A program made the position numbers and the translations under genes. A stretch of 64,000 nucleotides of DNA from a virus. A model generated the notes under the pieces. That model saw only the letters and a program-made list of their open reading frames with translations, had not been told where the DNA came from and did not search any database. Below are positions 1 to 64,000 of the stretch, in pieces; position 1 is the stretch's first letter, and each line of letters begins with the position of its first letter. The DNA lies in IMG/VR virus record IMGVR_UViG_3300042387_002391, one strand, 5' to 3'.

Positions 1-68
1 TCAGTCTGCCAATGAAGAACACGGAGTTGGTTTTGAAGCTTGACAAGATTAACAATTACCTTTTCCAT
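1..68 (-). CDS. Partial CDS (runs off left edge), probable ferritin/Dps-like phage protein
   Basis: Manual translation from ATG at 68: MEKVIVNLVKLQNQLRVLHWQT..., with a ferritin-like LHWQ motif; TAAATA lies 5 nt upstream of the ATG. Confidence 0.55.
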   Translation of the reverse strand, partial: MEKVIVNLVKLQNQLRVLHWQT

Positions 69-98
69 GCTCTTATTTATTCCGAGTTTTTAAAAATG

Positions 99-665
99 TT
101 AACGAGTACGACGACGAGTATTTGCGACCGTAATAGGTCTGCGAATGTTTGTTTTGCGCCAGAATTGATAAGCAAGAGTTACAGGAACTGTTACAATCGT
201 TCCAGAATCAGCAACGCTATAAGCAGTATCAGCAACGGACACGATATAAGCACCATACATAGTGTACTCGCTGATTGTTGTCATGTCTTTGTCAAATAAT
301 TGCATGATCAATACAGAAGAATCAGAAGGAGTGTTGTAGTCGCCTGTCGAAGTATTATCATTGAATGTCTGGAAGGTATTTTGTTCAAGAACATTGCGGA
401 TGTCATAGCGCTGATCACAGCGGAATGTTACAGAATATCCAGTAGAGCCAGGATAAGTGGCTGTGCCAGGAATGTTGAACGGAAGGCCCATATAAGGAAC
501 TGTTTGGTTTGTGATGGATCTGCCAGGCAATGAAGCAGTTTCAACATAAACAAGATCGTCTTCTGTAAATCCAGTATTTCCGAAACGGACTAGACGAAAT
601 TGAAATTGACGAGCGAAGTCGCGTGTTTGAGCTACTCTGTAGAATGATGTAATGTTTTGAGCCAT
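99..665 (-). CDS. gp19: Tail tube protein (T4 gp19-like)
   Basis: 188 aa with ETASLPGRSI, VPYMG..IPG and VTLAYQFW motifs; downstream of the sheath gene; TAGATAAGTA late-type promoter upstream. Confidence 0.85.
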   Translation of the reverse strand: MAQNITSFYRVAQTRDFARQFQFRLVRFGNTGFTEDDLVYVETASLPGRSITNQTVPYMGLPFNIPGTATYPGSTGYSVTFRCDQRYDIRNVLEQNTFQTFNDNTSTGDYNTPSDSSVLIMQLFDKDMTTISEYTMYGAYIVSVADTAYSVADSGTIVTVPVTLAYQFWRKTNIRRPITVANTRRRTR

Positions 666-799
666 GATTTTACTTATCTAAAATGGTTAAATTTTTAAGG
701 TTTGAAAGGTAGTATTTCCGAATTTATTTATCTGACGTTCGATAATTTTTGTATCAAATAAATGGTTGAACGTATTTAAAATTAAATTAATTAATTCTA

Positions 800-2662
800 A
801 TGAATAATATGAATTTAGATATAGAACTAGTAAAGCAACTAAGAACAAAGCATCCAAAACATTACTGCAAAATTATTAAAAACCATTATCAAGAAATTTA
901 TAAAGCAATTGAAGATTTTGCACAGAATGTGTATTGCGATTACCAAATGAATTTTCCACAAAAAATATATCACTGGATTCACCAGCTTCACAAAATTCCA
1001 CTTTGTCCGATTAAGAATGTACTTTTAAAATTTTATAATCATAAGTTTGAATACAGAAAGTTTAGCGAAAGAGGATTGTTCACAGAAGAGTTTGCAAAAA
1101 ATAGAATGAAGGGAAGAACAAAATTTCCTAATGCCAAAGAAAGAATGGGTGATATTGATGCAAATTTTCGATACGAAGAAAATTATAAGGAACAAGCTTT
1201 TAAGCAAGTCAGCAAAATGTTTGACGAAATACAAAACATTGGGGGAGTTTGTACCGCAATTAAAACCAAAAAGAATGCTAAACTGTATTCTTTTGTTAAA
1301 AATTTATATCCAACAGCAGAAACGTTTTCAGAGTGTTTGTTTTTGCTTTTAAACAACATGTCTGAACCACCTTTGTGTCCATTTTCCAAGCTTCCTTTGC
1401 CTTTTGTAAATTTTAAGCAAGGTTATAAAGACACTCACCCTGCTGCTGTTTGCGATTTAAAGAGACACAAAAGGCAAGAAAAGCTTCAAAATCTCGAAAT
1501 TTTGTCTAAAGAAGAAACAATTGTACAACTTCAAATGATGATAGACGAGCTCAGAAGAAACAATATTTCGATCAATAATTTGAAGCAGTCTGCGGTTAAA
1601 AGATGTCCTAGTTTAGCAATATCGATCGAACAGCACACAAAAACATATACAACTCTTACCAAAAAATGGTCAGAAAGAGCTTATTTGCTTTTGCATGAAG
1701 GCGAATCGAGAGATTTCTCGAAATGCAGATTTTCTTCTTTTGATGAAGGCTACTATGACACATTCGTTAACCCTAACAGTTCGATTGGAGAAGAAAATCT
1801 TGCGAGTTGGATCGAAAGTCTGAGTGTCAGCAAAATAAGGAGGCACGAAAGGCTTTTAAACGGGATGGAGGCAGACATCTATGCCGAGAATGTTAACTTA
1901 GCGATAGAATATCACGGCGAATATTATCATAATTTTGAATTTAGAGGCACAGACTATCACAAGCGAAAAGCAGATGCTGCTTTAACCAAAAATATAAATT
2001 TGCTTCAAATTTTTGAAAGCGAATGGTATAATAAGCAAGAAATAGTAAAGTCTATTATTAAATCTGAACTGGGAATATTCTCTTTCAAAGTTGATGCAGA
2101 ATCGTGCTTAGTTAAGCAACTTGACTCTAAAACAAAAAATGAATTTTTAGTAAAAAACCATATTCAGGGAATCGACCGTTCGATTATTGCTTTTGGCCTT
2201 TATTTCGATGACGAATTAGTCTCTTGTATGACATTCGGAAGAGGATGTAAACAAAAGGACAATCGAATTGAATTAGTTAAATTTTGCAATAAACTAGACA
2301 CTGCAGTAATTGGAGGAGCAAGTAAACTGATAAATGCATTCGCAAAGCAGTTTAAGCCTGCAAAAATTTTTACATTTTCAGACAGAAGATTTGCAAATAG
2401 TAGTAATTTTTACGAAGATTTGGGTTTTAAAAAATGTAACCAAACAATACCGAATTATTTTTACTTCAAATCTAGCATGCCTCAATACATGAAGTTAATC
2501 CACCATTGCAATTTCGCGAAACATTTGCTGCCTCGTAAATTAAAACAGTATGACGCAAATCAAACAGAGTATGAAAATATGAAGCAGAACGGTTACTTTA
2601 AAATTTATGATGCAGGAAGCTTCAGATATGAACTAACTTTTAAACAACCTACCAATGTTTAG
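800..2662 (+). mobile_element. Free-standing Hef-like homing endonuclease gene (PD-(D/E)xK/DUF559-type nuclease plus C-terminal domain)
   Basis: EADIY..NLAIEYHGEYYH, LLQIFESEW, IELVKFC..VIGGASKL, KIYDAG motifs; inserted antisense between sheath and tube genes. Confidence 0.8.
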
Positions 2663-2677
2663 TTGGTAGGTTGTTTT
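2642..2677. terminator. Bidirectional intrinsic terminator between convergent endonuclease and sheath genes
   Basis: aaacaacctaccaa..ttggtaggttgttt inverted repeat followed by a T-rich tract. Confidence 0.7.
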
Positions 2678-2690
2678 CCTTTTTGACTTT

Positions 2691-4793
2691 TTAAATAATT
2701 TCTTGGAAGTTTTGGCTCGTGCGGGTTGCAATAAAGTCAATCAAAATAAATTCCGAACTCCGTACAGCCTTCAAATAAATGCTAACCAAAAGTTCGTTAT
2801 TATCGATGACATCAGGTGTGTTAATTCTTTCGTCGCAGACAATTTCAAAGTCAAAAAGTCCTTCTGTGTTCTTTGCAAACTCAAAAATTGGAGTAATAAC
2901 ACTCTTCAGACGAGTCCTTGTAAATTCGGTATTTGGTTCAAACACAAAATACTTCAAGGTTCTTTGAGTTGCTCTTTCGAGAGTTAGGAACAATCTGCGA
3001 ACATTGATGCGATCAAAAGCAGTTGGTTTTGTTTGAAGGGTTTTTTGACCCATTACAGCAAATCCGTCTCCACTAAAGAACACAACAGGGTTTACAGAAA
3101 TTTCATAAAGTCTGTCGCGTTGTTTTTGATTTGGATTGAAAGCAATATCGAGAGCATTGAAAGTGCCTCTGTTGAGACCTGCTGGAGCAAACCATGGTTG
3201 AGAGACCGCATCATTGCGAGCAAATGTTGCAGCAGCATAACCTGAAAACGGTACCCACATTCTGCGACCTGTAAAGATATCAGAAACTTTGACCCAGTTA
3301 CCATACATTGCAGCATAGTTGCTTTCAGAGCTAGCAATCTCTTTGAGGGGATTGTAAATGTCTTGGGTAAATGTTTTTCCTTCAGAATCAATTACTTTTG
3401 AGTCTCTGCCCAATACAAAAATAGGACGAAGAGGATCGATAATTGCCATGCAATCTTTGCGAGTATTTTGAGCAAAGTTGACAAGTGTGTCAGAAACTGC
3501 GCGGAAGTCATCAGTCAAGGCAGAAACATCGCTGACGAATGTTTCATCATTGAAGGAGCTAATTCCGAGCGTATTTGTCATTGCAAATACTGTAGAAAGA
3601 CCGGCATCAACAATAACATCAACAATAGTGTTTTCAATGCTTTCGAGAGGACGAAGAGCTTTGTCAAGCTTTCCTGGAACGCTTCCGATAACTTTCGAAA
3701 CGTCTTGTGAGCGGCTGTCGGGAGTAAAGACGCCAAGAGGGAAGAGAGCTTTGGCTCCGTCAGTAACAGTAACGCGAGAGGTCGGAAGAGTGGAGTTAAC
3801 AGCCCATTGATAGCTCTTAGAGATTGCTGGGTTGATATACATCTTAATTGTCGGAGAGGCATCGTTGATATTATCTCCAATGAATGCGTTTGAAAGAATG
3901 CCACCAGTTGGGCTTACTTGGCGTCTGTTATAATCAAATGAGCCGAGGTACTTTTCAGTTGTTGCGAGGGTTAACATTGTTGCGTCTGAAGTAGAACGAC
4001 GAACTTTATAAACACCGAGGGAAAGATGATCTTGATATTCATCAGTTTCGAAACCGATGAAGCCAACCTTTTCGAGAGATTCAGAAATGCTATACAAGCC
4101 TCTGTTGCTGTCTGCAAGAGTTGCTGAAAGAGCAAAGTCGATGCGATCTGTCGTAATCGAACCAAATGTATCAGAAGCAGTAAGAGTCGTTAGAGCAAGA
4201 ACCGATTCGAAGTTTGGTGAGCTGGTGGAAACCGCAAGGTTGTCTGCAAAGCCAACATAGTAGCCTTCTGCATATTCATTGACAACTGTTTGGAGGTCAT
4301 TAAGAATGAAGAAGCCGGCGTTAATTTCGACATCACCTGTAAGTTTAGCAGAAAGAACGGAAGAACCGGTGCCAACCCAATCAAAGTTGCCTTCAACGAG
4401 CTTTGTGTATTGCTCTTGGCTCATGCTTGCCGCAATTGGCGCACCAATCTCCCATTCGCCAGTTGCTGAAGTCATTGGATAGAATAGAGCTCCAAAAGAA
4501 TTGGAATAAGCAGAACCAGTGTTTGCTCCGTATGGTAAACGAACAGTGTTCAGAACGCCAGGAGAATTGAGAACTTCTTTACAGCTGTAGTAAAAGTACA
4601 TTTCAGCTGGTGTCGAAGGAATGCCGTAAATTGATTCAAATTCGCTTGTTGAAGTAATCAACAAAGGCTCGCTGACAGGACCTTGGGGAGCAAAGCCAGG
4701 AACAACGATTGTCGTGCCTGCTTGAATTTGTGTACGAAGTGAAAGATCTTTTTCAGTAATCTGAACGCCGGGTGAGTTAATGATTCTTGCCAT
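2691..4793 (-). CDS. gp18: Contractile tail sheath protein (gp18)
   Basis: SPGVQITEKDLS N-terminus; PWFAPAGLNRG, DRINVRRLF and FEPN motifs. Confidence 0.95.
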   Translation of the reverse strand: MARIINSPGVQITEKDLSLRTQIQAGTTIVVPGFAPQGPVSEPLLITSTSEFESIYGIPSTPAEMYFYYSCKEVLNSPGVLNTVRLPYGANTGSAYSNSFGALFYPMTSATGEWEIGAPIAASMSQEQYTKLVEGNFDWVGTGSSVLSAKLTGDVEINAGFFILNDLQTVVNEYAEGYYVGFADNLAVSTSSPNFESVLALTTLTASDTFGSITTDRIDFALSATLADSNRGLYSISESLEKVGFIGFETDEYQDHLSLGVYKVRRSTSDATMLTLATTEKYLGSFDYNRRQVSPTGGILSNAFIGDNINDASPTIKMYINPAISKSYQWAVNSTLPTSRVTVTDGAKALFPLGVFTPDSRSQDVSKVIGSVPGKLDKALRPLESIENTIVDVIVDAGLSTVFAMTNTLGISSFNDETFVSDVSALTDDFRAVSDTLVNFAQNTRKDCMAIIDPLRPIFVLGRDSKVIDSEGKTFTQDIYNPLKEIASSESNYAAMYGNWVKVSDIFTGRRMWVPFSGYAAATFARNDAVSQPWFAPAGLNRGTFNALDIAFNPNQKQRDRLYEISVNPVVFFSGDGFAVMGQKTLQTKPTAFDRINVRRLFLTLERATQRTLKYFVFEPNTEFTRTRLKSVITPIFEFAKNTEGLFDFEIVCDERINTPDVIDNNELLVSIYLKAVRSSEFILIDFIATRTSQNFQEII

Positions 4794-4865
4794 ATATTTT
4801 ATTTATCTAATTTCGGATTATTTTTTCGTTTGCGCATAAAAAACCTGTATTTTTGCGTGCAAATT

Positions 4866-5486
4866 TTATTTAATGGCGTTCAGATTATTTTTCTTCTTTC
4901 TAATCATATTAAATTGATTAAATTGAAAATCCGCAGTAGTTTCAAGAATTTCTCCGTCTCTATAAGAATAGTTAATTCCTCTCAAATTTGTAATAAAAGC
5001 ATTGTGATAAACAAATTCGACAACAGTTTCATTATATTCATTCAGTGCAAGAATTGAAAAAGTGGTTTGATATTCATTAACCATTCCGCTTTCCATGCTT
5101 GCTGCAGCAGTCATCAAAGCTCCTGGTGTTCCATCATAAATACTCAAGCGCGGATCATTCAAAACAGCAAGCCATCTCCACAACACATAATAATTTTTAT
5201 AATCATTATCAACAACAAAGTTAACAGAAATTGGGGGATGGTTTGGACGATGGTGTGAAGAAAAGTTCAGTGTCTGACCGACCCAATCTACTTCCACGGC
5301 TGGTACAGTAATGTCTGGCACAATTGTTCCGTGAACACTAATTTGCACAGAATCAATATCTAAGTCTGGATCGGTTTTGCTCATCTCTCTTAAAATCTTC
5401 GGAAGAGTTAAGACAAGAATAAACTTATCCTTCGAAGCAACGTTCAAAGGAGACTGGAGTGTTGGATTTTGGCAAATTTCAGACAT
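4866..5486 (-). CDS. gp3: Tail completion/sheath stabiliser (gp3-like)
   Basis: ISVNFVVDNDYKNYYVLWRWL motif; position next to the sheath gene. Confidence 0.65.
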   Translation of the reverse strand: MSEICQNPTLQSPLNVASKDKFILVLTLPKILREMSKTDPDLDIDSVQISVHGTIVPDITVPAVEVDWVGQTLNFSSHHRPNHPPISVNFVVDNDYKNYYVLWRWLAVLNDPRLSIYDGTPGALMTAAASMESGMVNEYQTTFSILALNEYNETVVEFVYHNAFITNLRGINYSYRDGEILETTADFQFNQFNMIRKKKNNLNAIK

Positions 5487-7449
5487 CTTGGTTGTAATAT
5501 GTGTATCCCATTTCTAGGAGCGATTCTTCATCTAAATCATACTTATCAAGAGTTTCAAGTTCTTTCTGAGTAATTCCGAGAGCTGGATATGCAAGATTTT
5601 CTTCAGCAGCTGGTTTCGGAACAACTGAAGGATTTTTACTAAGATCTTTCAAATCATAATTTTCTGTAAAGTTTTCCCAGTAACCATTCGGAACAATTTT
5701 TAAAGGATGGTTCTGTAAGTCAAAATCTACAATCTGAAAGTATTGTTCGACTATTTCGGTTTTGAGAATGAATAAAGCCCAAGTAAGAGCCATAATTCTA
5801 TCGTCGAAGAATTTATCTGTTCTTTTTTTATAAACGCCATTTGGATGTTTCACAAATGTTTCAAACTCAGAAATTGTTTGCGGGTCGTTTATTTGTACGC
5901 ATTGCAAATGATTTACCCAATATCTCATATTTCCAATTCCGTCACTTCTGATATTTGTATGAGAAAGTACTCCAAGATTTCTTGTTGTATTGTATTTGTC
6001 TGAAGTAGATATTTTTGAATATGCAACAATTTTTTCGTAATTGTGATGATAATGCAGAGCATCAATAACTTGGGCACCGCAATTGTTTCTTTCAATCAGT
6101 ATTGGAGGCACACCCCAAGATTGTCCGATTGTTAGCAGTTTATTTGCAAAGTGGTATGGTTCAATAACTGCTGAACCGTATACAGCCACTTGCTGAATGT
6201 TTTGAAGATCCGTTACATCAAGAATTTGAGCAACAGATGCTGCTCTTCCAATACCTTCTCCAACGTCTACTCCGATTACATAAAGTTTATTCTTATCGGG
6301 ATATTCAAAGACGCTGTAGTCACCTTCTTCTGAAGTCCAAATCGGAGGCTTTTTAGTTTGTTTAAATCTTTCTATGAGAAGTGCTCCAACTGCTGAGGTG
6401 GAGTCGTCAAGGAAGCAATTATGAACTAGCACGCCGTTTGCATAGTAACAAGAACCATCAACACTTATGAGATCATATACCCATCTTTTTTGTTTGATCT
6501 TTTTTATGTTAGTAATCTTTTGCAGTTCTCCTCGCTCTCCTTCTAAAAAATCTCCTACGCTTAGCGAATCAGCTATCTTGAGTTCTCCTTCTACGATAAA
6601 CGGATGCTTTAGTGACGCAACTATTTTTGTTCTGTCTGTTGTAAACTCTAAAACATTTTTCTTGAGTCTCTGAACTCCTTTAAATGAACGAAGTCCCCAA
6701 GGTGTAGACACTTTTAAATTTTTGTCGTTAATAGCTACATTTTCTGAGAGCAATTCTTTAAAAAGATCGTATAAGTCTCGGATTTTATAAAATTTTGAAT
6801 CTCCTTCGTTGCTTATGTAAACTTGTGACGAACCTCCTACGCAATTGTTAAATTCTTGCAAGAACTTTTCTTCTGATCCGAGAGCAGCAATCATTGTCTC
6901 TTTCCATGCTTGATCTCTTCCAGGAACTTCCCACCAATCAATTCTTTCTGCTTTCCAAGGCGGATTTAAGTTCTGTTCAGCCTGTGAATATATTTCGTAA
7001 AATTTATTTCCGACTCCCTGTGGCGTACTCACCAGTAATATTTTAGACTTTTTGCCAGACGAAATTGTAGGAATAACCGATGACCAAAATTCTTCAAGCA
7101 AGTGTGTATTGTGATGGAGAACTCCGTTTGAGTAAAACATCCGACTAGGCACATCAACAATATCATACACAAAATCTTTGTTTTTCAGCTTTTCTTTTGC
7201 AATAACTTTATCGAGACCACTCTTTGTTTGAATAATTCTATTCTTGCAATTTCTAACAAGCAAACTATCGCCCTTTTTGTCTATTAGTGAATGGTTTGCT
7301 GACGCTTTAAATGTTAAGCCAGATCTCGTTGTAATTTTATAAATGGACTTTGGTCGGTATTTGGCAACACCTTTAAAAACTTCCCATCCATTAGGCGTTT
7401 CTATTTTTATGCCTTTTGTATTTGGTTTAAACTCAATTAAATCCTTCAT
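5479..7449 (-). CDS. terL: Large terminase fragment 3: IntC (114 aa) + ATPase C-part + cis mini-intein + nuclease domain
   Basis: NGVLHHN|THLL junction; VSTPQG coupling motif; QEFNN|CVGG...NGVLVHN|CFL; IGVDVGEG and DDRIMAL nuclease motifs. Confidence 0.9.
   Translation of the reverse strand: MKDLIEFKPNTKGIKIETPNGWEVFKGVAKYRPKSIYKITTRSGLTFKASANHSLIDKKGDSLLVRNCKNRIIQTKSGLDKVIAKEKLKNKDFVYDIVDVPSRMFYSNGVLHHNTHLLEEFWSSVIPTISSGKKSKILLVSTPQGVGNKFYEIYSQAEQNLNPPWKAERIDWWEVPGRDQAWKETMIAALGSEEKFLQEFNNCVGGSSQVYISNEGDSKFYKIRDLYDLFKELLSENVAINDKNLKVSTPWGLRSFKGVQRLKKNVLEFTTDRTKIVASLKHPFIVEGELKIADSLSVGDFLEGERGELQKITNIKKIKQKRWVYDLISVDGSCYYANGVLVHNCFLDDSTSAVGALLIERFKQTKKPPIWTSEEGDYSVFEYPDKNKLYVIGVDVGEGIGRAASVAQILDVTDLQNIQQVAVYGSAVIEPYHFANKLLTIGQSWGVPPILIERNNCGAQVIDALHYHHNYEKIVAYSKISTSDKYNTTRNLGVLSHTNIRSDGIGNMRYWVNHLQCVQINDPQTISEFETFVKHPNGVYKKRTDKFFDDRIMALTWALFILKTEIVEQYFQIVDFDLQNHPLKIVPNGYWENFTENYDLKDLSKNPSVVPKPAAEENLAYPALGITQKELETLDKYDLDEESLLEMGYTYYNQDV
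6418..6843 (-). mobile_element. Cis mini-intein (142 aa) in terL
   Basis: Starts CVGGSSQV, block B ASLKHPF, ends YANGVLVHN, followed by Cys. Confidence 0.9.
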
Positions 7450-7535
7450 AATTGATTATATAACTCATCTATGGTTGAAGAAACAATTTGATTTTCAGAG
7501 TTCATCAGATTAATTTTTGAGTCTCCTTGGAGACA
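7108..7535 (-). mobile_element. Atypically split intein 2 of terL: IntN 29 aa (7449-7535) + IntC 114 aa (7108-7449)
   Basis: CLQGDSKINL...IDELYNQL*, then an ATGA overlap into MKDLIEF...ASANH...NGVLHHN|T. Confidence 0.85.
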
Positions 7536-8612
7536 CTCTATGAACGCACATTCGTCAACCATGACGCAATTATGCGCTTGCAAACCGTTTGCAAAAAAGT
7601 GATGGTGCTCTGTCTCAATTACATCAAAAACTTCTGTTAGTTTATTCTTAGAAATTTCTTCAATCGAAATTATTTTTTCTGGTCCGTCAACGGTTTGAAT
7701 AATATCACTAATGCTGAAATTTTTTGCTTGCTTAAATTCCGACGAGTTAAAAAATAACAAATGATCTTCTGTACAAGAAACTTCCTTTTTGCTTTCTGTA
7801 GTTAATTTTAAAATGGGACTACTGACAGTGCTTCTTTTAATTCCCGAAAAGCTGCTCCAACCTGTTCCGGTTAGTACTTTAGAATTTTGTGTATTAAGCT
7901 TTTGTTTGAGTGTTTGCTCAAAAGGATTCCCAAATATTTCAAAAGCTTTTGATAATGTTATCTCTCTCTGATCAGACTCTCTGTCGTTAATTGTTATTTT
8001 GCAATCTCCTGTAAGACAGTTTAAAGAATCGCCGCGAATAGAAGTAGCTGTCGTAGTCGAAACTATAATGCTCGAGTCGTTGCCGAGCGTCATTCCAGTT
8101 TTTGCATAATCTTTTACACCTGGTTTGATATAGTTTGGAAGCTGTTCGTAAGCCATCCTAATTCTTTTAAAAATGTTGATTGCTGTTGTTTCTTTATTAG
8201 CTACAATAGCAACTCTATAGTCGTCATGAAAACAAACCATCCAAAGTGAAAAGATAGTAAGAAGTGTCGAATTGTGAGACAAAATACCGTTAGAATAAAA
8301 TCTGTGATTATCATCTTTCACAGCAACGTCATACATATTTTCGATCTTATCTGTCTTTTTGATTGAAGTAATTTTTTGAAGGCCCTTTTCTGTCATGATC
8401 TCATCGCCCTCTCGAAGATCTTTTACATAAACTTCTTGCAAATATTTTTTGTAGACAATGTGTTCGTCAGCACACTCTAGAAAAAAATTTTTAGTTTTAA
8501 TTTTCCAGACTTGGTACGGAATAGTTTTGTAAGCAGCCTCAAGATCTTGCCAGCCACTGTCAGTCATTATTTCGTAATCTGAAATTTTTCTTGTTTCGAT
8601 GATTTCTGCCAT
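7446..8612 (-). CDS. terL: Large terminase fragment 2: IntC + 84-aa extein + cis intein + 11-aa Walker B extein + IntN
   Basis: NGILSHN|STLL; ANKETTA; SIRGDSLN|CLTGD...NGLQAHN|CVMVDECAFIE|CLQGD; segment lengths 114+84+150+11+29 = 388 aa. Confidence 0.9.
   Translation of the reverse strand: MAEIIETRKISDYEIMTDSGWQDLEAAYKTIPYQVWKIKTKNFFLECADEHIVYKKYLQEVYVKDLREGDEIMTEKGLQKITSIKKTDKIENMYDVAVKDDNHRFYSNGILSHNSTLLTIFSLWMVCFHDDYRVAIVANKETTAINIFKRIRMAYEQLPNYIKPGVKDYAKTGMTLGNDSSIIVSTTTATSIRGDSLNCLTGDCKITINDRESDQREITLSKAFEIFGNPFEQTLKQKLNTQNSKVLTGTGWSSFSGIKRSTVSSPILKLTTESKKEVSCTEDHLLFFNSSEFKQAKNFSISDIIQTVDGPEKIISIEEISKNKLTEVFDVIETEHHHFFANGLQAHNCVMVDECAFIECLQGDSKINLMNSENQIVSSTIDELYNQL
7569..8018 (-). mobile_element. 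Cis mini-intein (150 aa) in terL
   Basis: CLTGDCKI start, CTEDH block B, FANGLQAHN end, followed by Cys. Confidence 0.9.
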
Positions 8613-10195
8613 TTTCTTTAATTAGTTTGTTTAATTTCTTTTAAAACAGGAGGCTCTAAAAGAAATTCTAAGCAAGTGTTAAGAATTTTTTGTTTGTCTT
8701 TGTAATAATCCATTTCTGGAATGTGCAAAATCTTGCAGTTAATTGCTTCTACAATTTGTTGATCTCTTTTTTGATCATTTTGAGTTCCTCTTCGATTTCT
8801 TTCGTCGTGCCAATATGCTCCATCAAATTCAATGCACTTGTTAATGCTCTTAATAAAGAAATCCAACCTTCTGTAAGTAGTAGATGTTTGAACTTTGTAT
8901 TCAAGAGTTTTTCCCGTATCTTCTTTAGCACCATTGTTAAAGGTTGCAAAGAAAATATCCGAAGGATCAAACAATTGTTTTATTTTCTCGTAAATTGACC
9001 AAAATAATTCTTGTGAAACCTTTGAATATACAGAAGATTTGTTTGAATCCATCCATTTTTTTGTAATTCCTTTTCTAATTTCTGTTGCTTCTTCAAACGA
9101 GCATTCGTGTCTCCTAGCAATAGCTTCTACAGAATTTGTTGTTTGTCTTTCTCTCACTTTTTCTTTTGCCTCTTCTTCTGTATATCCTCTTTTCAACCAA
9201 TAACCTTTTTGGTTTGGCATATTTTGAAGTTCTTTTTGTCTTTGGCTAATTTTTTCTCCGTTATCGTTTCTATTCTCAAATTTGTTGTGCCACAAAACGT
9301 TGCAAGACGAATTGTGACAAAAGTTTCTGTAGCCTGCTTCAATATTGTAGAACGGAACTGGTTTACAGCACCATTTACAAGTGCCTGTTGCAGAAGGATC
9401 AACATATTTTTTGTAGTAGTCCTCCAGAGGCATTTGCAATTTTGCTATGTGCAATGAAAGTCTGCTGAGAGAGGGAAATTTTTCGCCGTCAATTGCGCAT
9501 TGATATGTTAAATCGTCTGTTGTATATACGCCTTTCTTGAGTTTAGAATCTCTGTTATAGTGAAGCGTGCAGCAAGCATTTGTTCTAGTTTGTTCATAAG
9601 GAACTTTGTTGTCGCAAGAAGCAAGTCTGCATTTTGTATCATCCAAAATGTATTTGTTGTAAAGAAATTTTTTCTGCTCACTAGAGAAGTTATTTTTTGT
9701 CATGCACAAAGCAATTCCTGCCCAACCTGAAAAATAATTGTTGATTTCTTCTACGTATATAAAATTTTTGATGGCTGATTTGCATTTTTCTTTGTCCTTG
9801 TATTTTTTAAAAGTCTTTTTAATAATCACTCCGCAAAACAAGCCGCAAGATTTATATGTCTCGTAAGTTAGTTTGCGGTCAGTAATCATGCACCTCGGAC
9901 ATATGTCGGAAGTAAAAATAAAGGTATCATAAAAATTCTTGACGTTGTTCTTTCCCTCTTTTGTAGACACAGCTCTCAGCAGGCCTGTAACGTTGTTGTA
10001 ATTTTTATTTTGGTAGGTTATATGGTTTGCCATAAAGTTATTTATCTACCTTTAAGGCCTTTTCAACTTTGACTCGAAACTAAAATTGCTGCTAGACTAT
10101 TTAGAAGCTAGTTCGAACAAGTCTTTGACTGAAATTTCCTGTATTTCTCCAGTCTTTTTGTTGCGAACCTTTATAATACTTTCAGATTGAAGGCA
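8271..10195 (-). mobile_element. Atypically split intein 1 of terL: IntN 32 aa (10100-10195) and IntC 114 aa (8271-8612) flanking an endonuclease gene
   Basis: RQVGK|CLQSESIIKVR...KDLFELASK* and MAEIIE...CADEH...NGILSHN|S; splicing would restore Walker A RQVGKST. Confidence 0.88.
8618..10033 (-). mobile_element. Free-standing homing endonuclease gene (Vsr-like/DUF559 PD-(D/E)xK domain, Zn-finger modules)
   Basis: LDFFIKSINKCIEFDGAYWH; CKWC..F....GYRNFC module; sits between the split-intein halves. Confidence 0.85.
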
Positions 10196-10873
10196 CTTCC
10201 CAACTTGGCGAGATGAAAGAACGCAAGCCATACGCTCTCGGACAAACGTTCTCAGAACTCTTCTCTGAGCCTCATACAACTCAATCCTTACTTTGCCTTT
10301 ATCAAGGTTTATAATATAAAAAAAGTTTTCTGCAAAATAAATGATATCGTCTTTGCATTTTACTAACTCACTAACCATGTCTGCAGTAAACTCATACTGA
10401 GCTCCTGCTACTGGAATGTTTTTAGAACCTCTATAATAATATGAAGGATCGATTGGTTCTTGGTTAATAATTTTTTGTGTGGAAGTATTATAACCAGCTT
10501 CTGTAAATTTATCGTCGTCTAGAGTAGCATTCAGCAAATCATTCTCTGTTACTTTTGGAGCTTTGGTTTTTTTTACAGGTTTCGCTTCCAAGGTTTGAGA
10601 AACCTCGAACTCTTCCTTCTCTTTCTTTTCTTTCTTCTCTAACTGCTTAACGGTTGGAATTCTAATAACCTTTCCGTCTTTTTTAATAATAGGTGGTCTA
10701 CCAATTGGTCTTTTCTTCCCAGACCCTTTCGGACGTCCTCTCCTTGGCTTATTTTTAACGCCCTTTGGACGCCCTCCCTTATTCTTAAAAACTGGCTGCT
10801 CTTGCTGAGAGTGCTCGTTGCTTTGAGAAATTTCTGGAGCTGCTTGGTTATCTTGTTCTGACTGTTCTTCCAT
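10097..10873 (-). CDS. terL: Large terminase fragment 1 (AT-hook-like N-extension, Walker A, IntN)
   Basis: CKDDIIYFAENFFYI, LYEAQ and SRQVGK as in T4-like gp17; GRP repeats near the N-terminus. Confidence 0.88.
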   Translation of the reverse strand: MEEQSEQDNQAAPEISQSNEHSQQEQPVFKNKGGRPKGVKNKPRRGRPKGSGKKRPIGRPPIIKKDGKVIRIPTVKQLEKKEKKEKEEFEVSQTLEAKPVKKTKAPKVTENDLLNATLDDDKFTEAGYNTSTQKIINQEPIDPSYYYRGSKNIPVAGAQYEFTADMVSELVKCKDDIIYFAENFFYIINLDKGKVRIELYEAQRRVLRTFVRERMACVLSSRQVGKCLQSESIIKVRNKKTGEIQEISVKDLFELASK

Positions 10874-10904
10874 GGCTTCTAATTAGCCCTCAGAAGCACC
10901 TTTT

Positions 10905-11255
10905 TCAAGGTCTGTTATTAGCAATCTCGAGAAACGTTGCTCGCATAAGATCTACCAAAGCAGCTTCGTCTCTTGGAGTATTTGCATTAAAAACACACAC
11001 TTGTTCTCCCTGCAAAGTATAACCAACAATGGAAAAGCAACTCAAATATTCTTCAGTCATCAAAGTCAGATGATCAATTTCTTTGTGCTTTTGCTTTTTG
11101 TCCTGCAAGACTTCATTCTTATGTCTCGCAAGTGCCTGAGCAAATAATTGGTTTATTTCAACCTTTTCGGTTTTTGAAGCTGGCTTAATACTCTCTGCAG
11201 CCAAATTTTGTTTCTTTTTAGTTTTTGCAGAAGTGCTTGTTTTTTTAGTAGCCAT
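10905..11255 (-). CDS. Hypothetical protein
   Basis: 116-aa ORF collinear with the operon. Confidence 0.6.
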   Translation of the reverse strand: MATKKTSTSAKTKKKQNLAAESIKPASKTEKVEINQLFAQALARHKNEVLQDKKQKHKEIDHLTLMTEEYLSCFSIVGYTLQGEQVCVFNANTPRDEAALVDLMRATFLEIANNRP

Positions 11256-11259
11256 AAAT

Positions 11260-11586
11260 TTAAAGTTCTTGATCTTTGATTGAAACTCCTTTTCCGATGA
11301 TTCCGTGCCTTACAAGATGTTCAATAATAACTTCAAATGAAGAAGTTTGGATTTTTAAGCGACCTGGAATGTATTGGTTGCCGTCATACAATTCAAAGAA
11401 TGATTCGTTGATGTAAGGATCATTTATATAGCAAGTAAACCAAACCGAAGCAACTCCAGGATCAACCATAATTGACCAGGCTCTCGGATCGTTTTCTCCG
11501 TAATCTACAAAGAGCTTGTGAGCAACATAGCCGGAATCTCTGAATCTCTTCAGAGTATAACCAAGCGTTGTTAGTTTGTTTGCCAT
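11260..11586 (-). CDS. Hypothetical protein (start moved to MANKLTT)
   Basis: TAATTA-N5-ATG upstream of 11586; globular-looking sequence. Confidence 0.6.
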   Translation of the reverse strand: MANKLTTLGYTLKRFRDSGYVAHKLFVDYGENDPRAWSIMVDPGVASVWFTCYINDPYINESFFELYDGNQYIPGRLKIQTSSFEVIIEHLVRHGIIGKGVSIKDQEL

Positions 11587-11668
11587 GTTTTTAATTACTA
11601 CTAATAATGCACTAGGTCTAGCAAAAGACAATAACGAAAAAAAAAACAATTTTAGATAAGTAAATTAT

Positions 11669-12412
11669 ATGTCTATTAAAATTTACGATAAAGCCAAGAT
11701 CTTCGGAAAAACAAAAGTGGTAGTCGGTTCTAATGAGGAGATTCCTACTTCGAGTTACAGCGTAGTTTTTGGAGATGGTTACACGGACGAACCAATAACA
11801 GAAGCTAACGAAGGTTCGTATGTTTCATTAACTTTATTAACTTTAGAAACTGATGCCCCGAACGGAACTGAAATTCCTTACACCATAACCGGCATTTCCG
11901 AACAAGATTCATCATTACCTTTGAATGGAGTATTTGTTGTTGGCGTTGACCAACAACGTCGCTTTACTGTGGCAGAAGACTTCTTAACAGAAGGACCAGA
12001 AACAATGGTCATTACTTTAGATGGAATTACTCCAACTGTTTCTGCTGCTTTAGTTATTAATGATACTTCTACGACTCCTGTTCCAACTTATACTCCGTTT
12101 TTTGGTGACGGTAACTATGTTAACTTATTAACAGAAGCTAATGAGGGTGATTACACGGTATATGTATTACAGACTACAAATGTAACCCAAGGAACAGTAA
12201 TACCTTACACTATAACAGGCATTTCTCCAAGCGACATCAATGTTCCTCTTCAAGGAAGTTTAGTAATTGAAGCAAATCGTGAGGGATATATCTTCTTTAC
12301 AATAGCTGATGACCTCTCAACAGAAGGACCAGAAACAATGGTCATTACTTTAGATGGAATTACTCCAACTGTTTCTGCTGCTTTAGTTATTAATGATACT
12401 TCTACAGAGTAA
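11669..12412 (+). CDS. Tandem Ig-like/Calx-beta-like protein, probable virion decoration protein
   Basis: Two ~110-aa beta-rich repeats (EANEG...IPYTITGI...TEGPETMVITLD); TAGATAAGTA late-type promoter; antisense to neighbours. Confidence 0.65.
   Translation: MSIKIYDKAKIFGKTKVVVGSNEEIPTSSYSVVFGDGYTDEPITEANEGSYVSLTLLTLETDAPNGTEIPYTITGISEQDSSLPLNGVFVVGVDQQRRFTVAEDFLTEGPETMVITLDGITPTVSAALVINDTSTTPVPTYTPFFGDGNYVNLLTEANEGDYTVYVLQTTNVTQGTVIPYTITGISPSDINVPLQGSLVIEANREGYIFFTIADDLSTEGPETMVITLDGITPTVSAALVINDTSTE
11986..12405 (+). repeat. Perfect 87-nt direct repeat (11986-12072, 12319-12405)
   Basis: Identical aacagaaggaccagaaac...tgatacttctac at the 3' end of each domain repeat. Confidence 0.9.
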
Positions 12413-12426
12413 TTTTGCATTCAAAC

Positions 12427-13143
12427 TCACTTAACAAGTCCAGAAGCAATATATTTCAAATAAGGGGTAACAAATTTAAAGATCTTGAGCTTGTGATTAA
12501 TAGAGACTTTAATAGTTTCGTGAGCAAATGACATCAGAAGAATGTTCTGAATATTCAGAGGTACATTCTCAATAATTGGACTTCCTTGAAATTGCAGAGC
12601 TGCTTCACAAACAATCTCGTTTGTATTTGCTCTCTGTTCATCACCAATTTTCGCAAACACCTTGCCTTCTTTTGTAACAAAATAAAGTTTTTCAGCATCT
12701 GGAATAATTGAATTAAATTTCAAAATTTCCGAGAACTTTGATTTAGAAATTTCGAAGGTGGTATCGAACTCAATAGCATTCAGTTTCTCTTCACTGATTG
12801 ATTTCTTTGCAACCATATAGCTCTCATCAAGCAAATGATACTTGAAAGAAATTGTTGGGCTGATATATTCAATAGCATTTGTTCCAACAACCAAACTTAT
12901 CTCATCTTGCTCAATGCCAGCAAATAGTCTCAAAAACGTTTTGCAATCAGGAATAATACATTTGAAAGGCTGCTCACACTTGCTTGGAAGAGAAGCAAGA
13001 AGAATTGTTGCATTGTCAACAGAAGTTACGAGAGTCTTTATTGTTCCATCTTCCTGAACATCCAAACAAATATTATCAGAAATTTTTGAAGCAGGACCAA
13101 GAAGATTATCGACAAATGTGCGCCGGTCAAGTTTAATTGTCAT
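12427..13143 (-). CDS. gp45: DNA polymerase sliding clamp (gp45-like)
   Basis: 238 aa; two-domain beta-clamp-like pattern (IPDCKTFL, FKYHLLD, YLKYIAS); replication context. Confidence 0.65.
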   Translation of the reverse strand: MTIKLDRRTFVDNLLGPASKISDNICLDVQEDGTIKTLVTSVDNATILLASLPSKCEQPFKCIIPDCKTFLRLFAGIEQDEISLVVGTNAIEYISPTISFKYHLLDESYMVAKKSISEEKLNAIEFDTTFEISKSKFSEILKFNSIIPDAEKLYFVTKEGKVFAKIGDEQRANTNEIVCEAALQFQGSPIIENVPLNIQNILLMSFAHETIKVSINHKLKIFKFVTPYLKYIASGLVK

Positions 13144-13589
13144 TTGATGCGACTGACTCTCTTACTTTTTACTTGGATGTCAACTTCGTCGAGACGATTT
13201 GCGATGCGCTCAAGATTGCTATTAATCTTTTCAAAAATGGCTTGCAACTTACTATCAAAAGCAGGAGCAGCAATTGGAGCAATTTGTTGAGCAAGAGATG
13301 GAGCAGGAGCTTGCTGAACATAATGTTGCTCTTGAATTGGAGAAATTGTCTGCTCATTGATTGGATAAGAGTTTTCTGCTTCTCTTTGAAGAAGCGCAAG
13401 CATTTCTTTCTCTTTGTTGTTCTGGAAGTTGTGCTGAGGAAATCCTTGTGTGAGGATTTGTTTTGGATCAATGCGAGTTGCTTGTTGAGTTGCACTGGTT
13501 CTTTCTGTAGTATTGTGATCAACTCTCAGAAGCTCGCTTCCAAAGATTTGAGCAATTTGTGCTGCTGCGATTTTGTCTTCAGTAATCAT
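13140..13589 (-). CDS. Hypothetical Gln-rich protein
   Basis: ORF 13140-13640 in the track; probable ATG at 13589; ATGA overlap with the clamp gene. Confidence 0.55.
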   Translation of the reverse strand: MITEDKIAAAQIAQIFGSELLRVDHNTTERTSATQQATRIDPKQILTQGFPQHNFQNNKEKEMLALLQREAENSYPINEQTISPIQEQHYVQQAPAPSLAQQIAPIAAPAFDSKLQAIFEKINSNLERIANRLDEVDIQVKSKRVSRIK

Positions 13590-13620
13590 TTGGTTTACCT
13601 TAAACCACTTTTTAAATGTT

Positions 13621-13959
13621 TCAACTAGATTTTTGAACATTGAGATTTATGGGATATTTGGGTTCCAACCAAAGCTGCGTGTCGTCAAATATTTCAACAG
13701 AGTTTGTGTAATTAAAGCGTTCTAACGCTTTCTTAACCTCTGATGTTTCTTCTGAAGAAAGAGGACTTGTTAGAAATATAACCGTTTTAAAAGATTTTGG
13801 CGGAGTTGTTATTTCATGCCTTTCGACTTTTTTGTCGATAATTTTTAAAACTTCTTCAGTTAATTTTTCGATCTCTGGAGAAGAAAACAAACCTTCTTCA
13901 AAGCAGTATTTGTCAAATTCTTCTTGAAGTAATTGGCTAAATTTTTTAGTCATGCTCAC
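13621..13959 (-). CDS. Hypothetical protein with KKFSQLLQEE leader
   Basis: 112-aa ORF; TAGAAT just upstream. Confidence 0.55.
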   Translation of the reverse strand: MSMTKKFSQLLQEEFDKYCFEEGLFSSPEIEKLTEEVLKIIDKKVERHEITTPPKSFKTVIFLTSPLSSEETSEVKKALERFNYTNSVEIFDDTQLWLEPKYPINLNVQKSS

Positions 13960-14053
13960 AAGACATTCTAAAGAGTTTTTTGAAAATGTTAACTAGATAA
14001 ATTAAAGAATCATTTTATTGTTTTTGACATGATCTTTTTTTATACAAAAAGAC

Positions 14054-14085
14054 AAAAAAAAAGAGCTTCCGAAGAAGCTCTTTTT
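14054..14085 (-). terminator. Intrinsic terminator after folE2
   Basis: GAGCTTC-TTCG-GAAGCTC followed by poly-T on the minus strand. Confidence 0.85.
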
Positions 14086-14112
14086 AACATTTTCGAAACG
14101 TTCACTGTGAGA

Positions 14113-15132
14113 TTAACAAACTAAACTATCATAAACTTCTACAGGCACGTCTGGTGTCAGGCCTCCCTTAACTCCTTTTACTATTACAGATACAGCGTTG
14201 TGACTGTGTAGAGATTCAAGATGAGAGCAAATTGCTTTAAAATCTTTAATTCTCGGATCTGCATCCAATTGTTCGTGAAGCAACCGAGCTGCGTCCTCAA
14301 CAAATTTCAAATAAGATCCGTTAGCGATAGCAAAAAACATCTCATCTTCTCGCTTAACCATAACTTGGGTCTCTGTGCGCAAGGCATTCAGACACATATC
14401 CTTTAGGTCTTCAATCCAAACCATGTCTTCAAACTCTACAGTAATTCGAGCTTTGGATCGCTGAGAGTGCGGAACGACCAATTTGTTCATTTCTTCCATT
14501 GCTTGCAAAGAAAGAGTACTTGAACACGGACAAGCGCTAGAGTATACCATGTCAAAGTGCATGAACTTCTTAACTGAACCATCCTCTTTGTGATGAGCCT
14601 CCAAAGAGACATTGTAATATTGATAACCTTCTAAGCCGCTTTTCAATGATTTCTGGATAATCGGATAACTAAAATTCAAAATAATGTGAGCATCATATGA
14701 GCCAAGTTTTTCGCGATATGTTCCGAGAACTTTTTCAAGGAGTTCGATCGAGAATACTTCATCCTTGTATTCATAAAACGAACGCATGATGCGAGACATG
14801 TTGATGCCTTTCTTTTCTGCTTCTAGCGAAACTGTTCCCGTAACAGAGGTTTCGAGATCATAGGTTAGACCTCCCTCTTTCCTTTTGAATTTAAGAGGAA
14901 GTCTGAAATTGTGAATACCAACTTGATGTATTTTTGTGTGACTTCCTTGAATATTTGCAGAAGGCCCATTCTGGAGATCTGCCATCGAAGCCTTAAAATC
15001 TTCTGTCGCAATAAAATCTTCGTCATATGTCCTGTCAAGAGTCGCATATAGCGTACCTTCCTTGCGATCATATGGAATAATTTCCGACTTAGTTGAATCT
15101 TCTCCTAGCCATTCGTATGTTTTTTCTGTCAT
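14113..15132 (-). CDS. folE2: GTP cyclohydrolase IB (FolE2)
   Basis: KKGINMSR, SACPCS, PHSQRS, VKREDE, FVEDAAR and HLESLHSHNA motifs. Confidence 0.93.
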   Translation of the reverse strand: MTEKTYEWLGEDSTKSEIIPYDRKEGTLYATLDRTYDEDFIATEDFKASMADLQNGPSANIQGSHTKIHQVGIHNFRLPLKFKRKEGGLTYDLETSVTGTVSLEAEKKGINMSRIMRSFYEYKDEVFSIELLEKVLGTYREKLGSYDAHIILNFSYPIIQKSLKSGLEGYQYYNVSLEAHHKEDGSVKKFMHFDMVYSSACPCSSTLSLQAMEEMNKLVVPHSQRSKARITVEFEDMVWIEDLKDMCLNALRTETQVMVKREDEMFFAIANGSYLKFVEDAARLLHEQLDADPRIKDFKAICSHLESLHSHNAVSVIVKGVKGGLTPDVPVEVYDSLVC

Positions 15133-15140
15133 AATTTATG

Positions 15141-15168
15141 ATTGTATAATACTTTTTAAATTCTTCAA
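15141..15168 (-). promoter_or_regulatory. Sigma70-type promoter TTGAAG-N16-TACAAT
   Basis: -10 lies 8 nt from the folE2 ATG; same architecture recurs across the window. Confidence 0.7.
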
Positions 15169-15175
15169 TAAAAAA

Positions 15176-15210
15176 TTAACAGCAAAGCTCTTTAAACTTT
15201 GCTGTTAAAA
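15176..15210 (-). terminator. Terminator hairpin after the SSB gene
   Basis: ttaacagcaaag..ctttgctgttaa inverted repeat with an adjacent A-run on the plus strand. Confidence 0.7.
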
Positions 15211-15222
15211 TCCTTTTAATTT

Positions 15223-16173
15223 TTACAGATCTGCAAGAAGTTTCTTGAGCTTGTCATCTGTTGAATCTTCGGAATCGTCTTCACCGTTCTCAGCAGCAAA
15301 TACTGAAGGCTTCGAAGAAGCTGCTGGTGCTTTTTCACTAATATCAAAGACCTCTTCAACAACGTTTCCGATCTTCGTAACACTCGAAGGCTTCTCATTA
15401 CGAATCGGAGCATACTCATCAGAATCATCTTCCGGAGCAGAACCAGTCGTCAAGTTAAAGAAGTGCTCATCAAGCAAGCGCTGCATCTCGGAAGACGTTG
15501 TTTGCTTATTGACTGCTTTAAGATCATGAATAGATCCAAGAATTGCCTCGACGTCAACTTCAATTGTAGAAGCAGACAAGAACTTCGAAGAAGCATAAGT
15601 GACATACTGAGCTTTTCCGCCACGAGCTCCTGTACGGTTTTCACATTTGATGCGTAGAGTGCTTCCGTTCTCAACATCAAAGACTTTTTCTACTCCAAAC
15701 TCATCAGCATCATCGCCCTCCAAGGCGCTTTCAATAATCTTAGCCATTTCCTTACCATAGCGAAGAATCTTAACTTTGCCTTCATTCTCCGGATTCTCTG
15801 GATCAGAAATAACGAGAACGTTGACCATCCAACCTTCTTTGCGCGAAAGAACCTTTGCTGCTTCTTTCTCGGATTCGGTTCCAGTGCGATAAGTCTTCAA
15901 GTAGTATGCATCGATCGGACAAGTTTCTCCAAAGGTAGTTGGACAGAGTGCTGTTACAAACTTTCCGGTAGCAACAGAATTCCAACCATGGTTATAATAG
16001 TGGAAGATTGTCTCTTTCGGAGAGCTGGGATTTGGAAGCAAACGAACTTGATAAGTGTTGCCTGGTGTGAATTTTAGGATTTCTTTATAAAGGCCATTGC
16101 CTCCCTTTTCTTTCTCACCAGAAGAAAGAGATTGCTTGATGGCTTCGAACATGGATTTAGTGTTAATACTCAT
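15223..16173 (-). CDS. gp32: Single-stranded DNA-binding protein (gp32)
   Basis: VRLLP, CPTTFGETCPI, DPENPENEGKVK motifs; acidic tail ending LLADL. Confidence 0.9.
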   Translation of the reverse strand: MSINTKSMFEAIKQSLSSGEKEKGGNGLYKEILKFTPGNTYQVRLLPNPSSPKETIFHYYNHGWNSVATGKFVTALCPTTFGETCPIDAYYLKTYRTGTESEKEAAKVLSRKEGWMVNVLVISDPENPENEGKVKILRYGKEMAKIIESALEGDDADEFGVEKVFDVENGSTLRIKCENRTGARGGKAQYVTYASSKFLSASTIEVDVEAILGSIHDLKAVNKQTTSSEMQRLLDEHFFNLTTGSAPEDDSDEYAPIRNEKPSSVTKIGNVVEEVFDISEKAPAASSKPSVFAAENGEDDSEDSTDDKLKKLLADL

Positions 16174-16183
16174 TTCAAAATTA

Positions 16184-16211
16184 ATCTTACATTATCTCTC
16201 AGGACAGTCAA
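16184..16211 (-). promoter_or_regulatory. Sigma70-type promoter TTGACT-N16-TAAGAT
   Basis: Directly upstream of the SSB gene. Confidence 0.7.
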
Positions 16212-16219
16212 CAAAAAGA

Positions 16220-16888
16220 TCAAATTTCTCTTTGCAATTGCTTGTAAACAAACTCTGTGAGTGACGGAATTGCCTTCTTAACATACGGCCGGAGGATAAC
16301 AGACTTTGTATAAAGAGCATACAAGGTTTTAAATTGTTCTACAAACTCTCCAATAAAGAATCCTCTAACATCTTCTGCAAGCGTTTGGACAGATGAATAA
16401 ACGTCAGGAAACTCCATAACTGTATAGACGTTAATCTTGTTCTCTTTGTAGTGAGCCATCCAAGTAAATGCATCCGAAGTTTGATGAGACGGATATTGAT
16501 AAAATTGGATTTTATTCTGAACACAGAAGTTTGCAATAAATCTCAAGGACTCTTTGACTTCTTCAATCTGACTATCAGGATCCTGCAAAAATTGTTGCTT
16601 CTTGTAGGTTGTATATGCTTTGACAGCACGCATCGTTGAAAAATAATCTAAGCCAAAGTATTCAACGTCCGGATAAAGCTTATAAGGAGCCTGGAAAAAG
16701 ATGTCTGGATTAATTTCTGGATGCTTCTTAAAGAGGATTGAAATACGCTTTAAAAATTTGTGCTTATCTGTATCAATAATGTCTCCGAAGTCCTTTTTAA
16801 TTTTAAAGGGTTTGTTTTTTATTGAACGCGATACGATCAGGTGTTTATTATAAAGAGTTTTTTCTAGCTCGGTGATTGGGCTTTGCAT
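16220..16888 (-). CDS. Hypothetical protein, possibly a gp59-like helicase loader
   Basis: 222 aa, immediately upstream of gp32 as gene 59 is in T4; synteny only. Confidence 0.45.
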   Translation of the reverse strand: MQSPITELEKTLYNKHLIVSRSIKNKPFKIKKDFGDIIDTDKHKFLKRISILFKKHPEINPDIFFQAPYKLYPDVEYFGLDYFSTMRAVKAYTTYKKQQFLQDPDSQIEEVKESLRFIANFCVQNKIQFYQYPSHQTSDAFTWMAHYKENKINVYTVMEFPDVYSSVQTLAEDVRGFFIGEFVEQFKTLYALYTKSVILRPYVKKAIPSLTEFVYKQLQREI

Positions 16889-17011
16889 TGATCTTTTGAA
16901 CGATTGATTTGATTACCTTTGATTTTACTAAAAATTTTCATGATATCAAATTTTTGGAGCTACTCTTGTTTCCTTATCTTCTGAGCCCCGTTAAACAATT
17001 TTTTTTGAGCA

Positions 17012-17377
17012 TTAATTTTTAGGGCGCTGAGTCGATTTTTTAGCATTATGGATCCGACGAACAGTTGATTTGGTTACTTTGCTCTTCACAAGTGACGGAT
17101 TCAAATACAACATCGACAGCAAAGCATCTCGAAAATTATTTGAAGAAGTAATCTCAGCAAAGAACTCTTGATAACTTTTATTTTCCAAAAGAAGCGCAAA
17201 AAATGCAGCAGTATTCAACTTCTTGTTCTCAATCATGGAAATCATCGAACCAGCTTTTAGCATTCCATCAATGAATTCTTTTGAAAGCATCTGATCAACT
17301 GGTGATGCTTTTGAATTCTCAATGTCAGAAAAGATGGTTGGTGCCATCTCTTTAATTACTGGGGGACAATAAAACAT
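17012..17377 (-). CDS. Hypothetical protein (intact copy Z)
   Basis: 121-aa ORF, partly duplicated at 18813-19016. Confidence 0.6.
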   Translation of the reverse strand: MFYCPPVIKEMAPTIFSDIENSKASPVDQMLSKEFIDGMLKAGSMISMIENKKLNTAAFFALLLENKSYQEFFAEITSSNNFRDALLSMLYLNPSLVKSKVTKSTVRRIHNAKKSTQRPKN

Positions 17378-17388
17378 TCAACTCGTAC

Positions 17389-18153
17389 TTAATTGCTGTG
17401 CTTTAATTGTTTTGCAAATTTTTGATAAAACTCTTTCTCTTTTGAATTATTTGAAAAGACGAAAGCGAAATCTTCTAAAGAGTCATGCTTCAAAATTAAT
17501 TCTTTCACAACCCAATAAAATTCATAAAATGATATTTTGTCATGCAAAAGTTCTTCGCAATAAATATACTTTGAAGGTTTCTCCGAAAGGTTTAAAATTG
17601 CTTCTTTTTGTGAGTCGAATTCAAATGGATCGACAGTGAAGAACAAAGCACAAAAATTATTTTGGAAAATTATTCTAGTACATGCTGAGTTTTCTTCTGT
17701 ATTTTTAGTAAAGTCAAAGTAATTTGCAATAAGCCAACAAAAATCAGCATTCTTTACATCTCCGTCTTCTTTTAAGAATTTCTGAAAAGCTTCTCGCTCT
17801 TTTGTAATTTTTTCAAAAACTTCTTTTAAAATTTTTGACTTACAACAAAAGATTGTGCAAAATCGACCAACTCCTGAAGAAGGCTGCGTCACGAGTTTTA
17901 AATTATACTCAGCGTATTTTTTAACAATTTGCTTCGCAATTTCTAAATCATCTTCAACAAGAATCGAATCAATCTGCAAATTAAAAAGGTCCTTCAAATC
18001 TTTCTCTGAAACACCGTCATCTTCAAACCACACAACATTGACTTCACGAATTTGTTTAATTTTTTGATGACAAATTGCAAAAGTCTGTTCGTCGAGATAA
18101 GAACAAAAGCTATCAAAAACTTGTAGTCCAGTTTGTTTGTTAATTTTCATCAA
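17389..18153 (-). CDS. Hypothetical protein (Y2, paralog of 19028-19780)
   Basis: Shared C-terminus FAFVF.NNSKEKEFYQKF.KQLK. Confidence 0.65.
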   Translation of the reverse strand: MMKINKQTGLQVFDSFCSYLDEQTFAICHQKIKQIREVNVVWFEDDGVSEKDLKDLFNLQIDSILVEDDLEIAKQIVKKYAEYNLKLVTQPSSGVGRFCTIFCCKSKILKEVFEKITKEREAFQKFLKEDGDVKNADFCWLIANYFDFTKNTEENSACTRIIFQNNFCALFFTVDPFEFDSQKEAILNLSEKPSKYIYCEELLHDKISFYEFYWVVKELILKHDSLEDFAFVFSNNSKEKEFYQKFAKQLKHSN

Positions 18154-18802
18154 ATGTTATTTTGAACAATTTTTTGGAAGCTATAGAAGCAGACCCTCTT
18201 TTATATTGCTTCTTGTTGAGCGGGTCATTTACTAAGTGATCTTCAAATGTTTCTGGTTCAAAATTTGTTGTGCGTTGTTTTGAAAGGCTCTCTACTTTGA
18301 ATCCTCTTTCTAAAGCTTGATTGAGAATTTGTTGCCAAAAGTCTTTGCCGTCACTGTTACAAGAAGGTCCTGATGTCAAAAACGGAAAGAATTTGGGCAA
18401 ATAATCCAAGACAATACTTCTGGTTAACCCGACATTCTCTTTCGTTTTTAATTGACTGACAGATTCTAAGATATAGTTTGTGCTAACTATTGGAGGTTTT
18501 TTGCTTTTAACAAAGAAATATTCAGTTGTTTTTTCTTCAAAAATAACAACTCTGCTTTGATTTTTGTCGTCTTTTATAAAATTAAAAATAAAAACTTTTT
18601 TGTATGCTTCAGAAGTTTCATTTAAAAAAACTTCGTGGTTTATAAAGTTTTCTAACCTTTTGCCTATCTTTTTAATTTTGACGAGGTCTTGATTTTTTTC
18701 TACGTCATAATCTTCCTTTAATTTTTCGTCAGGAAAATAATCTGGAGCCTCTAAAACTAAGCTCTTTTCTACTTCTTCAACGAGTGTGTCAAATTTGTTC
18801 AT
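18140..18802 (-). CDS. Hypothetical protein (X2) with KFDTLVEEVEKS leader
   Basis: Paralog of 19770-20444 (GL.R.IVL.YL, G..FW...L..ALE.GFKV). Confidence 0.65.
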   Translation of the reverse strand: MNKFDTLVEEVEKSLVLEAPDYFPDEKLKEDYDVEKNQDLVKIKKIGKRLENFINHEVFLNETSEAYKKVFIFNFIKDDKNQSRVVIFEEKTTEYFFVKSKKPPIVSTNYILESVSQLKTKENVGLTRSIVLDYLPKFFPFLTSGPSCNSDGKDFWQQILNQALERGFKVESLSKQRTTNFEPETFEDHLVNDPLNKKQYKRGSASIASKKLFKITFDEN

Positions 18803-18812
18803 AGATCATTAA

Positions 18813-19016
18813 TCAATGAGTTTCAGCAAAGAATTCTTGATAACTTTTATTTTCCAAAAGAAGTGCAAAAAATGCAACAGTATTTATCTTCTCGTTTTCA
18901 ATCATGAAAATCATCGAACCAGCTTTCAGCATTCCATCAATGAATTCTTTTGAATTTTCAAGGTCGGAAAAGATGGTTGGAGCCATCTCTTTAATTACTA
19001 GGGGACAATAAAACAT
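18813..19016 (-). pseudogene. Truncated, internally deleted copy of 17012-17377
   Basis: 67 aa; lacks ASPVDQMLSK (deleted between TCAAAAG micro-repeats) and the C-terminal part. Confidence 0.7.
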
Positions 19017-19027
19017 TCAACTCACGC

Positions 19028-19780
19028 TTATTTCTTGCCCTTCAATTGCTTGCTAAATTTTTGATAAAACTCTTTCTCTTTTGAATTATTTGGAAAAACA
19101 AAAGCAAACTCTTCTAAAGGACGTTTGTTCATCACAGAGGTCAAAAAACAAGCAAAGTGATAAAAATTAATTTGATTATGCAGAACTTGGTCGCAACAAA
19201 CAAAACTCTTCGGTTCTTCTGAACATTTTAGAACATACTGATCATCAAAAACGTTTTCACAATTACTTCTGATGCTCGATACAGCATGGACGCTGTTATC
19301 AAAAATCACATAACAATGTTCTAAACCATCTTCCCAAAAGCGATTAAAAAAGCTAATTGCACAACGAATGTGTGATCTATTAAGCACGTCTGCTTCACCA
19401 TCTAGAAGAAATTGTTTGTATGCTTCTCGTGCTTTGTCATATTCTGTAAACAATTGTTTGAAAAGCGAAGTATTACAGCAAAAAATTGCATATCCATCAG
19501 ACCAAAAAAATTCCGGATATTCAATAACTCTTAAAGGAAATTTTTGATATTTTTTTAAAAAACTATCTAACGTTTGTTTGTCTTTGGATTCAATCAAAAC
19601 AATCGAATCCAAAGTTTGCTCAAAAATTTCCTCAACGTCCTCTTCGAGGTCTGAAATTGATTTGAAGTAAAATTCCAGAGCAGGATCAAGTTTGCCCTCA
19701 GTAAAATAATTCAAGAGAACGTCAGAACAATTTTGAAACATTTGACGTGCAAAAGGATAACTTTGTTTCTCAAGCAACAT
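19028..19780 (-). CDS. Hypothetical protein (Y1)
   Basis: 250 aa; paralog of 17389-18153. Confidence 0.65.
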   Translation of the reverse strand: MLLEKQSYPFARQMFQNCSDVLLNYFTEGKLDPALEFYFKSISDLEEDVEEIFEQTLDSIVLIESKDKQTLDSFLKKYQKFPLRVIEYPEFFWSDGYAIFCCNTSLFKQLFTEYDKAREAYKQFLLDGEADVLNRSHIRCAISFFNRFWEDGLEHCYVIFDNSVHAVSSIRSNCENVFDDQYVLKCSEEPKSFVCCDQVLHNQINFYHFACFLTSVMNKRPLEEFAFVFPNNSKEKEFYQKFSKQLKGKK

Positions 19781-20444
19781 TTTTAAATATAATTTTGAAG
19801 TATTTGCGTCCTGCTAAAGTTTTGTTGGAAACGTGAGACAGTTCCGCTGGATCGATGACACGGTCGCTCAACCAGTATTTTTCAAAATCGTTTGGTTTAA
19901 AACCATGTTCTTCTTTATTTAGAGAACCTACTACTTTAAACCCCTTCTCTAGAGCTCCTCTAAGAAGCTTTTCCCAGAAAGGCCTTCCGAAACGATTAGC
20001 ATCTTGTCCTGAGGTAAAACTTGGAAATAATTTAGAAAGATAGTTTAAAACAATTTTTCTAGCAAGTCCTAAATTTTGCTCTTCGTGCCTTTGATCAGCT
20101 GAGTAAAGAACAAATTCATCGGTCGTACCGACAGGACGTTTTCCTATGCTTACAGGAGGATTAATGTGTTTTGTATGATAGATTTTGACCATGCACTCGC
20201 ATTGATTATTTTCGAAAAAGCAAAAAATATAATGTTTCATTCGTTCAGTAATATTTCTTTCCAAAACATATACTTCAAGACCTTCAAAATCTTCAAGCTT
20301 CTTTCCGCGTTCTTTTGCTTCAGCAACGTCCTCAGAATGAGCAACAGTATGCTCATCCGCAAGAACAGCATTTTCGTGATAATCTGGAGCTTCTGTCATC
20401 AAGCTCTTTTCTACTTCTTCAACTAGTGTATCAAATTTTTTCAT
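19770..20444 (-). CDS. Hypothetical protein (X1) with KFDTLVEEVEKS leader
   Basis: 224 aa; first ~65 nt nearly identical to 18737-18802. Confidence 0.65.
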   Translation of the reverse strand: MKKFDTLVEEVEKSLMTEAPDYHENAVLADEHTVAHSEDVAEAKERGKKLEDFEGLEVYVLERNITERMKHYIFCFFENNQCECMVKIYHTKHINPPVSIGKRPVGTTDEFVLYSADQRHEEQNLGLARKIVLNYLSKLFPSFTSGQDANRFGRPFWEKLLRGALEKGFKVVGSLNKEEHGFKPNDFEKYWLSDRVIDPAELSHVSNKTLAGRKYFKIIFKNVA

Positions 20445-20450
20445 AACTTA

Positions 20451-21332
20451 TCAATCAACGGGCTTCAACATCTTCGTGAACTCCATGAACTCTTCTGTTA
20501 AATTTCCTCCGGCAGCTGCTTCATGACCTCCACCAGAAGCAATTCTTTGAACAAATTTAGAAACATCTACAGAAGTGTTGTTTGGGCTTCTGCGCACGGC
20601 AATTCTTTTCTGATTAACAATAACAGCAATAGCAACATCAACTTTGTGTTTTGTTATCAAATAATCACAGCATTCTTGAACATATTTCTCACAAAAGACT
20701 GCTCCAACATTTACTGGAACACCGTCAAACTCAACTTTACCAAAGAATGGTTTTAGTTCTCTGAGATGACCACTCATGTGCTTCTTATATAGCTCAATCG
20801 TATTCTGTTTAAATTTATCAAAAGGAACAAAGCCGTTATAATAATCTTCAATAAACGATTCTACTTTGTTTGACATGCAATGATAAACAATATTAAGAGA
20901 TTCAGAAAGAGGAGTGGCACTTGTATGTGAATCCCAATCATCAGCAAGAGCAATCAAAGTCTTCTGAGCACTAGAAAGCTCTTTTCCAGCTTTTTTGAAG
21001 AACGTATCATAAATCAACTTCGAGCAAGATGTTTCATTATAGATTCTTGCAATTGCTTCTTTGAATGGATAAATGTTTGTTTTGTGATGATCGAGAATTA
21101 TTGTTGTTTTATGATCAATCATTTCTCCAATTTTTGAGACATCTAAATCAGCAAAATATAAGCGATCAACTTTCTTTTCGAGAGCCATCCATTTATAAAA
21201 ATCTTCAGAAAGCTTCATCGGAGTTGTTGCGACGTAATCTAGTTTCTTGTTATAAAGCCAGCAAAGAACAAGATAACTCACAATGCCATCAAGATCTTTA
21301 TGAAAGAATACTGTTGCGTTTGAATTAGTCAT
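20451..21332 (-). CDS. DHH/DHHA1 phosphoesterase
   Basis: HKDLDG, ILDHH and GGGHEAAAG motifs. Confidence 0.9.
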   Translation of the reverse strand: MTNSNATVFFHKDLDGIVSYLVLCWLYNKKLDYVATTPMKLSEDFYKWMALEKKVDRLYFADLDVSKIGEMIDHKTTIILDHHKTNIYPFKEAIARIYNETSCSKLIYDTFFKKAGKELSSAQKTLIALADDWDSHTSATPLSESLNIVYHCMSNKVESFIEDYYNGFVPFDKFKQNTIELYKKHMSGHLRELKPFFGKVEFDGVPVNVGAVFCEKYVQECCDYLITKHKVDVAIAVIVNQKRIAVRRSPNNTSVDVSKFVQRIASGGGHEAAAGGNLTEEFMEFTKMLKPVD

Positions 21333-21366
21333 AAAATTTAACAAAGAATTTTTATTTAACGGGATA

Positions 21367-21885
21367 TTAAAGTTTTTTATACAGATCGATCAGTTCCGGA
21401 TCGTTTGTGAAAATTAAAAAGCTTTTGAGATTACCTTTTGATTGAAAACACTCTTTAAAAGAAAAAGCAGAAATAGAAAAATTTAGATCATCTAAAGGCA
21501 ACTCGACGATCATGATATCTTTTTCATTTTTAACGATCTCACTTTGTTCGAAGAGTCGTGTAATAATATTCACAAACTCGTCGCGAGAAATTCCATTCTT
21601 TTGATCAAATCTTATATTAATAGAAGTTCTATCTTCATTTTTTTGCAAGAATTCATCAAACTGCACATACAACCGATCTTCTATTGAAATTCTTTCGTCA
21701 ACGCATTCAATTAAGCTCCGAATATAATCAAAGCTGTAGTTTTTCGATATAGTTATTCGAACAGACGTAGAACTTTCAAATATTTCGTAACTTTTAAATA
21801 ACTCTACAATTTGCGAATCTGAAGATCTCTTTATTAATTTCAAAGGTGTTTTTTGAAATGGCTTCTCAGACATCATAAGTTTCAA
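21367..21885 (-). CDS. Hypothetical protein
   Basis: 172-aa ORF in operon. Confidence 0.55.
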   Translation of the reverse strand: MKLMMSEKPFQKTPLKLIKRSSDSQIVELFKSYEIFESSTSVRITISKNYSFDYIRSLIECVDERISIEDRLYVQFDEFLQKNEDRTSINIRFDQKNGISRDEFVNIITRLFEQSEIVKNEKDIMIVELPLDDLNFSISAFSFKECFQSKGNLKSFLIFTNDPELIDLYKKL

Positions 21886-22438
21886 GAAAGTTAATTAACG
21901 GTTCATCTGTCAAAAGCATAATAGAACATATGTCATCATGTTCATATGAATATTGCGACTCTTCTGTGTTGTTGCTTTCAAATGTTTTAAATGTGTTGTT
22001 AGGATTAAATAGATCATAAATAAATTTCGAAAAATTTTGCGAAAGATCACAGTTTCTTAAAACTACAACAAGATTGTCTGAAATTATTATATTTTGATCG
22101 TGGATCCAATTTTTCAGATAAACCAAAAAAGTCTCTAAAAAGGTTTGTGATAGACTGTAATAATTTTTAATTTCCAATTCCCACATACAAGGAATCTTGT
22201 TATTACTTGTATATAAAATAAATCCAGGGCTATCGTGAGCCGAATTGTCAATATAACTAGTAAAACATCTGCAAGCTTCTAAACCTCTGTGATAAACCAA
22301 TCTTGCAAAACTATTTCGGGGATCGTCAATATCTTGCAATCGAAAAAATCCAATAGTCTCTTTACTGTCATCATAAATGTCTATAACAATTTCATGAGAA
22401 GCATCTTCTACTTTTAACTGGAAAGGCTTACTCTTCAT
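21866..22438 (-). CDS. Hypothetical protein
   Basis: 190-aa ORF overlapping both neighbours. Confidence 0.55.
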   Translation of the reverse strand: MKSKPFQLKVEDASHEIVIDIYDDSKETIGFFRLQDIDDPRNSFARLVYHRGLEACRCFTSYIDNSAHDSPGFILYTSNNKIPCMWELEIKNYYSLSQTFLETFLVYLKNWIHDQNIIISDNLVVVLRNCDLSQNFSKFIYDLFNPNNTFKTFESNNTEESQYSYEHDDICSIMLLTDEPLINFLETYDV

Positions 22439-23792
22439 TGATCAGGTTATTTAGCGCGTTTTCTGCTCCTTTGACAACACTCTCTGTAGAAGGACCATCT
22501 TCTTCAAAATAGTCTTTATTAGTTTCTTTCAGAGTAAGAGTATTGTAGTTGCATTTAAAGGCAGCACTTCCAAAGTTTGGACCGAAACGGTTTTTTTGTA
22601 AACCCATGTTAATGATTCCTAGCTCAATGTCCTCCTCTTCTCTCCACAAAGAGCAGATCAAGTCAGCTGTAGATGCAATTCCTATACTGTCTGCAATTCC
22701 TTCCATTCCTGGAGACGAAGTATTAAAATTTCCGCGATTTAGCTGAGTGGCGCTAACGCAAGGCAGATTGAATTCAAATGCTAAAGCTCTTAATTGTTCT
22801 GCTATTTCTTTAATTGATTCGTACGAATTTAAACCTTTACTGACAGGTTGAATTAAATTAATGTAGTCAATTACTATGACGTCAGGTATAAATCCTTTGT
22901 GTTTAAGTTTTTTGAGATACGAACTAATCTGACGAACAGTAACCGTTTTTGGAGGATATTCTTTGATTATCAAACGGCTAGATAAATTTTTTTCAATGTG
23001 TTTGATTTGCTCCTTTAGTTCTATAGTAAATGTCTTCAGATCATTATGTGGAATTTGCGACATTTGCGCACTAATTCTCTTGGCATACATAAACTCAGAC
23101 ATTTCCAAAGAGATCAACAGAACGTTTTTATTTTGCAGTAATAGATTAGTTGCAATGTTACCAAGAACAATCGACTTTCCGACGTTCACTTGACCTGCAA
23201 ATATCGTAAGCGTCTTTGGAAAAAGTCCTCCTTCTGTCCTATCATCCAAAAACTTCCAGCCTGTAGGAATTGGATTGTAAGTCGTCGTTAATTCTTTAAC
23301 GTGCTTATCGATATCTTCAAAATACCAGTGACCAAGATTTTCCTTTAAAGTAATATTATAAGCCTTTTCAAAATCTACAAGAACCTCTTCAATCTTAAAA
23401 GAATTATCTGAAAATTTCTCAGCAACGTTTAGAATAGTTTTATAAACAAACCTTTCTTTAAGAAATTTTTCTGTATTAGCAATCAGTTCGTCTTTATTAT
23501 AAGAAGAATCTAGCTGAGCCAAACGAGGCTTTAAATCAGCAAGAGCTTTTCTATCCTCGTCTGAAGTCAGCCTTGCTTTTATTTCTGTTACTGAAGGAAC
23601 TACACCATGCTGCGTAAAAAACTCTGCTACCTTTCCAACAATTTTACCAATATTTTTATCATTAAAAAAAGAAGGATCCAGATAACTTATAATTGAGCTC
23701 AAATACTCTTGATCAGCAAGAGCATTGAGCAACAATATATTTTCAAAATAATCTAAATCAACTTTTGGAGCTGGAGATTGCTTATCACTCAT
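22428..23792 (-). CDS. gp41: Replicative DnaB-like helicase (gp41)
   Basis: GQVNVGKS, SLEMSE, IDYINL, SATQLNR and KNRFG motifs. Confidence 0.95.
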   Translation of the reverse strand: MSDKQSPAPKVDLDYFENILLLNALADQEYLSSIISYLDPSFFNDKNIGKIVGKVAEFFTQHGVVPSVTEIKARLTSDEDRKALADLKPRLAQLDSSYNKDELIANTEKFLKERFVYKTILNVAEKFSDNSFKIEEVLVDFEKAYNITLKENLGHWYFEDIDKHVKELTTTYNPIPTGWKFLDDRTEGGLFPKTLTIFAGQVNVGKSIVLGNIATNLLLQNKNVLLISLEMSEFMYAKRISAQMSQIPHNDLKTFTIELKEQIKHIEKNLSSRLIIKEYPPKTVTVRQISSYLKKLKHKGFIPDVIVIDYINLIQPVSKGLNSYESIKEIAEQLRALAFEFNLPCVSATQLNRGNFNTSSPGMEGIADSIGIASTADLICSLWREEEDIELGIINMGLQKNRFGPNFGSAAFKCNYNTLTLKETNKDYFEEDGPSTESVVKGAENALNNLINEE

Positions 23793-24946
23793 TCAGAATC
23801 ATCTTCGCTGGATTCTTCGTCGCTGTCAACAATACTTTCTTCAGACTCGTTTTTAAAACAAAGTTCTTTTTGCAGCTTTGCCTCAAGGACTGGCAAGATC
23901 TTATTCCAAATTGCTTCATCGTCCTTAAAATCTTTAAAGTAACCAAGCATTTCGCCATTAAGAGCATAACGATGTCCTTGCTTTTCAAGCACTCCGTAAC
24001 CCTCTGCCATTTCAAGTAATCCCGAAAATTTATTCAAACCTGTTCGGAAGTTCAAATACATTTCAATTTCAAGAAAAGGCGTAACAAAACGGTTTTTGGT
24101 AGTGAATGCTCTCAGAGTTACACCATTAATTCCTTTTGCAAGAAAGGTCATTTCTGAATTTGCGTCTTTATTTTTAGTGTCTTCTGCTCGCTCTGTCTTC
24201 TTTGCAAGCTGAACAATTACAGAAGCCATATACAAAGGACCAGATCCACCTGCTTGCTTTTTAATAGCACTCGGATGCAGCTGAGACGGATCCTCATAAA
24301 TGTGATTAGTAAATACGACTGGACAGTTTGCCTTTGCAGCGGCATGAGTAATTGCTCGCATCAGACTTTTGAGTTGTCTTGCTCTGTTGCCCATATCCAC
24401 GGTTTCTGCACCTTCGTCGATTTTCTTTTTCTCTTGTGCAGTAATCAAATTTCCCAATGAATCAATAACAACCAAGACTTTGCCTTGCAATTTGCTTTGA
24501 ACGATCGTATCCAAGAATTGAACAATCTCATTTCGACATTGTTCTGTAATTTCAGAAGGCACGTGCTTAATTTTTTTAGTGTCGCAACCAAGACGCTCTG
24601 CGGTTGCTTGATCAAGTGCTCCCTCAGTATCAAAGTAGGCAACATACATTCCTTTCTTTTGAGCATTGGCCATAATTTTGTTAGCCAAAACGGTCTTACC
24701 GCAACTTTCCGCACCAATTAATGCTGTGAGACGCCCCATTGGAATGCCTCCATAAAGCGATCCGGAAACGATTGCATTGAGGGCATAAGAGCCTGTATCA
24801 ATCCATTCATTAACCGTAGACAAGCTATTGCCATCCAAAAATGCTGCATTTGAATTTAGTTTATCAAGAACTTTAAAAGCATCTTGAATTGAACCTACTG
24901 ATGAATCTTCTACTTCCTCTTCGTTAGTTTTTTTAGTTTTAGCCAT
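23789..24946 (-). CDS. uvsX: RecA-like recombinase UvsX
   Basis: IDTGSYALN, GAESCGKT, FDTEGA, IDSLG and KNRF motifs. Confidence 0.93.
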   Translation of the reverse strand: MAKTKKTNEEEVEDSSVGSIQDAFKVLDKLNSNAAFLDGNSLSTVNEWIDTGSYALNAIVSGSLYGGIPMGRLTALIGAESCGKTVLANKIMANAQKKGMYVAYFDTEGALDQATAERLGCDTKKIKHVPSEITEQCRNEIVQFLDTIVQSKLQGKVLVVIDSLGNLITAQEKKKIDEGAETVDMGNRARQLKSLMRAITHAAAKANCPVVFTNHIYEDPSQLHPSAIKKQAGGSGPLYMASVIVQLAKKTERAEDTKNKDANSEMTFLAKGINGVTLRAFTTKNRFVTPFLEIEMYLNFRTGLNKFSGLLEMAEGYGVLEKQGHRYALNGEMLGYFKDFKDDEAIWNKILPVLEAKLQKELCFKNESEESIVDSDEESSEDDSE

Positions 24947-24995
24947 ATGTTTTCTCTATAAGAATCTTGTATTTTTAGAATTTTTCAACAAAAGA

Positions 24996-25024
24996 AAAAG
25001 GAGAGTTTTGGACTCTCCTTTTTT
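24996..25024. terminator. Intrinsic terminator
   Basis: aaaaaggagagt-ttgg-actctcctttt-type inverted repeat with A/T tails. Confidence 0.8.
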
Positions 25025-25049
25025 AGCAGTTGACTCTTAACTAAAGTTT

Positions 25050-25412
25050 TTATTCATCGTCAAACAATTTCACTACGTCAGCACTTTTCTGTTGAGCAGG
25101 CTGCGGAGGTGCAAAAAGCTGATCATACTGAGCAGCAAATTGAAAAGCAAAAGGAATTGAATCGCTGAGAGTAATATTTGCCTTATTAAAGTGCCATACC
25201 GTTGGTTGACCTTTATCTGCTTGAAATTCCTTGAAAAACAAGGGAAGAATTTGAAGCTGGAGTTGGTTTGTTTGTGAATTTGGTTGGATATGAACCAGAG
25301 CAGGATTCTCAATAGTCAGAGTGGTCTCTGTTTGCTTAATTGCTTTTCCGATGACTGTTCGTCCGATTGTATCGAGGAACACTGTTAGTTCTTTGTTGGT
25401 TGTTTCACTCAT
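25050..25412 (-). CDS. Hypothetical protein
   Basis: 120-aa ORF ending VVKLFDDE. Confidence 0.6.
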   Translation of the reverse strand: MSETTNKELTVFLDTIGRTVIGKAIKQTETTLTIENPALVHIQPNSQTNQLQLQILPLFFKEFQADKGQPTVWHFNKANITLSDSIPFAFQFAAQYDQLFAPPQPAQQKSADVVKLFDDE

Positions 25413-25774
25413 AATTTGTAAGCCTTGACCTTCTTTGATTTTTTAGAAAGTTCAACAACCTGCGTGACATAAAGCAAAACTTTTTCTCCTTTCGGAGTTA
25501 GCATAATTCTGTCATCCGAAGCAATCCAAATCAGATCATAAACTTCGAGCATGTACATAAAATCTCCGGCAAGGTCGCAAGTAATATAATCAACAAGATA
25601 ACAATCCTCATTTACAATACTTTTTAAAGTATCATAGAGCTCTTGATAGGAAAGAGCTTGAAGAATTTGTTCTGCAGAGTACACAAAGGTAATTAGTTCA
25701 CATTCCAAACATTTCAAAAAGATCTGTCTGAACTTCTTTTCCAATTTGCGGTAAAGACCATCCAATTGCTTCAT
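25409..25774 (-). CDS. Hypothetical protein (possible winged helix; true start probably further downstream)
   Basis: IMLTPKGEK wing-like motif; ATGA overlap with the next gene. Confidence 0.45.
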   Translation of the reverse strand: MKQLDGLYRKLEKKFRQIFLKCLECELITFVYSAEQILQALSYQELYDTLKSIVNEDCYLVDYITCDLAGDFMYMLEVYDLIWIASDDRIMLTPKGEKVLLYVTQVVELSKKSKKVKAYKL

Positions 25775-27320
25775 ATAAGCGCTCAGTTGGTTGCGTGACT
25801 AATTTTGCAAACATCCTATCCCAATCTGGCTTCAGACCAAATTCTAAAGGAAGTGTCGAAACGTATGTAATTGCGTCCAAACCGTATTTGTTCTTTGTGC
25901 AATATAACTTCTTAACTTTCTGTCCAGTCTGAATTGCTTCAAATTTATCATCAATTTTAAACTCTTTAATAAGAATATTATAAGCAATTGCTCCTTTGAC
26001 ATGAGAAGGAGTTTTATTTGCAAATTTGTAGAGCGATGATCCTTCTGCATATTTGTCGAGATTGTTAATAGAAGTTCTGGCAGCAACATCATTAGGATCA
26101 AGATTCAAAAATTCATTATAACCTTCTCTATAAACTTCGTTGGTTTGCTTTATATTTTGAGTAAGAAGTGCTGTTTGAATAATTTTTTCAATAAACTTCT
26201 TAACTTTCTTCGGAGTTGTTGAGCGAACAAGTTCAATTCCTGTATATTTAAATTTATCTACAGCAACGCCCTCTTCATCAAGAACGTGAAGAACATATCG
26301 CTTCTTTTGCAAGAATATTCCAACATCCGAAATAACTTCTCTCTTGAAAACATATCGAGGATCAACTGAAAATAATTCTTTCCTAGCCCACTCGAGAATT
26401 TCTGTATTGACTACTTTATCGAGTTCATCAACAATTTCATGAACCTTTTCATTAACCTTTCCATCAATTGTAAGAGGAATGTTTTGCTTTTGGAGAATTG
26501 GATCAATTGTTATATAAACAGAATTATGAACAAGAATGTCATTAGCAAAGAAAGTATGCTCTGTGTCATCTGCCATTTCAATATCATAAACATATTCATC
26601 TTCAAACTCTCCAATGTGTTCTACTGAAGTAATATCAACAATTAAAGGGGTTCTGTTTACATTTACAACAAATTTATCAGTATCTTTGCAAACTTGCTTT
26701 GGAGGCAATCTCAACAAAGTATTGTCTCTCCAAACCATGCAACCATGATCTTCTGTCATTATTACTTCGTTGCCATTTGCACAAACTTTATATTTGCCTT
26801 TTGAAACTTTGTGACGAATGAGCTTTTTTATTTTTCCAAAAACAATTTCGTGATTTTCGGAATTATAAGTCAAACATTGCAAATCGATGTCAGAAACATC
26901 CAAAATTTCATGACCAAATTGTGAGAGGTCTGTTGGACTGTTTTTGAATTTTTCATACAAGTCACCAATGCAAATATCCCCTTTATTAGTGGTTATAACA
27001 GTGCTAAAAATTTCACTGTCCGTATCGCCATATTTGGTAACTGACTCAGAAATGCCGTATTTTTCTCTTACAAAATTGTCAAGAATGTTTCCTCCAGCCT
27101 TGGCAACGCTTTGGCCAGTTGCTGTAATAGATGAGGCATGATCCAAGTCCATCAAAGACGAGTGTTTGTTAGACGTGACACCATAGGCGCTGTTCAAGAG
27201 CACCTTCAAAGCGGCATTAAGATTGTTGTAGTGGGTTATACTCCATACCATTTTCTTCTCTAATTCCTTCAACTCTTCTAGAGTCATTTCTTGATAGGAT
27301 TTTTTTGTCATATGGTTCAA
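25698..27320 (-). CDS. gp43: Family B DNA polymerase fragment C (fingers-2, palm, thumb) with intein
   Basis: KVLLNSAYG, YGDTD|S, KKRY and GIELVRS motifs; clamp-binding-like tail DLFEMF. Confidence 0.92.
   Translation of the reverse strand: MNHMTKKSYQEMTLEELKELEKKMVWSITHYNNLNAALKVLLNSAYGVTSNKHSSLMDLDHASSITATGQSVAKAGGNILDNFVREKYGISESVTKYGDTDSEIFSTVITTNKGDICIGDLYEKFKNSPTDLSQFGHEILDVSDIDLQCLTYNSENHEIVFGKIKKLIRHKVSKGKYKVCANGNEVIMTEDHGCMVWRDNTLLRLPPKQVCKDTDKFVVNVNRTPLIVDITSVEHIGEFEDEYVYDIEMADDTEHTFFANDILVHNSVYITIDPILQKQNIPLTIDGKVNEKVHEIVDELDKVVNTEILEWARKELFSVDPRYVFKREVISDVGIFLQKKRYVLHVLDEEGVAVDKFKYTGIELVRSTTPKKVKKFIEKIIQTALLTQNIKQTNEVYREGYNEFLNLDPNDVAARTSINNLDKYAEGSSLYKFANKTPSHVKGAIAYNILIKEFKIDDKFEAIQTGQKVKKLYCTKNKYGLDAITYVSTLPLEFGLKPDWDRMFAKLVTQPTERLYEAIGWSLPQIGKEVQTDLFEMFGM
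26523..27017 (-). mobile_element. Cis mini-intein (165 aa) at the polB YGDTD|S site
   Basis: Ser start, MTEDH block B, FANDILVHN|S end. Confidence 0.9.
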
Positions 27321-28524
27321 AATATTTTAAGTCTTCGTCTGTTAAATTTAACACGATGTCGATTACTCGTTCGTCTTCTATCTTAGCATTCTTTTTCTTA
27401 TTTTCTACTGAAGTTAACATTTGTAGGTTTTTAAAGTGTGACATTTTTTGGGGATCAATGTCGTGCTCAAAGCCGTAAATTTTAGGTAGAACATGGTCTA
27501 TGTGAAACTTCTTTAATCCTCTCGGAAGATTGTCGGGATTAATAACATTTCTGTGGAGTCTATATGATATGGTCGTATAATACTCTACTAAAAATTTGTA
27601 TTCTGCCCACTTTTCAGGATCTCTATGTTTTCTATTGCTTAGTCCTGTATATGTCCATCTACATCTTTCGCTACAAAAATCACGATAACCTGTATTAAGC
27701 GTTTTAAACTCACAAGGCTTATTGCAAAAAAGACATTCGTCAGGTTTATCTTTTTCATACATGAAAAGATGATACGATTCAGGTTTTGTTTTTGCTGGAT
27801 ATTCTTTTACAATTTTCGAATGAATTGAAGGAAAGTAATGTTCTACGAAATACGTCATCGAACAATAATCGATCTTATTGAGCTCTGTAATAAATTCGTG
27901 CAAGTTTTTCTCATCGTGTTTGTTAGCAAATTCTGCAAGTGCTTGATATGAGTATCCCACCGACAATGTTTGAAACTGCAAGTGTTTGCCGTTGCAAATT
28001 ATTGGTTCTATATCATGATAATAACAGTAAAGAGCTTCCCTGTTATGTTTGCATTTTTTTCTAATTTCTTTGAGTTTTTTGTATTCGTCAGGAAAGGCTA
28101 GTTTAGCAACATCGATCAATTGTACTCCTGAAAGTTTATTGTCAGCGCATACCTTTATTATGTCTTTCAGCGAACTTTTGTTGTTGGTATTTTCGATGAG
28201 AACATGCACATTAACGTTTTTCCAAACATACTTGGTGGAAACTATAATGTCGTTATAAATCAACGGTGTATAATTTTTTTCTGTAAAAGAAATTTTTTTA
28301 AACTCGCCGCTTACGGTTTTATAGTACACTGTCTTTCCTTCAACCTTTTTCCAAAGATCCGGATAATCTGATTTAATCTTAGCAAAACTATCTTTGGTGT
28401 AGTTTGCGTTAATAAATTTTCTTGGAGTAGAAAGAGTTTTTGTAATCAACTCTACCAACTCATTATTTTCTTCAGAACTTCCGTAAGTAGGGTTTTCGCT
28501 ATTGTTACTATTATCAATTATCAT
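27217..28524 (-). mobile_element. Free-standing HNH homing endonuclease gene inside polB
   Basis: HIDHVLP...NLQMLTSVENKKK; CLFC..F....GYRDFC module. Confidence 0.85.
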
Positions 28525-28548
28525 GATAATAGTATTTATGCTATAAAT

Positions 28549-29841
28549 TTATTTTTCTTTGGATTTAATAGCCTTTTTGATTTTGGCGAGCTCTTGCTTA
28601 AAATAATTCATCTGATCCTTACTTTCTACACGCTCTTTGTAGATCTGATCGATTAGATTTGGAAGAATACCTTTGGTTTTTTGACTATACAATACTCCAG
28701 CCTTAGTGAGTGCTACATTTTCTTTGACTAGGAATTCTTTAAATTTTTGTCCCGAAAGCGTATGAATCTTGCCATTCAAAAGCCTTATCGAAATTTCTCC
28801 TTTTGGATCATTAGCAATATTCCCGAAATCTCCTTGAACAACTTTCCCTAATTTTGTTTCTGGAGAAATGTTTAATGTAATAATAGTATTGGGATATAGT
28901 GAATTAACGTCAAAACTCACAATCGACTTTTGAATACCTCTTTCTGGATCTCTTACAAACCCTCCTTCAAAAGCTTCTCTGTCAAGATTGTTCGGAAAGG
29001 TGGGAATAACCATTCCTTGTTTATGAGCCTGAATAGCAACTGCTCCCGTAACAACTGCAACTTTTCCGAGGGCTGCTTCAAAATTTGTGCATCCCTTATA
29101 AGCAATCATTCTAGCAATTTCCAAGAATTTGAGCTTTTCTTCAAGCTTTACGAGCAAATGCACATCTTGAATATTGTAATCTACAAACAATTTCCAGTCT
29201 GTATGAGCCAATTCACCTAAGCTAACTGCATTATAAGCAATCTTTCCTTCTCCGAGTTCAAGTTCAGCAATATAATTTAAACTAAACGATTCTTTCTCTC
29301 CAGGCGAAAAGGCTTTATAAAGATCCATGTAATCAATCAAAGACACTCCGCTAATCGACCATACAGTAATTTCTTTACCCATGTCAGTAAAGACTTTCCT
29401 TCCTCTCACATTTCCAACTGGCGACAACTGTTTTACGAAGTCGTCGCCAAAAATTCTCGTAAATCGATTAATGATATAAGGAAAGTCAAACCCAGAAGAA
29501 TTCCAACCTGAAGCAATATCTGGATAATCGCTCTTCCAAAAATCTACAAATTGCAAGATCAAATCTTGCTCATCCTTACATCTGTGATAAATGCAATCAG
29601 GAAGAGTTGGAGTATATTGCTCCTTAAGTCCCCAAGTATGAGTTGCTTTGGTTAAGGTATCATAAATTGTTATCAAATTGATAGGAACGGCTGCTCTCTC
29701 AGGAACTGGGAACTGTCCTCTCTTTGCGTAACAAGTTTGAGAGTAGCTAACCCATTTGTGCTGTTCTTCATCATACACCTCATATTCTTCTTTATCAGAA
29801 AGTGTTAAAAAATTTTCTATGCTAATTTGTTGTTCTGTCAT
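28549..29841 (-). CDS. gp43: Family B DNA polymerase fragment B (exonuclease II/III, motif A, fingers-1)
   Basis: GWNSSGFDFPY, YNIQDV, FDVNSLYP motifs; ends in the fingers helix. Confidence 0.92.
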   Translation of the reverse strand: MTEQQISIENFLTLSDKEEYEVYDEEQHKWVSYSQTCYAKRGQFPVPERAAVPINLITIYDTLTKATHTWGLKEQYTPTLPDCIYHRCKDEQDLILQFVDFWKSDYPDIASGWNSSGFDFPYIINRFTRIFGDDFVKQLSPVGNVRGRKVFTDMGKEITVWSISGVSLIDYMDLYKAFSPGEKESFSLNYIAELELGEGKIAYNAVSLGELAHTDWKLFVDYNIQDVHLLVKLEEKLKFLEIARMIAYKGCTNFEAALGKVAVVTGAVAIQAHKQGMVIPTFPNNLDREAFEGGFVRDPERGIQKSIVSFDVNSLYPNTIITLNISPETKLGKVVQGDFGNIANDPKGEISIRLLNGKIHTLSGQKFKEFLVKENVALTKAGVLYSQKTKGILPNLIDQIYKERVESKDQMNYFKQELAKIKKAIKSKEK

Positions 29842-30622
29842 ATGAATATCTGTTGCGATAAGTAATCATTCTGCTTCTAGCTTTAGGATTAATGGTCAAT
29901 AAATATGCCTCAAATTCTTTCTCACTCATTTTTCCTAAACGTTCTGTTAGAATCTGTGGCTGATTTGTCTTTTTTCCTTTTGATATATTAGCTCCACGTT
30001 TCTTATGGTCAACGTTTTTGTTGTGAAGAGAATTTAAGCATCTTTGAATTTTTTGTTCAGGTGTCAACGTTTGAATAAAGGTTTTAAGAGTGTTGCTGAC
30101 ATTTTTATATTTTTCTTCTTTCGTAATTTTTGGCTTTTGTACTTTAGGAGCATAATTATGTCCAAACAAATACTTGCTTTGTTTTTGCTTGACAGGGTTT
30201 CCGCACCCACAACAACACAGCGGCAGAGGATCCTTGGGAGGTCTTGGTTTAGATAACATTGCTTCTCTTATTTTTTGCCTTACTTCAGGACACTTGGTTG
30301 GGTGATTTTTAGCAAATTCGATGCGCGCAATCTCAAATTGTTTGCTGTTAAAAAATCGCTGGTGGTGATTCTTTGAACACATTTTATTGAATGCTGAGGC
30401 CAGCTTGCTTCTCACTTGTATCGAGTCGTTTTGATGAATTTTGCATAACAATCTGTGTATTAGAAAGTGTTCTCTTGCCGTAAGTTTGACTAAATTGTCG
30501 CGATCATTTGTTCCGCCTAAACATTTTGGTAAAATGTGATGTTTTTCGTAGTATTGGCCACTTATTGTTTGTCTGGATTTAGATCTTTCAATAATCGAGT
30601 CGTGCACATTTTTATAATTCAT
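29822..30622 (-). mobile_element. Free-standing HNH homing endonuclease gene inside polB
   Basis: EKHHILPKCLGGTN..NLVKLTAREHFLIH; C-terminal CCCGCG and basic DNA-binding region. Confidence 0.88.
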
Positions 30623-30625
30623 ATG

Positions 30626-30648
30626 TGCGTTTACTTAATCTAAACGCA
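30626..30648 (-). promoter_or_regulatory. Hairpin overlapping a late-type TAAGTA promoter before the HNH start
   Basis: TGCGTTTA-GATTAAG-TAAACGCA, ending 3 nt before the ATG. Confidence 0.65.
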
Positions 30649-30668
30649 ACATCTACCTCGATATCAAA

Positions 30669-31070
30669 TCATGTTTGCCGTTTTCTAATCTTGATTTTGT
30701 GTGATTTTGGATATGATGAGGTATCAACTTCAATATCCAACAAAAATACTTTCAAAGGAAATTGCGAAAAGGTTGGATCTCCATTCTGCTCCTTATACAT
30801 ATCAATAAGGAATTGCTGTTCTGGTCCAAGATTATGAAAGATTCTTTTGTTAGCTGTGTTGTCTACAAACTTCTTGCGCTCTAAACTATTCTTAAAAGTC
30901 TTCTTCATCAAAGAAGTCTTGAAAATCGATACAGCATCTTCTGCACCATCCTTCTCAAGATACAAAAACGGACGAAAAGGAATCTCTGTATCAATTCTCT
31001 GACCATCTTCTGTCCAAGTTCTCAAGAAGACCGATTCATTAAAAGGATTGTAGGAAGCAGCGCGATACAT
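30669..31070 (-). CDS. gp43: Family B DNA polymerase fragment A (N-terminal domain, ExoI DIE)
   Basis: PFRPFLY and LKVFLLDIEVD motifs. Confidence 0.88.
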   Translation of the reverse strand: MYRAASYNPFNESVFLRTWTEDGQRIDTEIPFRPFLYLEKDGAEDAVSIFKTSLMKKTFKNSLERKKFVDNTANKRIFHNLGPEQQFLIDMYKEQNGDPTFSQFPLKVFLLDIEVDTSSYPKSHKIKIRKRQT

Positions 31071-31105
31071 GCTTCCTACAATATACTAAACCAAACTAAA
31101 ATCAA
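31047..31105 (-). promoter_or_regulatory. polB promoter TTGATT-N16-TATTGT with a 13-bp hairpin over the start codon
   Basis: ATTGTAGGAAGCA / TGCTTCCTACAAT perfect inverted repeat (31047-31059, 31070-31082). Confidence 0.75.
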
Positions 31106-33528
31106 ACTAAAAATTTACGATCCTTTGAACCAAATGGCGTGAAATAAACTTCATGATATTTCATCAAATTCTTTTCATCATCAAGCCAGAATTTTTCCGC
31201 ATATGCTCGAGCCTTTTTACAATGTTCTGCGTAAATGCTTTGGTTTTTGAGAACGGTTTTTAGACAGTCAATGAACTCTGCACCAGTCTTATATTTTAAA
31301 GAAGCATCTTTGTAGGTAACCATATCAGGACATACGCAAGGAAGACCAAGGGCACCCGATTCGATTAATTTAATATTGCTATTGTGCGAAACTATTCCAT
31401 TAGCAATATAAGACTTTGTAGCTGGAACGCAAATATCATACACAATTTCTTCATCTTCTAGATGCTCGATAGAAACAACTTCGTCTTTCCATTGAAATTC
31501 TTTGTATGCGTTGCTGTGAGACTTACTGCAAATATTGCGCAAGCGTTGTTTTTTAAATTCGGAAACAAAACCAATTTCTTTCTCGTAAATATCGCAACCC
31601 TCTCTGGTAATTCTAATATTGTAATGATGACCAGTATAAACTTTTTCGGTTTCCTTCGATTTACCGAATGGTCTGGTGTACATAGAAATTTCTTTCTTAA
31701 TTTTGCTATGAATACCAAAGCCAAGTAGTAAAATCTGTATGTCTTTAGCAAATTTTTCTGACTTAGTGCAGAATAAAATATCAGTACCATTTCTTCCGAC
31801 TGTAGCATCGGCTTCAAACAAACCTTTGATAAACTGAGCTACTACCGATTTTCTTGATTGCCAAATAAAGTTCGGAACAAACAAGTTCTTGCTTTGTTTT
31901 CTTGTTGTTAGTCCCATCCATTCAAACATCCTTCTGAGCAATCTAGAGTTACAAGAAATGGTTTGGTGGTTAGTAAAGTCGTATGTAGATTGATAGCGCT
32001 TTGGCTCAATACCTAACTGACTAATTAAATATTTCACATCTTCTATGACTTCTTGGTCTCTGTTGCAGCAAACGATCGAAATGCAATTACCAGCTGAAAA
32101 ATGACCGTCTCCTAAAATGTAGCCAAACAGTCGAGCAAACTCTTCGTTAAATCTCACCAAAGGAGAAATGGCCTTGTCTTGAATGTGAATAAAGTCTTCG
32201 ATAGTTATTTTTTTAGTATTCCAAAACGGAAGCTGAATTTCTTGATATGGTAAATTTTCTTCCAATTGATACTTAGAAAGATTCACGAAATCGCCAATTT
32301 TTATGTCTTTCATTTCAGTCCAATCACTGTCTTTTGAAATTCTGTGAGTGATGGTCCCTTTAATCTCATAGCCCATTTTTGTGACCACCTTAATAATTTT
32401 TTCCGTCTTCGGAGAAATATAGTAAGCATTGCTCTCTTCAAATTTATTGTCCTGAGAAAGCGTCTTAAATTTTACATTGTTTTTGTTATTTTGATCAAGC
32501 TTACTAACTGAGTTACAGTAGTCTTCAATTTTAATTAATCCCTTTCCTTTAACTTGAATCATCGTGTCGCCCGTAACGCATTTGCTGCGATTGAAATGAT
32601 TATCTTGAAGAGCTGCAAAGGTTACCTGTGCTCCAGATTTTGCCATTGCTTCTGGAAACTCGACAAGAGGAGCCCACGGAAAGAATCTCATTTCTCCGCT
32701 ATCAATAAATGGCTTGAGAGGAAGTGGATAAGATCCGTAAAAGTGCCATTGAAAATCTTTGCGTGTTTTAATAATGTTCGGAACAACAAATTCAAAGTCA
32801 TCCTTTTGATTAACTCTATTCATTACATCAACATGCGTTCCGGATGCAAAAATAGCAACGATGGGTTTCTTCTTATTCTTATCAAACTTCTTAATGAGAT
32901 CTCCAAGATTATAATAGCGGTCAAACCACCATTTCATCAGATAGTTTGGAACAGTTGTAACATTCTTGTTACCTGTCTTATTAATCATATAGTCTCTAAA
33001 ATAATCACAAGTAACCGTGACTTCGTCCATCATAGAAATAATTTCTAAAATGCTGTTACGGATTTCGTCAGAAACAAATGCATCTCTATTCCTATTATAC
33101 ATTGGAATGTCTTCATGGAATACGACGTCATCGACTTCATAAATCAGCTTCAGAGGCTTTTGTGTTGAAATTTGTTTGAGAATTTTAACAAAGTCTCTTT
33201 GATGAGGAGTTGCTTGCCTTTGAAGTTTAACAGCTTCGACTGTCTGATAGAATTTTGGATCAAGCACCATTGCTGTTGATTCCATGATAACTGCTTTCTG
33301 ATACAAGTTGAGTAAAAGATTTGGAGCCATGCAGCGGTAATATCCACATCCGCCATAATCAGCAAGATAGTTTAGAGCACGCTTCAAACCTTCTCCGGGA
33401 ACTTCTGGTGCTGGAACTGGTCTTTGTGCAGGAGAACGGTTAACATATGATGGAGAAGGAATGCCAAATGGAAGGCCGTGTGGTGCTCCAATCATATTTT
33501 GGATGCCTAATTGTACAGGTTGTGACAT
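31102..33528 (-). CDS. GT-B glycosyltransferase-like protein containing a LAGLIDADG intein
   Basis: GGCGYYR, YEVDD, DNHFNRSK|SNIKLIE after splicing. Confidence 0.8.
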   Translation of the reverse strand: MSQPVQLGIQNMIGAPHGLPFGIPSPSYVNRSPAQRPVPAPEVPGEGLKRALNYLADYGGCGYYRCMAPNLLLNLYQKAVIMESTAMVLDPKFYQTVEAVKLQRQATPHQRDFVKILKQISTQKPLKLIYEVDDVVFHEDIPMYNRNRDAFVSDEIRNSILEIISMMDEVTVTCDYFRDYMINKTGNKNVTTVPNYLMKWWFDRYYNLGDLIKKFDKNKKKPIVAIFASGTHVDVMNRVNQKDDFEFVVPNIIKTRKDFQWHFYGSYPLPLKPFIDSGEMRFFPWAPLVEFPEAMAKSGAQVTFAALQDNHFNRSKCVTGDTMIQVKGKGLIKIEDYCNSVSKLDQNNKNNVKFKTLSQDNKFEESNAYYISPKTEKIIKVVTKMGYEIKGTITHRISKDSDWTEMKDIKIGDFVNLSKYQLEENLPYQEIQLPFWNTKKITIEDFIHIQDKAISPLVRFNEEFARLFGYILGDGHFSAGNCISIVCCNRDQEVIEDVKYLISQLGIEPKRYQSTYDFTNHQTISCNSRLLRRMFEWMGLTTRKQSKNLFVPNFIWQSRKSVVAQFIKGLFEADATVGRNGTDILFCTKSEKFAKDIQILLLGFGIHSKIKKEISMYTRPFGKSKETEKVYTGHHYNIRITREGCDIYEKEIGFVSEFKKQRLRNICSKSHSNAYKEFQWKDEVVSIEHLEDEEIVYDICVPATKSYIANGIVSHNSNIKLIESGALGLPCVCPDMVTYKDASLKYKTGAEFIDCLKTVLKNQSIYAEHCKKARAYAEKFWLDDEKNLMKYHEVYFTPFGSKDRKFLV
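31381..32580 (-). mobile_element. Intein (400 aa) with LAGLIDADG endonuclease
   Basis: CVTGDT start; LFGYILGDG and FIKGLFEADA motifs; ANGIVSHN|S end. Confidence 0.92.
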
Positions 33529-33559
33529 AATTTTAATTTATTTGTAATTTGATTTTAAT

Positions 33560-35356
33560 CTAGCTCGTGACGGTCGAAATTCCGTTTTGTTTTGTAACAT
33601 GAATAACATGCTCTGCTTTTGAAAGCACTTCTGGTCCTCTGTGAGTAATAATGTAACAAGATTCATTATTTTCATTAAACCGCTCACGAAGAACTTTGAG
33701 AGTCAAAGAAACGCCTTTATCATCTAGCGAAGAATCAAGAAGCTCATCATAAAAAACCGTGCTAAAATTTACATCGCCTTGCAAACGACGAATATCTGCA
33801 AAGGCAAACAGGCAGGCGAGGTCAATACGTTTGCGCTCTCCTCCAGAAAAGTTGAAGTAAGACTTTTGTTGTGAATTTTCATCAATGATTTCTTCATCAA
33901 AGAACTCATTAAACTGACACAAGCAATTTGCTTCAAGCTTTTTAAGATAGTAAGCAATTCTCGAATTAAGAACTTTGAGAATTTTTTTGACAATGAACGA
34001 CTTAATTCCTTCTTCAGAAAGAACGAATTTTACCGTTTCAAGAATATTCAGTTCGTTGTTGAGCTTATCCACATTTGCTTTTGACTCCACAGCAACATTT
34101 TTAAGCGTCGTAATTTTTCCTTTGAGGTCATTATTGTGTTCTTTAGAAGCGCATTTTATGTCGTCTTCAACTTCGTTTAAATTGCCTTCCAAATGCTTAA
34201 TACTAATCTGTAGTGAATTTACGTCAGAATGTTGTTTTTGAATGGAAGACTTTTTAGTATTCAGCTCTTCTCGCTCTTCTCTTAATTTTTTTGCATTTTC
34301 ATTGACTGAAGAAACTGATTCACCAACTACGACTTTTGCCTTTTCGTATGTTTGGATTGTTTCTTGATGCTTTGCAATTAAATCTTGAACATGCTTTACA
34401 TGCTCTTCAGAGTATTCTCTGTTACAAGTCGGGCAAGAGTCTTTGTTTGTTTGCAGTTGTTTAATTTGCTTGTTCTCTGCATTGATTTCTGCATCAATCT
34501 TATGAATTTTAGATTGCAAAGAAGTTTGTTTTTCTTGCAAAGTATTCAAAGATTCTTTTACTTTTAAAAGTTGTTCATCAATCTCTTTATCAGAAACAAT
34601 TTGATATTTTGCTAACTGCTCTTTGAGATTAGAAATATCTACTATCAACTTAGCCTTCTTATCGCTAAGTTTATTGACTCTTTCTTGTTTGATAGTTTCG
34701 TAGTTGTCAAATTGAGATTGGTTGAAATTTAGTTCGTTTTCTGTTTGCTCAAATTTTGAATAAGCAATTTCATAGTCCTTTTTTGCAATACTATGATCAT
34801 CTCGAGCCTTCAAAACCATTTGTGTAAAAACTTCTAGACCAAGAACGCTCTCGATAAATTTTCTCCTATCAGTCTTCGGTAGCGCCATAAAGGGCTGCGC
34901 ATTATTTGCTGACATGATAACAGAGTTTTGAAAGACAGTTGCTGGCGTATGAATCAAATCCTGAATAAATGCATTTGTTTTAGCAAGTGTTGATCTCGTA
35001 ACATCTTCTCCGTTCTTAAAGAGTTGGCATTTTGTTGGACCAAGCTTTCTGCAAATTTTATAAGTGTCCGTAACATTATTAGAAGTTACATCAAACTCCA
35101 AAGAAACTTCACAGCGCTTTTGAGTAAAGCTGTTTTGAATAAAATCCTTAGGAATCTCCCTAAGTGTTGTGCCGTAAAGCGAATAATAAAGAAATTCTGT
35201 AATGCCGCTCTTCCCAGCAGCATTTTTAGAATCTTCTTTATCGAGATTTGTTCCGACAATAGCATTGACTCCTGGTCTAAGATCGACTTTTACAGGAACA
35301 TCACCAAACGACAAAAAATTTCTTCCTTCTAAAGTCTTAAAATTAATAAAACGCAT
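33560..35356 (-). CDS. gp46: Rad50/SbcC-like recombination ATPase (gp46)
   Basis: NAAGKS, CPTC zinc hook, FSGGE and YDELLD motifs. Confidence 0.95.
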   Translation of the reverse strand: MRFINFKTLEGRNFLSFGDVPVKVDLRPGVNAIVGTNLDKEDSKNAAGKSGITEFLYYSLYGTTLREIPKDFIQNSFTQKRCEVSLEFDVTSNNVTDTYKICRKLGPTKCQLFKNGEDVTRSTLAKTNAFIQDLIHTPATVFQNSVIMSANNAQPFMALPKTDRRKFIESVLGLEVFTQMVLKARDDHSIAKKDYEIAYSKFEQTENELNFNQSQFDNYETIKQERVNKLSDKKAKLIVDISNLKEQLAKYQIVSDKEIDEQLLKVKESLNTLQEKQTSLQSKIHKIDAEINAENKQIKQLQTNKDSCPTCNREYSEEHVKHVQDLIAKHQETIQTYEKAKVVVGESVSSVNENAKKLREEREELNTKKSSIQKQHSDVNSLQISIKHLEGNLNEVEDDIKCASKEHNNDLKGKITTLKNVAVESKANVDKLNNELNILETVKFVLSEEGIKSFIVKKILKVLNSRIAYYLKKLEANCLCQFNEFFDEEIIDENSQQKSYFNFSGGERKRIDLACLFAFADIRRLQGDVNFSTVFYDELLDSSLDDKGVSLTLKVLRERFNENNESCYIITHRGPEVLSKAEHVIHVTKQNGISTVTS

Positions 35357-35362
35357 TGACGA

Positions 35363-35390
35363 ATTATATGTTATGTTACTCCTAAATCAA
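35363..35390 (-). promoter_or_regulatory. Sigma70-type promoter TTGATT-N16-TATAAT
   Basis: -10 lies 6 nt from the gp46 ATG. Confidence 0.75.
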
Positions 35391-36074
35391 GTCTTTTAGA
35401 AAATTATTCAACTTAGTGAGATCCATTGTAGTGTTTTGAGGAGCTTGAGGAGGTCTAGTTGATAAACCAACACTGCTATTTGTCTTTAGTGCAAGATCAT
35501 AAATTGATTTTGTTTCTGTTCCAACATTGAAAACTCCTTGAGCCTTATTATTGATAAGTTTAACAACAAGACCAGCAATAACATCAACATAATCACAATT
35601 CGTTTGAACATCCGACCAAGCCTTCTCATAAGGAAAAGGATTTGGTTTATGAGACAATCTGCAAATCAAATAATCATTACTTCTCAGTTGAACCAGAGCA
35701 TCTCCAATGAGTTTAGTGTAACCGTAAAAGGTTCCAAGATGAACAGGAACTCCTTCTTCTGAACAATTTTCTTCAGAGCCAGCATAAACATAATCTGTTG
35801 AAATATGTACGAGTTTCTTAGAAGTTTTGTTGCAGTAGTCAATTAGTTCATCCAGCGCTTTAACGTTTGTGCTCCAACTTTCCTCTCTATTTTCTTCGTA
35901 TGTTTTTGTGAAAGCAATACAATTGATAACAACATCGTAGCAAATGAGCTTGTAGCTCCATCCTGCAAGATCTACAAAATCAATCGAGTCTTTCTTTCTA
36001 CTAAGAACGTCCCAATTTGTTTGGCTTGCTAGTTCTTTGCCGAACAAGCCGTCACCTAAAATAACAGCATTCAC
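35382..36074 (-). CDS. rmlD: dTDP-4-dehydrorhamnose reductase-like SDR
   Basis: GDGLFG, ISTDYVY and YGYTK motifs. Confidence 0.8.
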   Translation of the reverse strand: MNAVILGDGLFGKELASQTNWDVLSRKKDSIDFVDLAGWSYKLICYDVVINCIAFTKTYEENREESWSTNVKALDELIDYCNKTSKKLVHISTDYVYAGSEENCSEEGVPVHLGTFYGYTKLIGDALVQLRSNDYLICRLSHKPNPFPYEKAWSDVQTNCDYVDVIAGLVVKLINNKAQGVFNVGTETKSIYDLALKTNSSVGLSTRPPQAPQNTTMDLTKLNNFLKDLI

Positions 36075-36619
36075 TTTTTAAACAAAACTCCGAGACCAAA
36101 ATGTTCAGTAATGTTATAAAAACCAACATCATGCTTTGCTGAGATATCTTGACATACACGATAAATTTCTGGAAAAGAAACTGTATCATGCAAAATTACG
36201 ACATCACTGTGCTGAATAGCCCAATCTGCACAAGCAAAGGTCGGATCATATTCATGAACAATGTCGATGTGAATGAGATCATAGCGATTGTTATTGTCTT
36301 TAATAAAGTCTTCAAAAGAAGATCGGACAATTTCTACATTGGTTCCGTCAAATGAATTTTTAACAGTATTATAAAATTTGTCACCTTGCGCGTGATTAAT
36401 ATGTGCGTCTCCAACGAAAGAATCCACACCAACAACTTTGTTAAAAGCCTGCGAAAGAATATCAGAACTATAACCATGATCTACTCCAAATTCTAGAGCA
36501 ATGTCCTGCTTCAGGTTAAATTGTTTAATAATCGGAAAGATATAATCTTCTAGTCCTATCCAGGCAGTTGATATATTAGTTCTACGTTTTAGTTCCCACG
36601 GCTGTCTTGTTATTGACAT
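36071..36619 (-). CDS. Class I SAM methyltransferase (Methyltransf_24-like)
   Basis: LEFGVDHGYS, DLIHIDIVHEY and ILHD motifs. Confidence 0.75.
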   Translation of the reverse strand: MSITRQPWELKRRTNISTAWIGLEDYIFPIIKQFNLKQDIALEFGVDHGYSSDILSQAFNKVVGVDSFVGDAHINHAQGDKFYNTVKNSFDGTNVEIVRSSFEDFIKDNNNRYDLIHIDIVHEYDPTFACADWAIQHSDVVILHDTVSFPEIYRVCQDISAKHDVGFYNITEHFGLGVLFKK

Positions 36620-36622
36620 AAG

Positions 36623-37270
36623 TTAAAATTTATAATTTGATTCTTCATAAACCGCTCCATAAAGATCTTTTCCAGCTGTGTGTAAGTTGCAAGGAGTGCA
36701 AGCGCTATTCAACAACCAAAATTCACAATACCATCTTGGATCGTTAACAGAACCTCTCTTCAAGCCTTCTTCAAAAGTTGGCAGAGTCTTAATATAGTTA
36801 CTGTTAGCCCACCAAAAATTACCCGAGTAGTGATTCATCGGCTTATTATAAAGATCTACTCCAACTGTATCATGCTCCTTAAGTTTTTCTAAACAATTTG
36901 AATATTGTTCGATTAAAAAGTATTCCATGTAGTTTACCCAAGACTCGATGTTTTTATTTTTACCTCTTGATACTCCTTTACTGTGCAAATACAAAACCTG
37001 GACGTCCTGTGCACTTTGACAAAAGTCTTGAATTGTTTTAAGAGTATTCATCTCTCCTTTTATGTCACTAGAAAAACAAGTTGTTTTAACTTTTTTTAAA
37101 AAATTTATTTTTGTTTTATATCTTTCGACCTTATCATCTCCTACCAAAACAACGTTAACATTGTTGCAGGCATCAAGCAAACCAGACTCTTGAATTTTGT
37201 TGTATGTTTTAAGGAATCTGTCAACACAATCATTGACACAATACATATGATAAAAAATTTCAATGCTCAT
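36623..37270 (-). CDS. Putative glycosyltransferase-like protein
   Basis: LYLHSKG and HYSGNFWW motifs; glycosylation-island context. Confidence 0.55.
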   Translation of the reverse strand: MSIEIFYHMYCVNDCVDRFLKTYNKIQESGLLDACNNVNVVLVGDDKVERYKTKINFLKKVKTTCFSSDIKGEMNTLKTIQDFCQSAQDVQVLYLHSKGVSRGKNKNIESWVNYMEYFLIEQYSNCLEKLKEHDTVGVDLYNKPMNHYSGNFWWANSNYIKTLPTFEEGLKRGSVNDPRWYCEFWLLNSACTPCNLHTAGKDLYGAVYEESNYKF

Positions 37271-38120
37271 GAGTTGTGATCGTTTTTATAAAATTTGAGG
37301 CCATTGCCTTCGTTGTGTTATTATTCAGAAAGTGTTCTTCAAATTTACTTGCGTATTTTTCATAAACGTTAGGTGCACTGTTCGATTTAGAATCAGAAAA
37401 TATGTCCAAGCACAGTTGTTTAGGAAAAGAAGCCATTGTCAGTTCCGGACACTTATCTATGTTTATGAAATAAGGCAAACAACCATTTGCCAAAATCTCA
37501 TAGTGTCTCATGCAATCCCAACCAGCCTTCTTGATCGTTACCGCAAAGCAAGACTCTTGATATCCTTTGTAGTAATCTGTTTCATTATTATAAATATAAG
37601 TTGAACGATCTCTCGGATCACAAATGGCGACATCTCTTGTTTTATTTTTAACAAAATTTACTTTACATATCGGAATAGCAAATGAAATCGGAAATAGTCT
37701 TTCGTGCTTATAAACAAGTTCTCTTTTGAAGTATAGAATACCGAGATCAAAAACTTTATGAATGTTTGTTTCGTCTTCTCCATCAACTGCGATAACTTTA
37801 TTCTTCGGATAGTGTTCTAAAATTTGTTGAATGTGATCACTGCATCTCCAAATAGAACCATAAACAATGTAGTCAAAATATTTGTTTTTAATCTTCGAAG
37901 TAATGTCTGTTCTATCTACTTCAATATCTGGAAGAATTCTCGTAACCGACATGCCCATTCCGTAGAGCTTCTTTGCTGCATCCTCATCATAAGAAACATA
38001 ATTGTGATCTCTCTTATTATAATCAACAACGTCTGCTCCAAATAGCTCTCTTAAACCAATCAACAAGCAATCATCTTGATAATCGACATGGTCTCCTTTT
38101 GTCAAATACAAAATTTTCAT
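37260..38120 (-). CDS. Putative glycosyltransferase
   Basis: KKAGWDCMRHYEILANGCLP exostosin/GT-like motif. Confidence 0.6.
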   Translation of the reverse strand: MKILYLTKGDHVDYQDDCLLIGLRELFGADVVDYNKRDHNYVSYDEDAAKKLYGMGMSVTRILPDIEVDRTDITSKIKNKYFDYIVYGSIWRCSDHIQQILEHYPKNKVIAVDGEDETNIHKVFDLGILYFKRELVYKHERLFPISFAIPICKVNFVKNKTRDVAICDPRDRSTYIYNNETDYYKGYQESCFAVTIKKAGWDCMRHYEILANGCLPYFINIDKCPELTMASFPKQLCLDIFSDSKSNSAPNVYEKYASKFEEHFLNNNTTKAMASNFIKTITTHEH

Positions 38121-38872
38121 ATTTGATTTAATTTAAAAGTTTTAAAATTCGTATTAATCTTCGCATCTTTAGGAACGCACAAAAAGTCTGCTGGATATTT
38201 TGTCATCATTTGGTACATATCATATTGCAAATCTTCCTTAATAAAAGAAACGAGTTCGTCAGGCGTATAACCAAATTTTGCTAATTGAAAATCTTCAATC
38301 TCGACAATCATTACTGGTTTGTCTTTCAGAATTTTATTTTTGGCTCCTTTTAGCACAGGCAACTCACAACCTTGCACATCGAGCTTGATAAAATTAATTT
38401 TGGGTAGTTCTAAAGCATCGACAACGACCATTTTAACTTGTTGTCCAACATTATTTTTTGATATGGACGTATCTCCGTGATTGATAGACTCCCCTGGACT
38501 TGTATTTGGCTCTGAAATAAAAACTTCTTGCTCTGTGTCACCTACAGCATTATTCATCACCTGAATGTTCGACAGTCTATTCAGATGAGCATTTGCATTA
38601 ACTTGATGATAGAACAAATTCATTGGCTCAAAAGAAAATACCGATCCTTCTTTTGTCAAAAGACCCATTGTTACAGAATGGTAACCAAAATTAGCTCCGA
38701 TATCCAAGCAGTTATGCGTTGGCTTCAAATAACCAACAAGAAGTTCTGTAATATGTTCTTCCCAGCAACCTTCTCTTTTAATTGTATCTCCAATCGCATC
38801 GTTTGATAAAAATACATAATTCTTATAAAGACCAAATTCTGTTAAACTAATTGTTGTAAACATTGAGCTCAT
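38117..38872 (-). CDS. FkbM-family methyltransferase
   Basis: LDIGANFGY, FEP and IKLDVQGCE motifs. Confidence 0.88.
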   Translation of the reverse strand: MSSMFTTISLTEFGLYKNYVFLSNDAIGDTIKREGCWEEHITELLVGYLKPTHNCLDIGANFGYHSVTMGLLTKEGSVFSFEPMNLFYHQVNANAHLNRLSNIQVMNNAVGDTEQEVFISEPNTSPGESINHGDTSISKNNVGQQVKMVVVDALELPKINFIKLDVQGCELPVLKGAKNKILKDKPVMIVEIEDFQLAKFGYTPDELVSFIKEDLQYDMYQMMTKYPADFLCVPKDAKINTNFKTFKLNQI

Positions 38873-39819
38873 TTTAAAAATATTTCTTCGAAGCGCTTCA
38901 TTACGTTTTTTGGTGAAAATTGTTCAACGATTGTTTTACAATCTGCAGGAGTTATTTTATCATGTCGCTTTTTAAGGTTCGTGAGAATTACATTAAGCTG
39001 GCTTCCGTTCTCATACCAAATTCCTTTATCATTCAACAATTCAATATGATGCTTATCAAGACCACCTTTCCAGCTAATAACAGGCTTTCCTCCATGCAGG
39101 AACTCACAAATTGCAAGACCAAAGCTCTCGCCATGATTTCTTCCGTGAATCATGTAATCACAGGTGTTAATAAAGTTAGATTTATTCTGAAGATTATGTG
39201 TTCCGTTAACATGAATAATATTTGGATGCTCTGGTCCAAACGGTCTTGTGTTCATAAACAAGAAAACAATGTCTTTTTTGATTTGTAAAACGTTATAAAT
39301 TTCTTGGTGAACAAACGAAAGGTCAAATTCGCTTTGGCCACCATATCTTCCGATAACAATATTATCTTTTGGAATATTGAGTGCTTCTCTGTAATTTTCA
39401 CTTGGTTCTGGCAAGGAAACGATGTGAGGCACATAACTACCTTCCATGTTCATTTTGCTTGCTAGCCACTTTGAAACATATGCGTATTTGTCTCCATGAA
39501 TATCTTTATTTTGGAATACTACATGAATCAAATTTTTGGCATTCGGAACAACCTTGCCGTCATTATCTCCAGCTTTAATATAATAAACGCAAACAATATT
39601 TTTATCTTCAACAAATTGATAGCAATCTTTGAAATCTTCATACAAAAACACTTCAAAGCGCTTTTCAAATTTTTTCAAAGTTGCAAGATCTGCCTTCGCA
39701 CTAGAAATAATATAAGATTTATTTCCTAAAATTTCTTCATTGTAATGAGCATAATCATACAAAGCAACTTCTGTTCCTCTTATACCTAATTGATTTGAAT
39801 GGAATGCAATAGTTTTCAT
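38869..39819 (-). CDS. GT-B glycosyltransferase
   Basis: RGTEVALYDYA and GESFGLAICEF..GKPVI motifs. Confidence 0.8.
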   Translation of the reverse strand: MKTIAFHSNQLGIRGTEVALYDYAHYNEEILGNKSYIISSAKADLATLKKFEKRFEVFLYEDFKDCYQFVEDKNIVCVYYIKAGDNDGKVVPNAKNLIHVVFQNKDIHGDKYAYVSKWLASKMNMEGSYVPHIVSLPEPSENYREALNIPKDNIVIGRYGGQSEFDLSFVHQEIYNVLQIKKDIVFLFMNTRPFGPEHPNIIHVNGTHNLQNKSNFINTCDYMIHGRNHGESFGLAICEFLHGGKPVISWKGGLDKHHIELLNDKGIWYENGSQLNVILTNLKKRHDKITPADCKTIVEQFSPKNVMKRFEEIFLK

Positions 39820-40580
39820 TTATAAGATTTAAATTGTTCGTAACCCCCAGATTTAAAAGGTTCTTTGTTCCATTTTTGCATAAGCAAATCACCTTGGTCA
39901 TTCATATTTTTTGGAGTGTACTTCAAACGATCATCCGCAATTCTGTTAGAATGTCCAGAATGATGTGAGACTTTAGAACCAGTAAATACGCCATGTCTCA
40001 GTCCGCAGCGCTCTAGAGACATTACATAATCATTGTCTTGATAGAAGAAGTAGAAGGTTTCATCGAGATATCCAATTTTTTCAAAGACTGACCTTCTGCA
40101 ACAAAATACACAACCAAACATATGGAGGGATACTTCATAACCATAATACAATTTATTTTCAGAAGGCAAAAACATCTTCGTGTGCCGATGCCATTTTCTG
40201 TCTACTGGCGAAATTGAGTGGATGTCTGGGTTGGAGTCAAATTCTTTAACAATATTCTGAATACAATCTTTATGAATTACAAGATCATTATTTGGACCAA
40301 ACACAAACTCTGCTGTGCATTTTTCCAAAGCAAAATTATAAAAACGATTATAATTAAATTTTTCTCCAGGAATAATTAGCTCCACTTTTGGCTGCTGATA
40401 ATCTTTGTTAAAATCTTTATTCGTCTCAACAATATAAATTTTATTGATTAGCTCGTCGGCAGATTCGATGTAAGAATCCACACATTTTTTTGTAGTCTGG
40501 AAAGACTCTTCATCAGCTGCTAAGGAAAGGATAATAACGTCAACTCTATTTTGCATAGACTTCATAAAGGTAGGTTTCAA
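39816..40580 (-). CDS. GT2-family glycosyltransferase
   Basis: PNNDL and GYLDETFYFFYQDND motifs. Confidence 0.8.
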   Translation of the reverse strand: MKPTFMKSMQNRVDVIILSLAADEESFQTTKKCVDSYIESADELINKIYIVETNKDFNKDYQQPKVELIIPGEKFNYNRFYNFALEKCTAEFVFGPNNDLVIHKDCIQNIVKEFDSNPDIHSISPVDRKWHRHTKMFLPSENKLYYGYEVSLHMFGCVFCCRRSVFEKIGYLDETFYFFYQDNDYVMSLERCGLRHGVFTGSKVSHHSGHSNRIADDRLKYTPKNMNDQGDLLMQKWNKEPFKSGGYEQFKSYK

Positions 40581-41328
40581 GGGTTTTAATTACATCGTAC
40601 TGATGAATTACATAAGGTTCTTTGTTGTCAATTTTCACTTTGTTGTCTGAAGTAATTTCTACAGTTGATTTGCCAAAGTGAGCAAGATTGAATATTTCAA
40701 AATTGTTTAAAATATTGTAACGGAAAGCATCAAAGCGAACAACTTTATTAAGGGATGCTTGATCAATATTTGGATAATTTCCAATTCGTGAAATAATCTG
40801 AGTCATATCAGCACACATTTCCTTAAGAAGTTGGAGCGATGAAATTCTATTGCCGAGAATGCTTCCACCATTAAGAACTTCGTATTTTTTCAAAAGATTA
40901 TAAGCATCTTGGTTATAACAAACATTCAGCCAAGTAGAATTAGTTTGACAATTTTGTGTTATAAAGTTTTCGCTTGTAACATACGGCTTTTCATTTTGAA
41001 TTAGTTCAAAAACATTATTTTGAATAAAAACGTCAGTAAAATCGCACAAATAAACATTGGTTGCTTGTGAATAATGTTTGCAATACAAATAAAAGAAAAT
41101 AACTTTTAGTGTATATGGTGAAATGTCCTTATTCACATTATGCCTTTTAACAAGTTCTTGCGTATCAATAAAGCTGACACCAGATTCTGCAATAAAAGCA
41201 TGTAACTCTTCACTAAGATTATTCCCAAGAATAGTTAGTTTGTCACAAAACCTCTTTGCACTATTTACAAATACTTTAATTCCTGGTTGTAGTTTATAAC
41301 CTTGACCAAATACTATAATTTCGTTCAT
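40546..41328 (-). CDS. Putative GT-A glycosyltransferase
   Basis: CDFTDV, LNGG, DQASLN and HQYD motifs. Confidence 0.65.
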   Translation of the reverse strand: MNEIIVFGQGYKLQPGIKVFVNSAKRFCDKLTILGNNLSEELHAFIAESGVSFIDTQELVKRHNVNKDISPYTLKVIFFYLYCKHYSQATNVYLCDFTDVFIQNNVFELIQNEKPYVTSENFITQNCQTNSTWLNVCYNQDAYNLLKKYEVLNGGSILGNRISSLQLLKEMCADMTQIISRIGNYPNIDQASLNKVVRFDAFRYNILNNFEIFNLAHFGKSTVEITSDNKVKIDNKEPYVIHQYDVIKTLETYLYEVYAK

Positions 41329-42176
41329 TTGTTTTTCTTCAGTTGTTTTAAAATTTCAATTACTTGCTCCTGTGTATATTGAGGAGGTTGATTCGGATAA
41401 TATCCATGCTTATTTTTATAGATCTCTCGACCAGCCATTACATCCTTCATCCATTCTGATTTATCTTTTGCAATAGATGAATTTTCGATTGCACCTGGCG
41501 CTTCTTCAATCAACTCATGGCTATCAGCAAGATCAGCAAACCACCAAAACGGAGGATGATAACCTGCTTTGATAATGTAGTTTGTTGAGCTTACGTGCTC
41601 CCAACAATTTTTAAAGTCTTCGCACATATAACCTAGACCTTGCTTCAACAAAGTCTTTGTAAAAAACGAAAACATCGCAACAGTATGCTCGTACAGTGCA
41701 ATTTTACAAACTTTATAATCTACGATTAATTTTGGGTTCGGTTCAGTTTTTTCGTCAAGCAAATGTCTATTATGTAGATCAAAGTCTTTAATAGTTTGTT
41801 TGCGGTTAAATGGAGAACCAGGGCCGTAATTGAAGTGATGTATACCGCTAACCTTATGAGCTTCCACATATTTTTGAAAGATTGCCTTATCTTTAATTAT
41901 CATGTCATCTTCGATAATAAAGATATAATCACAATCTTTATCGAGTAGATGCTTCATTGCTCTGTTTTTAGACTTAGCGACTCCTTGATTAGTTTCATTT
42001 TGCAACCACGTTCCAAAATCTAATTTAAACCCATCGATTGGTTTTCCGTCATTAACAACAACCAGTTCATCAATAACATCTTCACAAGGTGCTAAAGACT
42101 TCAATAAACCCTTCAAATAGCTTATTCTCTCATGGGTTACAATTCCGACGGCAATTTTTTCTTTTTTATCATTCAT
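41325..42176 (-). CDS. GT2-family glycosyltransferase
   Basis: VVVNDG, NQGVAKSKN and IEDD motifs. Confidence 0.8.
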   Translation of the reverse strand: MNDKKEKIAVGIVTHERISYLKGLLKSLAPCEDVIDELVVVNDGKPIDGFKLDFGTWLQNETNQGVAKSKNRAMKHLLDKDCDYIFIIEDDMIIKDKAIFQKYVEAHKVSGIHHFNYGPGSPFNRKQTIKDFDLHNRHLLDEKTEPNPKLIVDYKVCKIALYEHTVAMFSFFTKTLLKQGLGYMCEDFKNCWEHVSSTNYIIKAGYHPPFWWFADLADSHELIEEAPGAIENSSIAKDKSEWMKDVMAGREIYKNKHGYYPNQPPQYTQEQVIEILKQLKKNK

Positions 42177-43233
42177 GAGATGTTTGACATATTTTATATA
42201 ATTCTAAACATTTATCAAGCACTTCTTTTTTAGTGGCTCGTGTTTCTACGTGATCAACAAATTCGTGAAAAGCTGTTTCAATATCAATTGAAAGTTTTTT
42301 AACTTCCTTTGTATCAATTTGAGCATCATCTAAAATATTGAATTCTGTGCGAAATTGGAGAGGACCGTATTGAGTAAGCTTTGTAATAAGCATATCAAGA
42401 GTCAAAGTATCAATCTTTGTATCAACATAGACGCTAACAATATTTCCTTTAACGATACTTGGGAGGTCTTGATATTTCTTCTCTATCAATTCAGAAATTT
42501 TTAGTCGATAATGTTTAGGACTCACTGGATTTTCAACAAACTTTATATCGTTTAAGTCATCAAAGTTGATAATTGAAACTCCTTTTGGTTGACCTCTGTC
42601 TCCAAAATCCATTTCATAAGGAGAACCAAGATACAAAACATAACGATCCTCGTAAATCCTGTGATCTCTGCAATGAAAGTGACCGCTGACAACAGCACAG
42701 ACTTTCTTGAGTAGCTCAGCTGAAGACTCGCCATGATCACAAATCTTCGTTGCGTTCATTTTAAAGTTTGTTATTTCAAAATGACCAAGAAGCATATCTG
42801 CTTGCTCTAACAAGCTTGTATCAGTTTTCCAAGGACAGAACGTAACTTTCTTTTCACCAACTTGGAGGGTAGTTGGTGTAGAATATACATGCACGTTACT
42901 TCTCTCTAAGATTTCTATTGAGTTAATCTCAACAGTTGAAGACAAAAATGCATCATGATTACCAGGAATCATATGAATATCAAACTCTTGCAATTCATCA
43001 AAAAATTTCTTAGCAACATGCAGAGTATTGACACCAATCTCGTGTCGATCATGAAAGACATCTCCTCCAAAGAAGATTGTGTCTAGCTTATGATCTTTCA
43101 TCACACTCTTAATCCACTGAGCAATACCAAGAGCAGTATTATGCCAGGTCTGAGAGTTTTGATGCACTCCCAAATGCAAGTCAGAAAAGAAAAGAACCTT
43201 ATTATTTCTAGGATTAATCTTCAAAGTATCCAT
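42169..43233 (-). CDS. gp47: Mre11/SbcD-like recombination nuclease (gp47)
   Basis: SDLHLG, GDVFHDR, GNHD and SGHFH motifs. Confidence 0.95.
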   Translation of the reverse strand: MDTLKINPRNNKVLFFSDLHLGVHQNSQTWHNTALGIAQWIKSVMKDHKLDTIFFGGDVFHDRHEIGVNTLHVAKKFFDELQEFDIHMIPGNHDAFLSSTVEINSIEILERSNVHVYSTPTTLQVGEKKVTFCPWKTDTSLLEQADMLLGHFEITNFKMNATKICDHGESSAELLKKVCAVVSGHFHCRDHRIYEDRYVLYLGSPYEMDFGDRGQPKGVSIINFDDLNDIKFVENPVSPKHYRLKISELIEKKYQDLPSIVKGNIVSVYVDTKIDTLTLDMLITKLTQYGPLQFRTEFNILDDAQIDTKEVKKLSIDIETAFHEFVDHVETRATKKEVLDKCLELYKICQTSHE

Positions 43234-43702
43234 TTTGTGTATAATCTTCGCTCATTGCATTGTGAGTATTTTTCCGACAGGGAATTTCTCCGCTACATAC
43301 ATGACTCTCATAAACGTCTTCTTGATATCTTTTGAGTGTTTCAAAATCTCGCTTATGCTTTTTAATACAATTCTGAAAAGCATGGTAAGCAACTTTCGTA
43401 AAATATGAAAAAGGATTGTAACCAGAATTGCATTTAAAACGCTTCCTGCGGAGAGCTGTCATCATCTTCACGATTGCATCTCCTTGCATTTCCGTTTTAA
43501 AAGAATATGAATAAAAGTTTCGAGCAAGTCCCAAACGAACAGCAATCATCTGAACCATGGCAGCCAAGCTTTCAGACAAAACATCTGTATCATAATACTC
43601 TTGAATCTGCCTTTCCATTTCTACTGGATCGATATAAACATCCTTTAGTTCTTCTTTGGTTCTTCTTACTCTTTTAATTGGTACAATTTTTTCATCTTTC
43701 AT
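43214..43702 (-). CDS. gp55: Late-transcription sigma factor (gp55)
   Basis: NFYSYSFKTEMQGDA and NPFSYFTKVAYHAF motifs. Confidence 0.9.
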   Translation of the reverse strand: MKDEKIVPIKRVRRTKEELKDVYIDPVEMERQIQEYYDTDVLSESLAAMVQMIAVRLGLARNFYSYSFKTEMQGDAIVKMMTALRRKRFKCNSGYNPFSYFTKVAYHAFQNCIKKHKRDFETLKRYQEDVYESHVCSGEIPCRKNTHNAMSEDYTQNGYFED

Positions 43703-43714
43703 AACGGTTTGGAG

Positions 43715-43742
43715 ATTATAGGTTAAGGATTTTATTTTTCAA
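43715..43742 (-). promoter_or_regulatory. Sigma70-type promoter TTGAAA-N16-TATAAT
   Basis: Upstream of gp55. Confidence 0.75.
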
Positions 43743-45174
43743 CTAATTGATTCAAAATTAATGGAATTTTTTCTGATTCATATAGTCTTTTTCTTTCTTC
43801 AAAGTGTTTGTAACCATATGTTAAGCAAGTATCAGCAATATCAAAAATTGTTGCCATTTCTTTTGTGTGGTGTAAGCGCAAGCTACGACCAATTGACTGA
43901 ATGATTTTAATACGAGCTTTTCCAATAGAAGCAAAAATAATATTATGTAAATTTTTAATTGAAATACCGGTAGAAAAGATTTTAGAAATTGCTATACAAA
44001 CAACTCCACTCGTTGTTTCCATAATTTGCTTAATTTTCTCTCGCTCTTCAACTTCTACAGAACCTTGCACAAAAAATACTTGTCTTTCTGTTTTATCTTT
44101 TAAGTATTCAAGAAGATGTTCGCCATGCACAATTCTATCGACAAGAACAAGGGTATTGGTTTCGAGATTATTAACGAGTTTTGTAATAACGGAATTTCTA
44201 TACTCATTTGTGTGAAGCCAAGTAGTTTCTTCTTCATAACCAGCTGTCGGATTTGACATTGAAGGAGTTGTAAACTTTGGAATATTTTTGTATTTTAGTT
44301 CCAAACCAACAACACGAACTTTTGAAATAAATTGGTCTTGTCGGAGATCGATAGATTTTTTCCTATAAAGAATTGATCCAAATATTCTATTGATTGACCA
44401 AATGTCATATTTATTTTCTGGCAAAGAACCTGTGAAACCAAACTTGTGCTTGCATTTAAGATCTTTTATAAGTTTTGATATCTTCTCTGCCGAAAAATAT
44501 TTGTGGCATTCATCCGCTATAACCACATCAAAATTAGCTAAAACGCTCTGGTCTTGCTTCTTTGAAAGAAGAATTTGATTGTTAGCTACAACAATTTTTG
44601 TATTTTGAAATTCGTGACTTCCGGTCCACTTTGAAACCAAACTCGGATCAATACCATAATCTAAAAAATCTTGAAAAGTTTGTTGCACAAGTTGAATGTC
44701 TGGAACGAGAACGAGAATATTGTAATCTTTATTCTTAAGAATTGTGCTTGCCATTAAGGCAATGACAAGTGTCTTTCCAGCAGATGTCGGAAGAACAATC
44801 AACCCTCGTCCTTTTTGCAAGGCAATTGTTGCTGATTCAATCTGATAATCTCTCGGAGTTAGATTTAGTTCAATTGGAACATCTCCAAGCGAATCAATTT
44901 TTGTCGCATCAAGAAACGACTGAGAAGCTTTTAACTTTAAAGAAGGAAATTTAAATTTAATCTCAGAACAAATTTCTTCAAAAAAAGGAGCATCAAAGTT
45001 ACCTTTATTTGTTATTGCATACTTTCTTACTGGCATGTTTCTACCAGTCCTTCTCTTAACAAATAACAGAGCCTTGTCTTCAACGGAAAAATGTTCTCTG
45101 ATTTGACTCAAATACTCAGAAACAATCTGAGGCTTTCTAGCAACTGAATCATAATCAAATAAAACTTCTTTCAT
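43732..45174 (-). CDS. uvsW: UvsW SF2 helicase
   Basis: PRDYQ, PTSAGKT, DECH, GFTGS and QSIGRSLR motifs. Confidence 0.93.
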   Translation of the reverse strand: MKEVLFDYDSVARKPQIVSEYLSQIREHFSVEDKALLFVKRRTGRNMPVRKYAITNKGNFDAPFFEEICSEIKFKFPSLKLKASQSFLDATKIDSLGDVPIELNLTPRDYQIESATIALQKGRGLIVLPTSAGKTLVIALMASTILKNKDYNILVLVPDIQLVQQTFQDFLDYGIDPSLVSKWTGSHEFQNTKIVVANNQILLSKKQDQSVLANFDVVIADECHKYFSAEKISKLIKDLKCKHKFGFTGSLPENKYDIWSINRIFGSILYRKKSIDLRQDQFISKVRVVGLELKYKNIPKFTTPSMSNPTAGYEEETTWLHTNEYRNSVITKLVNNLETNTLVLVDRIVHGEHLLEYLKDKTERQVFFVQGSVEVEEREKIKQIMETTSGVVCIAISKIFSTGISIKNLHNIIFASIGKARIKIIQSIGRSLRLHHTKEMATIFDIADTCLTYGYKHFEERKRLYESEKIPLILNQLVEK

Positions 45175-46378
45175 CTTTAATTTTTTCTAAAATTTGATCT
45201 GCCGTAAAATTTTCAAGAACCATCTCTTGTAAGCTTGCAACAGTTATATTTGATTTAATTTTAAAGCCTTCTAAAGATTTGTCAAACGACGGGAAGAAAC
45301 TTTTTAAGAATAATTGCAAAATTTCTTGATTAACATAATCAATATTAATTTTCAAATCGAATCTACCTGGTCTCAAAAGCGCTGAATCGAGCTTGTCAAT
45401 GTGATTTGTTGTTGCAATTAAGATTCTTCCATCAACTCCTGCAAAACCATCAAGAGCATTTAAAATTTCCGACAAGCCTGCCATGCCAAGTTCGTTCTTC
45501 AGTGTATTTTTAGTTGCTTTGACAATATTTTCTTCAAATTCATCATCTTTTCTTGAATGAGTGAATGTCTGACAATCAATATCCTCAATAACGACAACGC
45601 ATTTTTCAGTTAGCTTTTCGAATGCGTCTTCGATCTTTAAAAAAGCGCTAGTTGGAATATAATAAATTGGATAACTGAAGTGAGAAGCAATTGCTTTAAT
45701 ATAACTAGTTTTTCCAGTTCCTGGAGGTCCGTAAAGCATAATACCAAGTTGATGTGGAATTCCTTTTTCGAGATACCACTTCTCTTCTTTGATAAACGAA
45801 CTTATTCTATCAACAACCAGATCCTTTTTCTGTTGTTCTATAAAAATTGAATCAAGGCTCCTTTTGCTAACATCTTTAATCCAACTCCAATCTCCGCTGT
45901 ATTTGAACATCTTTATCTTGTTCTGCAAGTCATGTTGCTTTTCAATTTCTTCAAGCAATCTTTCAAAAACTTTCTTTGATCTTCCAAACTTTGTAATAAC
46001 AACAGTTTCTTTATCTCTGTCAGTCTGATTAGCTGGCTCCTTATCAAGAAGCACCATCAAAGGAGTCTTTTCAAACCAAACAATGTGCCATCCGTAACCA
46101 ACCGAAAAGACGCTGCCTTCAGATCCCCAGCGGCCATTTGAAATCTTCCACTGTCGAAAGTTTTTGTTCCTATAATTTGTTTCAATCCATTTTAAAAAGT
46201 TATAAAAGCTGTCATGCTGGCTCGTTATAGTCACGGACGTAGTTAGTTCTCTTTTCAAGAAATTAACAAACTTCCCGGGAACATCTTTTAACCAAAATGA
46301 AATAATGCCAGCACTTCCTAAACCCAAACCGGTCTGAAGAATGTGATTGTTAGCAATTATTTCAGTCAAGAAACTCAT
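45155..46378 (-). CDS. BCS1-like AAA+ ATPase with hydrophobic N-terminus
   Basis: WYLEKGIPH, GPPGTGKTS, IEDID, LNALDG and TTNH..LDSALLRPGRFD motifs. Confidence 0.85.
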   Translation of the reverse strand: MSFLTEIIANNHILQTGLGLGSAGIISFWLKDVPGKFVNFLKRELTTSVTITSQHDSFYNFLKWIETNYRNKNFRQWKISNGRWGSEGSVFSVGYGWHIVWFEKTPLMVLLDKEPANQTDRDKETVVITKFGRSKKVFERLLEEIEKQHDLQNKIKMFKYSGDWSWIKDVSKRSLDSIFIEQQKKDLVVDRISSFIKEEKWYLEKGIPHQLGIMLYGPPGTGKTSYIKAIASHFSYPIYYIPTSAFLKIEDAFEKLTEKCVVVIEDIDCQTFTHSRKDDEFEENIVKATKNTLKNELGMAGLSEILNALDGFAGVDGRILIATTNHIDKLDSALLRPGRFDLKINIDYVNQEILQLFLKSFFPSFDKSLEGFKIKSNITVASLQEMVLENFTADQILEKIKDERSFI

Positions 46379-46788
46379 GTTGTTTCAAGAATTATAATCT
46401 TTGATAAATTATTCATACCAAATTGTGCATCTCGCAAATTCATTTCTACCTTTGAGAGATACTCAACAAGAAATTCATTGTTAGCAATTTCTTCATCAAT
46501 TCTCACAATGGCTTCATGAGAAGCAATTGAATCGGAAATCGTTTTTGCATTCAGACCAACAGGAGATTCATGCTCAATCTTTTGACGGAGTTTCTTGCAA
46601 GCGGATTCCTTGAGTTTTTTATAGCGTCCAATCTCTTGTTTATGGAACATTAGACGGCCAACCCAATAGTGCCTAACAGAAGCCAGGGTCATCTGAGCGT
46701 CTTTCAAATTGAGTTCATCAAACTTTAGAAACTCAGCAATTTTTTCGTGATATTCGAGAAATAGGTCAGCAGAAGATTTTTCAGACAT
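46375..46788 (-). CDS. uvsY: Recombination mediator UvsY-like protein
   Basis: 137-aa helical protein upstream of uvsW; size and synteny match T4 uvsY. Confidence 0.65.
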   Translation of the reverse strand: MSEKSSADLFLEYHEKIAEFLKFDELNLKDAQMTLASVRHYWVGRLMFHKQEIGRYKKLKESACKKLRQKIEHESPVGLNAKTISDSIASHEAIVRIDEEIANNEFLVEYLSKVEMNLRDAQFGMNNLSKIIILETT

Positions 46789-47419
46789 AAAAATAGGCTA
46801 GATTGAATTGTTGATTGGAATTTTCGTCAACATAATAATTTTTAAAGCGTGGAAATATACCTTCGATCATTTTTACAAAAAAATTTAATTTTCTTTGTTC
46901 GCTTTTCAAAATGTGGAAGTAAAGAATATCAGGAAACCTTTCGTTTCTTTCGTGAAGGCTTGTTACAATAGCGTCTTTAATGCTTTGTATAACTGAGTAA
47001 GCGTAATTTCCGAGTTTATTTGTCGTTTTTATTTCGTCTTGAGAATCTTTAAAGTTTATGGTAATAATTGGGTGTTCGGTTTCATCAACAGCTTTTTGTA
47101 AGCCAGCTAGAATACGTCTATCTTCAAAATTCGTAAAAAGAGTGCTCAACAAATCTTTATATACATGCTGCTTATCATAAAAGCTTACGCTTAACTCAAA
47201 AGACATACCATTAGTTGCAATTACTTCATACAAATCAGTATTTGCGTTCGAATCCACTTTTTCAAAAGACTCGTACAGCGGATACAAACTTTGCTTACAA
47301 ATAATAAAAACATCCCAAAAGCGCTCCCAGTTAAAATTATCTACATTTTCAATCAGCAAATAATCATAGTCAGGAGCCTTTGTAGACTCATAAACAAGTT
47401 CTAAAATTCTATCACTCAT
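46781..47419 (-). CDS. Hypothetical protein
   Basis: 212-aa ORF. Confidence 0.6.
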   Translation of the reverse strand: MSDRILELVYESTKAPDYDYLLIENVDNFNWERFWDVFIICKQSLYPLYESFEKVDSNANTDLYEVIATNGMSFELSVSFYDKQHVYKDLLSTLFTNFEDRRILAGLQKAVDETEHPIITINFKDSQDEIKTTNKLGNYAYSVIQSIKDAIVTSLHERNERFPDILYFHILKSEQRKLNFFVKMIEGIFPRFKNYYVDENSNQQFNLAYFYV

Positions 47420-47770
47420 CTAGTGAAGTTTAGAAACATTCAAAATGCGATCAACAACTTTATAAATACTTGTAGCAGCTCTCTTCAAATGAGCTTCAGA
47501 AAGTATGCTAAAACTGTCAACTTCAGTCCTTTCTAAAACATAAGGAGCAACTGCAAGAATAAGATTATTTCTCATTAAAGGATTATTTACAGAAGAAGGA
47601 GTTTGTCTGCAAGAATTATTTGTTGAAGCATTCGAAAGCTCGTTTTTTAAACTTTTATTTTCTGATTCAAGAAGAGTATTTTCAGTCTCAAGAGCATCAA
47701 TATGTCCTTCAAGAGATTTAATTGTTCCGATTAGTTTATTAATGCATTCTGTAATTTCTGATGTTTCCAT
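47420..47770 (-). CDS. Hypothetical coiled-coil protein (start METSEI)
   Basis: TTGAAA-N16-TATTAT-N6-ATG at 47777-47804. Confidence 0.6.
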   Translation of the reverse strand: METSEITECINKLIGTIKSLEGHIDALETENTLLESENKSLKNELSNASTNNSCRQTPSSVNNPLMRNNLILAVAPYVLERTEVDSFSILSEAHLKRAATSIYKVVDRILNVSKLH

Positions 47771-47894
47771 AAAGAAATAATAAAACAAAAATTAAGAATT
47801 TCAACAAAAATAACTTCAAACACAAACTTCAAAATTTTACATATATAAATTATATAACTTATAAGAAGGAATTATTAATAATCTCCTCAATTCA

Positions 47895-48181
47895 GATCGA
47901 AGGAGGGAGGTCCCCCATTGCTGGAAAACCTCCCTTCTTAAAAATTGTACTCCTTCAAACGAGTCTCAGTCGGGTTCGCAAACTCCAGATAGTCTTTCTC
48001 TATCAAGCTCCCTCGGTTGTCCTGTAAGAGCATTTTGTTTGAGTGGTCCTAGCTTTCGCTAGACAACGGTCACGCAATAGCGCACTTCGAGATGTGTTTT
48101 TAATTTATGAATCGCTGATCCTTGTTGTTTATCTCACTACTGAGACCCGCTATAACGCTTTGGCTAGGGCTAACAGACGAT
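47895..48181 (-). ncRNA. Putative ~290-nt structured non-coding RNA (unassigned)
   Basis: GC-rich intergenic island; long-range stem CGGGTCTCAGT/ACTGAGACTCG; GNRA-capped hairpins; G-U pairs form only on the minus strand; TTGACT-N16-GACGTT upstream. Confidence 0.65.
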
Positions 48182-48235
48182 GAAAGAAACGTCGAACAGT
48201 TATTGTAAAAGTCAACCAATTTGATAAATACTTTC

Positions 48236-48469
48236 ATGGAATTTCAAAAAATAGTCGAAGAGCTTCTACAGGAAGACATGACAGCTGGAGGAGAAGGTTC
48301 TTCTTTTGGTCCGGGAGTTGTGAATACTGCTGATCAATTTAGTAGTGACTCTTATGCTCCAGGAGATGCTCGCACCCCTTCGAGTATTTTTGGAGGAGCT
48401 GTTCTTACAAGAGGTGGTCTGAAAAAAACCAAAAAGAAAAAATTAAAAAAGAAATCCCGTAAGAAGTAA
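48236..48469 (+). CDS. Small protein with basic tail and MEFQKIVEELL leader
   Basis: GATAAATA-N5-ATG; YAPGDAR motif; poly-Lys tail. Confidence 0.65.
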   Translation: MEFQKIVEELLQEDMTAGGEGSSFGPGVVNTADQFSSDSYAPGDARTPSSIFGGAVLTRGGLKKTKKKKLKKKSRKK

Positions 48470-48470
48470 T

Positions 48471-48833
48471 ATGGAATTTCAAAAAATAGTCGAAGAGCTG
48501 TTAGATGAAAATGTTGCTCTGGGTGGGGATGACAAAAAGAAGGGAATTATTGCAGCAAATTTTACAACAAAGACAGGTCTCTATGCTTCTGCACAAACCG
48601 GAACTTCTGCTGGTGTGCTTGCTCCTCAATTTCAAACTGCTTCTAGCGGAGGTTCGAAGAGCTCTGGTGAACAATCTAATATCGGAGCGGAAGAGGATAC
48701 ATCAGCAACAAGAAAGTCAAATTATCGAAAGAATTCTTCCAAAGGCTGTAGAGGTAGCACAAAAAATAATTCAAAGGGAAGTAAAGGAACGGTTATCAAA
48801 TATAAGCCGATAGATTTTGGAGGTAAATTGTAA
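48471..48833 (+). CDS. Low-complexity protein with duplicated MEFQKIVEELL leader
   Basis: First 29 nt identical to 48236-48264. Confidence 0.6.
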   Translation: MEFQKIVEELLDENVALGGDDKKKGIIAANFTTKTGLYASAQTGTSAGVLAPQFQTASSGGSKSSGEQSNIGAEEDTSATRKSNYRKNSSKGCRGSTKNNSKGSKGTVIKYKPIDFGGKL

Positions 48834-49285
48834 TGGAAGCAGATTTAGGACATTGGGTGCTTTCTGAGGGTCTAGAATATGATCCGGAAGCTTTTGGTAT
48901 GATCTACTTGATTACAAACAAAGTAACAAACAAAAAGTACATCGGAAAGAAGCAATGTGTTTCCAAAGTCAAAAGACCACCATTAAAAGGAAAGACAAGA
49001 AAACGCATAACAATGAAAGAAAGCGATTGGAGGACCTATACTGGTTCATCAAACGAGCTGAATGCTGACATTGCAAAGTATGGTAAAGAAAACTTTTCTT
49101 TTGAAATCTTAGAATGGGGTGGATCAAAATTTGAATTGGGCTATAAAGAGATCAAGAGACAACTACAGGAAGATGCATTGTTGAGCGAGCAATTCTACAA
49201 CGGAATTTTAAATTGTCGTCTATCAAAACCCAAGTATTACGTACCTTATGAGCAATCAAAAAACAAAAACCTTCCCAAAAGCTAG
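48833..49285 (+). CDS. denA: GIY-YIG endonuclease II-like protein
   Basis: GMIYLITN..KKYIGKK, ESDWRTYTGSS and FYNG motifs. Confidence 0.8.
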   Translation: MEADLGHWVLSEGLEYDPEAFGMIYLITNKVTNKKYIGKKQCVSKVKRPPLKGKTRKRITMKESDWRTYTGSSNELNADIAKYGKENFSFEILEWGGSKFELGYKEIKRQLQEDALLSEQFYNGILNCRLSKPKYYVPYEQSKNKNLPKS

Positions 49286-49673
49286 AGTTTGTGTTATTGA
49301 TATCTATCCCTCATTTGAAGAAGGTCTAAAAAAGGCTATAAAATTTTCTCAAGAGCACAACATAATGCTCAATAGTGCGGATGGCAGAAAACTCATCGTT
49401 AGTTATTGCATTAAAGCAATAGAAAATGATTATACTCAAACTTCCAGTCCTTTTCCAAAAGTTCTCTGCATGGCTTCAGAACCAATTAATAAAAAGATTC
49501 AAACGTTCATTGATAACTATTTTAAGAGCATTATGAAGTATGTTCCAATGCCCTATTGTGGAGCTATAAAGCTAGAATCTCCAGATTTAGAAAGTGCTGC
49601 TGAAAATAGTTTGAAGCAACAAAAGACTCAAGGAAAGTTTCAAAAGCTGAGCACGAGACTGAAGCTAAAATAA
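49248..49673 (+). CDS. Hypothetical protein
   Basis: 141-aa ORF overlapping the denA 3' end. Confidence 0.55.
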   Translation: MSNQKTKTFPKARVCVIDIYPSFEEGLKKAIKFSQEHNIMLNSADGRKLIVSYCIKAIENDYTQTSSPFPKVLCMASEPINKKIQTFIDNYFKSIMKYVPMPYCGAIKLESPDLESAAENSLKQQKTQGKFQKLSTRLKLK

Positions 49674-49702
49674 AAAACCGAGCAAATTTTCGTTGCTCGG
49701 CT
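49672..49702 (-). terminator. Intrinsic terminator
   Basis: ccgagcaa..ttgctcgg hairpin preceded by an A-run on the plus strand. Confidence 0.7.
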
Positions 49703-49730
49703 CGTTATTAAGGAACTATAAGTGTTGTAA

Positions 49731-50375
49731 TTAAATCTCAGCAGAAGCAATTAAAGAGCCATCTTCTTCTCCAAAACCACAACCATTGTCTTTAATATAA
49801 AGTTTGATTTGCGGTAGACGGAGGTCTGGAGGTCCGTCTAAACGGATTACTGCAGGAGAGTCTTCTTTAGGAAAGAATGCACCAGTGTTCCTTTCATAAG
49901 ACAGTACCATCGCATTATAAATGTTATCAATTTCTTCTCTGTAAGATTCGTCAATTTCTCTACCTTCTCTTGGAGTAATTGGAATTTCTTTGCGAACAGG
50001 AAGATAAAAAATTACATCAATGTGCTTCATTGCAAATGCGGCAATTGTTTTGCAATCCATAATAAAGTTTTCATCAAATCCTGGAGTTTCTTTTCTATAG
50101 TGCCACAAAGAATAAGCAATATTGTCAATTGGACATCTATCAAAAATTACGAACTTGTCTTCAGAAGTAGAAGCAATTTGAACTTCGTCGACAAGAGCAT
50201 CAAGAATAGCTCTCTGAGATTCAGCGCTTGCTTCTTTATTGAGTTTAATATTCTTCTCTTTGATAATATCTCTATAAGTCTTTTCTGGCTTTTTATACAT
50301 TGGCCATTGTTTGAGAAATTGTTCAATGAGTGTAGACTTGCCAGTGCTGTGTGATCCTATCAAGGCGATTTTCAT
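49731..50375 (-). CDS. P-loop nucleotide-kinase-like protein (AAA_28/NadR-type)
   Basis: GSHSTGKST and FDRCPID motifs. Confidence 0.75.
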   Translation of the reverse strand: MKIALIGSHSTGKSTLIEQFLKQWPMYKKPEKTYRDIIKEKNIKLNKEASAESQRAILDALVDEVQIASTSEDKFVIFDRCPIDNIAYSLWHYRKETPGFDENFIMDCKTIAAFAMKHIDVIFYLPVRKEIPITPREGREIDESYREEIDNIYNAMVLSYERNTGAFFPKEDSPAVIRLDGPPDLRLPQIKLYIKDNGCGFGEEDGSLIASAEI

Positions 50376-50441
50376 AAAGTTTAATTAGTGTTTATATTAG
50401 TATTTTCAAGTGAAAGTTTTTGTGATGCGAGATGTATTTCT

Positions 50442-51401
50442 TTAATTTGTACACGATACATTAGATTCTAATATTTTTGCGATATTCTTCTTATCTTTAT
50501 AATGAATAACGAGTAACTTTATATTCATCTTTTCACAATATTCTTTTTTTATCTGATCTCTTTTTTGTAAAATTTTAAAATATTTTTTCCCTCCGAAAAA
50601 ACTGACAGGCTTAAAATGCTGCAGTCCATGAAATTCGATTATTAAATTAAATTTAGGAACATATATGTCGAACCAGTGGACACTTTGGTCTATTATAACT
50701 TTGTGTTGATGTATATGATCAATACCTCTTTCTTTGAGCCACACTACGATCGAGGACTCTCCTTGCGAAAATCCGCAAGCCTGACATCCGTTTCCGCCAA
50801 TATGATCAGTCATTCGTTGTTTGAACACACCGTGTATTTTACATATTATATTGACGTGAGACTTATAACCAGTATACTCTACTTGGCTGTAATCATACAA
50901 ATCTCCATGCTTTTTTCTCGCTCTTGTGATAAAACTTTCTAACTTAGATGAGGAAGTTTTAAATAAACGTTTTTGCTTATTGCATTTGCTGCAACAAATT
51001 CCTAATATAAGAGACGAAGGAACCTGTGTGAATTTTATATTGCTTTTTTTGCAAAACAACTCTAATTTTGTATGCATGCTTTTGTAAACAGCGTTACTAA
51101 AATCTAAATTATTTACGAACTCCGAAGATGTTCTTTTTTCTAAAATATTTAAAAATTTGTCTATATCGTGACGTTTTTTTGACAACAGTTGTTTTTCAAA
51201 ACCGCATGTCGGGCAACCTTGTCTTAAGCGTGCGTGATCAGCAGGTCTTTGTTGGAACTCTCCGTGAACAGGACAAATGATAGTTACTTTAGTTCCGTCG
51301 TTGACGTAATTTACTTTTGAATAGTCATAAAAGTTATTATGTACTTCGTTAAATCTTTTGACTATTTGTTCTTGTGTTAATTTTTTTGGCATATCTTCCA
51401 T
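50442..51401 (-). mobile_element. Free-standing homing endonuclease gene (Zn repeats + DUF559/Vsr-like nuclease)
   Basis: YDYS...IICP.HG.F.Q...H..GC..C repeats; FDIYVPKFNLIIEFHGLQHF. Confidence 0.85.
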
Positions 51402-51422
51402 GTTTACTTATGGAAGATATGC
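51389..51422 (-). promoter_or_regulatory. 13-bp hairpin sequestering the endonuclease start, TAAGTA at the loop
   Basis: GCATATCTTCCAT-AAGTAAAC-ATGGAAGATATGC. Confidence 0.8.
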
Positions 51423-51433
51423 AAATATTTCTA

Positions 51434-52258
51434 CTACACAGAAACAGTCTTATCCCAGGCTGACACGTGAAGTCTCGTAAGACCAATGTAACCGTATTTT
51501 TTTGCCATTTCTAGTACAAAGCGAGTCCTTTCATGAAAGTTTGCTTGACTATCCAAACCGGGCATCATTAGTATTCTGCTCCAGGGAATCGAAAACGGTT
51601 CAATAAAATCGCGGATAATTTCTTCCAGATCTTTTTCTTCAGAAATTACAAACTTGAACCAATAATTCGGATGTTCCATGATTCTTTGTAGTGCTTCTGG
51701 AACAATTCTCTTGTCTCTCTCCATTCCGGAGTTTGCGAGCTTTACTGAACAATTGATTTGATGGAGATGATTAAAAAGGCCGTCTTCGATAAAAAACGTT
51801 CCGTTTGTTTCTATTTCATTATAAGTCTTCGCATCGTTGTACGCGTCGTGAAAATAATTCAAAAATTGAACGATTGTTTTTTGATGTTTGGGAATAGTAG
51901 GTTCTCCGCCTGACCAAATTAAATGAATTCTTCCTTGTTTGATCCATTCGAGAATATTTTGATCCTTCCAATGACCAATTAATTGATCGTTAGTCATCGT
52001 GTCTCCGAAAAGCCAAATTGGAGCAGTATCGCATGTCCATGTTGCTGTGCCTTCGCCGTGAAGATCGCCAGTAAATGTTCCTGAGTCTGTGTTGCCTCGT
52101 CCAGCATTTTTTACTTCTACGAGGTGTTTTGTTGATAGGCCACAACTTAGATTGCAACCTTTAAGTCGAATAAAATATGCCGGATAGCCTGTCGTGCGTC
52201 CTTCACACTGGATTGAATAAAAATGTTCGGATATTGTTAATTGGTTTGAATTACTCAT
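51434..52258 (-). CDS. queE: 7-carboxy-7-deazaguanine synthase (radical SAM)
   Basis: FYSIQCEG, GCNLSC...CDT, GGEP, IETNG and RLHV motifs. Confidence 0.88.
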   Translation of the reverse strand: MSNSNQLTISEHFYSIQCEGRTTGYPAYFIRLKGCNLSCGLSTKHLVEVKNAGRGNTDSGTFTGDLHGEGTATWTCDTAPIWLFGDTMTNDQLIGHWKDQNILEWIKQGRIHLIWSGGEPTIPKHQKTIVQFLNYFHDAYNDAKTYNEIETNGTFFIEDGLFNHLHQINCSVKLANSGMERDKRIVPEALQRIMEHPNYWFKFVISEEKDLEEIIRDFIEPFSIPWSRILMMPGLDSQANFHERTRFVLEMAKKYGYIGLTRLHVSAWDKTVSV

Positions 52259-52297
52259 AAGAATTTAGTATAAAATATTTTTAGTGGAAATCAATTT

Positions 52298-52771
52298 TTA
52301 TTTTGTGTAAATTGAGGAATTTGCTTCGTGTTCAAAAGCTTCTACCGATTCTACCCAGCAACGGTCTCCATAACTTTCTTTAATCATTTCAGAAGCTACG
52401 TTGAAGCAAAATTCTGCAACCTTTTCGATTCCTACTCCGTCCATGATTTTAAGATTGCAAGCTCTGCGTTCGTGAAGCTGTTTAAAAAGATCCAAGCAGG
52501 GATCAGATTTATCCAGAACGAGCGTATGGTCGAACTGCTCATTGAGGACAGATTTGAGCTTCTTAAGAGAACCATAATCGACACACCAATTACGTTCATC
52601 AAGCTCTTTGCAACCAAATGTAAATTTGGCCTTGAGTTGGTACCCATGAACACGAAAACAAAAATTGCCTTCTCTCACGAGACCTGCTGTTGCTAGTTGA
52701 GGATCAGCCTTCCATTGACGAAATGCGCAAGATCCCAATTCAATAACTTTTGTTGAAGTAAATTTTCCCAT
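52298..52771 (-). CDS. queD: 6-carboxytetrahydropterin synthase
   Basis: AFRQWKA, C..HGY, FDHT and EHEANS motifs. Confidence 0.85.
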   Translation of the reverse strand: MGKFTSTKVIELGSCAFRQWKADPQLATAGLVREGNFCFRVHGYQLKAKFTFGCKELDERNWCVDYGSLKKLKSVLNEQFDHTLVLDKSDPCLDLFKQLHERRACNLKIMDGVGIEKVAEFCFNVASEMIKESYGDRCWVESVEAFEHEANSSIYTK

Positions 52772-52773
52772 AA

Positions 52774-53052
52774 TTAGATTTTTTCAAAATTAATAACTTC
52801 CAAATTCTCTTTAAAATTTTCAAAAATGCTTTCAGACCATTCGTCTTCATAACAATCTTCTTGAACAAACTCAGCATTTGAAAGTTTGATTTGCGGAAGA
52901 CTCTCTTTGAGTTTGATAGCAAGATCAACAAGTTTCTTTTGATAATCTTCTTCTGAAGTTAGAACGATGTTTACAGAACTAGAAAAAAGCAATCCTGAAA
53001 TTGCCATTGATAGTTCCTCTTCTGTTAGTTTGACGTTAATGTGCTTAGACAT
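52774..53052 (-). CDS. Hypothetical protein
   Basis: TTGACA-N16-TAGACT-N6-ATG promoter at 53059-53086. Confidence 0.6.
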   Translation of the reverse strand: MSKHINVKLTEEELSMAISGLLFSSSVNIVLTSEEDYQKKLVDLAIKLKESLPQIKLSNAEFVQEDCYEDEWSESIFENFKENLEVINFEKI

Positions 53053-53082
53053 AAGAAGAGTCTACAGCACAATTTTTTCTTG

Positions 53083-53703
53083 TCAAGCTTTTATCAGTTT
53101 CTTGACGTCTTCTAATTTGAAGCCTTCTTGTGTTGCTTCATTTAAAATTTTGTAAAGGTCTTCAATGACATCATCAACTTTGTCTTGATATTCTAGAAAC
53201 CTTTTATATTTTGCAATGTCTTCAAAATTCTTTGTTTGTTTTTCTAACAAAGAAGTTGCTTCAAGAAGATCAGTCTTCGGTCCAAGAAATCTTTTCAATC
53301 GAAGAATTGTGCGAACCATTGGTGAATAAGCAACTTGTTCTTGTTCAGTTACAGGAGCTTTAATTTTATTTCCCTTTGCATCAATGATTCCGAGAGCATG
53401 GCACTCAAATTCAGAAAAGTCTTTTTTGAGTTCCTTTAAAAGAATTTCATTATCAAGATAGCTCTGCAAAGACTCTCTGTACATATTATTAAAGACCGAA
53501 CCGCGCATATGCAAGTCTCCTTCTGGATTTACTTTGCAGCCTCTTCCGTAGTTTGGAGAACCGCAATAGGAACAACCAGTAGAATCTTGATGAAAGTGAA
53601 CGCCATGCGGACCATAAGCGCACCCTTTGCCTCTATTCGGAGAGCCGCAATACATACAACGGCTCCTTCGTGTAAGAGGTTTGTTAGTAGGCTGCATTAG
53701 CAA
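53083..53703 (-). CDS. T4-like hypothetical protein with two Cys/His repeats
   Basis: CxYCGSPN.G.GC...H twice; LGIIDAKGN motif. Confidence 0.6.
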   Translation of the reverse strand: MLMQPTNKPLTRRSRCMYCGSPNRGKGCAYGPHGVHFHQDSTGCSYCGSPNYGRGCKVNPEGDLHMRGSVFNNMYRESLQSYLDNEILLKELKKDFSEFECHALGIIDAKGNKIKAPVTEQEQVAYSPMVRTILRLKRFLGPKTDLLEATSLLEKQTKNFEDIAKYKRFLEYQDKVDDVIEDLYKILNEATQEGFKLEDVKKLIKA

Positions 53704-53708
53704 GACCC

Positions 53709-54026
53709 TTACTTAGTAGGTTGTGTTCCTTGCTGAGGCTGATTTGGTTGCGTAGGAGTTGTAGCCTTGTTAGCAGTGTTCTGACCACTTTGCTGAGGAG
53801 TGGTTTGTTGTGCTGTTTGGTTTGCTGGAGTAGTTGCTGGCTTTGGAGCGCTTTTGGCTTTATTGAGCTCAATTTCCAAATTTTTGATAAGTTCAGGATT
53901 GCTTCCGTGATCTTTGAAGAGTTGTTGAACTACTTGTTGAACATTTGCAGGAACATTTTCCCACAAAGCAACGTTGATGTCTTCACCTAATACTGAATTG
54001 CAGATTTCGTCGAATGATTTACTCAT
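53709..54026 (-). CDS. Late protein with SFDEICNSVLGE leader and Gln/Pro/Thr-rich tail
   Basis: TAGATAAATA-N5-ATG. Confidence 0.6.
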   Translation of the reverse strand: MSKSFDEICNSVLGEDINVALWENVPANVQQVVQQLFKDHGSNPELIKNLEIELNKAKSAPKPATTPANQTAQQTTPQQSGQNTANKATTPTQPNQPQQGTQPTK

Positions 54027-54079
54027 GATTTTATTTATCTAAAAATAGAAAATTTTCTCCTCAGACCTTAAATAACATT

Positions 54080-55186
54080 ATGATTAATTTTAGAGAGATG
54101 GTATTAGAAGCTATCGATAGTCCGGATGGTGTGCCTTTGGCAACTTTTGCTGCAAGCACCAACACAAAGAAGGGGTTTTTCGATCTGATCAAAACAATTA
54201 AAGACGGATTCCACAAATTTAATGATTCATACGTAAAAACTCCAGGATACTACACACAAGCTTGGTTGTGGGCAGGTCAAAAATTTTCTTACACTTCGGT
54301 TGTAAATCACGAGGAGCTTCAAATAACATATCCAATGCTCGACTTTCTCTTTTTAGTTAAAGAGATGTATAATAAAAAAGATGCTAACTGGGGCACTGAT
54401 ATTTATAGCATAAATGATGTTTCTCCGAAACACGGATTAAAAAAAATAGAGCAAGATTTTTTAAGTGGATTTGCTGCACGATGTACTGCAGGAGTTCAGC
54501 CAGCAGACAGAGATACGTTATTTAATTATACTCCGTTTTCAGCAACGCTCAAATCAGTCCATCAAAAAATTAAAGACACTATTACTAGTGCTGGTCTAAT
54601 TGGAAGAAAAACGATCAAGAATTGCGCAGACAAGGGATATACTGTAAGACAAGCTATTTATTTAGCCACGCAACTAAGACAGAGCAACATGCCTATTATA
54701 TCTAGCATACCTGCTGCTAATAAATCAATCGATGACTTTTTGTATCAATCTGTTATTGGAACAAACTCTTATTTAGGAGGAGCAGTAACGCCGAGCGAAT
54801 CTGGTAAAGGCTTTAAAGCTGCCGTTAAAAGCAAGGTTAGCGCAATTATTAAACCCAAGACAATACCTACAGCAGTAAAAGATATGGTCGAAACACTGAT
54901 AAGTTTTATGGAATCGGTCAAGATTCGTGCAGACGTCTTAACGCCTCCTCCGCTACCCCCAAAACCACAAATGACATCAGACGAAATCAAAGAATCGCTG
55001 AATAAAGTTTTAAATGAAAAGGTAGAGGCGCTCAGCAATGGTACGTCTGAAATCGAAAAAGAAATATACTCAAAGTTGACAAACATGTTAAATCACGTTC
55101 CTGGAGAAAAGGATTGGGTCGGAAAACTCCAAGCAACTGCTTCCGGTTTGAAAAGCGTCGAAAGTGCTCTTGGAATCAAGATGTAA
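54080..55186 (+). CDS. Hypothetical late protein (MINFREMVLE leader)
   Basis: 368-aa ORF; TAAATA-N5-ATG. Confidence 0.65.
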   Translation: MINFREMVLEAIDSPDGVPLATFAASTNTKKGFFDLIKTIKDGFHKFNDSYVKTPGYYTQAWLWAGQKFSYTSVVNHEELQITYPMLDFLFLVKEMYNKKDANWGTDIYSINDVSPKHGLKKIEQDFLSGFAARCTAGVQPADRDTLFNYTPFSATLKSVHQKIKDTITSAGLIGRKTIKNCADKGYTVRQAIYLATQLRQSNMPIISSIPAANKSIDDFLYQSVIGTNSYLGGAVTPSESGKGFKAAVKSKVSAIIKPKTIPTAVKDMVETLISFMESVKIRADVLTPPPLPPKPQMTSDEIKESLNKVLNEKVEALSNGTSEIEKEIYSKLTNMLNHVPGEKDWVGKLQATASGLKSVESALGIKM

Positions 55187-56185
55187 TCAGCCTTTGAGTT
55201 TTTGTTTGATCAGTGCTTCTGGACCGCTTGCAGAATTCTTCACGACAAAATTCCAAGGAATCTCATTTAATTCTAGACTGCAACAAATTTCGTTAAAGTC
55301 TTTGAATTTTTGAAACTCTTTTGGCCATACAAAAACTTTCTTTCCGCTTTTAATATGCTTTTCAATTCTCTTGGCTGTTTGAGGATTGTTCTTGTCGTTA
55401 TCGAAGACATAAATTAGGTCATAACCAATTAGATTATTGAGTGTCATCTCTTGTTTATCGGTTGGAGCTAATGCAGCAATTGCAACACCGTTTTTGACGA
55501 ACATTGAGTCGATTGGACCTTCGAAGACAAACACATAAGGAATTTCTGAACCAACATTAGCAATTCCGAAGATTTCTTTCTCTCCAAACTTTGTCAAATA
55601 TCTTGGAAATTGGTTTTGTGTTAATGATCTCGTCTGATAACAAACAATTTTATTATTATCATCATAAAAAGGTATAACCAAACGATTTTTATGAACCTTG
55701 TCATCTAACGATACAAAAAACTTTTTGCAAGAATTGACTGCACTGAATAATCTTCTGTTATTACAGCACTCCAGAGCAAGTTTTACAAATTTATTATCTT
55801 TATAAAAGTCAATTTGGGCTTTGTCTGTCAGATCAATAGAATTGTCTGGCAAGTCTTGTATAACAAACTCTTTCTTGGCACTTATTTCCCTTATAAACGT
55901 ATTTCCAATCTGTCCGCTCTTTATATTGTTCCTTTTGATGATCTCTGGAATGGTTAGACCAGAAACTTCTTTAACCCACTCAAGTGGTCTCCAAGATTTT
56001 GCACAATTGTGACAATAAAAGTATTGCTTGTTAGGAAAATAAAACAGCCTGCGTGAGCGTCCAACTGATTTACCTTCTTTGCATACCGGACACTCTCCAT
56101 TAAAAACGTTTTGATACTTCTTATGAATTGGTCTTCTGCAATGCGTAAAGAAGACTTCTATAAGAAATTCTTGATTTAGTTCCAC
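55187..56185 (-). CDS. gp61: DNA primase (gp61)
   Basis: CPVC...CHNC zinc finger; RLVIPF, EGPIDSMF and FDND Toprim motifs; TTGAAA-N16-TAGAGT-N6-GTG. Confidence 0.92.
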   Translation of the reverse strand: MELNQEFLIEVFFTHCRRPIHKKYQNVFNGECPVCKEGKSVGRSRRLFYFPNKQYFYCHNCAKSWRPLEWVKEVSGLTIPEIIKRNNIKSGQIGNTFIREISAKKEFVIQDLPDNSIDLTDKAQIDFYKDNKFVKLALECCNNRRLFSAVNSCKKFFVSLDDKVHKNRLVIPFYDDNNKIVCYQTRSLTQNQFPRYLTKFGEKEIFGIANVGSEIPYVFVFEGPIDSMFVKNGVAIAALAPTDKQEMTLNNLIGYDLIYVFDNDKNNPQTAKRIEKHIKSGKKVFVWPKEFQKFKDFNEICCSLELNEIPWNFVVKNSASGPEALIKQKLKG

Positions 56186-56233
56186 GCAACTACTCTACAT
56201 TATAAAAAGCAAATTTCAAATAGCAATTTAAAA

Positions 56234-57016
56234 TTAAGAAAAATCATCCAGATCTATATTCAACTCAGAAGATAAATTTTTACCTACAACCTCTCTGAGT
56301 TTAGCAAATTGTCTATAATCTTTGTCAGTAAATTGGGTGCATGTAAATTTGTTTGTAATAATTTCCGGAGCTCCTTCTAATGTATTGATTGGATTTTCAC
56401 TGCACCAAAAGCCTCCTAGAACTTTCTTAGGAGCGCCTTTTAGAGAAGTAAGCGAGTTAAAGCTACAATAAAAGTCTTCTCCAACTACTTCCGGAGCTCC
56501 TTCTAAAGAAACGAGTTTATTGTACGAGCACAGATATGTTTTCTTACATTCTTTGGGTCCTCCCTTAAGAGTTTTTAAATGGTTAGATCTACATTCAAAC
56601 ATTCCGACTACAGCTGGTGCTCCTTTTAGAGTTATCAGTTCGTTATTTATGCAAGAATACAAACCTTCGACTTGTTTTGGTCCTTTTTCTAGAGAAATAA
56701 GATTATTTTCGCTACAATTAAACCCTCCTTCAACTATTTCAGGAGCCCCCTCCAAAGTATATAACTGGTTTCTGTGACATTGAAAGCTTCCTTCAACTTT
56801 CCAAAAGTTAAAGGGAAGTCTTGTTAACTGTTTGTTTTCTAGATCAACATCTTGATTAATACTTACTGAACCGTCTTCATACACTTCGTGGTATAATCTT
56901 TTTAACCAATTAAGCCATCTTTGCTTGTCTTTTGCTGGACCAAAATATAAAGGTTCTCTCGTACTTTCACAAATACTCTGATAAGCTTCTTCTAGTAATT
57001 TTTGATCTTTGTTCAT
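56234..57016 (-). CDS. 22-aa LRR-like repeat protein with KDQKLLEEAY leader
   Basis: About 7 repeats of L.SL.GAP..V.G.F.CS.N. Confidence 0.8.
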   Translation of the reverse strand: MNKDQKLLEEAYQSICESTREPLYFGPAKDKQRWLNWLKRLYHEVYEDGSVSINQDVDLENKQLTRLPFNFWKVEGSFQCHRNQLYTLEGAPEIVEGGFNCSENNLISLEKGPKQVEGLYSCINNELITLKGAPAVVGMFECRSNHLKTLKGGPKECKKTYLCSYNKLVSLEGAPEVVGEDFYCSFNSLTSLKGAPKKVLGGFWCSENPINTLEGAPEIITNKFTCTQFTDKDYRQFAKLREVVGKNLSSELNIDLDDFS

Positions 57017-57050
57017 ATAATTTTATTTAATGAAGCACTGTTCTTTGTCT

Positions 57051-57089
57051 CAAAAAAAAAGAAGGCTTTTCTTTTTAGGAAAAGCCTTC
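57051..57089 (-). terminator. Intrinsic terminator
   Basis: GAAGGCTTTTC..GAAAAGCCTTC followed by a long poly-T on the minus strand. Confidence 0.88.
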
Positions 57090-57231
57090 AACATTTAATG
57101 TTAGGATTAGTGAACTACCTTTGCAGGCTTCAGGCTCAAGGCCATCTCTTTAAACACTTCAACGCAGTCTTGGTTTTCGAAAGCTCGGTGTTCGTAATCA
57201 GCTGTTCCGGCTGATGAAGGTTTCCCTTCAG
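57051..57231 (-). ncRNA. Putative ~180-nt small RNA with its own promoter and terminator
   Basis: TTGACT-N16-TAAATT (57237-57264); hairpins TGAAGG-GAAA-CCTTCA, ATCAGC..GCTGAT, GCCT-GCAA-AGGT; no ATG at the predicted start. Confidence 0.6.
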
Positions 57232-57268
57232 AAGTTAATTTAGAGTATTTTTATTGTTAGTCAACAAC

Positions 57269-58012
57269 TTAAATTACTGACCAAGATTTGCCTTTATACC
57301 CCATTCCGGCCTGACCCCAAAAACCGTCTTTTGATGCAGGCAAATCACACAAAACTTTTTCAATGTCTCTGAAATTAGATTTGATCGGAATCACGATTAC
57401 GGCAGTGCTGTCGTTAAAATTTGCTGATAAAATTCGAACGCCTTCCTTATCAAAACCGTGTTCTTGAATAGCTTTTTTAAATTCACTTGCTTTGTCAGCA
57501 GAAACAAAAATGCAGTACGAGCTGTCAAATAACTCGCTTGGTAAGTTTGTTGAGGAAACACTTTCTTTAATTGGTTTTTGACCTGTAAGAGCAGCCATTG
57601 TTCTTACATGCACTCTGTCCTTTTCTTTTTCCGTTTCAGAAAGATCTTCGTAAGGAACGTGCTGAGCAGCATTCCACTCACCTTTTGGATTGCGTCTCAT
57701 CCATTCGTCATGAATGTATTTTGCAGCAGCTTCTTCGTCTCCCTTAAATTTATTTACAGCATCAAAAGCTGCTTTTCCTGCTGCTAGATTTTCTTTTTGC
57801 CAATCAGGATGTAATTTTTCAAAGGGAACGTTGATATTCCCTTCTGTTCCGTCAGAATTTTTCTTAATTCTTTCTTTTTTGCCTGTAGGATCAAAATTTT
57901 TGCGCCACTCTTCATGAGCTTTTGAAGCAAATTGTACAATAGCAGGATTCGAGTTTTCAACGAGAAGATGCTCGTTAATAATTTGCTTGAAGAGTGTATC
58001 GAATTTCGTCAT
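57269..58012 (-). CDS. RyR-repeat-like protein with KFDTLFKQIINE leader
   Basis: Two H.EW...VP(F/Y)E.L....K repeats. Confidence 0.65.
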   Translation of the reverse strand: MTKFDTLFKQIINEHLLVENSNPAIVQFASKAHEEWRKNFDPTGKKERIKKNSDGTEGNINVPFEKLHPDWQKENLAAGKAAFDAVNKFKGDEEAAAKYIHDEWMRRNPKGEWNAAQHVPYEDLSETEKEKDRVHVRTMAALTGQKPIKESVSSTNLPSELFDSSYCIFVSADKASEFKKAIQEHGFDKEGVRILSANFNDSTAVIVIPIKSNFRDIEKVLCDLPASKDGFWGQAGMGYKGKSWSVI

Positions 58013-58040
58013 ATACTATTATTGGTTTAATAAAAAGTTA

Positions 58041-58517
58041 TCAAAAATTTTCCAAGTCTACATTGAAGTTTCGGTCAAGTTCTTTGTCAAGTTTGCGGCG
58101 CTGTGCATCCCTAACGTGTCGAGGCACCGATTGAGCTGGTTTTGGCTTTGAGCTTGCGTGCTGAGGTGCTGGTTGTGCTGGTTCCAGCTTTGGTCTTACG
58201 CGAGGATGATCCTGTCCAACAGCTGGAGCCTCAAATCGCTTATTATCAACTTTGATTAGTTTGTTTTCTCCTGTAGCTTTGTACATTTGATTATTGAACT
58301 CGTAGTAATATGTCTTGTTTTTGTCTTTTGAGTAATCTCTAAGAATACCAGCTAAAAGGTGTAAATCTGTCCATATTGCTGGTATGAACGGAGACTCCTC
58401 AGTTCCCTCTCCGCTTTGGACTACGCTACTTAATCCCTTACCAAAAACCTCACTTTCCCAACCTTTATCTAGTTCTTCGTTAATAATTTGCTTGTAGAGT
58501 GTGTCGAATTTTGTCAT
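58041..58517 (-). CDS. Hypothetical protein with KFDTLYKQIINE leader
   Basis: First ~40 nt nearly identical to the start of 57269-58012. Confidence 0.6.
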   Translation of the reverse strand: MTKFDTLYKQIINEELDKGWESEVFGKGLSSVVQSGEGTEESPFIPAIWTDLHLLAGILRDYSKDKNKTYYYEFNNQMYKATGENKLIKVDNKRFEAPAVGQDHPRVRPKLEPAQPAPQHASSKPKPAQSVPRHVRDAQRRKLDKELDRNFNVDLENF

Positions 58518-58556
58518 AATAATTTAAATAAATTTTGTTGCAAACTTGAGATTGTG

Positions 58557-59030
58557 TTATCGTTTTTTAATAGCCTCCACTACCCCGTATAAGGATAAGA
58601 GAAACAAACCTCCAACCCATGTTGCTCCGCCAGCAATAGCCATTTGCCCGTCCCCTGTTTCCTTACCTACAACCATAATAAGTTTTCCTATCAAGTACAT
58701 TAAAGGTCCAGCGCCTATTGGGTGTGTCAGAGCTTCAAGAATTTCTCCGGCAACTTTTTTAACTTTGTTGACAACATCCATTACTGATTCGTTTTGTTGA
58801 CTCTCGACGTCCTCCTTGTTTATCATATCCTTCTTATACTCGTTGAGCATTCTGAGAAGTTCTTCGGAATTTTTAGCTGATGCTAACTTATCAAAAACTT
58901 CTGGAGCTTTTTCTTTTAACTTAACAGCTAGTTTATTAAATATTGGTTTTAGAATTGTTTCAGCTAACCCCTCATTGAGTTGAACTTTAACATAAGCTTC
59001 TTCGAGGAGTGTTTGATCTTTAGATTTCAT
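58557..59030 (-). CDS. Membrane protein with KDQTLLEEAY leader
   Basis: Two C-terminal hydrophobic segments. Confidence 0.6.
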   Translation of the reverse strand: MKSKDQTLLEEAYVKVQLNEGLAETILKPIFNKLAVKLKEKAPEVFDKLASAKNSEELLRMLNEYKKDMINKEDVESQQNESVMDVVNKVKKVAGEILEALTHPIGAGPLMYLIGKLIMVVGKETGDGQMAIAGGATWVGGLFLLSLYGVVEAIKKR

Positions 59031-59057
59031 GATATTTTATTTGATTGTTTTTAAAAA

Positions 59058-59471
59058 TTAACCTTTTGCAGAACTAATAATATACATCTTAAGTCTTCCA
59101 GAAAGGTCGTTGAGGACTCCAGCTGCTCTCACGATTTCAGCAGATTTGCCTGAAATTCCTTGAAAAGGAGTATTTGGTTTTTCCAAAGAAACTACCAATT
59201 TTTGCAAGCAGTCGCCATTTGTATTAAGAAGAAGTTCAGCAAGTTCGTCAAGTTTGTTTGTGTAATCTAACAAAGTCATTCCGGAAGGAGCTGCTGCTTC
59301 TTCTGTTGCTGGTTCAGGAGCTGGTTGTGGCATTGGTTCAACGTCACCTTTAAAATCTTCTGGATTTGCTTCAGTTGTTTCGTTGCCAGCTTCTTTAGGA
59401 GCTTCCTCTGCGGAAACTTCTTTATCTTGCTCGTTTAGATATACACGTTTGTAAAGTTCATCGAATTTCAT
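59058..59471 (-). CDS. Acidic protein with KFDELYKRVYLNE leader
   Basis: TAAATA-N5-ATG. Confidence 0.6.
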   Translation of the reverse strand: MKFDELYKRVYLNEQDKEVSAEEAPKEAGNETTEANPEDFKGDVEPMPQPAPEPATEEAAAPSGMTLLDYTNKLDELAELLLNTNGDCLQKLVVSLEKPNTPFQGISGKSAEIVRAAGVLNDLSGRLKMYIISSAKG

Positions 59472-59487
59472 AATTATATTTAAGCTT

Positions 59488-59865
59488 ATGGATTATTTTT
59501 TCACGCAATTGGGCGTTATTTTTTATTTATCTAGTTTTGTGTCAACTTTTGCAATTGTTTGGTTTTATACAGATACATTTTTGTATTACAGTCAGCTGTT
59601 TGGAATTTTTGAAAATACAAGACTGCAATATACTACATTCATTAATAAAAATCCTGACAAATATTTTCCGGACTTCTTATTTGAGCTAGGACTGACCTCT
59701 AAAAATAAATTTATCAAATTTTTGTACAAACTTATTAGCTGTCCGTTTTGTTTAATTCTTTGGCTATCGCTTTTTGCTAGTCTCTTTGTTTTAAATATTT
59801 TTTTAACAGCGCCGATTTATATAACTTCGCTCGTCATCACTTTTGGAATAAAGAAGCTCCTTTGA
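59488..59865 (+). CDS. Membrane protein with CPFC..W motif
   Basis: Hydrophobic segments; LISCPFCLILW. Confidence 0.55.
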   Translation: MDYFFTQLGVIFYLSSFVSTFAIVWFYTDTFLYYSQLFGIFENTRLQYTTFINKNPDKYFPDFLFELGLTSKNKFIKFLYKLISCPFCLILWLSLFASLFVLNIFLTAPIYITSLVITFGIKKLL

Positions 59866-60628
59866 AATTTTCTAGCATCAGAGCAATCTTTGGTTGAATG
59901 TCTCCTAGCTCAAAAATTTCATAATTTGAATTTACCACATTAAACCAAATAATTTTGAGCTTATCTATTCTGAGATTTGTGTATTTTTCGATAAAATACT
60001 TGTAAGTGTTCAGCTGAATTGTGTATTCATTAATTTCGCCCTCTGTCATGTCATCAAACGGATAAAACAAATCTCCATAAGGACTCTTCTTTTCCATTTT
60101 TTTGTTTGTCTTGAAGTCAATAATTTCAAGAGCATCTGTTTGAGAATTATAAGAAAGCATATCAGACATTCCACAAATTCTGGTATCATCAATATCTCCT
60201 AAAACAAATTCGTTCCGAACGCAAATCAAATGTGAGTTATCGTTATAAAAATTTTGAAAGTATTCGACAAGCTTTGGAAAGTTCTCACTAATCTTTTTCT
60301 TTTCGTCAAATCCGAGATTCTTGAAAGAACCGTCAAAAGCAACTTTCTTATTGCAATAAAAATTCTCAATATATTTGTGAAGCATGCTGCCAATGGTTGT
60401 TGAATAAAGATTATTCATTTCCCACTCAGCTTTGATATGGTCAGTCGTCGTTCCTTGCTTTTTAGCAACGCGAGCGGCAATCTTATCTAATTCGAACTTC
60501 TTTTTATAGCGCTTGAGAAGTTGTGTTACTGAAGGAGAACCGGAAGGCTCGTTGTCAATCAAATAAGCATGAGAATCTTCAACAAATGTTATTCTGTTGA
60601 AAACCGCAAGTTCTTTTGCAACGTTCAC
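59837..60628 (-). CDS. PD-(D/E)xK (RecB/Cas4-like) exonuclease
   Basis: SVTQ, GSMLH, CGMSD, IIDFKT and Y..QL..Y motifs. Confidence 0.85.
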   Translation of the reverse strand: MNVAKELAVFNRITFVEDSHAYLIDNEPSGSPSVTQLLKRYKKKFELDKIAARVAKKQGTTTDHIKAEWEMNNLYSTTIGSMLHKYIENFYCNKKVAFDGSFKNLGFDEKKKISENFPKLVEYFQNFYNDNSHLICVRNEFVLGDIDDTRICGMSDMLSYNSQTDALEIIDFKTNKKMEKKSPYGDLFYPFDDMTEGEINEYTIQLNTYKYFIEKYTNLRIDKLKIIWFNVVNSNYEIFELGDIQPKIALMLENFKGASLFQK

Positions 60629-60843
60629 GAGTGCACCGCCACATCTTCAATAAGAAACAAATCAAGTCGATAACCAACCTGCCGAAGTGTTCCAGTCATC
60701 CTCTTGCCTTCATAAGTCCATTTAATCATATCTCCGTCTTCATATTCCATCGAGGAATCTCTCAAGGCATTTTCTGTGTAAATTTCTGGATCAAAATAAA
60801 ATTTATCCCCGTCTTTGTAAACGTTATTTGTCTGGTTACTCAT
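60625..60843 (-). CDS. Hypothetical protein
   Basis: 72-aa ORF coupled to its neighbours. Confidence 0.5.
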   Translation of the reverse strand: MSNQTNNVYKDGDKFYFDPEIYTENALRDSSMEYEDGDMIKWTYEGKRMTGTLRQVGYRLDLFLIEDVAVHS

Positions 60844-61295
60844 TTGCTGTCCGGTTGTTCTTGTTTATGATATTGCATAAGCCATTGTGTTAGATGTTTT
60901 TTGTCTGATTTTGGGTACGAAAATTTATAACGGCCCCACTTTTTCGTGTTCACGTATTTGTTCCAAAGAGAGCTTGCAATCTTGTCGATCTGATTCTCAA
61001 TGTTGAATTGAAGCATGGGACTAATGTCTTCCATATTTCCTGCATGATAATCAGTCCATATATCATTCAGCACTGCTTCGTGGTGAGCTAGTTCGTGGAA
61101 AAATACATGCAAGAGGCGCTTCTTTGTTTGCTTGTTGTTGATGAAAATGCTCCTTTTTTCGAAGTCATACAAGCCTCCAACGCGCTTTGCTTGATCATTG
61201 AAGGACACTCTTGTTACTTTGTGTTCTTTTGCAATAATACAAATAAATTGCCGAAGCAGCTTTTTAGTAATTCTGCAGCTATCAAAAACCTTCAT
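60840..61295 (-). CDS. HExxH metallopeptidase-like protein (ImmA/IrrE-like)
   Basis: GLY...IFIN, FHELAH and downstream E. Confidence 0.65.
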   Translation of the reverse strand: MKVFDSCRITKKLLRQFICIIAKEHKVTRVSFNDQAKRVGGLYDFEKRSIFINNKQTKKRLLHVFFHELAHHEAVLNDIWTDYHAGNMEDISPMLQFNIENQIDKIASSLWNKYVNTKKWGRYKFSYPKSDKKHLTQWLMQYHKQEQPDSK

Positions 61296-61504
61296 TTGCA
61301 AACAAGCTTAGTTCCAAACAACAAAGACTTTGGAGTAGAATGATTCTGCAAAAGCCAATCATCTCCGACCTTAATAAAGTTTAGCAAAACATCATTGGCA
61401 ACACTTTTTGCTACAATAAGATTTTCTTCTTTTGTCAGCACATCACAGACTTCTGGATGCATTGGCTGACTTTTGAAAAAGTATTGAATGGTTCCTTTAG
61501 ACAT
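61292..61504 (-). CDS. Hypothetical protein (start MSKGTI)
   Basis: TTGACA-N17-TAATAT-N7-ATG. Confidence 0.5.
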   Translation of the reverse strand: MSKGTIQYFFKSQPMHPEVCDVLTKEENLIVAKSVANDVLLNFIKVGDDWLLQNHSTPKSLLFGTKLVCK

Positions 61505-61548
61505 TTTTGCTATATTAGATGATTTTGCGTCTAGTGTCAACTAGCAAT

Positions 61549-61740
61549 TTATTTTTTGTTCATTTCTGCTAGTTCTTTTATTGCATCTTCGAAAGAAACA
61601 AATTTAATTTCTTCTTTCGGAGGAGCTGCTGGTTCTTCATCTTTAATGATGTCCCACATTTGATTTGCAACATCTTGTCTCAATTTTTGAATGGTAGGAT
61701 CTTTTTCGAACTCTACTGCATTTGAACCAAAGGAAAACAT
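61549..61740 (-). CDS. Hypothetical protein
   Basis: 63-aa ORF at the end of the lysis operon. Confidence 0.5.
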   Translation of the reverse strand: MFSFGSNAVEFEKDPTIQKLRQDVANQMWDIIKDEEPAAPPKEEIKFVSFEDAIKELAEMNKK

Positions 61741-61742
61741 AA

Positions 61743-62147
61743 TTATTTTTTAACAAAAATTACAGCAAGCTGCACGAGAGCATTTAATAAGAACACTGCA
61801 ATCGATCCATAAAGAGCCATTGAAGCCTTCCATTTTGTATGTGACTGCTCTTCTACATCAATGCCTCTTTCGATTGCAATGAGTTTTTGACCCAAACCTT
61901 TTTCATCATAAAGCAGATGATCCATACTTTCCTCTAAATCATGCGTGGTTGACATGACTTGAGCTCTCCACATTTTTAGCTCTGTATCAGAAACAGCAAT
62001 CGTTTGCTTGATGTCAGCAATATCCTTATTCATGTTTTGCAACAATTTGTTGTGGTCATCAAGCTGTTGCAAAACCATCAATTGGTACTTAGACCATCCA
62101 TTACCTTCATAATGGTTCATGTTATGTTGTTCAAAATTTTCGTTCAT
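61743..62147 (-). CDS. Coiled-coil protein with C-terminal TM helix (lysis-accessory candidate)
   Basis: ATGA overlap with the PAS-LOV stop at 62144-62147; heptad pattern; hydrophobic C-terminus. Confidence 0.6.
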   Translation of the reverse strand: MNENFEQHNMNHYEGNGWSKYQLMVLQQLDDHNKLLQNMNKDIADIKQTIAVSDTELKMWRAQVMSTTHDLEESMDHLLYDEKGLGQKLIAIERGIDVEEQSHTKWKASMALYGSIAVFLLNALVQLAVIFVKK

Positions 62148-63064
62148 GATATTTTGCTTAGGTGTATGAATCCGCTTTCCGCATTTGGAGACCATTCATA
62201 TTTGATGTCCATTTTATCTGTAATGTCTCTTGCTATTCCGATAAAATTAACGACGACTCCATGTTCAATTACAGCAGAAATTGCAAGTCTGCTATAATAA
62301 ATTTCCCCATTCTTTCTTCTATTTTGAAGAAGAACATCACAGTTTTTTCCTTCTTTGATACACTTGCGAAGCGTAACGAGTGCTCTTGAATTTTTAGTTT
62401 CATCTGTTTGCAACATTCTGCAATTCTGTCCGACTAATTCTTCGCTCGTATAACCAGTAATTTTTTCGAATGCTTTATTAGCATAAACCATTACATTGTC
62501 TTCGTGCTGAGCGTCTGTAATGACAATGCCGTCAGTAGAAGACTCAACAGCTTTTTGAAGTAGTTTGTAGCTATAAACATTATTTGTTCCAAATTGCGTT
62601 AGATCAGAAGCAACACCTACTGTTTGATTTTCTCTTTCGTCGCACAAAGAAAATCTCCACATCAGCTTTACTTTGGATCCGCTCTTTGCAATCCAGTGGT
62701 TAATCAGAGCCTTGTGGCCGTCAAAATATAAAATTTTCTTTTCCTTTAATTCAGCAAAGCGCGCTTTTGTCTCAGCAGCATCAACAGGATCAATAAAATC
62801 CCATAAAACCTTGCCGAGCAACTCGCTTCGCGTATAACCTAGAATTGTGAAGGCAGCATCGCTAATTTTTAAAATCTTTGAGTTCTCGTCCAAGAATACA
62901 ATGATGTCCGGTGAAGCAGCAAAGATTAAAGCAAGTTGGCTTTCGAGCTCGGACAAGTATTTTGACAAACCGTTCAAAGTTTGTTGCCTGCTTTCAATTT
63001 TTTTAAGAATTTGCTCGTTTTCCAAAGACAAATTTACAGGTTTTGTTTTAATTGTTGTTTTCAT
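62144..63064 (-). CDS. Coiled-coil-PAS-LOV sensor protein without output domain
   Basis: PAS-A (SPDIIVFLD...LGYTRSELLGK); PAS-B with GIVITD...YANKAF..TGY..EELVGQNCRMLQ...QN.RKNG...FIGIARDIT. Confidence 0.88.
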   Translation of the reverse strand: MKTTIKTKPVNLSLENEQILKKIESRQQTLNGLSKYLSELESQLALIFAASPDIIVFLDENSKILKISDAAFTILGYTRSELLGKVLWDFIDPVDAAETKARFAELKEKKILYFDGHKALINHWIAKSGSKVKLMWRFSLCDERENQTVGVASDLTQFGTNNVYSYKLLQKAVESSTDGIVITDAQHEDNVMVYANKAFEKITGYTSEELVGQNCRMLQTDETKNSRALVTLRKCIKEGKNCDVLLQNRRKNGEIYYSRLAISAVIEHGVVVNFIGIARDITDKMDIKYEWSPNAESGFIHLSKIS

Positions 63065-63675
63065 GCGACATTCTCAATCAATTTTGCTTCCGCTTCTCTA
63101 CGTTCTAATAAACCATTTAAATTTTTGCCAACCCATAATCTCTTCATTTTGCGGATTTCTTGAGCAATGTTTTTATAATCTTTTTTAGGAATGAGAACTC
63201 TAATGTTTCTCATCTCGAGTCTGCTGTCGCCTTTGAGGCTGGTTCCTCTATTAAAGACCAGCGAAACGATTGCTCCATAAGCATCTGGATGAAGATCAGC
63301 CAATCCAGGAAAGGCTTTTTCAGCAAGGTTTGTAAATTTTGGCCAAGTAAGTTTCTGAAAAATTTCCTGTGCTTTGTCCCAACTAACTGTAATGCCACTT
63401 GCTCTGAGCACTTTTGTGTATTCTTTTCCTTCTTCTCTTGTTTTTCCTGAAGCTTTCTGAATGAGTCTGATTTGATCTTTTGGAAGAAATGAAAATATTT
63501 CTGCCAGTTCGCTTTCTGAATAATAAGCACAATCGACTCCAATTGCAATTGTCGGACCAGAAGCTCCACCTGGCCAGGTAAACTTAGAAAGATACTTTTC
63601 GTAATAAGCTTTTCCGCCACCTACTTCATAATCATAAAGTAGTTCAAGAGTTTTTGCAGACGGCTTAGAGCTCAT
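63061..63675 (-). CDS. Endolysin (pesticin-C/T4-lysozyme-like muramidase)
   Basis: E..., WPGGASGPTIAIG.D, AIVSLVFNRG, GLLERREAE motifs; AAGGAGG RBS before the ATG at 63675. Confidence 0.85.
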   Translation of the reverse strand: MSSKPSAKTLELLYDYEVGGGKAYYEKYLSKFTWPGGASGPTIAIGVDCAYYSESELAEIFSFLPKDQIRLIQKASGKTREEGKEYTKVLRASGITVSWDKAQEIFQKLTWPKFTNLAEKAFPGLADLHPDAYGAIVSLVFNRGTSLKGDSRLEMRNIRVLIPKKDYKNIAQEIRKMKRLWVGKNLNGLLERREAEAKLIENVA

Positions 63676-64000
63676 AATCATCCTCCTTTGCGTTTGTATC
63701 AATTACTGTAACTTCATTGATTGATTCTGATGTTCCTTTAAGAGAAGCATTTGAAGTGCTTCCGTATTTCAAATCAACAACCATTTCAGCACCAACATAT
63801 GAAGCTATAATAATTGCTAAAATTTCAATAGTTTTTGAAAATATTGTAACAAACCCCGTAATATACTCTGGAGGAGCTGAAGGAATTAAAAACAGAAGAC
63901 CGATTGTCGAGAAGTAAAAAAAGGCAAGAATTACAACAGACGTAAAGACGATATAAAACTTGCTTGACTCGAGATGATTAAGATTCCTGAGTCTCTGAAT
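63665..64000 (-). CDS. Partial CDS (5' end outside window), two-TM holin-like membrane protein
   Basis: Manual translation: ..SKFYIVFTSVVILAFFYFSTIGLLFLIP..ITGFVTIFSKTIEILAIIIASYVGA..EDDYEL*; overlaps the endolysin start. Confidence 0.6.
   Translation of the reverse strand: MQRLRNLNHLESSKFYIVFTSVVILAFFYFSTIGLLFLIPSAPPEYITGFVTIFSKTIEILAIIIASYVGAEMVVDLKYGSTSNASLKGTSESINEVTVIDTNAKEDDYEL

Follow-up and report, generated by a model that had tools for sequence, protein, structure and literature searches.

Two adjacent genes at the distal end of a phage lysis operon, one encoding a coiled-coil-PAS-LOV protein of 306 aa and the other an all-helical protein of 134 aa, form an optional accessory module, as close relatives of the phage have this holin-lysozyme cassette but not the two genes. 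Our best reading, which we offer as a possibility somewhat short of even, is that the pair serves as an accessory sensor for tuning lysis and may respond to flavin state or light in this lineage. The genes lie at the 3′ end of the stretch of 64,000 nucleotides (here called the window) that we analyzed from IMGVR_UViG_3300042387_002391; the phage belongs to an uncultured group of aquatic T4-like myoviruses.

The original prediction described four overlapping minus-strand genes as one unit, with the last three joined by ATGA overlaps. All four open reading frames (ORFs) were recovered where it had placed them (Table 1), and both ATGA junctions could be read directly in the sequence, at 63061-63064 (lysozyme/PAS-LOV) and 62144-62147 (PAS-LOV/134-aa gene). 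An 11-nt overlap joins the holin-like gene to the lysozyme gene. For the lysozyme, the ATG at 63675 is favored over a longer TTG start at 63702, as the sequence AAGGAGG lies 6 nt upstream of the ATG. Homologues of the 134-aa protein begin at the ATG of 62147 and not at 62195. Both the PAS-LOV and the 134-aa genes are translationally coupled to the endolysin.

Table 1. Features of the lysis cassette and of the PAS-LOV protein, in window coordinates
Feature	Position	Strand	Basis
Holin-like protein, 3′ part (111 codons)	63665..64000	−	ORF; start beyond window edge
Endolysin, GH24-like phage lysozyme	63061..63675	−	Pfam Phage_lysozyme, 32 bits; PHROG endolysin families
Coiled-coil-PAS-LOV protein, 306 aa	62144..63064	−	Pfam PAS_9, 111 bits, two PAS stretches
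Long helix at the N terminus, residues 12-50, probable coiled coil	62915..63031	−	AF2
PAS-A domain, residues 54-154	62603..62905	−	First Pfam PAS stretch; AF2
LOV-type PAS domain, residues 164-285	62210..62575	−	PDB alignment; AF2; Foldseek
Cys215 codon, adduct-forming position	62420..62422	−	Counted from ORF start; aligned to solved LOV proteins
Conserved C-terminal tail, residues 286-300, KYEWSPNAESGF	62165..62209	−	Alignments; short strands in AF2
All-helical protein, 134 aa	61743..62147	−	ORF; homologues; AF2 model
Small conserved ORF, 63 aa, last of cassette	61549..61740	−	Homologues in nine loci

The genes very probably belong to a real lysis operon. The holin-like protein, whose full-length homologues (for example, in loci L001 and L006) suggest a size of roughly 143 to 158 aa, has two hydrophobic transmembrane (TM) helices by hydropathy and a charged C-terminal tail; it matched no known holin family in Pfam or PHROG. 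In relatives, it is always found beside an endolysin of varying type. The slot can be filled by an M15 peptidase (M15_4; phrog_17001 endolysin, 1e-69), with or without PG_binding_1, or by a GH108 enzyme, so that three unrelated endolysin families (GH24-like, M15_4, and GH108) swap next to the same two-TM protein. Together with the lysozyme gene upstream, this bears out the earlier placement of the PAS-LOV genes inside a lysis cassette. The endolysin of the window is of the cytoplasmic type: its N terminus is not hydrophobic, and no SAR or signal segment was found (hydropathy maximum, 0.85). Relatives encode upstream a protein with a lipobox and a TM helix at its C terminus (u-spanin architecture), the equivalent of which would here fall beyond the window; a small lipoprotein in L006 gave weak matches to Rz-like spanins (E, 0.0015). 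The 63-aa ORF that ends the cassette has homologues in L001, L002, L006, L011, L013, L014, L017, L018, and L020. In the pair-less loci L048 and L049, a 93-aa ORF directly follows the lysozyme gene, and its C terminus resembles the 63-aa ORF as judged by eye only. Two motifs considered as shared promoters were rejected: TATAAATA is not enriched in the window and occurs inconsistently upstream of cassettes, and ATAAGTATTT, likewise not enriched, precedes some cassettes and some stand-alone pairs.

We next consider the PAS-LOV protein itself. That its second PAS domain is a genuine LOV-derived domain with the adduct Cys is close to certain. In phmmer searches against the PDB, the top matches were short LOV proteins, YtvA, aureochrome, and phototropin (E, 2e-24 to 1e-13), and residues 159 to 290 align over their full length with the short LOV proteins 5luv and 3sw1 (E, ~2e-24) and with YtvA (2pr5; E, 2e-16), in agreement with the YtvA-type assignment made at the outset. 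The AF2 model of the 306-aa protein (pLDDT of 81 overall) places the LOV domain at about residues 164 to 280, with a core pLDDT of >90, and by Foldseek this core superimposes on the solved LOV protein 9vf7 with an rmsd of 0.9 to 1.0 Å over 119 to 120 columns at 42% identity. The adduct motif GQNCRMLQ spans residues 212 to 219, and the Cys codon that had been singled out within it is that of Cys215. Alignment to a solved short LOV protein shows that both flavin-phosphate arginines are present (Arg216 and Arg233). The flavin pteridine is coordinated by two Asn residues, N482 and N492 in AsLOV2 (PMC9098866); of the corresponding positions here, that in Gβ is kept as Asn248 and that in Hβ is Ser258, so that the second Asn is absent. 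The Ibeta active-site Gln, a residue reported to be dispensable for LOV signaling (PMC9098866), is replaced by Ala278. These two substitutions, Ser258 and Ala278, go beyond what the first description had recorded. Searches of Pfam and PHROG profiles detected no output domain in the 306-aa protein, as the prediction had held. The pocket probably still holds flavin in this phage's lineage, and a flavin or light input in this particular copy seems possible, at rather less than an even chance.

The PAS-LOV family is most conserved outside its PAS domains. In the family alignment, the mean majority frequency is 0.75 for both the N-terminal helix and the tail and 0.64 to 0.65 for the PAS domains; within the LOV domain, the flavin positions have a frequency of 0.56 compared to 0.65 for the remainder. 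Of the tail residues (KYEWSPNAESGF), Trp291, Gly298, and Phe299 are each invariant or close to it.

Wherever a locus leaves room for it (34/34), the helical gene lies directly 3′ of the PAS-LOV gene. AF2 models its product (pLDDT of 86) as two helices at residues 20 to 80 and 85 to 133, and its last ~25 residues are hydrophobic (hydropathy, 2.31), making a C-terminal tail anchor probable. The family is small and phage only. It had no match to DUF2730 in Pfam, and searches of Pfam, PHROG, and 50,697 phage records revealed no similarity to a known antiholin, holin, or releasin. Since a single fused protein would argue for a physical link, we looked for a fusion of the PAS-LOV protein with the helical anchor and found none: all 86 helical-family representatives are 50 to 176 aa long, and the PAS-LOV homologues are at most 322 aa among the matches listed. 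When FMN was cofolded with the 306-aa protein (alignment of 103 rows) and the 134-aa protein (65 rows), the score was 0.07, below the method's mark; we take it as neutral on binding. The neighbors of the distant helical homologues P0273, P0278, and P0290 were uninformative. At L045, the locus of another distant homologue, the stretch upstream resembles the N-terminal helix and PAS-A.

Homologues tell a mixed story about both the pocket and its setting. The original prediction had named, as findings that would count against it, homologues that mostly lack the Cys or that are unlinked to lysis genes. Part of this was seen, since the adduct Cys is kept in only 76 of 121 homologues, the canonical flavin set is intact in 46 of 115, and the Ibeta Gln occurs in none of 121 (101 have A, S, V, or I there). 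The canonical state has changed at least eight times on the tree. The Hβ Asn is present in 67/121 homologues and is replaced by Ser or Ala in all of the window's clade. Roughly one in six family members reads NGKFLQ or NAKFLQ, with the Cys lost and Arg changed to Lys but every other flavin contact (R/K, N, N) kept, and pocket-degenerate members make up about 40% of the family. A protein 86% identical to that of the window (P0003) has six of nine flavin positions changed and is otherwise intact. In L006 and L035, the LOV domain is absent and PAS-A is the sole PAS domain, with the partner gene kept. On the other hand, in the window's own subclade the Cys is retained in 22 of 23 sequences, all reading NCR[MI][LF]Q, and the deepest-branching clade (42 to 48% identity), along with several inner clades, has NCRxLQ, R/K, N, and N almost unchanged. 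Such high retention despite divergence implies that the pocket has been under selection in these lineages, that of the window among them.

The genomic setting is similarly divided. In the main clade, an endolysin gene lies directly upstream in every locus that has upstream sequence (25/25), so the predicted linkage held there; in the sister clade, the pair is apart from lysis genes in 7/8 loci. In L047 to L049, the holin-like gene (67 to 73% identical) and the lysozyme (73 to 75% identical) are present and the pair is absent. Given the pocket losses, the LOV-less loci, the unlinked sister loci, and the pair-less relatives, a light input, if real, would be an optional extra.

Known systems offer partial precedents. 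The best sequence matches (~36% identity) are the short LOV proteins of Pseudomonas putida (PpSB1-LOV, PpSB2-LOV, and W619_1-LOV; 3sw1, 7a6p, and 5luv), whose structures lie within an rmsd of 1.9 to 2.5 Å of the phage LOV core. They share with the phage protein the NCRxLQ motif, both arginines, and the lack of a fused effector, and they signal through protein contacts. The phage protein differs in its additional N-terminal coiled coil and second PAS domain, in ending with a short conserved beta tail rather than a Jα helix, in missing the Ibeta Gln and one Asn, and in always having a helical, membrane-anchored neighbor. About 350 natural Gln-deficient LOV receptors (LOV-ΔQ) have been reported, one of which was shown to function in photoreception (Dietler et al. 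2022, PMC9098866). As in the phage family, their active-site Gln is replaced by a small, hydrophobic, or polar residue. The tested example is a diguanylate cyclase, whereas the phage protein is effectorless; furthermore, the window's clade has a changed Hβ Asn as well, and the rest of the pocket is gone from a large part of the phage family.

Other precedents concern the possible mode of action. To our knowledge, the plant PAS/LOV protein PLP has no enzymatic output domain. PLP is reported to be switched off by blue light and to act as an inhibitor of GDP-L-galactose phosphorylase (PMC10291033). Like the phage protein, it combines PAS with LOV; it is eukaryotic, is not known to have a membrane partner, and has demonstrated homology to the phage protein at the domain level only, so the comparison bears on how such a protein could act and not on membership. 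Among phage lysis regulators, the T4 protein RIII is cytoplasmic. In T4 lysis inhibition (holin T, RI, and RIII), accessory proteins bind the holin and shift lysis time on a signal, and the antiholin RI is reported to be able to act while membrane anchored (PMC11413866). RI is, however, periplasmic and senses superinfection, while the sensor here is predicted to be cytoplasmic, is of the PAS/LOV type, and accompanies a different, two-TM holin-like protein; neither member of the pair showed sequence similarity to RI or RIII in PHROG or the phage records. The Mu releasin gp25 (DUF2730) is reported to be a membrane-tethered cytoplasmic protein that is encoded with lysis genes and controls endolysin release (PMC9239132). 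It has an N-terminal TM anchor and serves SAR endolysins, whereas the 134-aa protein appears C-terminally anchored and its endolysin is non-SAR.

We picture a two-gene optional sensor module that has been added onto the lysis operon at its distal end. The 306-aa protein would be cytoplasmic, its N-terminal helix probably serving as a dimerizing coiled coil, and the 134-aa protein would form an extended helical rod whose hydrophobic C-terminal helix fixes it to the inner membrane. The two would bind each other and work together at the membrane, tuning when the two-TM holin fires in either an antiholin-like or a prolysis sense. The input could be blue light, through the Cys215 adduct, or flavin reduction, as the pocket is probably still flavin occupied in this lineage. 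The β-sheet may then relay the signal either to the N-terminal helix or to the conserved tail. That the pair modulates lysis at all we consider roughly an even bet; a target in the holin is suggested by gene order only.

The pair might instead be an accessory membrane module with no lysis role, acting in superinfection exclusion, in takeover of the host envelope or signaling, or in counterdefense, and riding at the end of the late operon in one clade. Late operon ends are common insertion points for accessory genes. The pair is also self-contained, standing alone between opposite-strand genes (HNH, metallophosphatase, or structural-like) in six loci (L007, L010, L030, L031, L039, and L042), and its absence from close relatives whose lysis genes are the same would fit as well. 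We nevertheless find this explanation unlikely, because the main-clade linkage persists across GH24-like to M15 endolysin swaps with overlapping stop and start codons and because in L029 the pair again abuts an endolysin, of a third type, and a holin-like gene, in convergent orientation; repeated independent juxtaposition of this kind is hard to obtain by chance.

If the pair does tune lysis, the nature of its input matters. A photoreceptor-gated switch, in which blue light on the LOV domain would alter the pair's hold on, or release of, the holin in those lineages that keep the flavin pocket (this one included), seems to us doubtful. Of the interpretation first proposed, the LOV fold and the association with lysis genes stood up, while the optional nature of the pair and the repeated pocket loss weaken it. 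A related idea, to which we give only slender odds, is that a flavin-binding LOV domain reports host redox state or respiratory activity and thereby couples holin firing to metabolism. Holin firing in general depends on membrane energization. The Cys-less sixth of the family suits this idea, as members that keep every other flavin contact imply that adduct chemistry is dispensable where the pocket is kept, and Cys-less LOV domains are known to signal via flavin reduction (PMC4682037). One canonical copy, moreover, lies on a contig of a genome labeled SulCav, possibly a cave sample and hence a dark habitat. The near-complete Cys retention in the window's subclade argues instead for adduct chemistry there, and the pocket-degenerate members fit neither light nor redox sensing. 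Finally, the family's emphasis on helix and tail over flavin positions, the recurrent pocket loss, the LOV-less versions, and the Ser258 and Ala278 of the window copy itself could mean that the helix, PAS-A, and tail act as a constitutive scaffold or adaptor and that the signature is a cofactor-free remnant not yet eroded, which is improbable in view of the almost unchanged pockets of the deepest and several inner clades.

The phages that carry this candidate sensor are uncultured. The tail sheath is 27 to 41% identical to those of T4-like cyanophages and enterobacterial phages. Related contigs come mostly from JGI metagenomes without a named habitat; several are labeled marine metagenome, one is a TARA scaffold, and by our own reading many are freshwater. 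Among cultured phages, there was no DNA match and no PAS-LOV family member, and the 134-aa protein had no match in the 50,697 phage records. Matches of the PAS-LOV protein in Listeria, E. coli, and Salmonella were set aside, being LOV or Aer genes of host type that lie on unannotated fragments or in P1-like records. As for the host, the window contains no tRNAs, and a search of genome contigs gave a single match, to a 5-kb contig of a metagenome-assembled genome, which we regard as unreliable.

The original prediction knew of no described phage lysis module with a photoreceptor, and no paper on one emerged from our search of PMC and bioRxiv. The described regulators of lysis that we know of (T4 RI/RIII, lambda S107, P1 LydB, and Mu releasin) answer superinfection or nothing external. 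Should the light reading fail, the pair would still be an undescribed, widespread accessory module in the lysis cassettes of uncultured aquatic myoviruses. The system, four small genes in a laboratory strain, is directly testable, and the family provides a natural series of one switch, with Cys-containing, Cys-less, pocket-less, and LOV-less forms and the 86%-identical altered-pocket copy as a control. If the reading is true, it would also offer optogenetics a compact, effectorless LOV pair that acts at the membrane. For a phage, the choice of when to lyse is central to fitness, and with a cytoplasmic LOV/PAS sensor wired into lysis this would be the first phage known to make that choice by light or by host redox state. 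Such a sensor could help to account for the way viral lysis in surface waters varies between day and night. A true light switch would let the host burst at a preferred time of day, for instance, sparing virions damaging sunlight.

All four minus-strand ORFs of the original prediction were recovered by ORF calling. By hydropathy, the 111 codons of the holin-like gene encode two hydrophobic helices and a charged tail; the full-length proteins in related contigs have 143 to 158 aa, and the two-transmembrane (2-TM) protein matched no described holin family in Pfam or PHROG searches. The lysozyme ATG has AAGGAGG ahead of it and lies within the 3′ end of the holin-like gene, an overlap of 11 nt, and the junctions on both sides of the PAS–LOV gene are the claimed ATGA overlaps, giving a translationally coupled gene order.

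Features in and around the cassette and elsewhere in the window
Feature	Coordinates	Strand	Remarks
2-TM holin-like gene	63665 to beyond 64000	minus	truncated by window end; 111 codons present
Lysozyme	ATG at 63675	minus	Pfam Phage_lysozyme, 32 bits; PHROG endolysin families
PAS–LOV gene	62144-63064	minus	306 aa; two PAS stretches; PAS_9, 111 bits
Helical gene	ATG at 62147	minus	134 aa; start set from homologs, which show this ATG
Conserved ORF	61549-61740	minus	63 aa; directly after 134-aa gene
Putative small metallopeptidase	60840-61301	minus	DUF6782, IrrE/M78-like, phrog_87; ~400 nt downstream of cassette
Three genes with common leader	57269-58012, 58041-58517, 59058-59471	minus
B-family DNA polymerase, N-terminal part	28549-29841	minus
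ORF between polymerase parts	27217-28524		435 aa
B-family DNA polymerase, C-terminal part	25698-27320	minus
HNH or homing-endonuclease-like gene	800-2662	plus	620 aa

The phage itself is, judged by its sequence, a large myovirus with T4-like phages as distant relatives. It carries a tail sheath, a terminase, a split B-family polymerase, and an SbcC-like nuclease, and UvsY is present in relatives. The tail-sheath gene adjoins the HNH or homing-endonuclease-like gene, which is encoded on the other strand. Three minus-strand genes share an N-terminal leader, M(T)KFD(T/E)L(F/Y)K..(I/L)NE, after which they diverge completely; its form resembles that of the sequences that target T4 internal proteins to the capsid and are cleaved after (L/I)xE.

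Related loci were collected from IMG/VR, metagenomes, and assemblies, 43 in all. Among loci bearing the pair (the PAS–LOV gene and the 134-aa gene), an endolysin lies directly upstream on the same strand in every main-clade locus with upstream sequence (25 of 25). It is a GH24-like lysozyme in 16 loci and an unrelated M15 peptidase (Peptidase_M15_4; phrog_17001 endolysin, 1e-69), in some loci accompanied by PG_binding_1, in the other 9. In the sister-clade locus L029, a third endolysin type, GH108, adjoins a homolog of the same 2-TM protein. The exchange of nonhomologous endolysins in one slot beside one 2-TM protein is a holin-endolysin cassette signature, which argues that the genes upstream of the pair are indeed a lysis cassette, as had been proposed. 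Upstream of the 2-TM gene, relatives encode a lipobox protein with a C-terminal TM helix, the architecture of a unimolecular spanin, so the outer-membrane step would be covered without the 134-aa protein. The metallopeptidase gene keeps its position relative to the cassette in loci L001 to L006.

The two genes of the pair form one unit, and this unit is optional. The 134-aa gene follows the PAS–LOV gene in 34 of 34 loci with room for it, whatever the context. Its family comprises 178 clusters at 90% identity (86 representatives at 50%), all of 50 to 176 aa, and the protein had no match among cultured phages. The AF2 model shows two long helices (residues 20 to 80 and 85 to 133), and the last ~25 residues are hydrophobic (hydropathy, 2.31 in the window and ~1.7 in others). 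As the protein has no signal sequence, the helical rod is expected to be cytoplasmic, on the same side as the PAS–LOV protein. The pair is absent from L047 to L049, whose holin-like genes (67 to 73% identity) and lysozymes (73 to 75%) are close to those of the window; such relatives evidently lyse without it, so the pair would be a regulator and not a core part. The small ORF that directly follows the lysozyme in L048 and L049 has a C terminus that, compared by eye only, is like that of the 63-aa ORF.

The predicted linkage of the sensor to lysis genes held in the 25 main-clade loci but not in the sister clade: there, seven of eight loci have the pair on its own, flanked by genes of the opposite strand, and in the eighth, L029, it convergently abuts the GH108 and holin-like genes. 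The stand-alone loci would suit a membrane module with no part in lysis, merely riding the late operon. Against this, the pair is set against three endolysin types, twice in different orientations, for which a role as a lysis accessory is the simplest explanation. In L002, L004, L014, L015, L007, and L031, the motif ATAAGTATTT, in this or a closely similar form, occurs a short distance ahead of the first gene's start codon, preceding some lysis cassettes and some stand-alone pairs alike; no enrichment of it was found within the window.

Both sequence and predicted fold upheld the LOV-type domain. Residues 159 to 290 are nearest to effector-less short LOV proteins, matching those of Pseudomonas (E about 2e-24 in a PDB search); the other matches listed are YtvA, aureochromes, phototropins, and LOV histidine kinases. 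An AF2 model built from 103 homologs (mean pLDDT, 81; LOV core, >90) consists of a long helix (12 to 50), PAS-A (54 to 154), LOV (~164 to 280), and two short terminal strands. By Foldseek, the model in its full length falls among tandem-PAS sensors (DosP, the PAS-ANTAR-LOV receptor 6hmj, and PpsR), and its C-terminal domain superposes on solved LOV domains at 0.9 to 1.0 Å (42% identity). The adduct Cys of GQNCRMLQ is Cys215 (codon 62420-62422), as predicted, and Arg216, Gln219, Arg233, and Asn248 of the flavin pocket are kept; the second pteridine-binding Asn is replaced by Ser258 and the Iβ Gln by Ala278. Loss of this Gln is not disqualifying, because ~350 natural Gln-less LOV receptors, with which the domain groups, have been reported, and one is a working photoreceptor (PMC9098866).

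The 306-aa family comprises 161 homolog clusters at 90% identity, all metagenomic, ~300 aa long, and 44 to 94% identical to the window protein. The adduct Cys, kept in 22 of 23 members of the window's subclade (always as NCR[MI][LF]Q), is present in only 76 of 121 sequences family-wide, with Gly (15), Ala (7), and aromatic residues (Phe, Trp, or Tyr; 20) among the replacements; none of the 121 keeps the Iβ Gln. The combination of Cys, Arg/Lys, motif Gln, and Gβ Asn occurs in 46 of 115 full-length members and requires at least 8 state changes across their FastTree tree, whose alignment included the pocket columns. Canonical and degenerate pockets each make up ~40% of the family; a further class (NGKFLQ|RNNS, ~17%) has Cys replaced by Gly/Ala and Arg by Lys, with all other contacts kept. 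The deepest branch (42 to 48% identity) has a canonical pocket except for the Gln. In our reading, the ancestor was probably a working LOV protein, and the flavin pocket appears to be selected for in some lineages, including the window's, and repeatedly given up elsewhere with the protein retained.

Conservation is lower at flavin positions (0.56) than in the rest of the LOV domain (0.65) and highest in the N-terminal helix and in KYEWSPNxExGF, the tail at the C terminus (0.75). P0003, a homolog 86% identical overall to the window protein, has 6 of 9 flavin positions changed and the rest intact, including the tail. In L006 (2800-3315) and the TARA contig L035 (1236-1676), the sensor consists of the N-terminal helix and PAS-A, LOV and tail being absent, with the gene for the helical partner retained immediately downstream. 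P0278, a very distant homolog of the 134-aa protein, has upstream of it, at L045 (3573-3881), a stretch with similarity to the N-terminal helix and the beginning of PAS-A alone (35% identity; E = 7.5e-14), so helix/PAS-A with a helical anchor may be the minimal form of the pair.

We propose that the sensor and the 134-aa protein would act jointly at the inner membrane, modulating holin triggering, with the conserved tail after the LOV β-sheet and the N-terminal helix as likely output surfaces. Sensors with an intact pocket could respond either to blue light, via the Cys adduct, or to reduction of the flavin. The second route, known from other Cys-less LOV domains (PMC4682037), could also serve members that keep the pocket but lack the Cys; these would fit redox sensing better than light sensing, and the Cys retained in the window's subclade would fit light. 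Members lacking the pocket or the whole LOV domain would be constitutive or work via PAS-A. Such members also suit a relic LOV domain within a scaffold protein, a reading that the retained pocket of the window's subclade speaks against. From gene order and residue conservation, we give a lysis-timing role for the pair an even chance and hold a flavin or light input in the window copy more tentatively.

The plant PAS-plus-LOV protein PLP (PMC10291033) offers a functional parallel to a sensor that would work solely via its partners, and T4 RI (PMC11413866) and RIII and the membrane-tethered, cytoplasmic Mu releasin (PMC9239132) are comparable to the pair in their lysis-accessory role but not in sequence. 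Full-text literature searches yielded no account of a phage lysis cassette with a natural LOV or PAS protein; viral PAS proteins are mostly histidine kinases, with few short phage PAS proteins, and none is close to the 306-aa family. Light- or redox-gated lysis as originally predicted stands in part: the lysis operon is real and its sensor LOV-derived, but the family at large can dispense with that sensor. As an accessory pair of lysis operons, the two genes are real, widespread, and undescribed, and their LOV-derived sensor is probably functional in the window's lineage.
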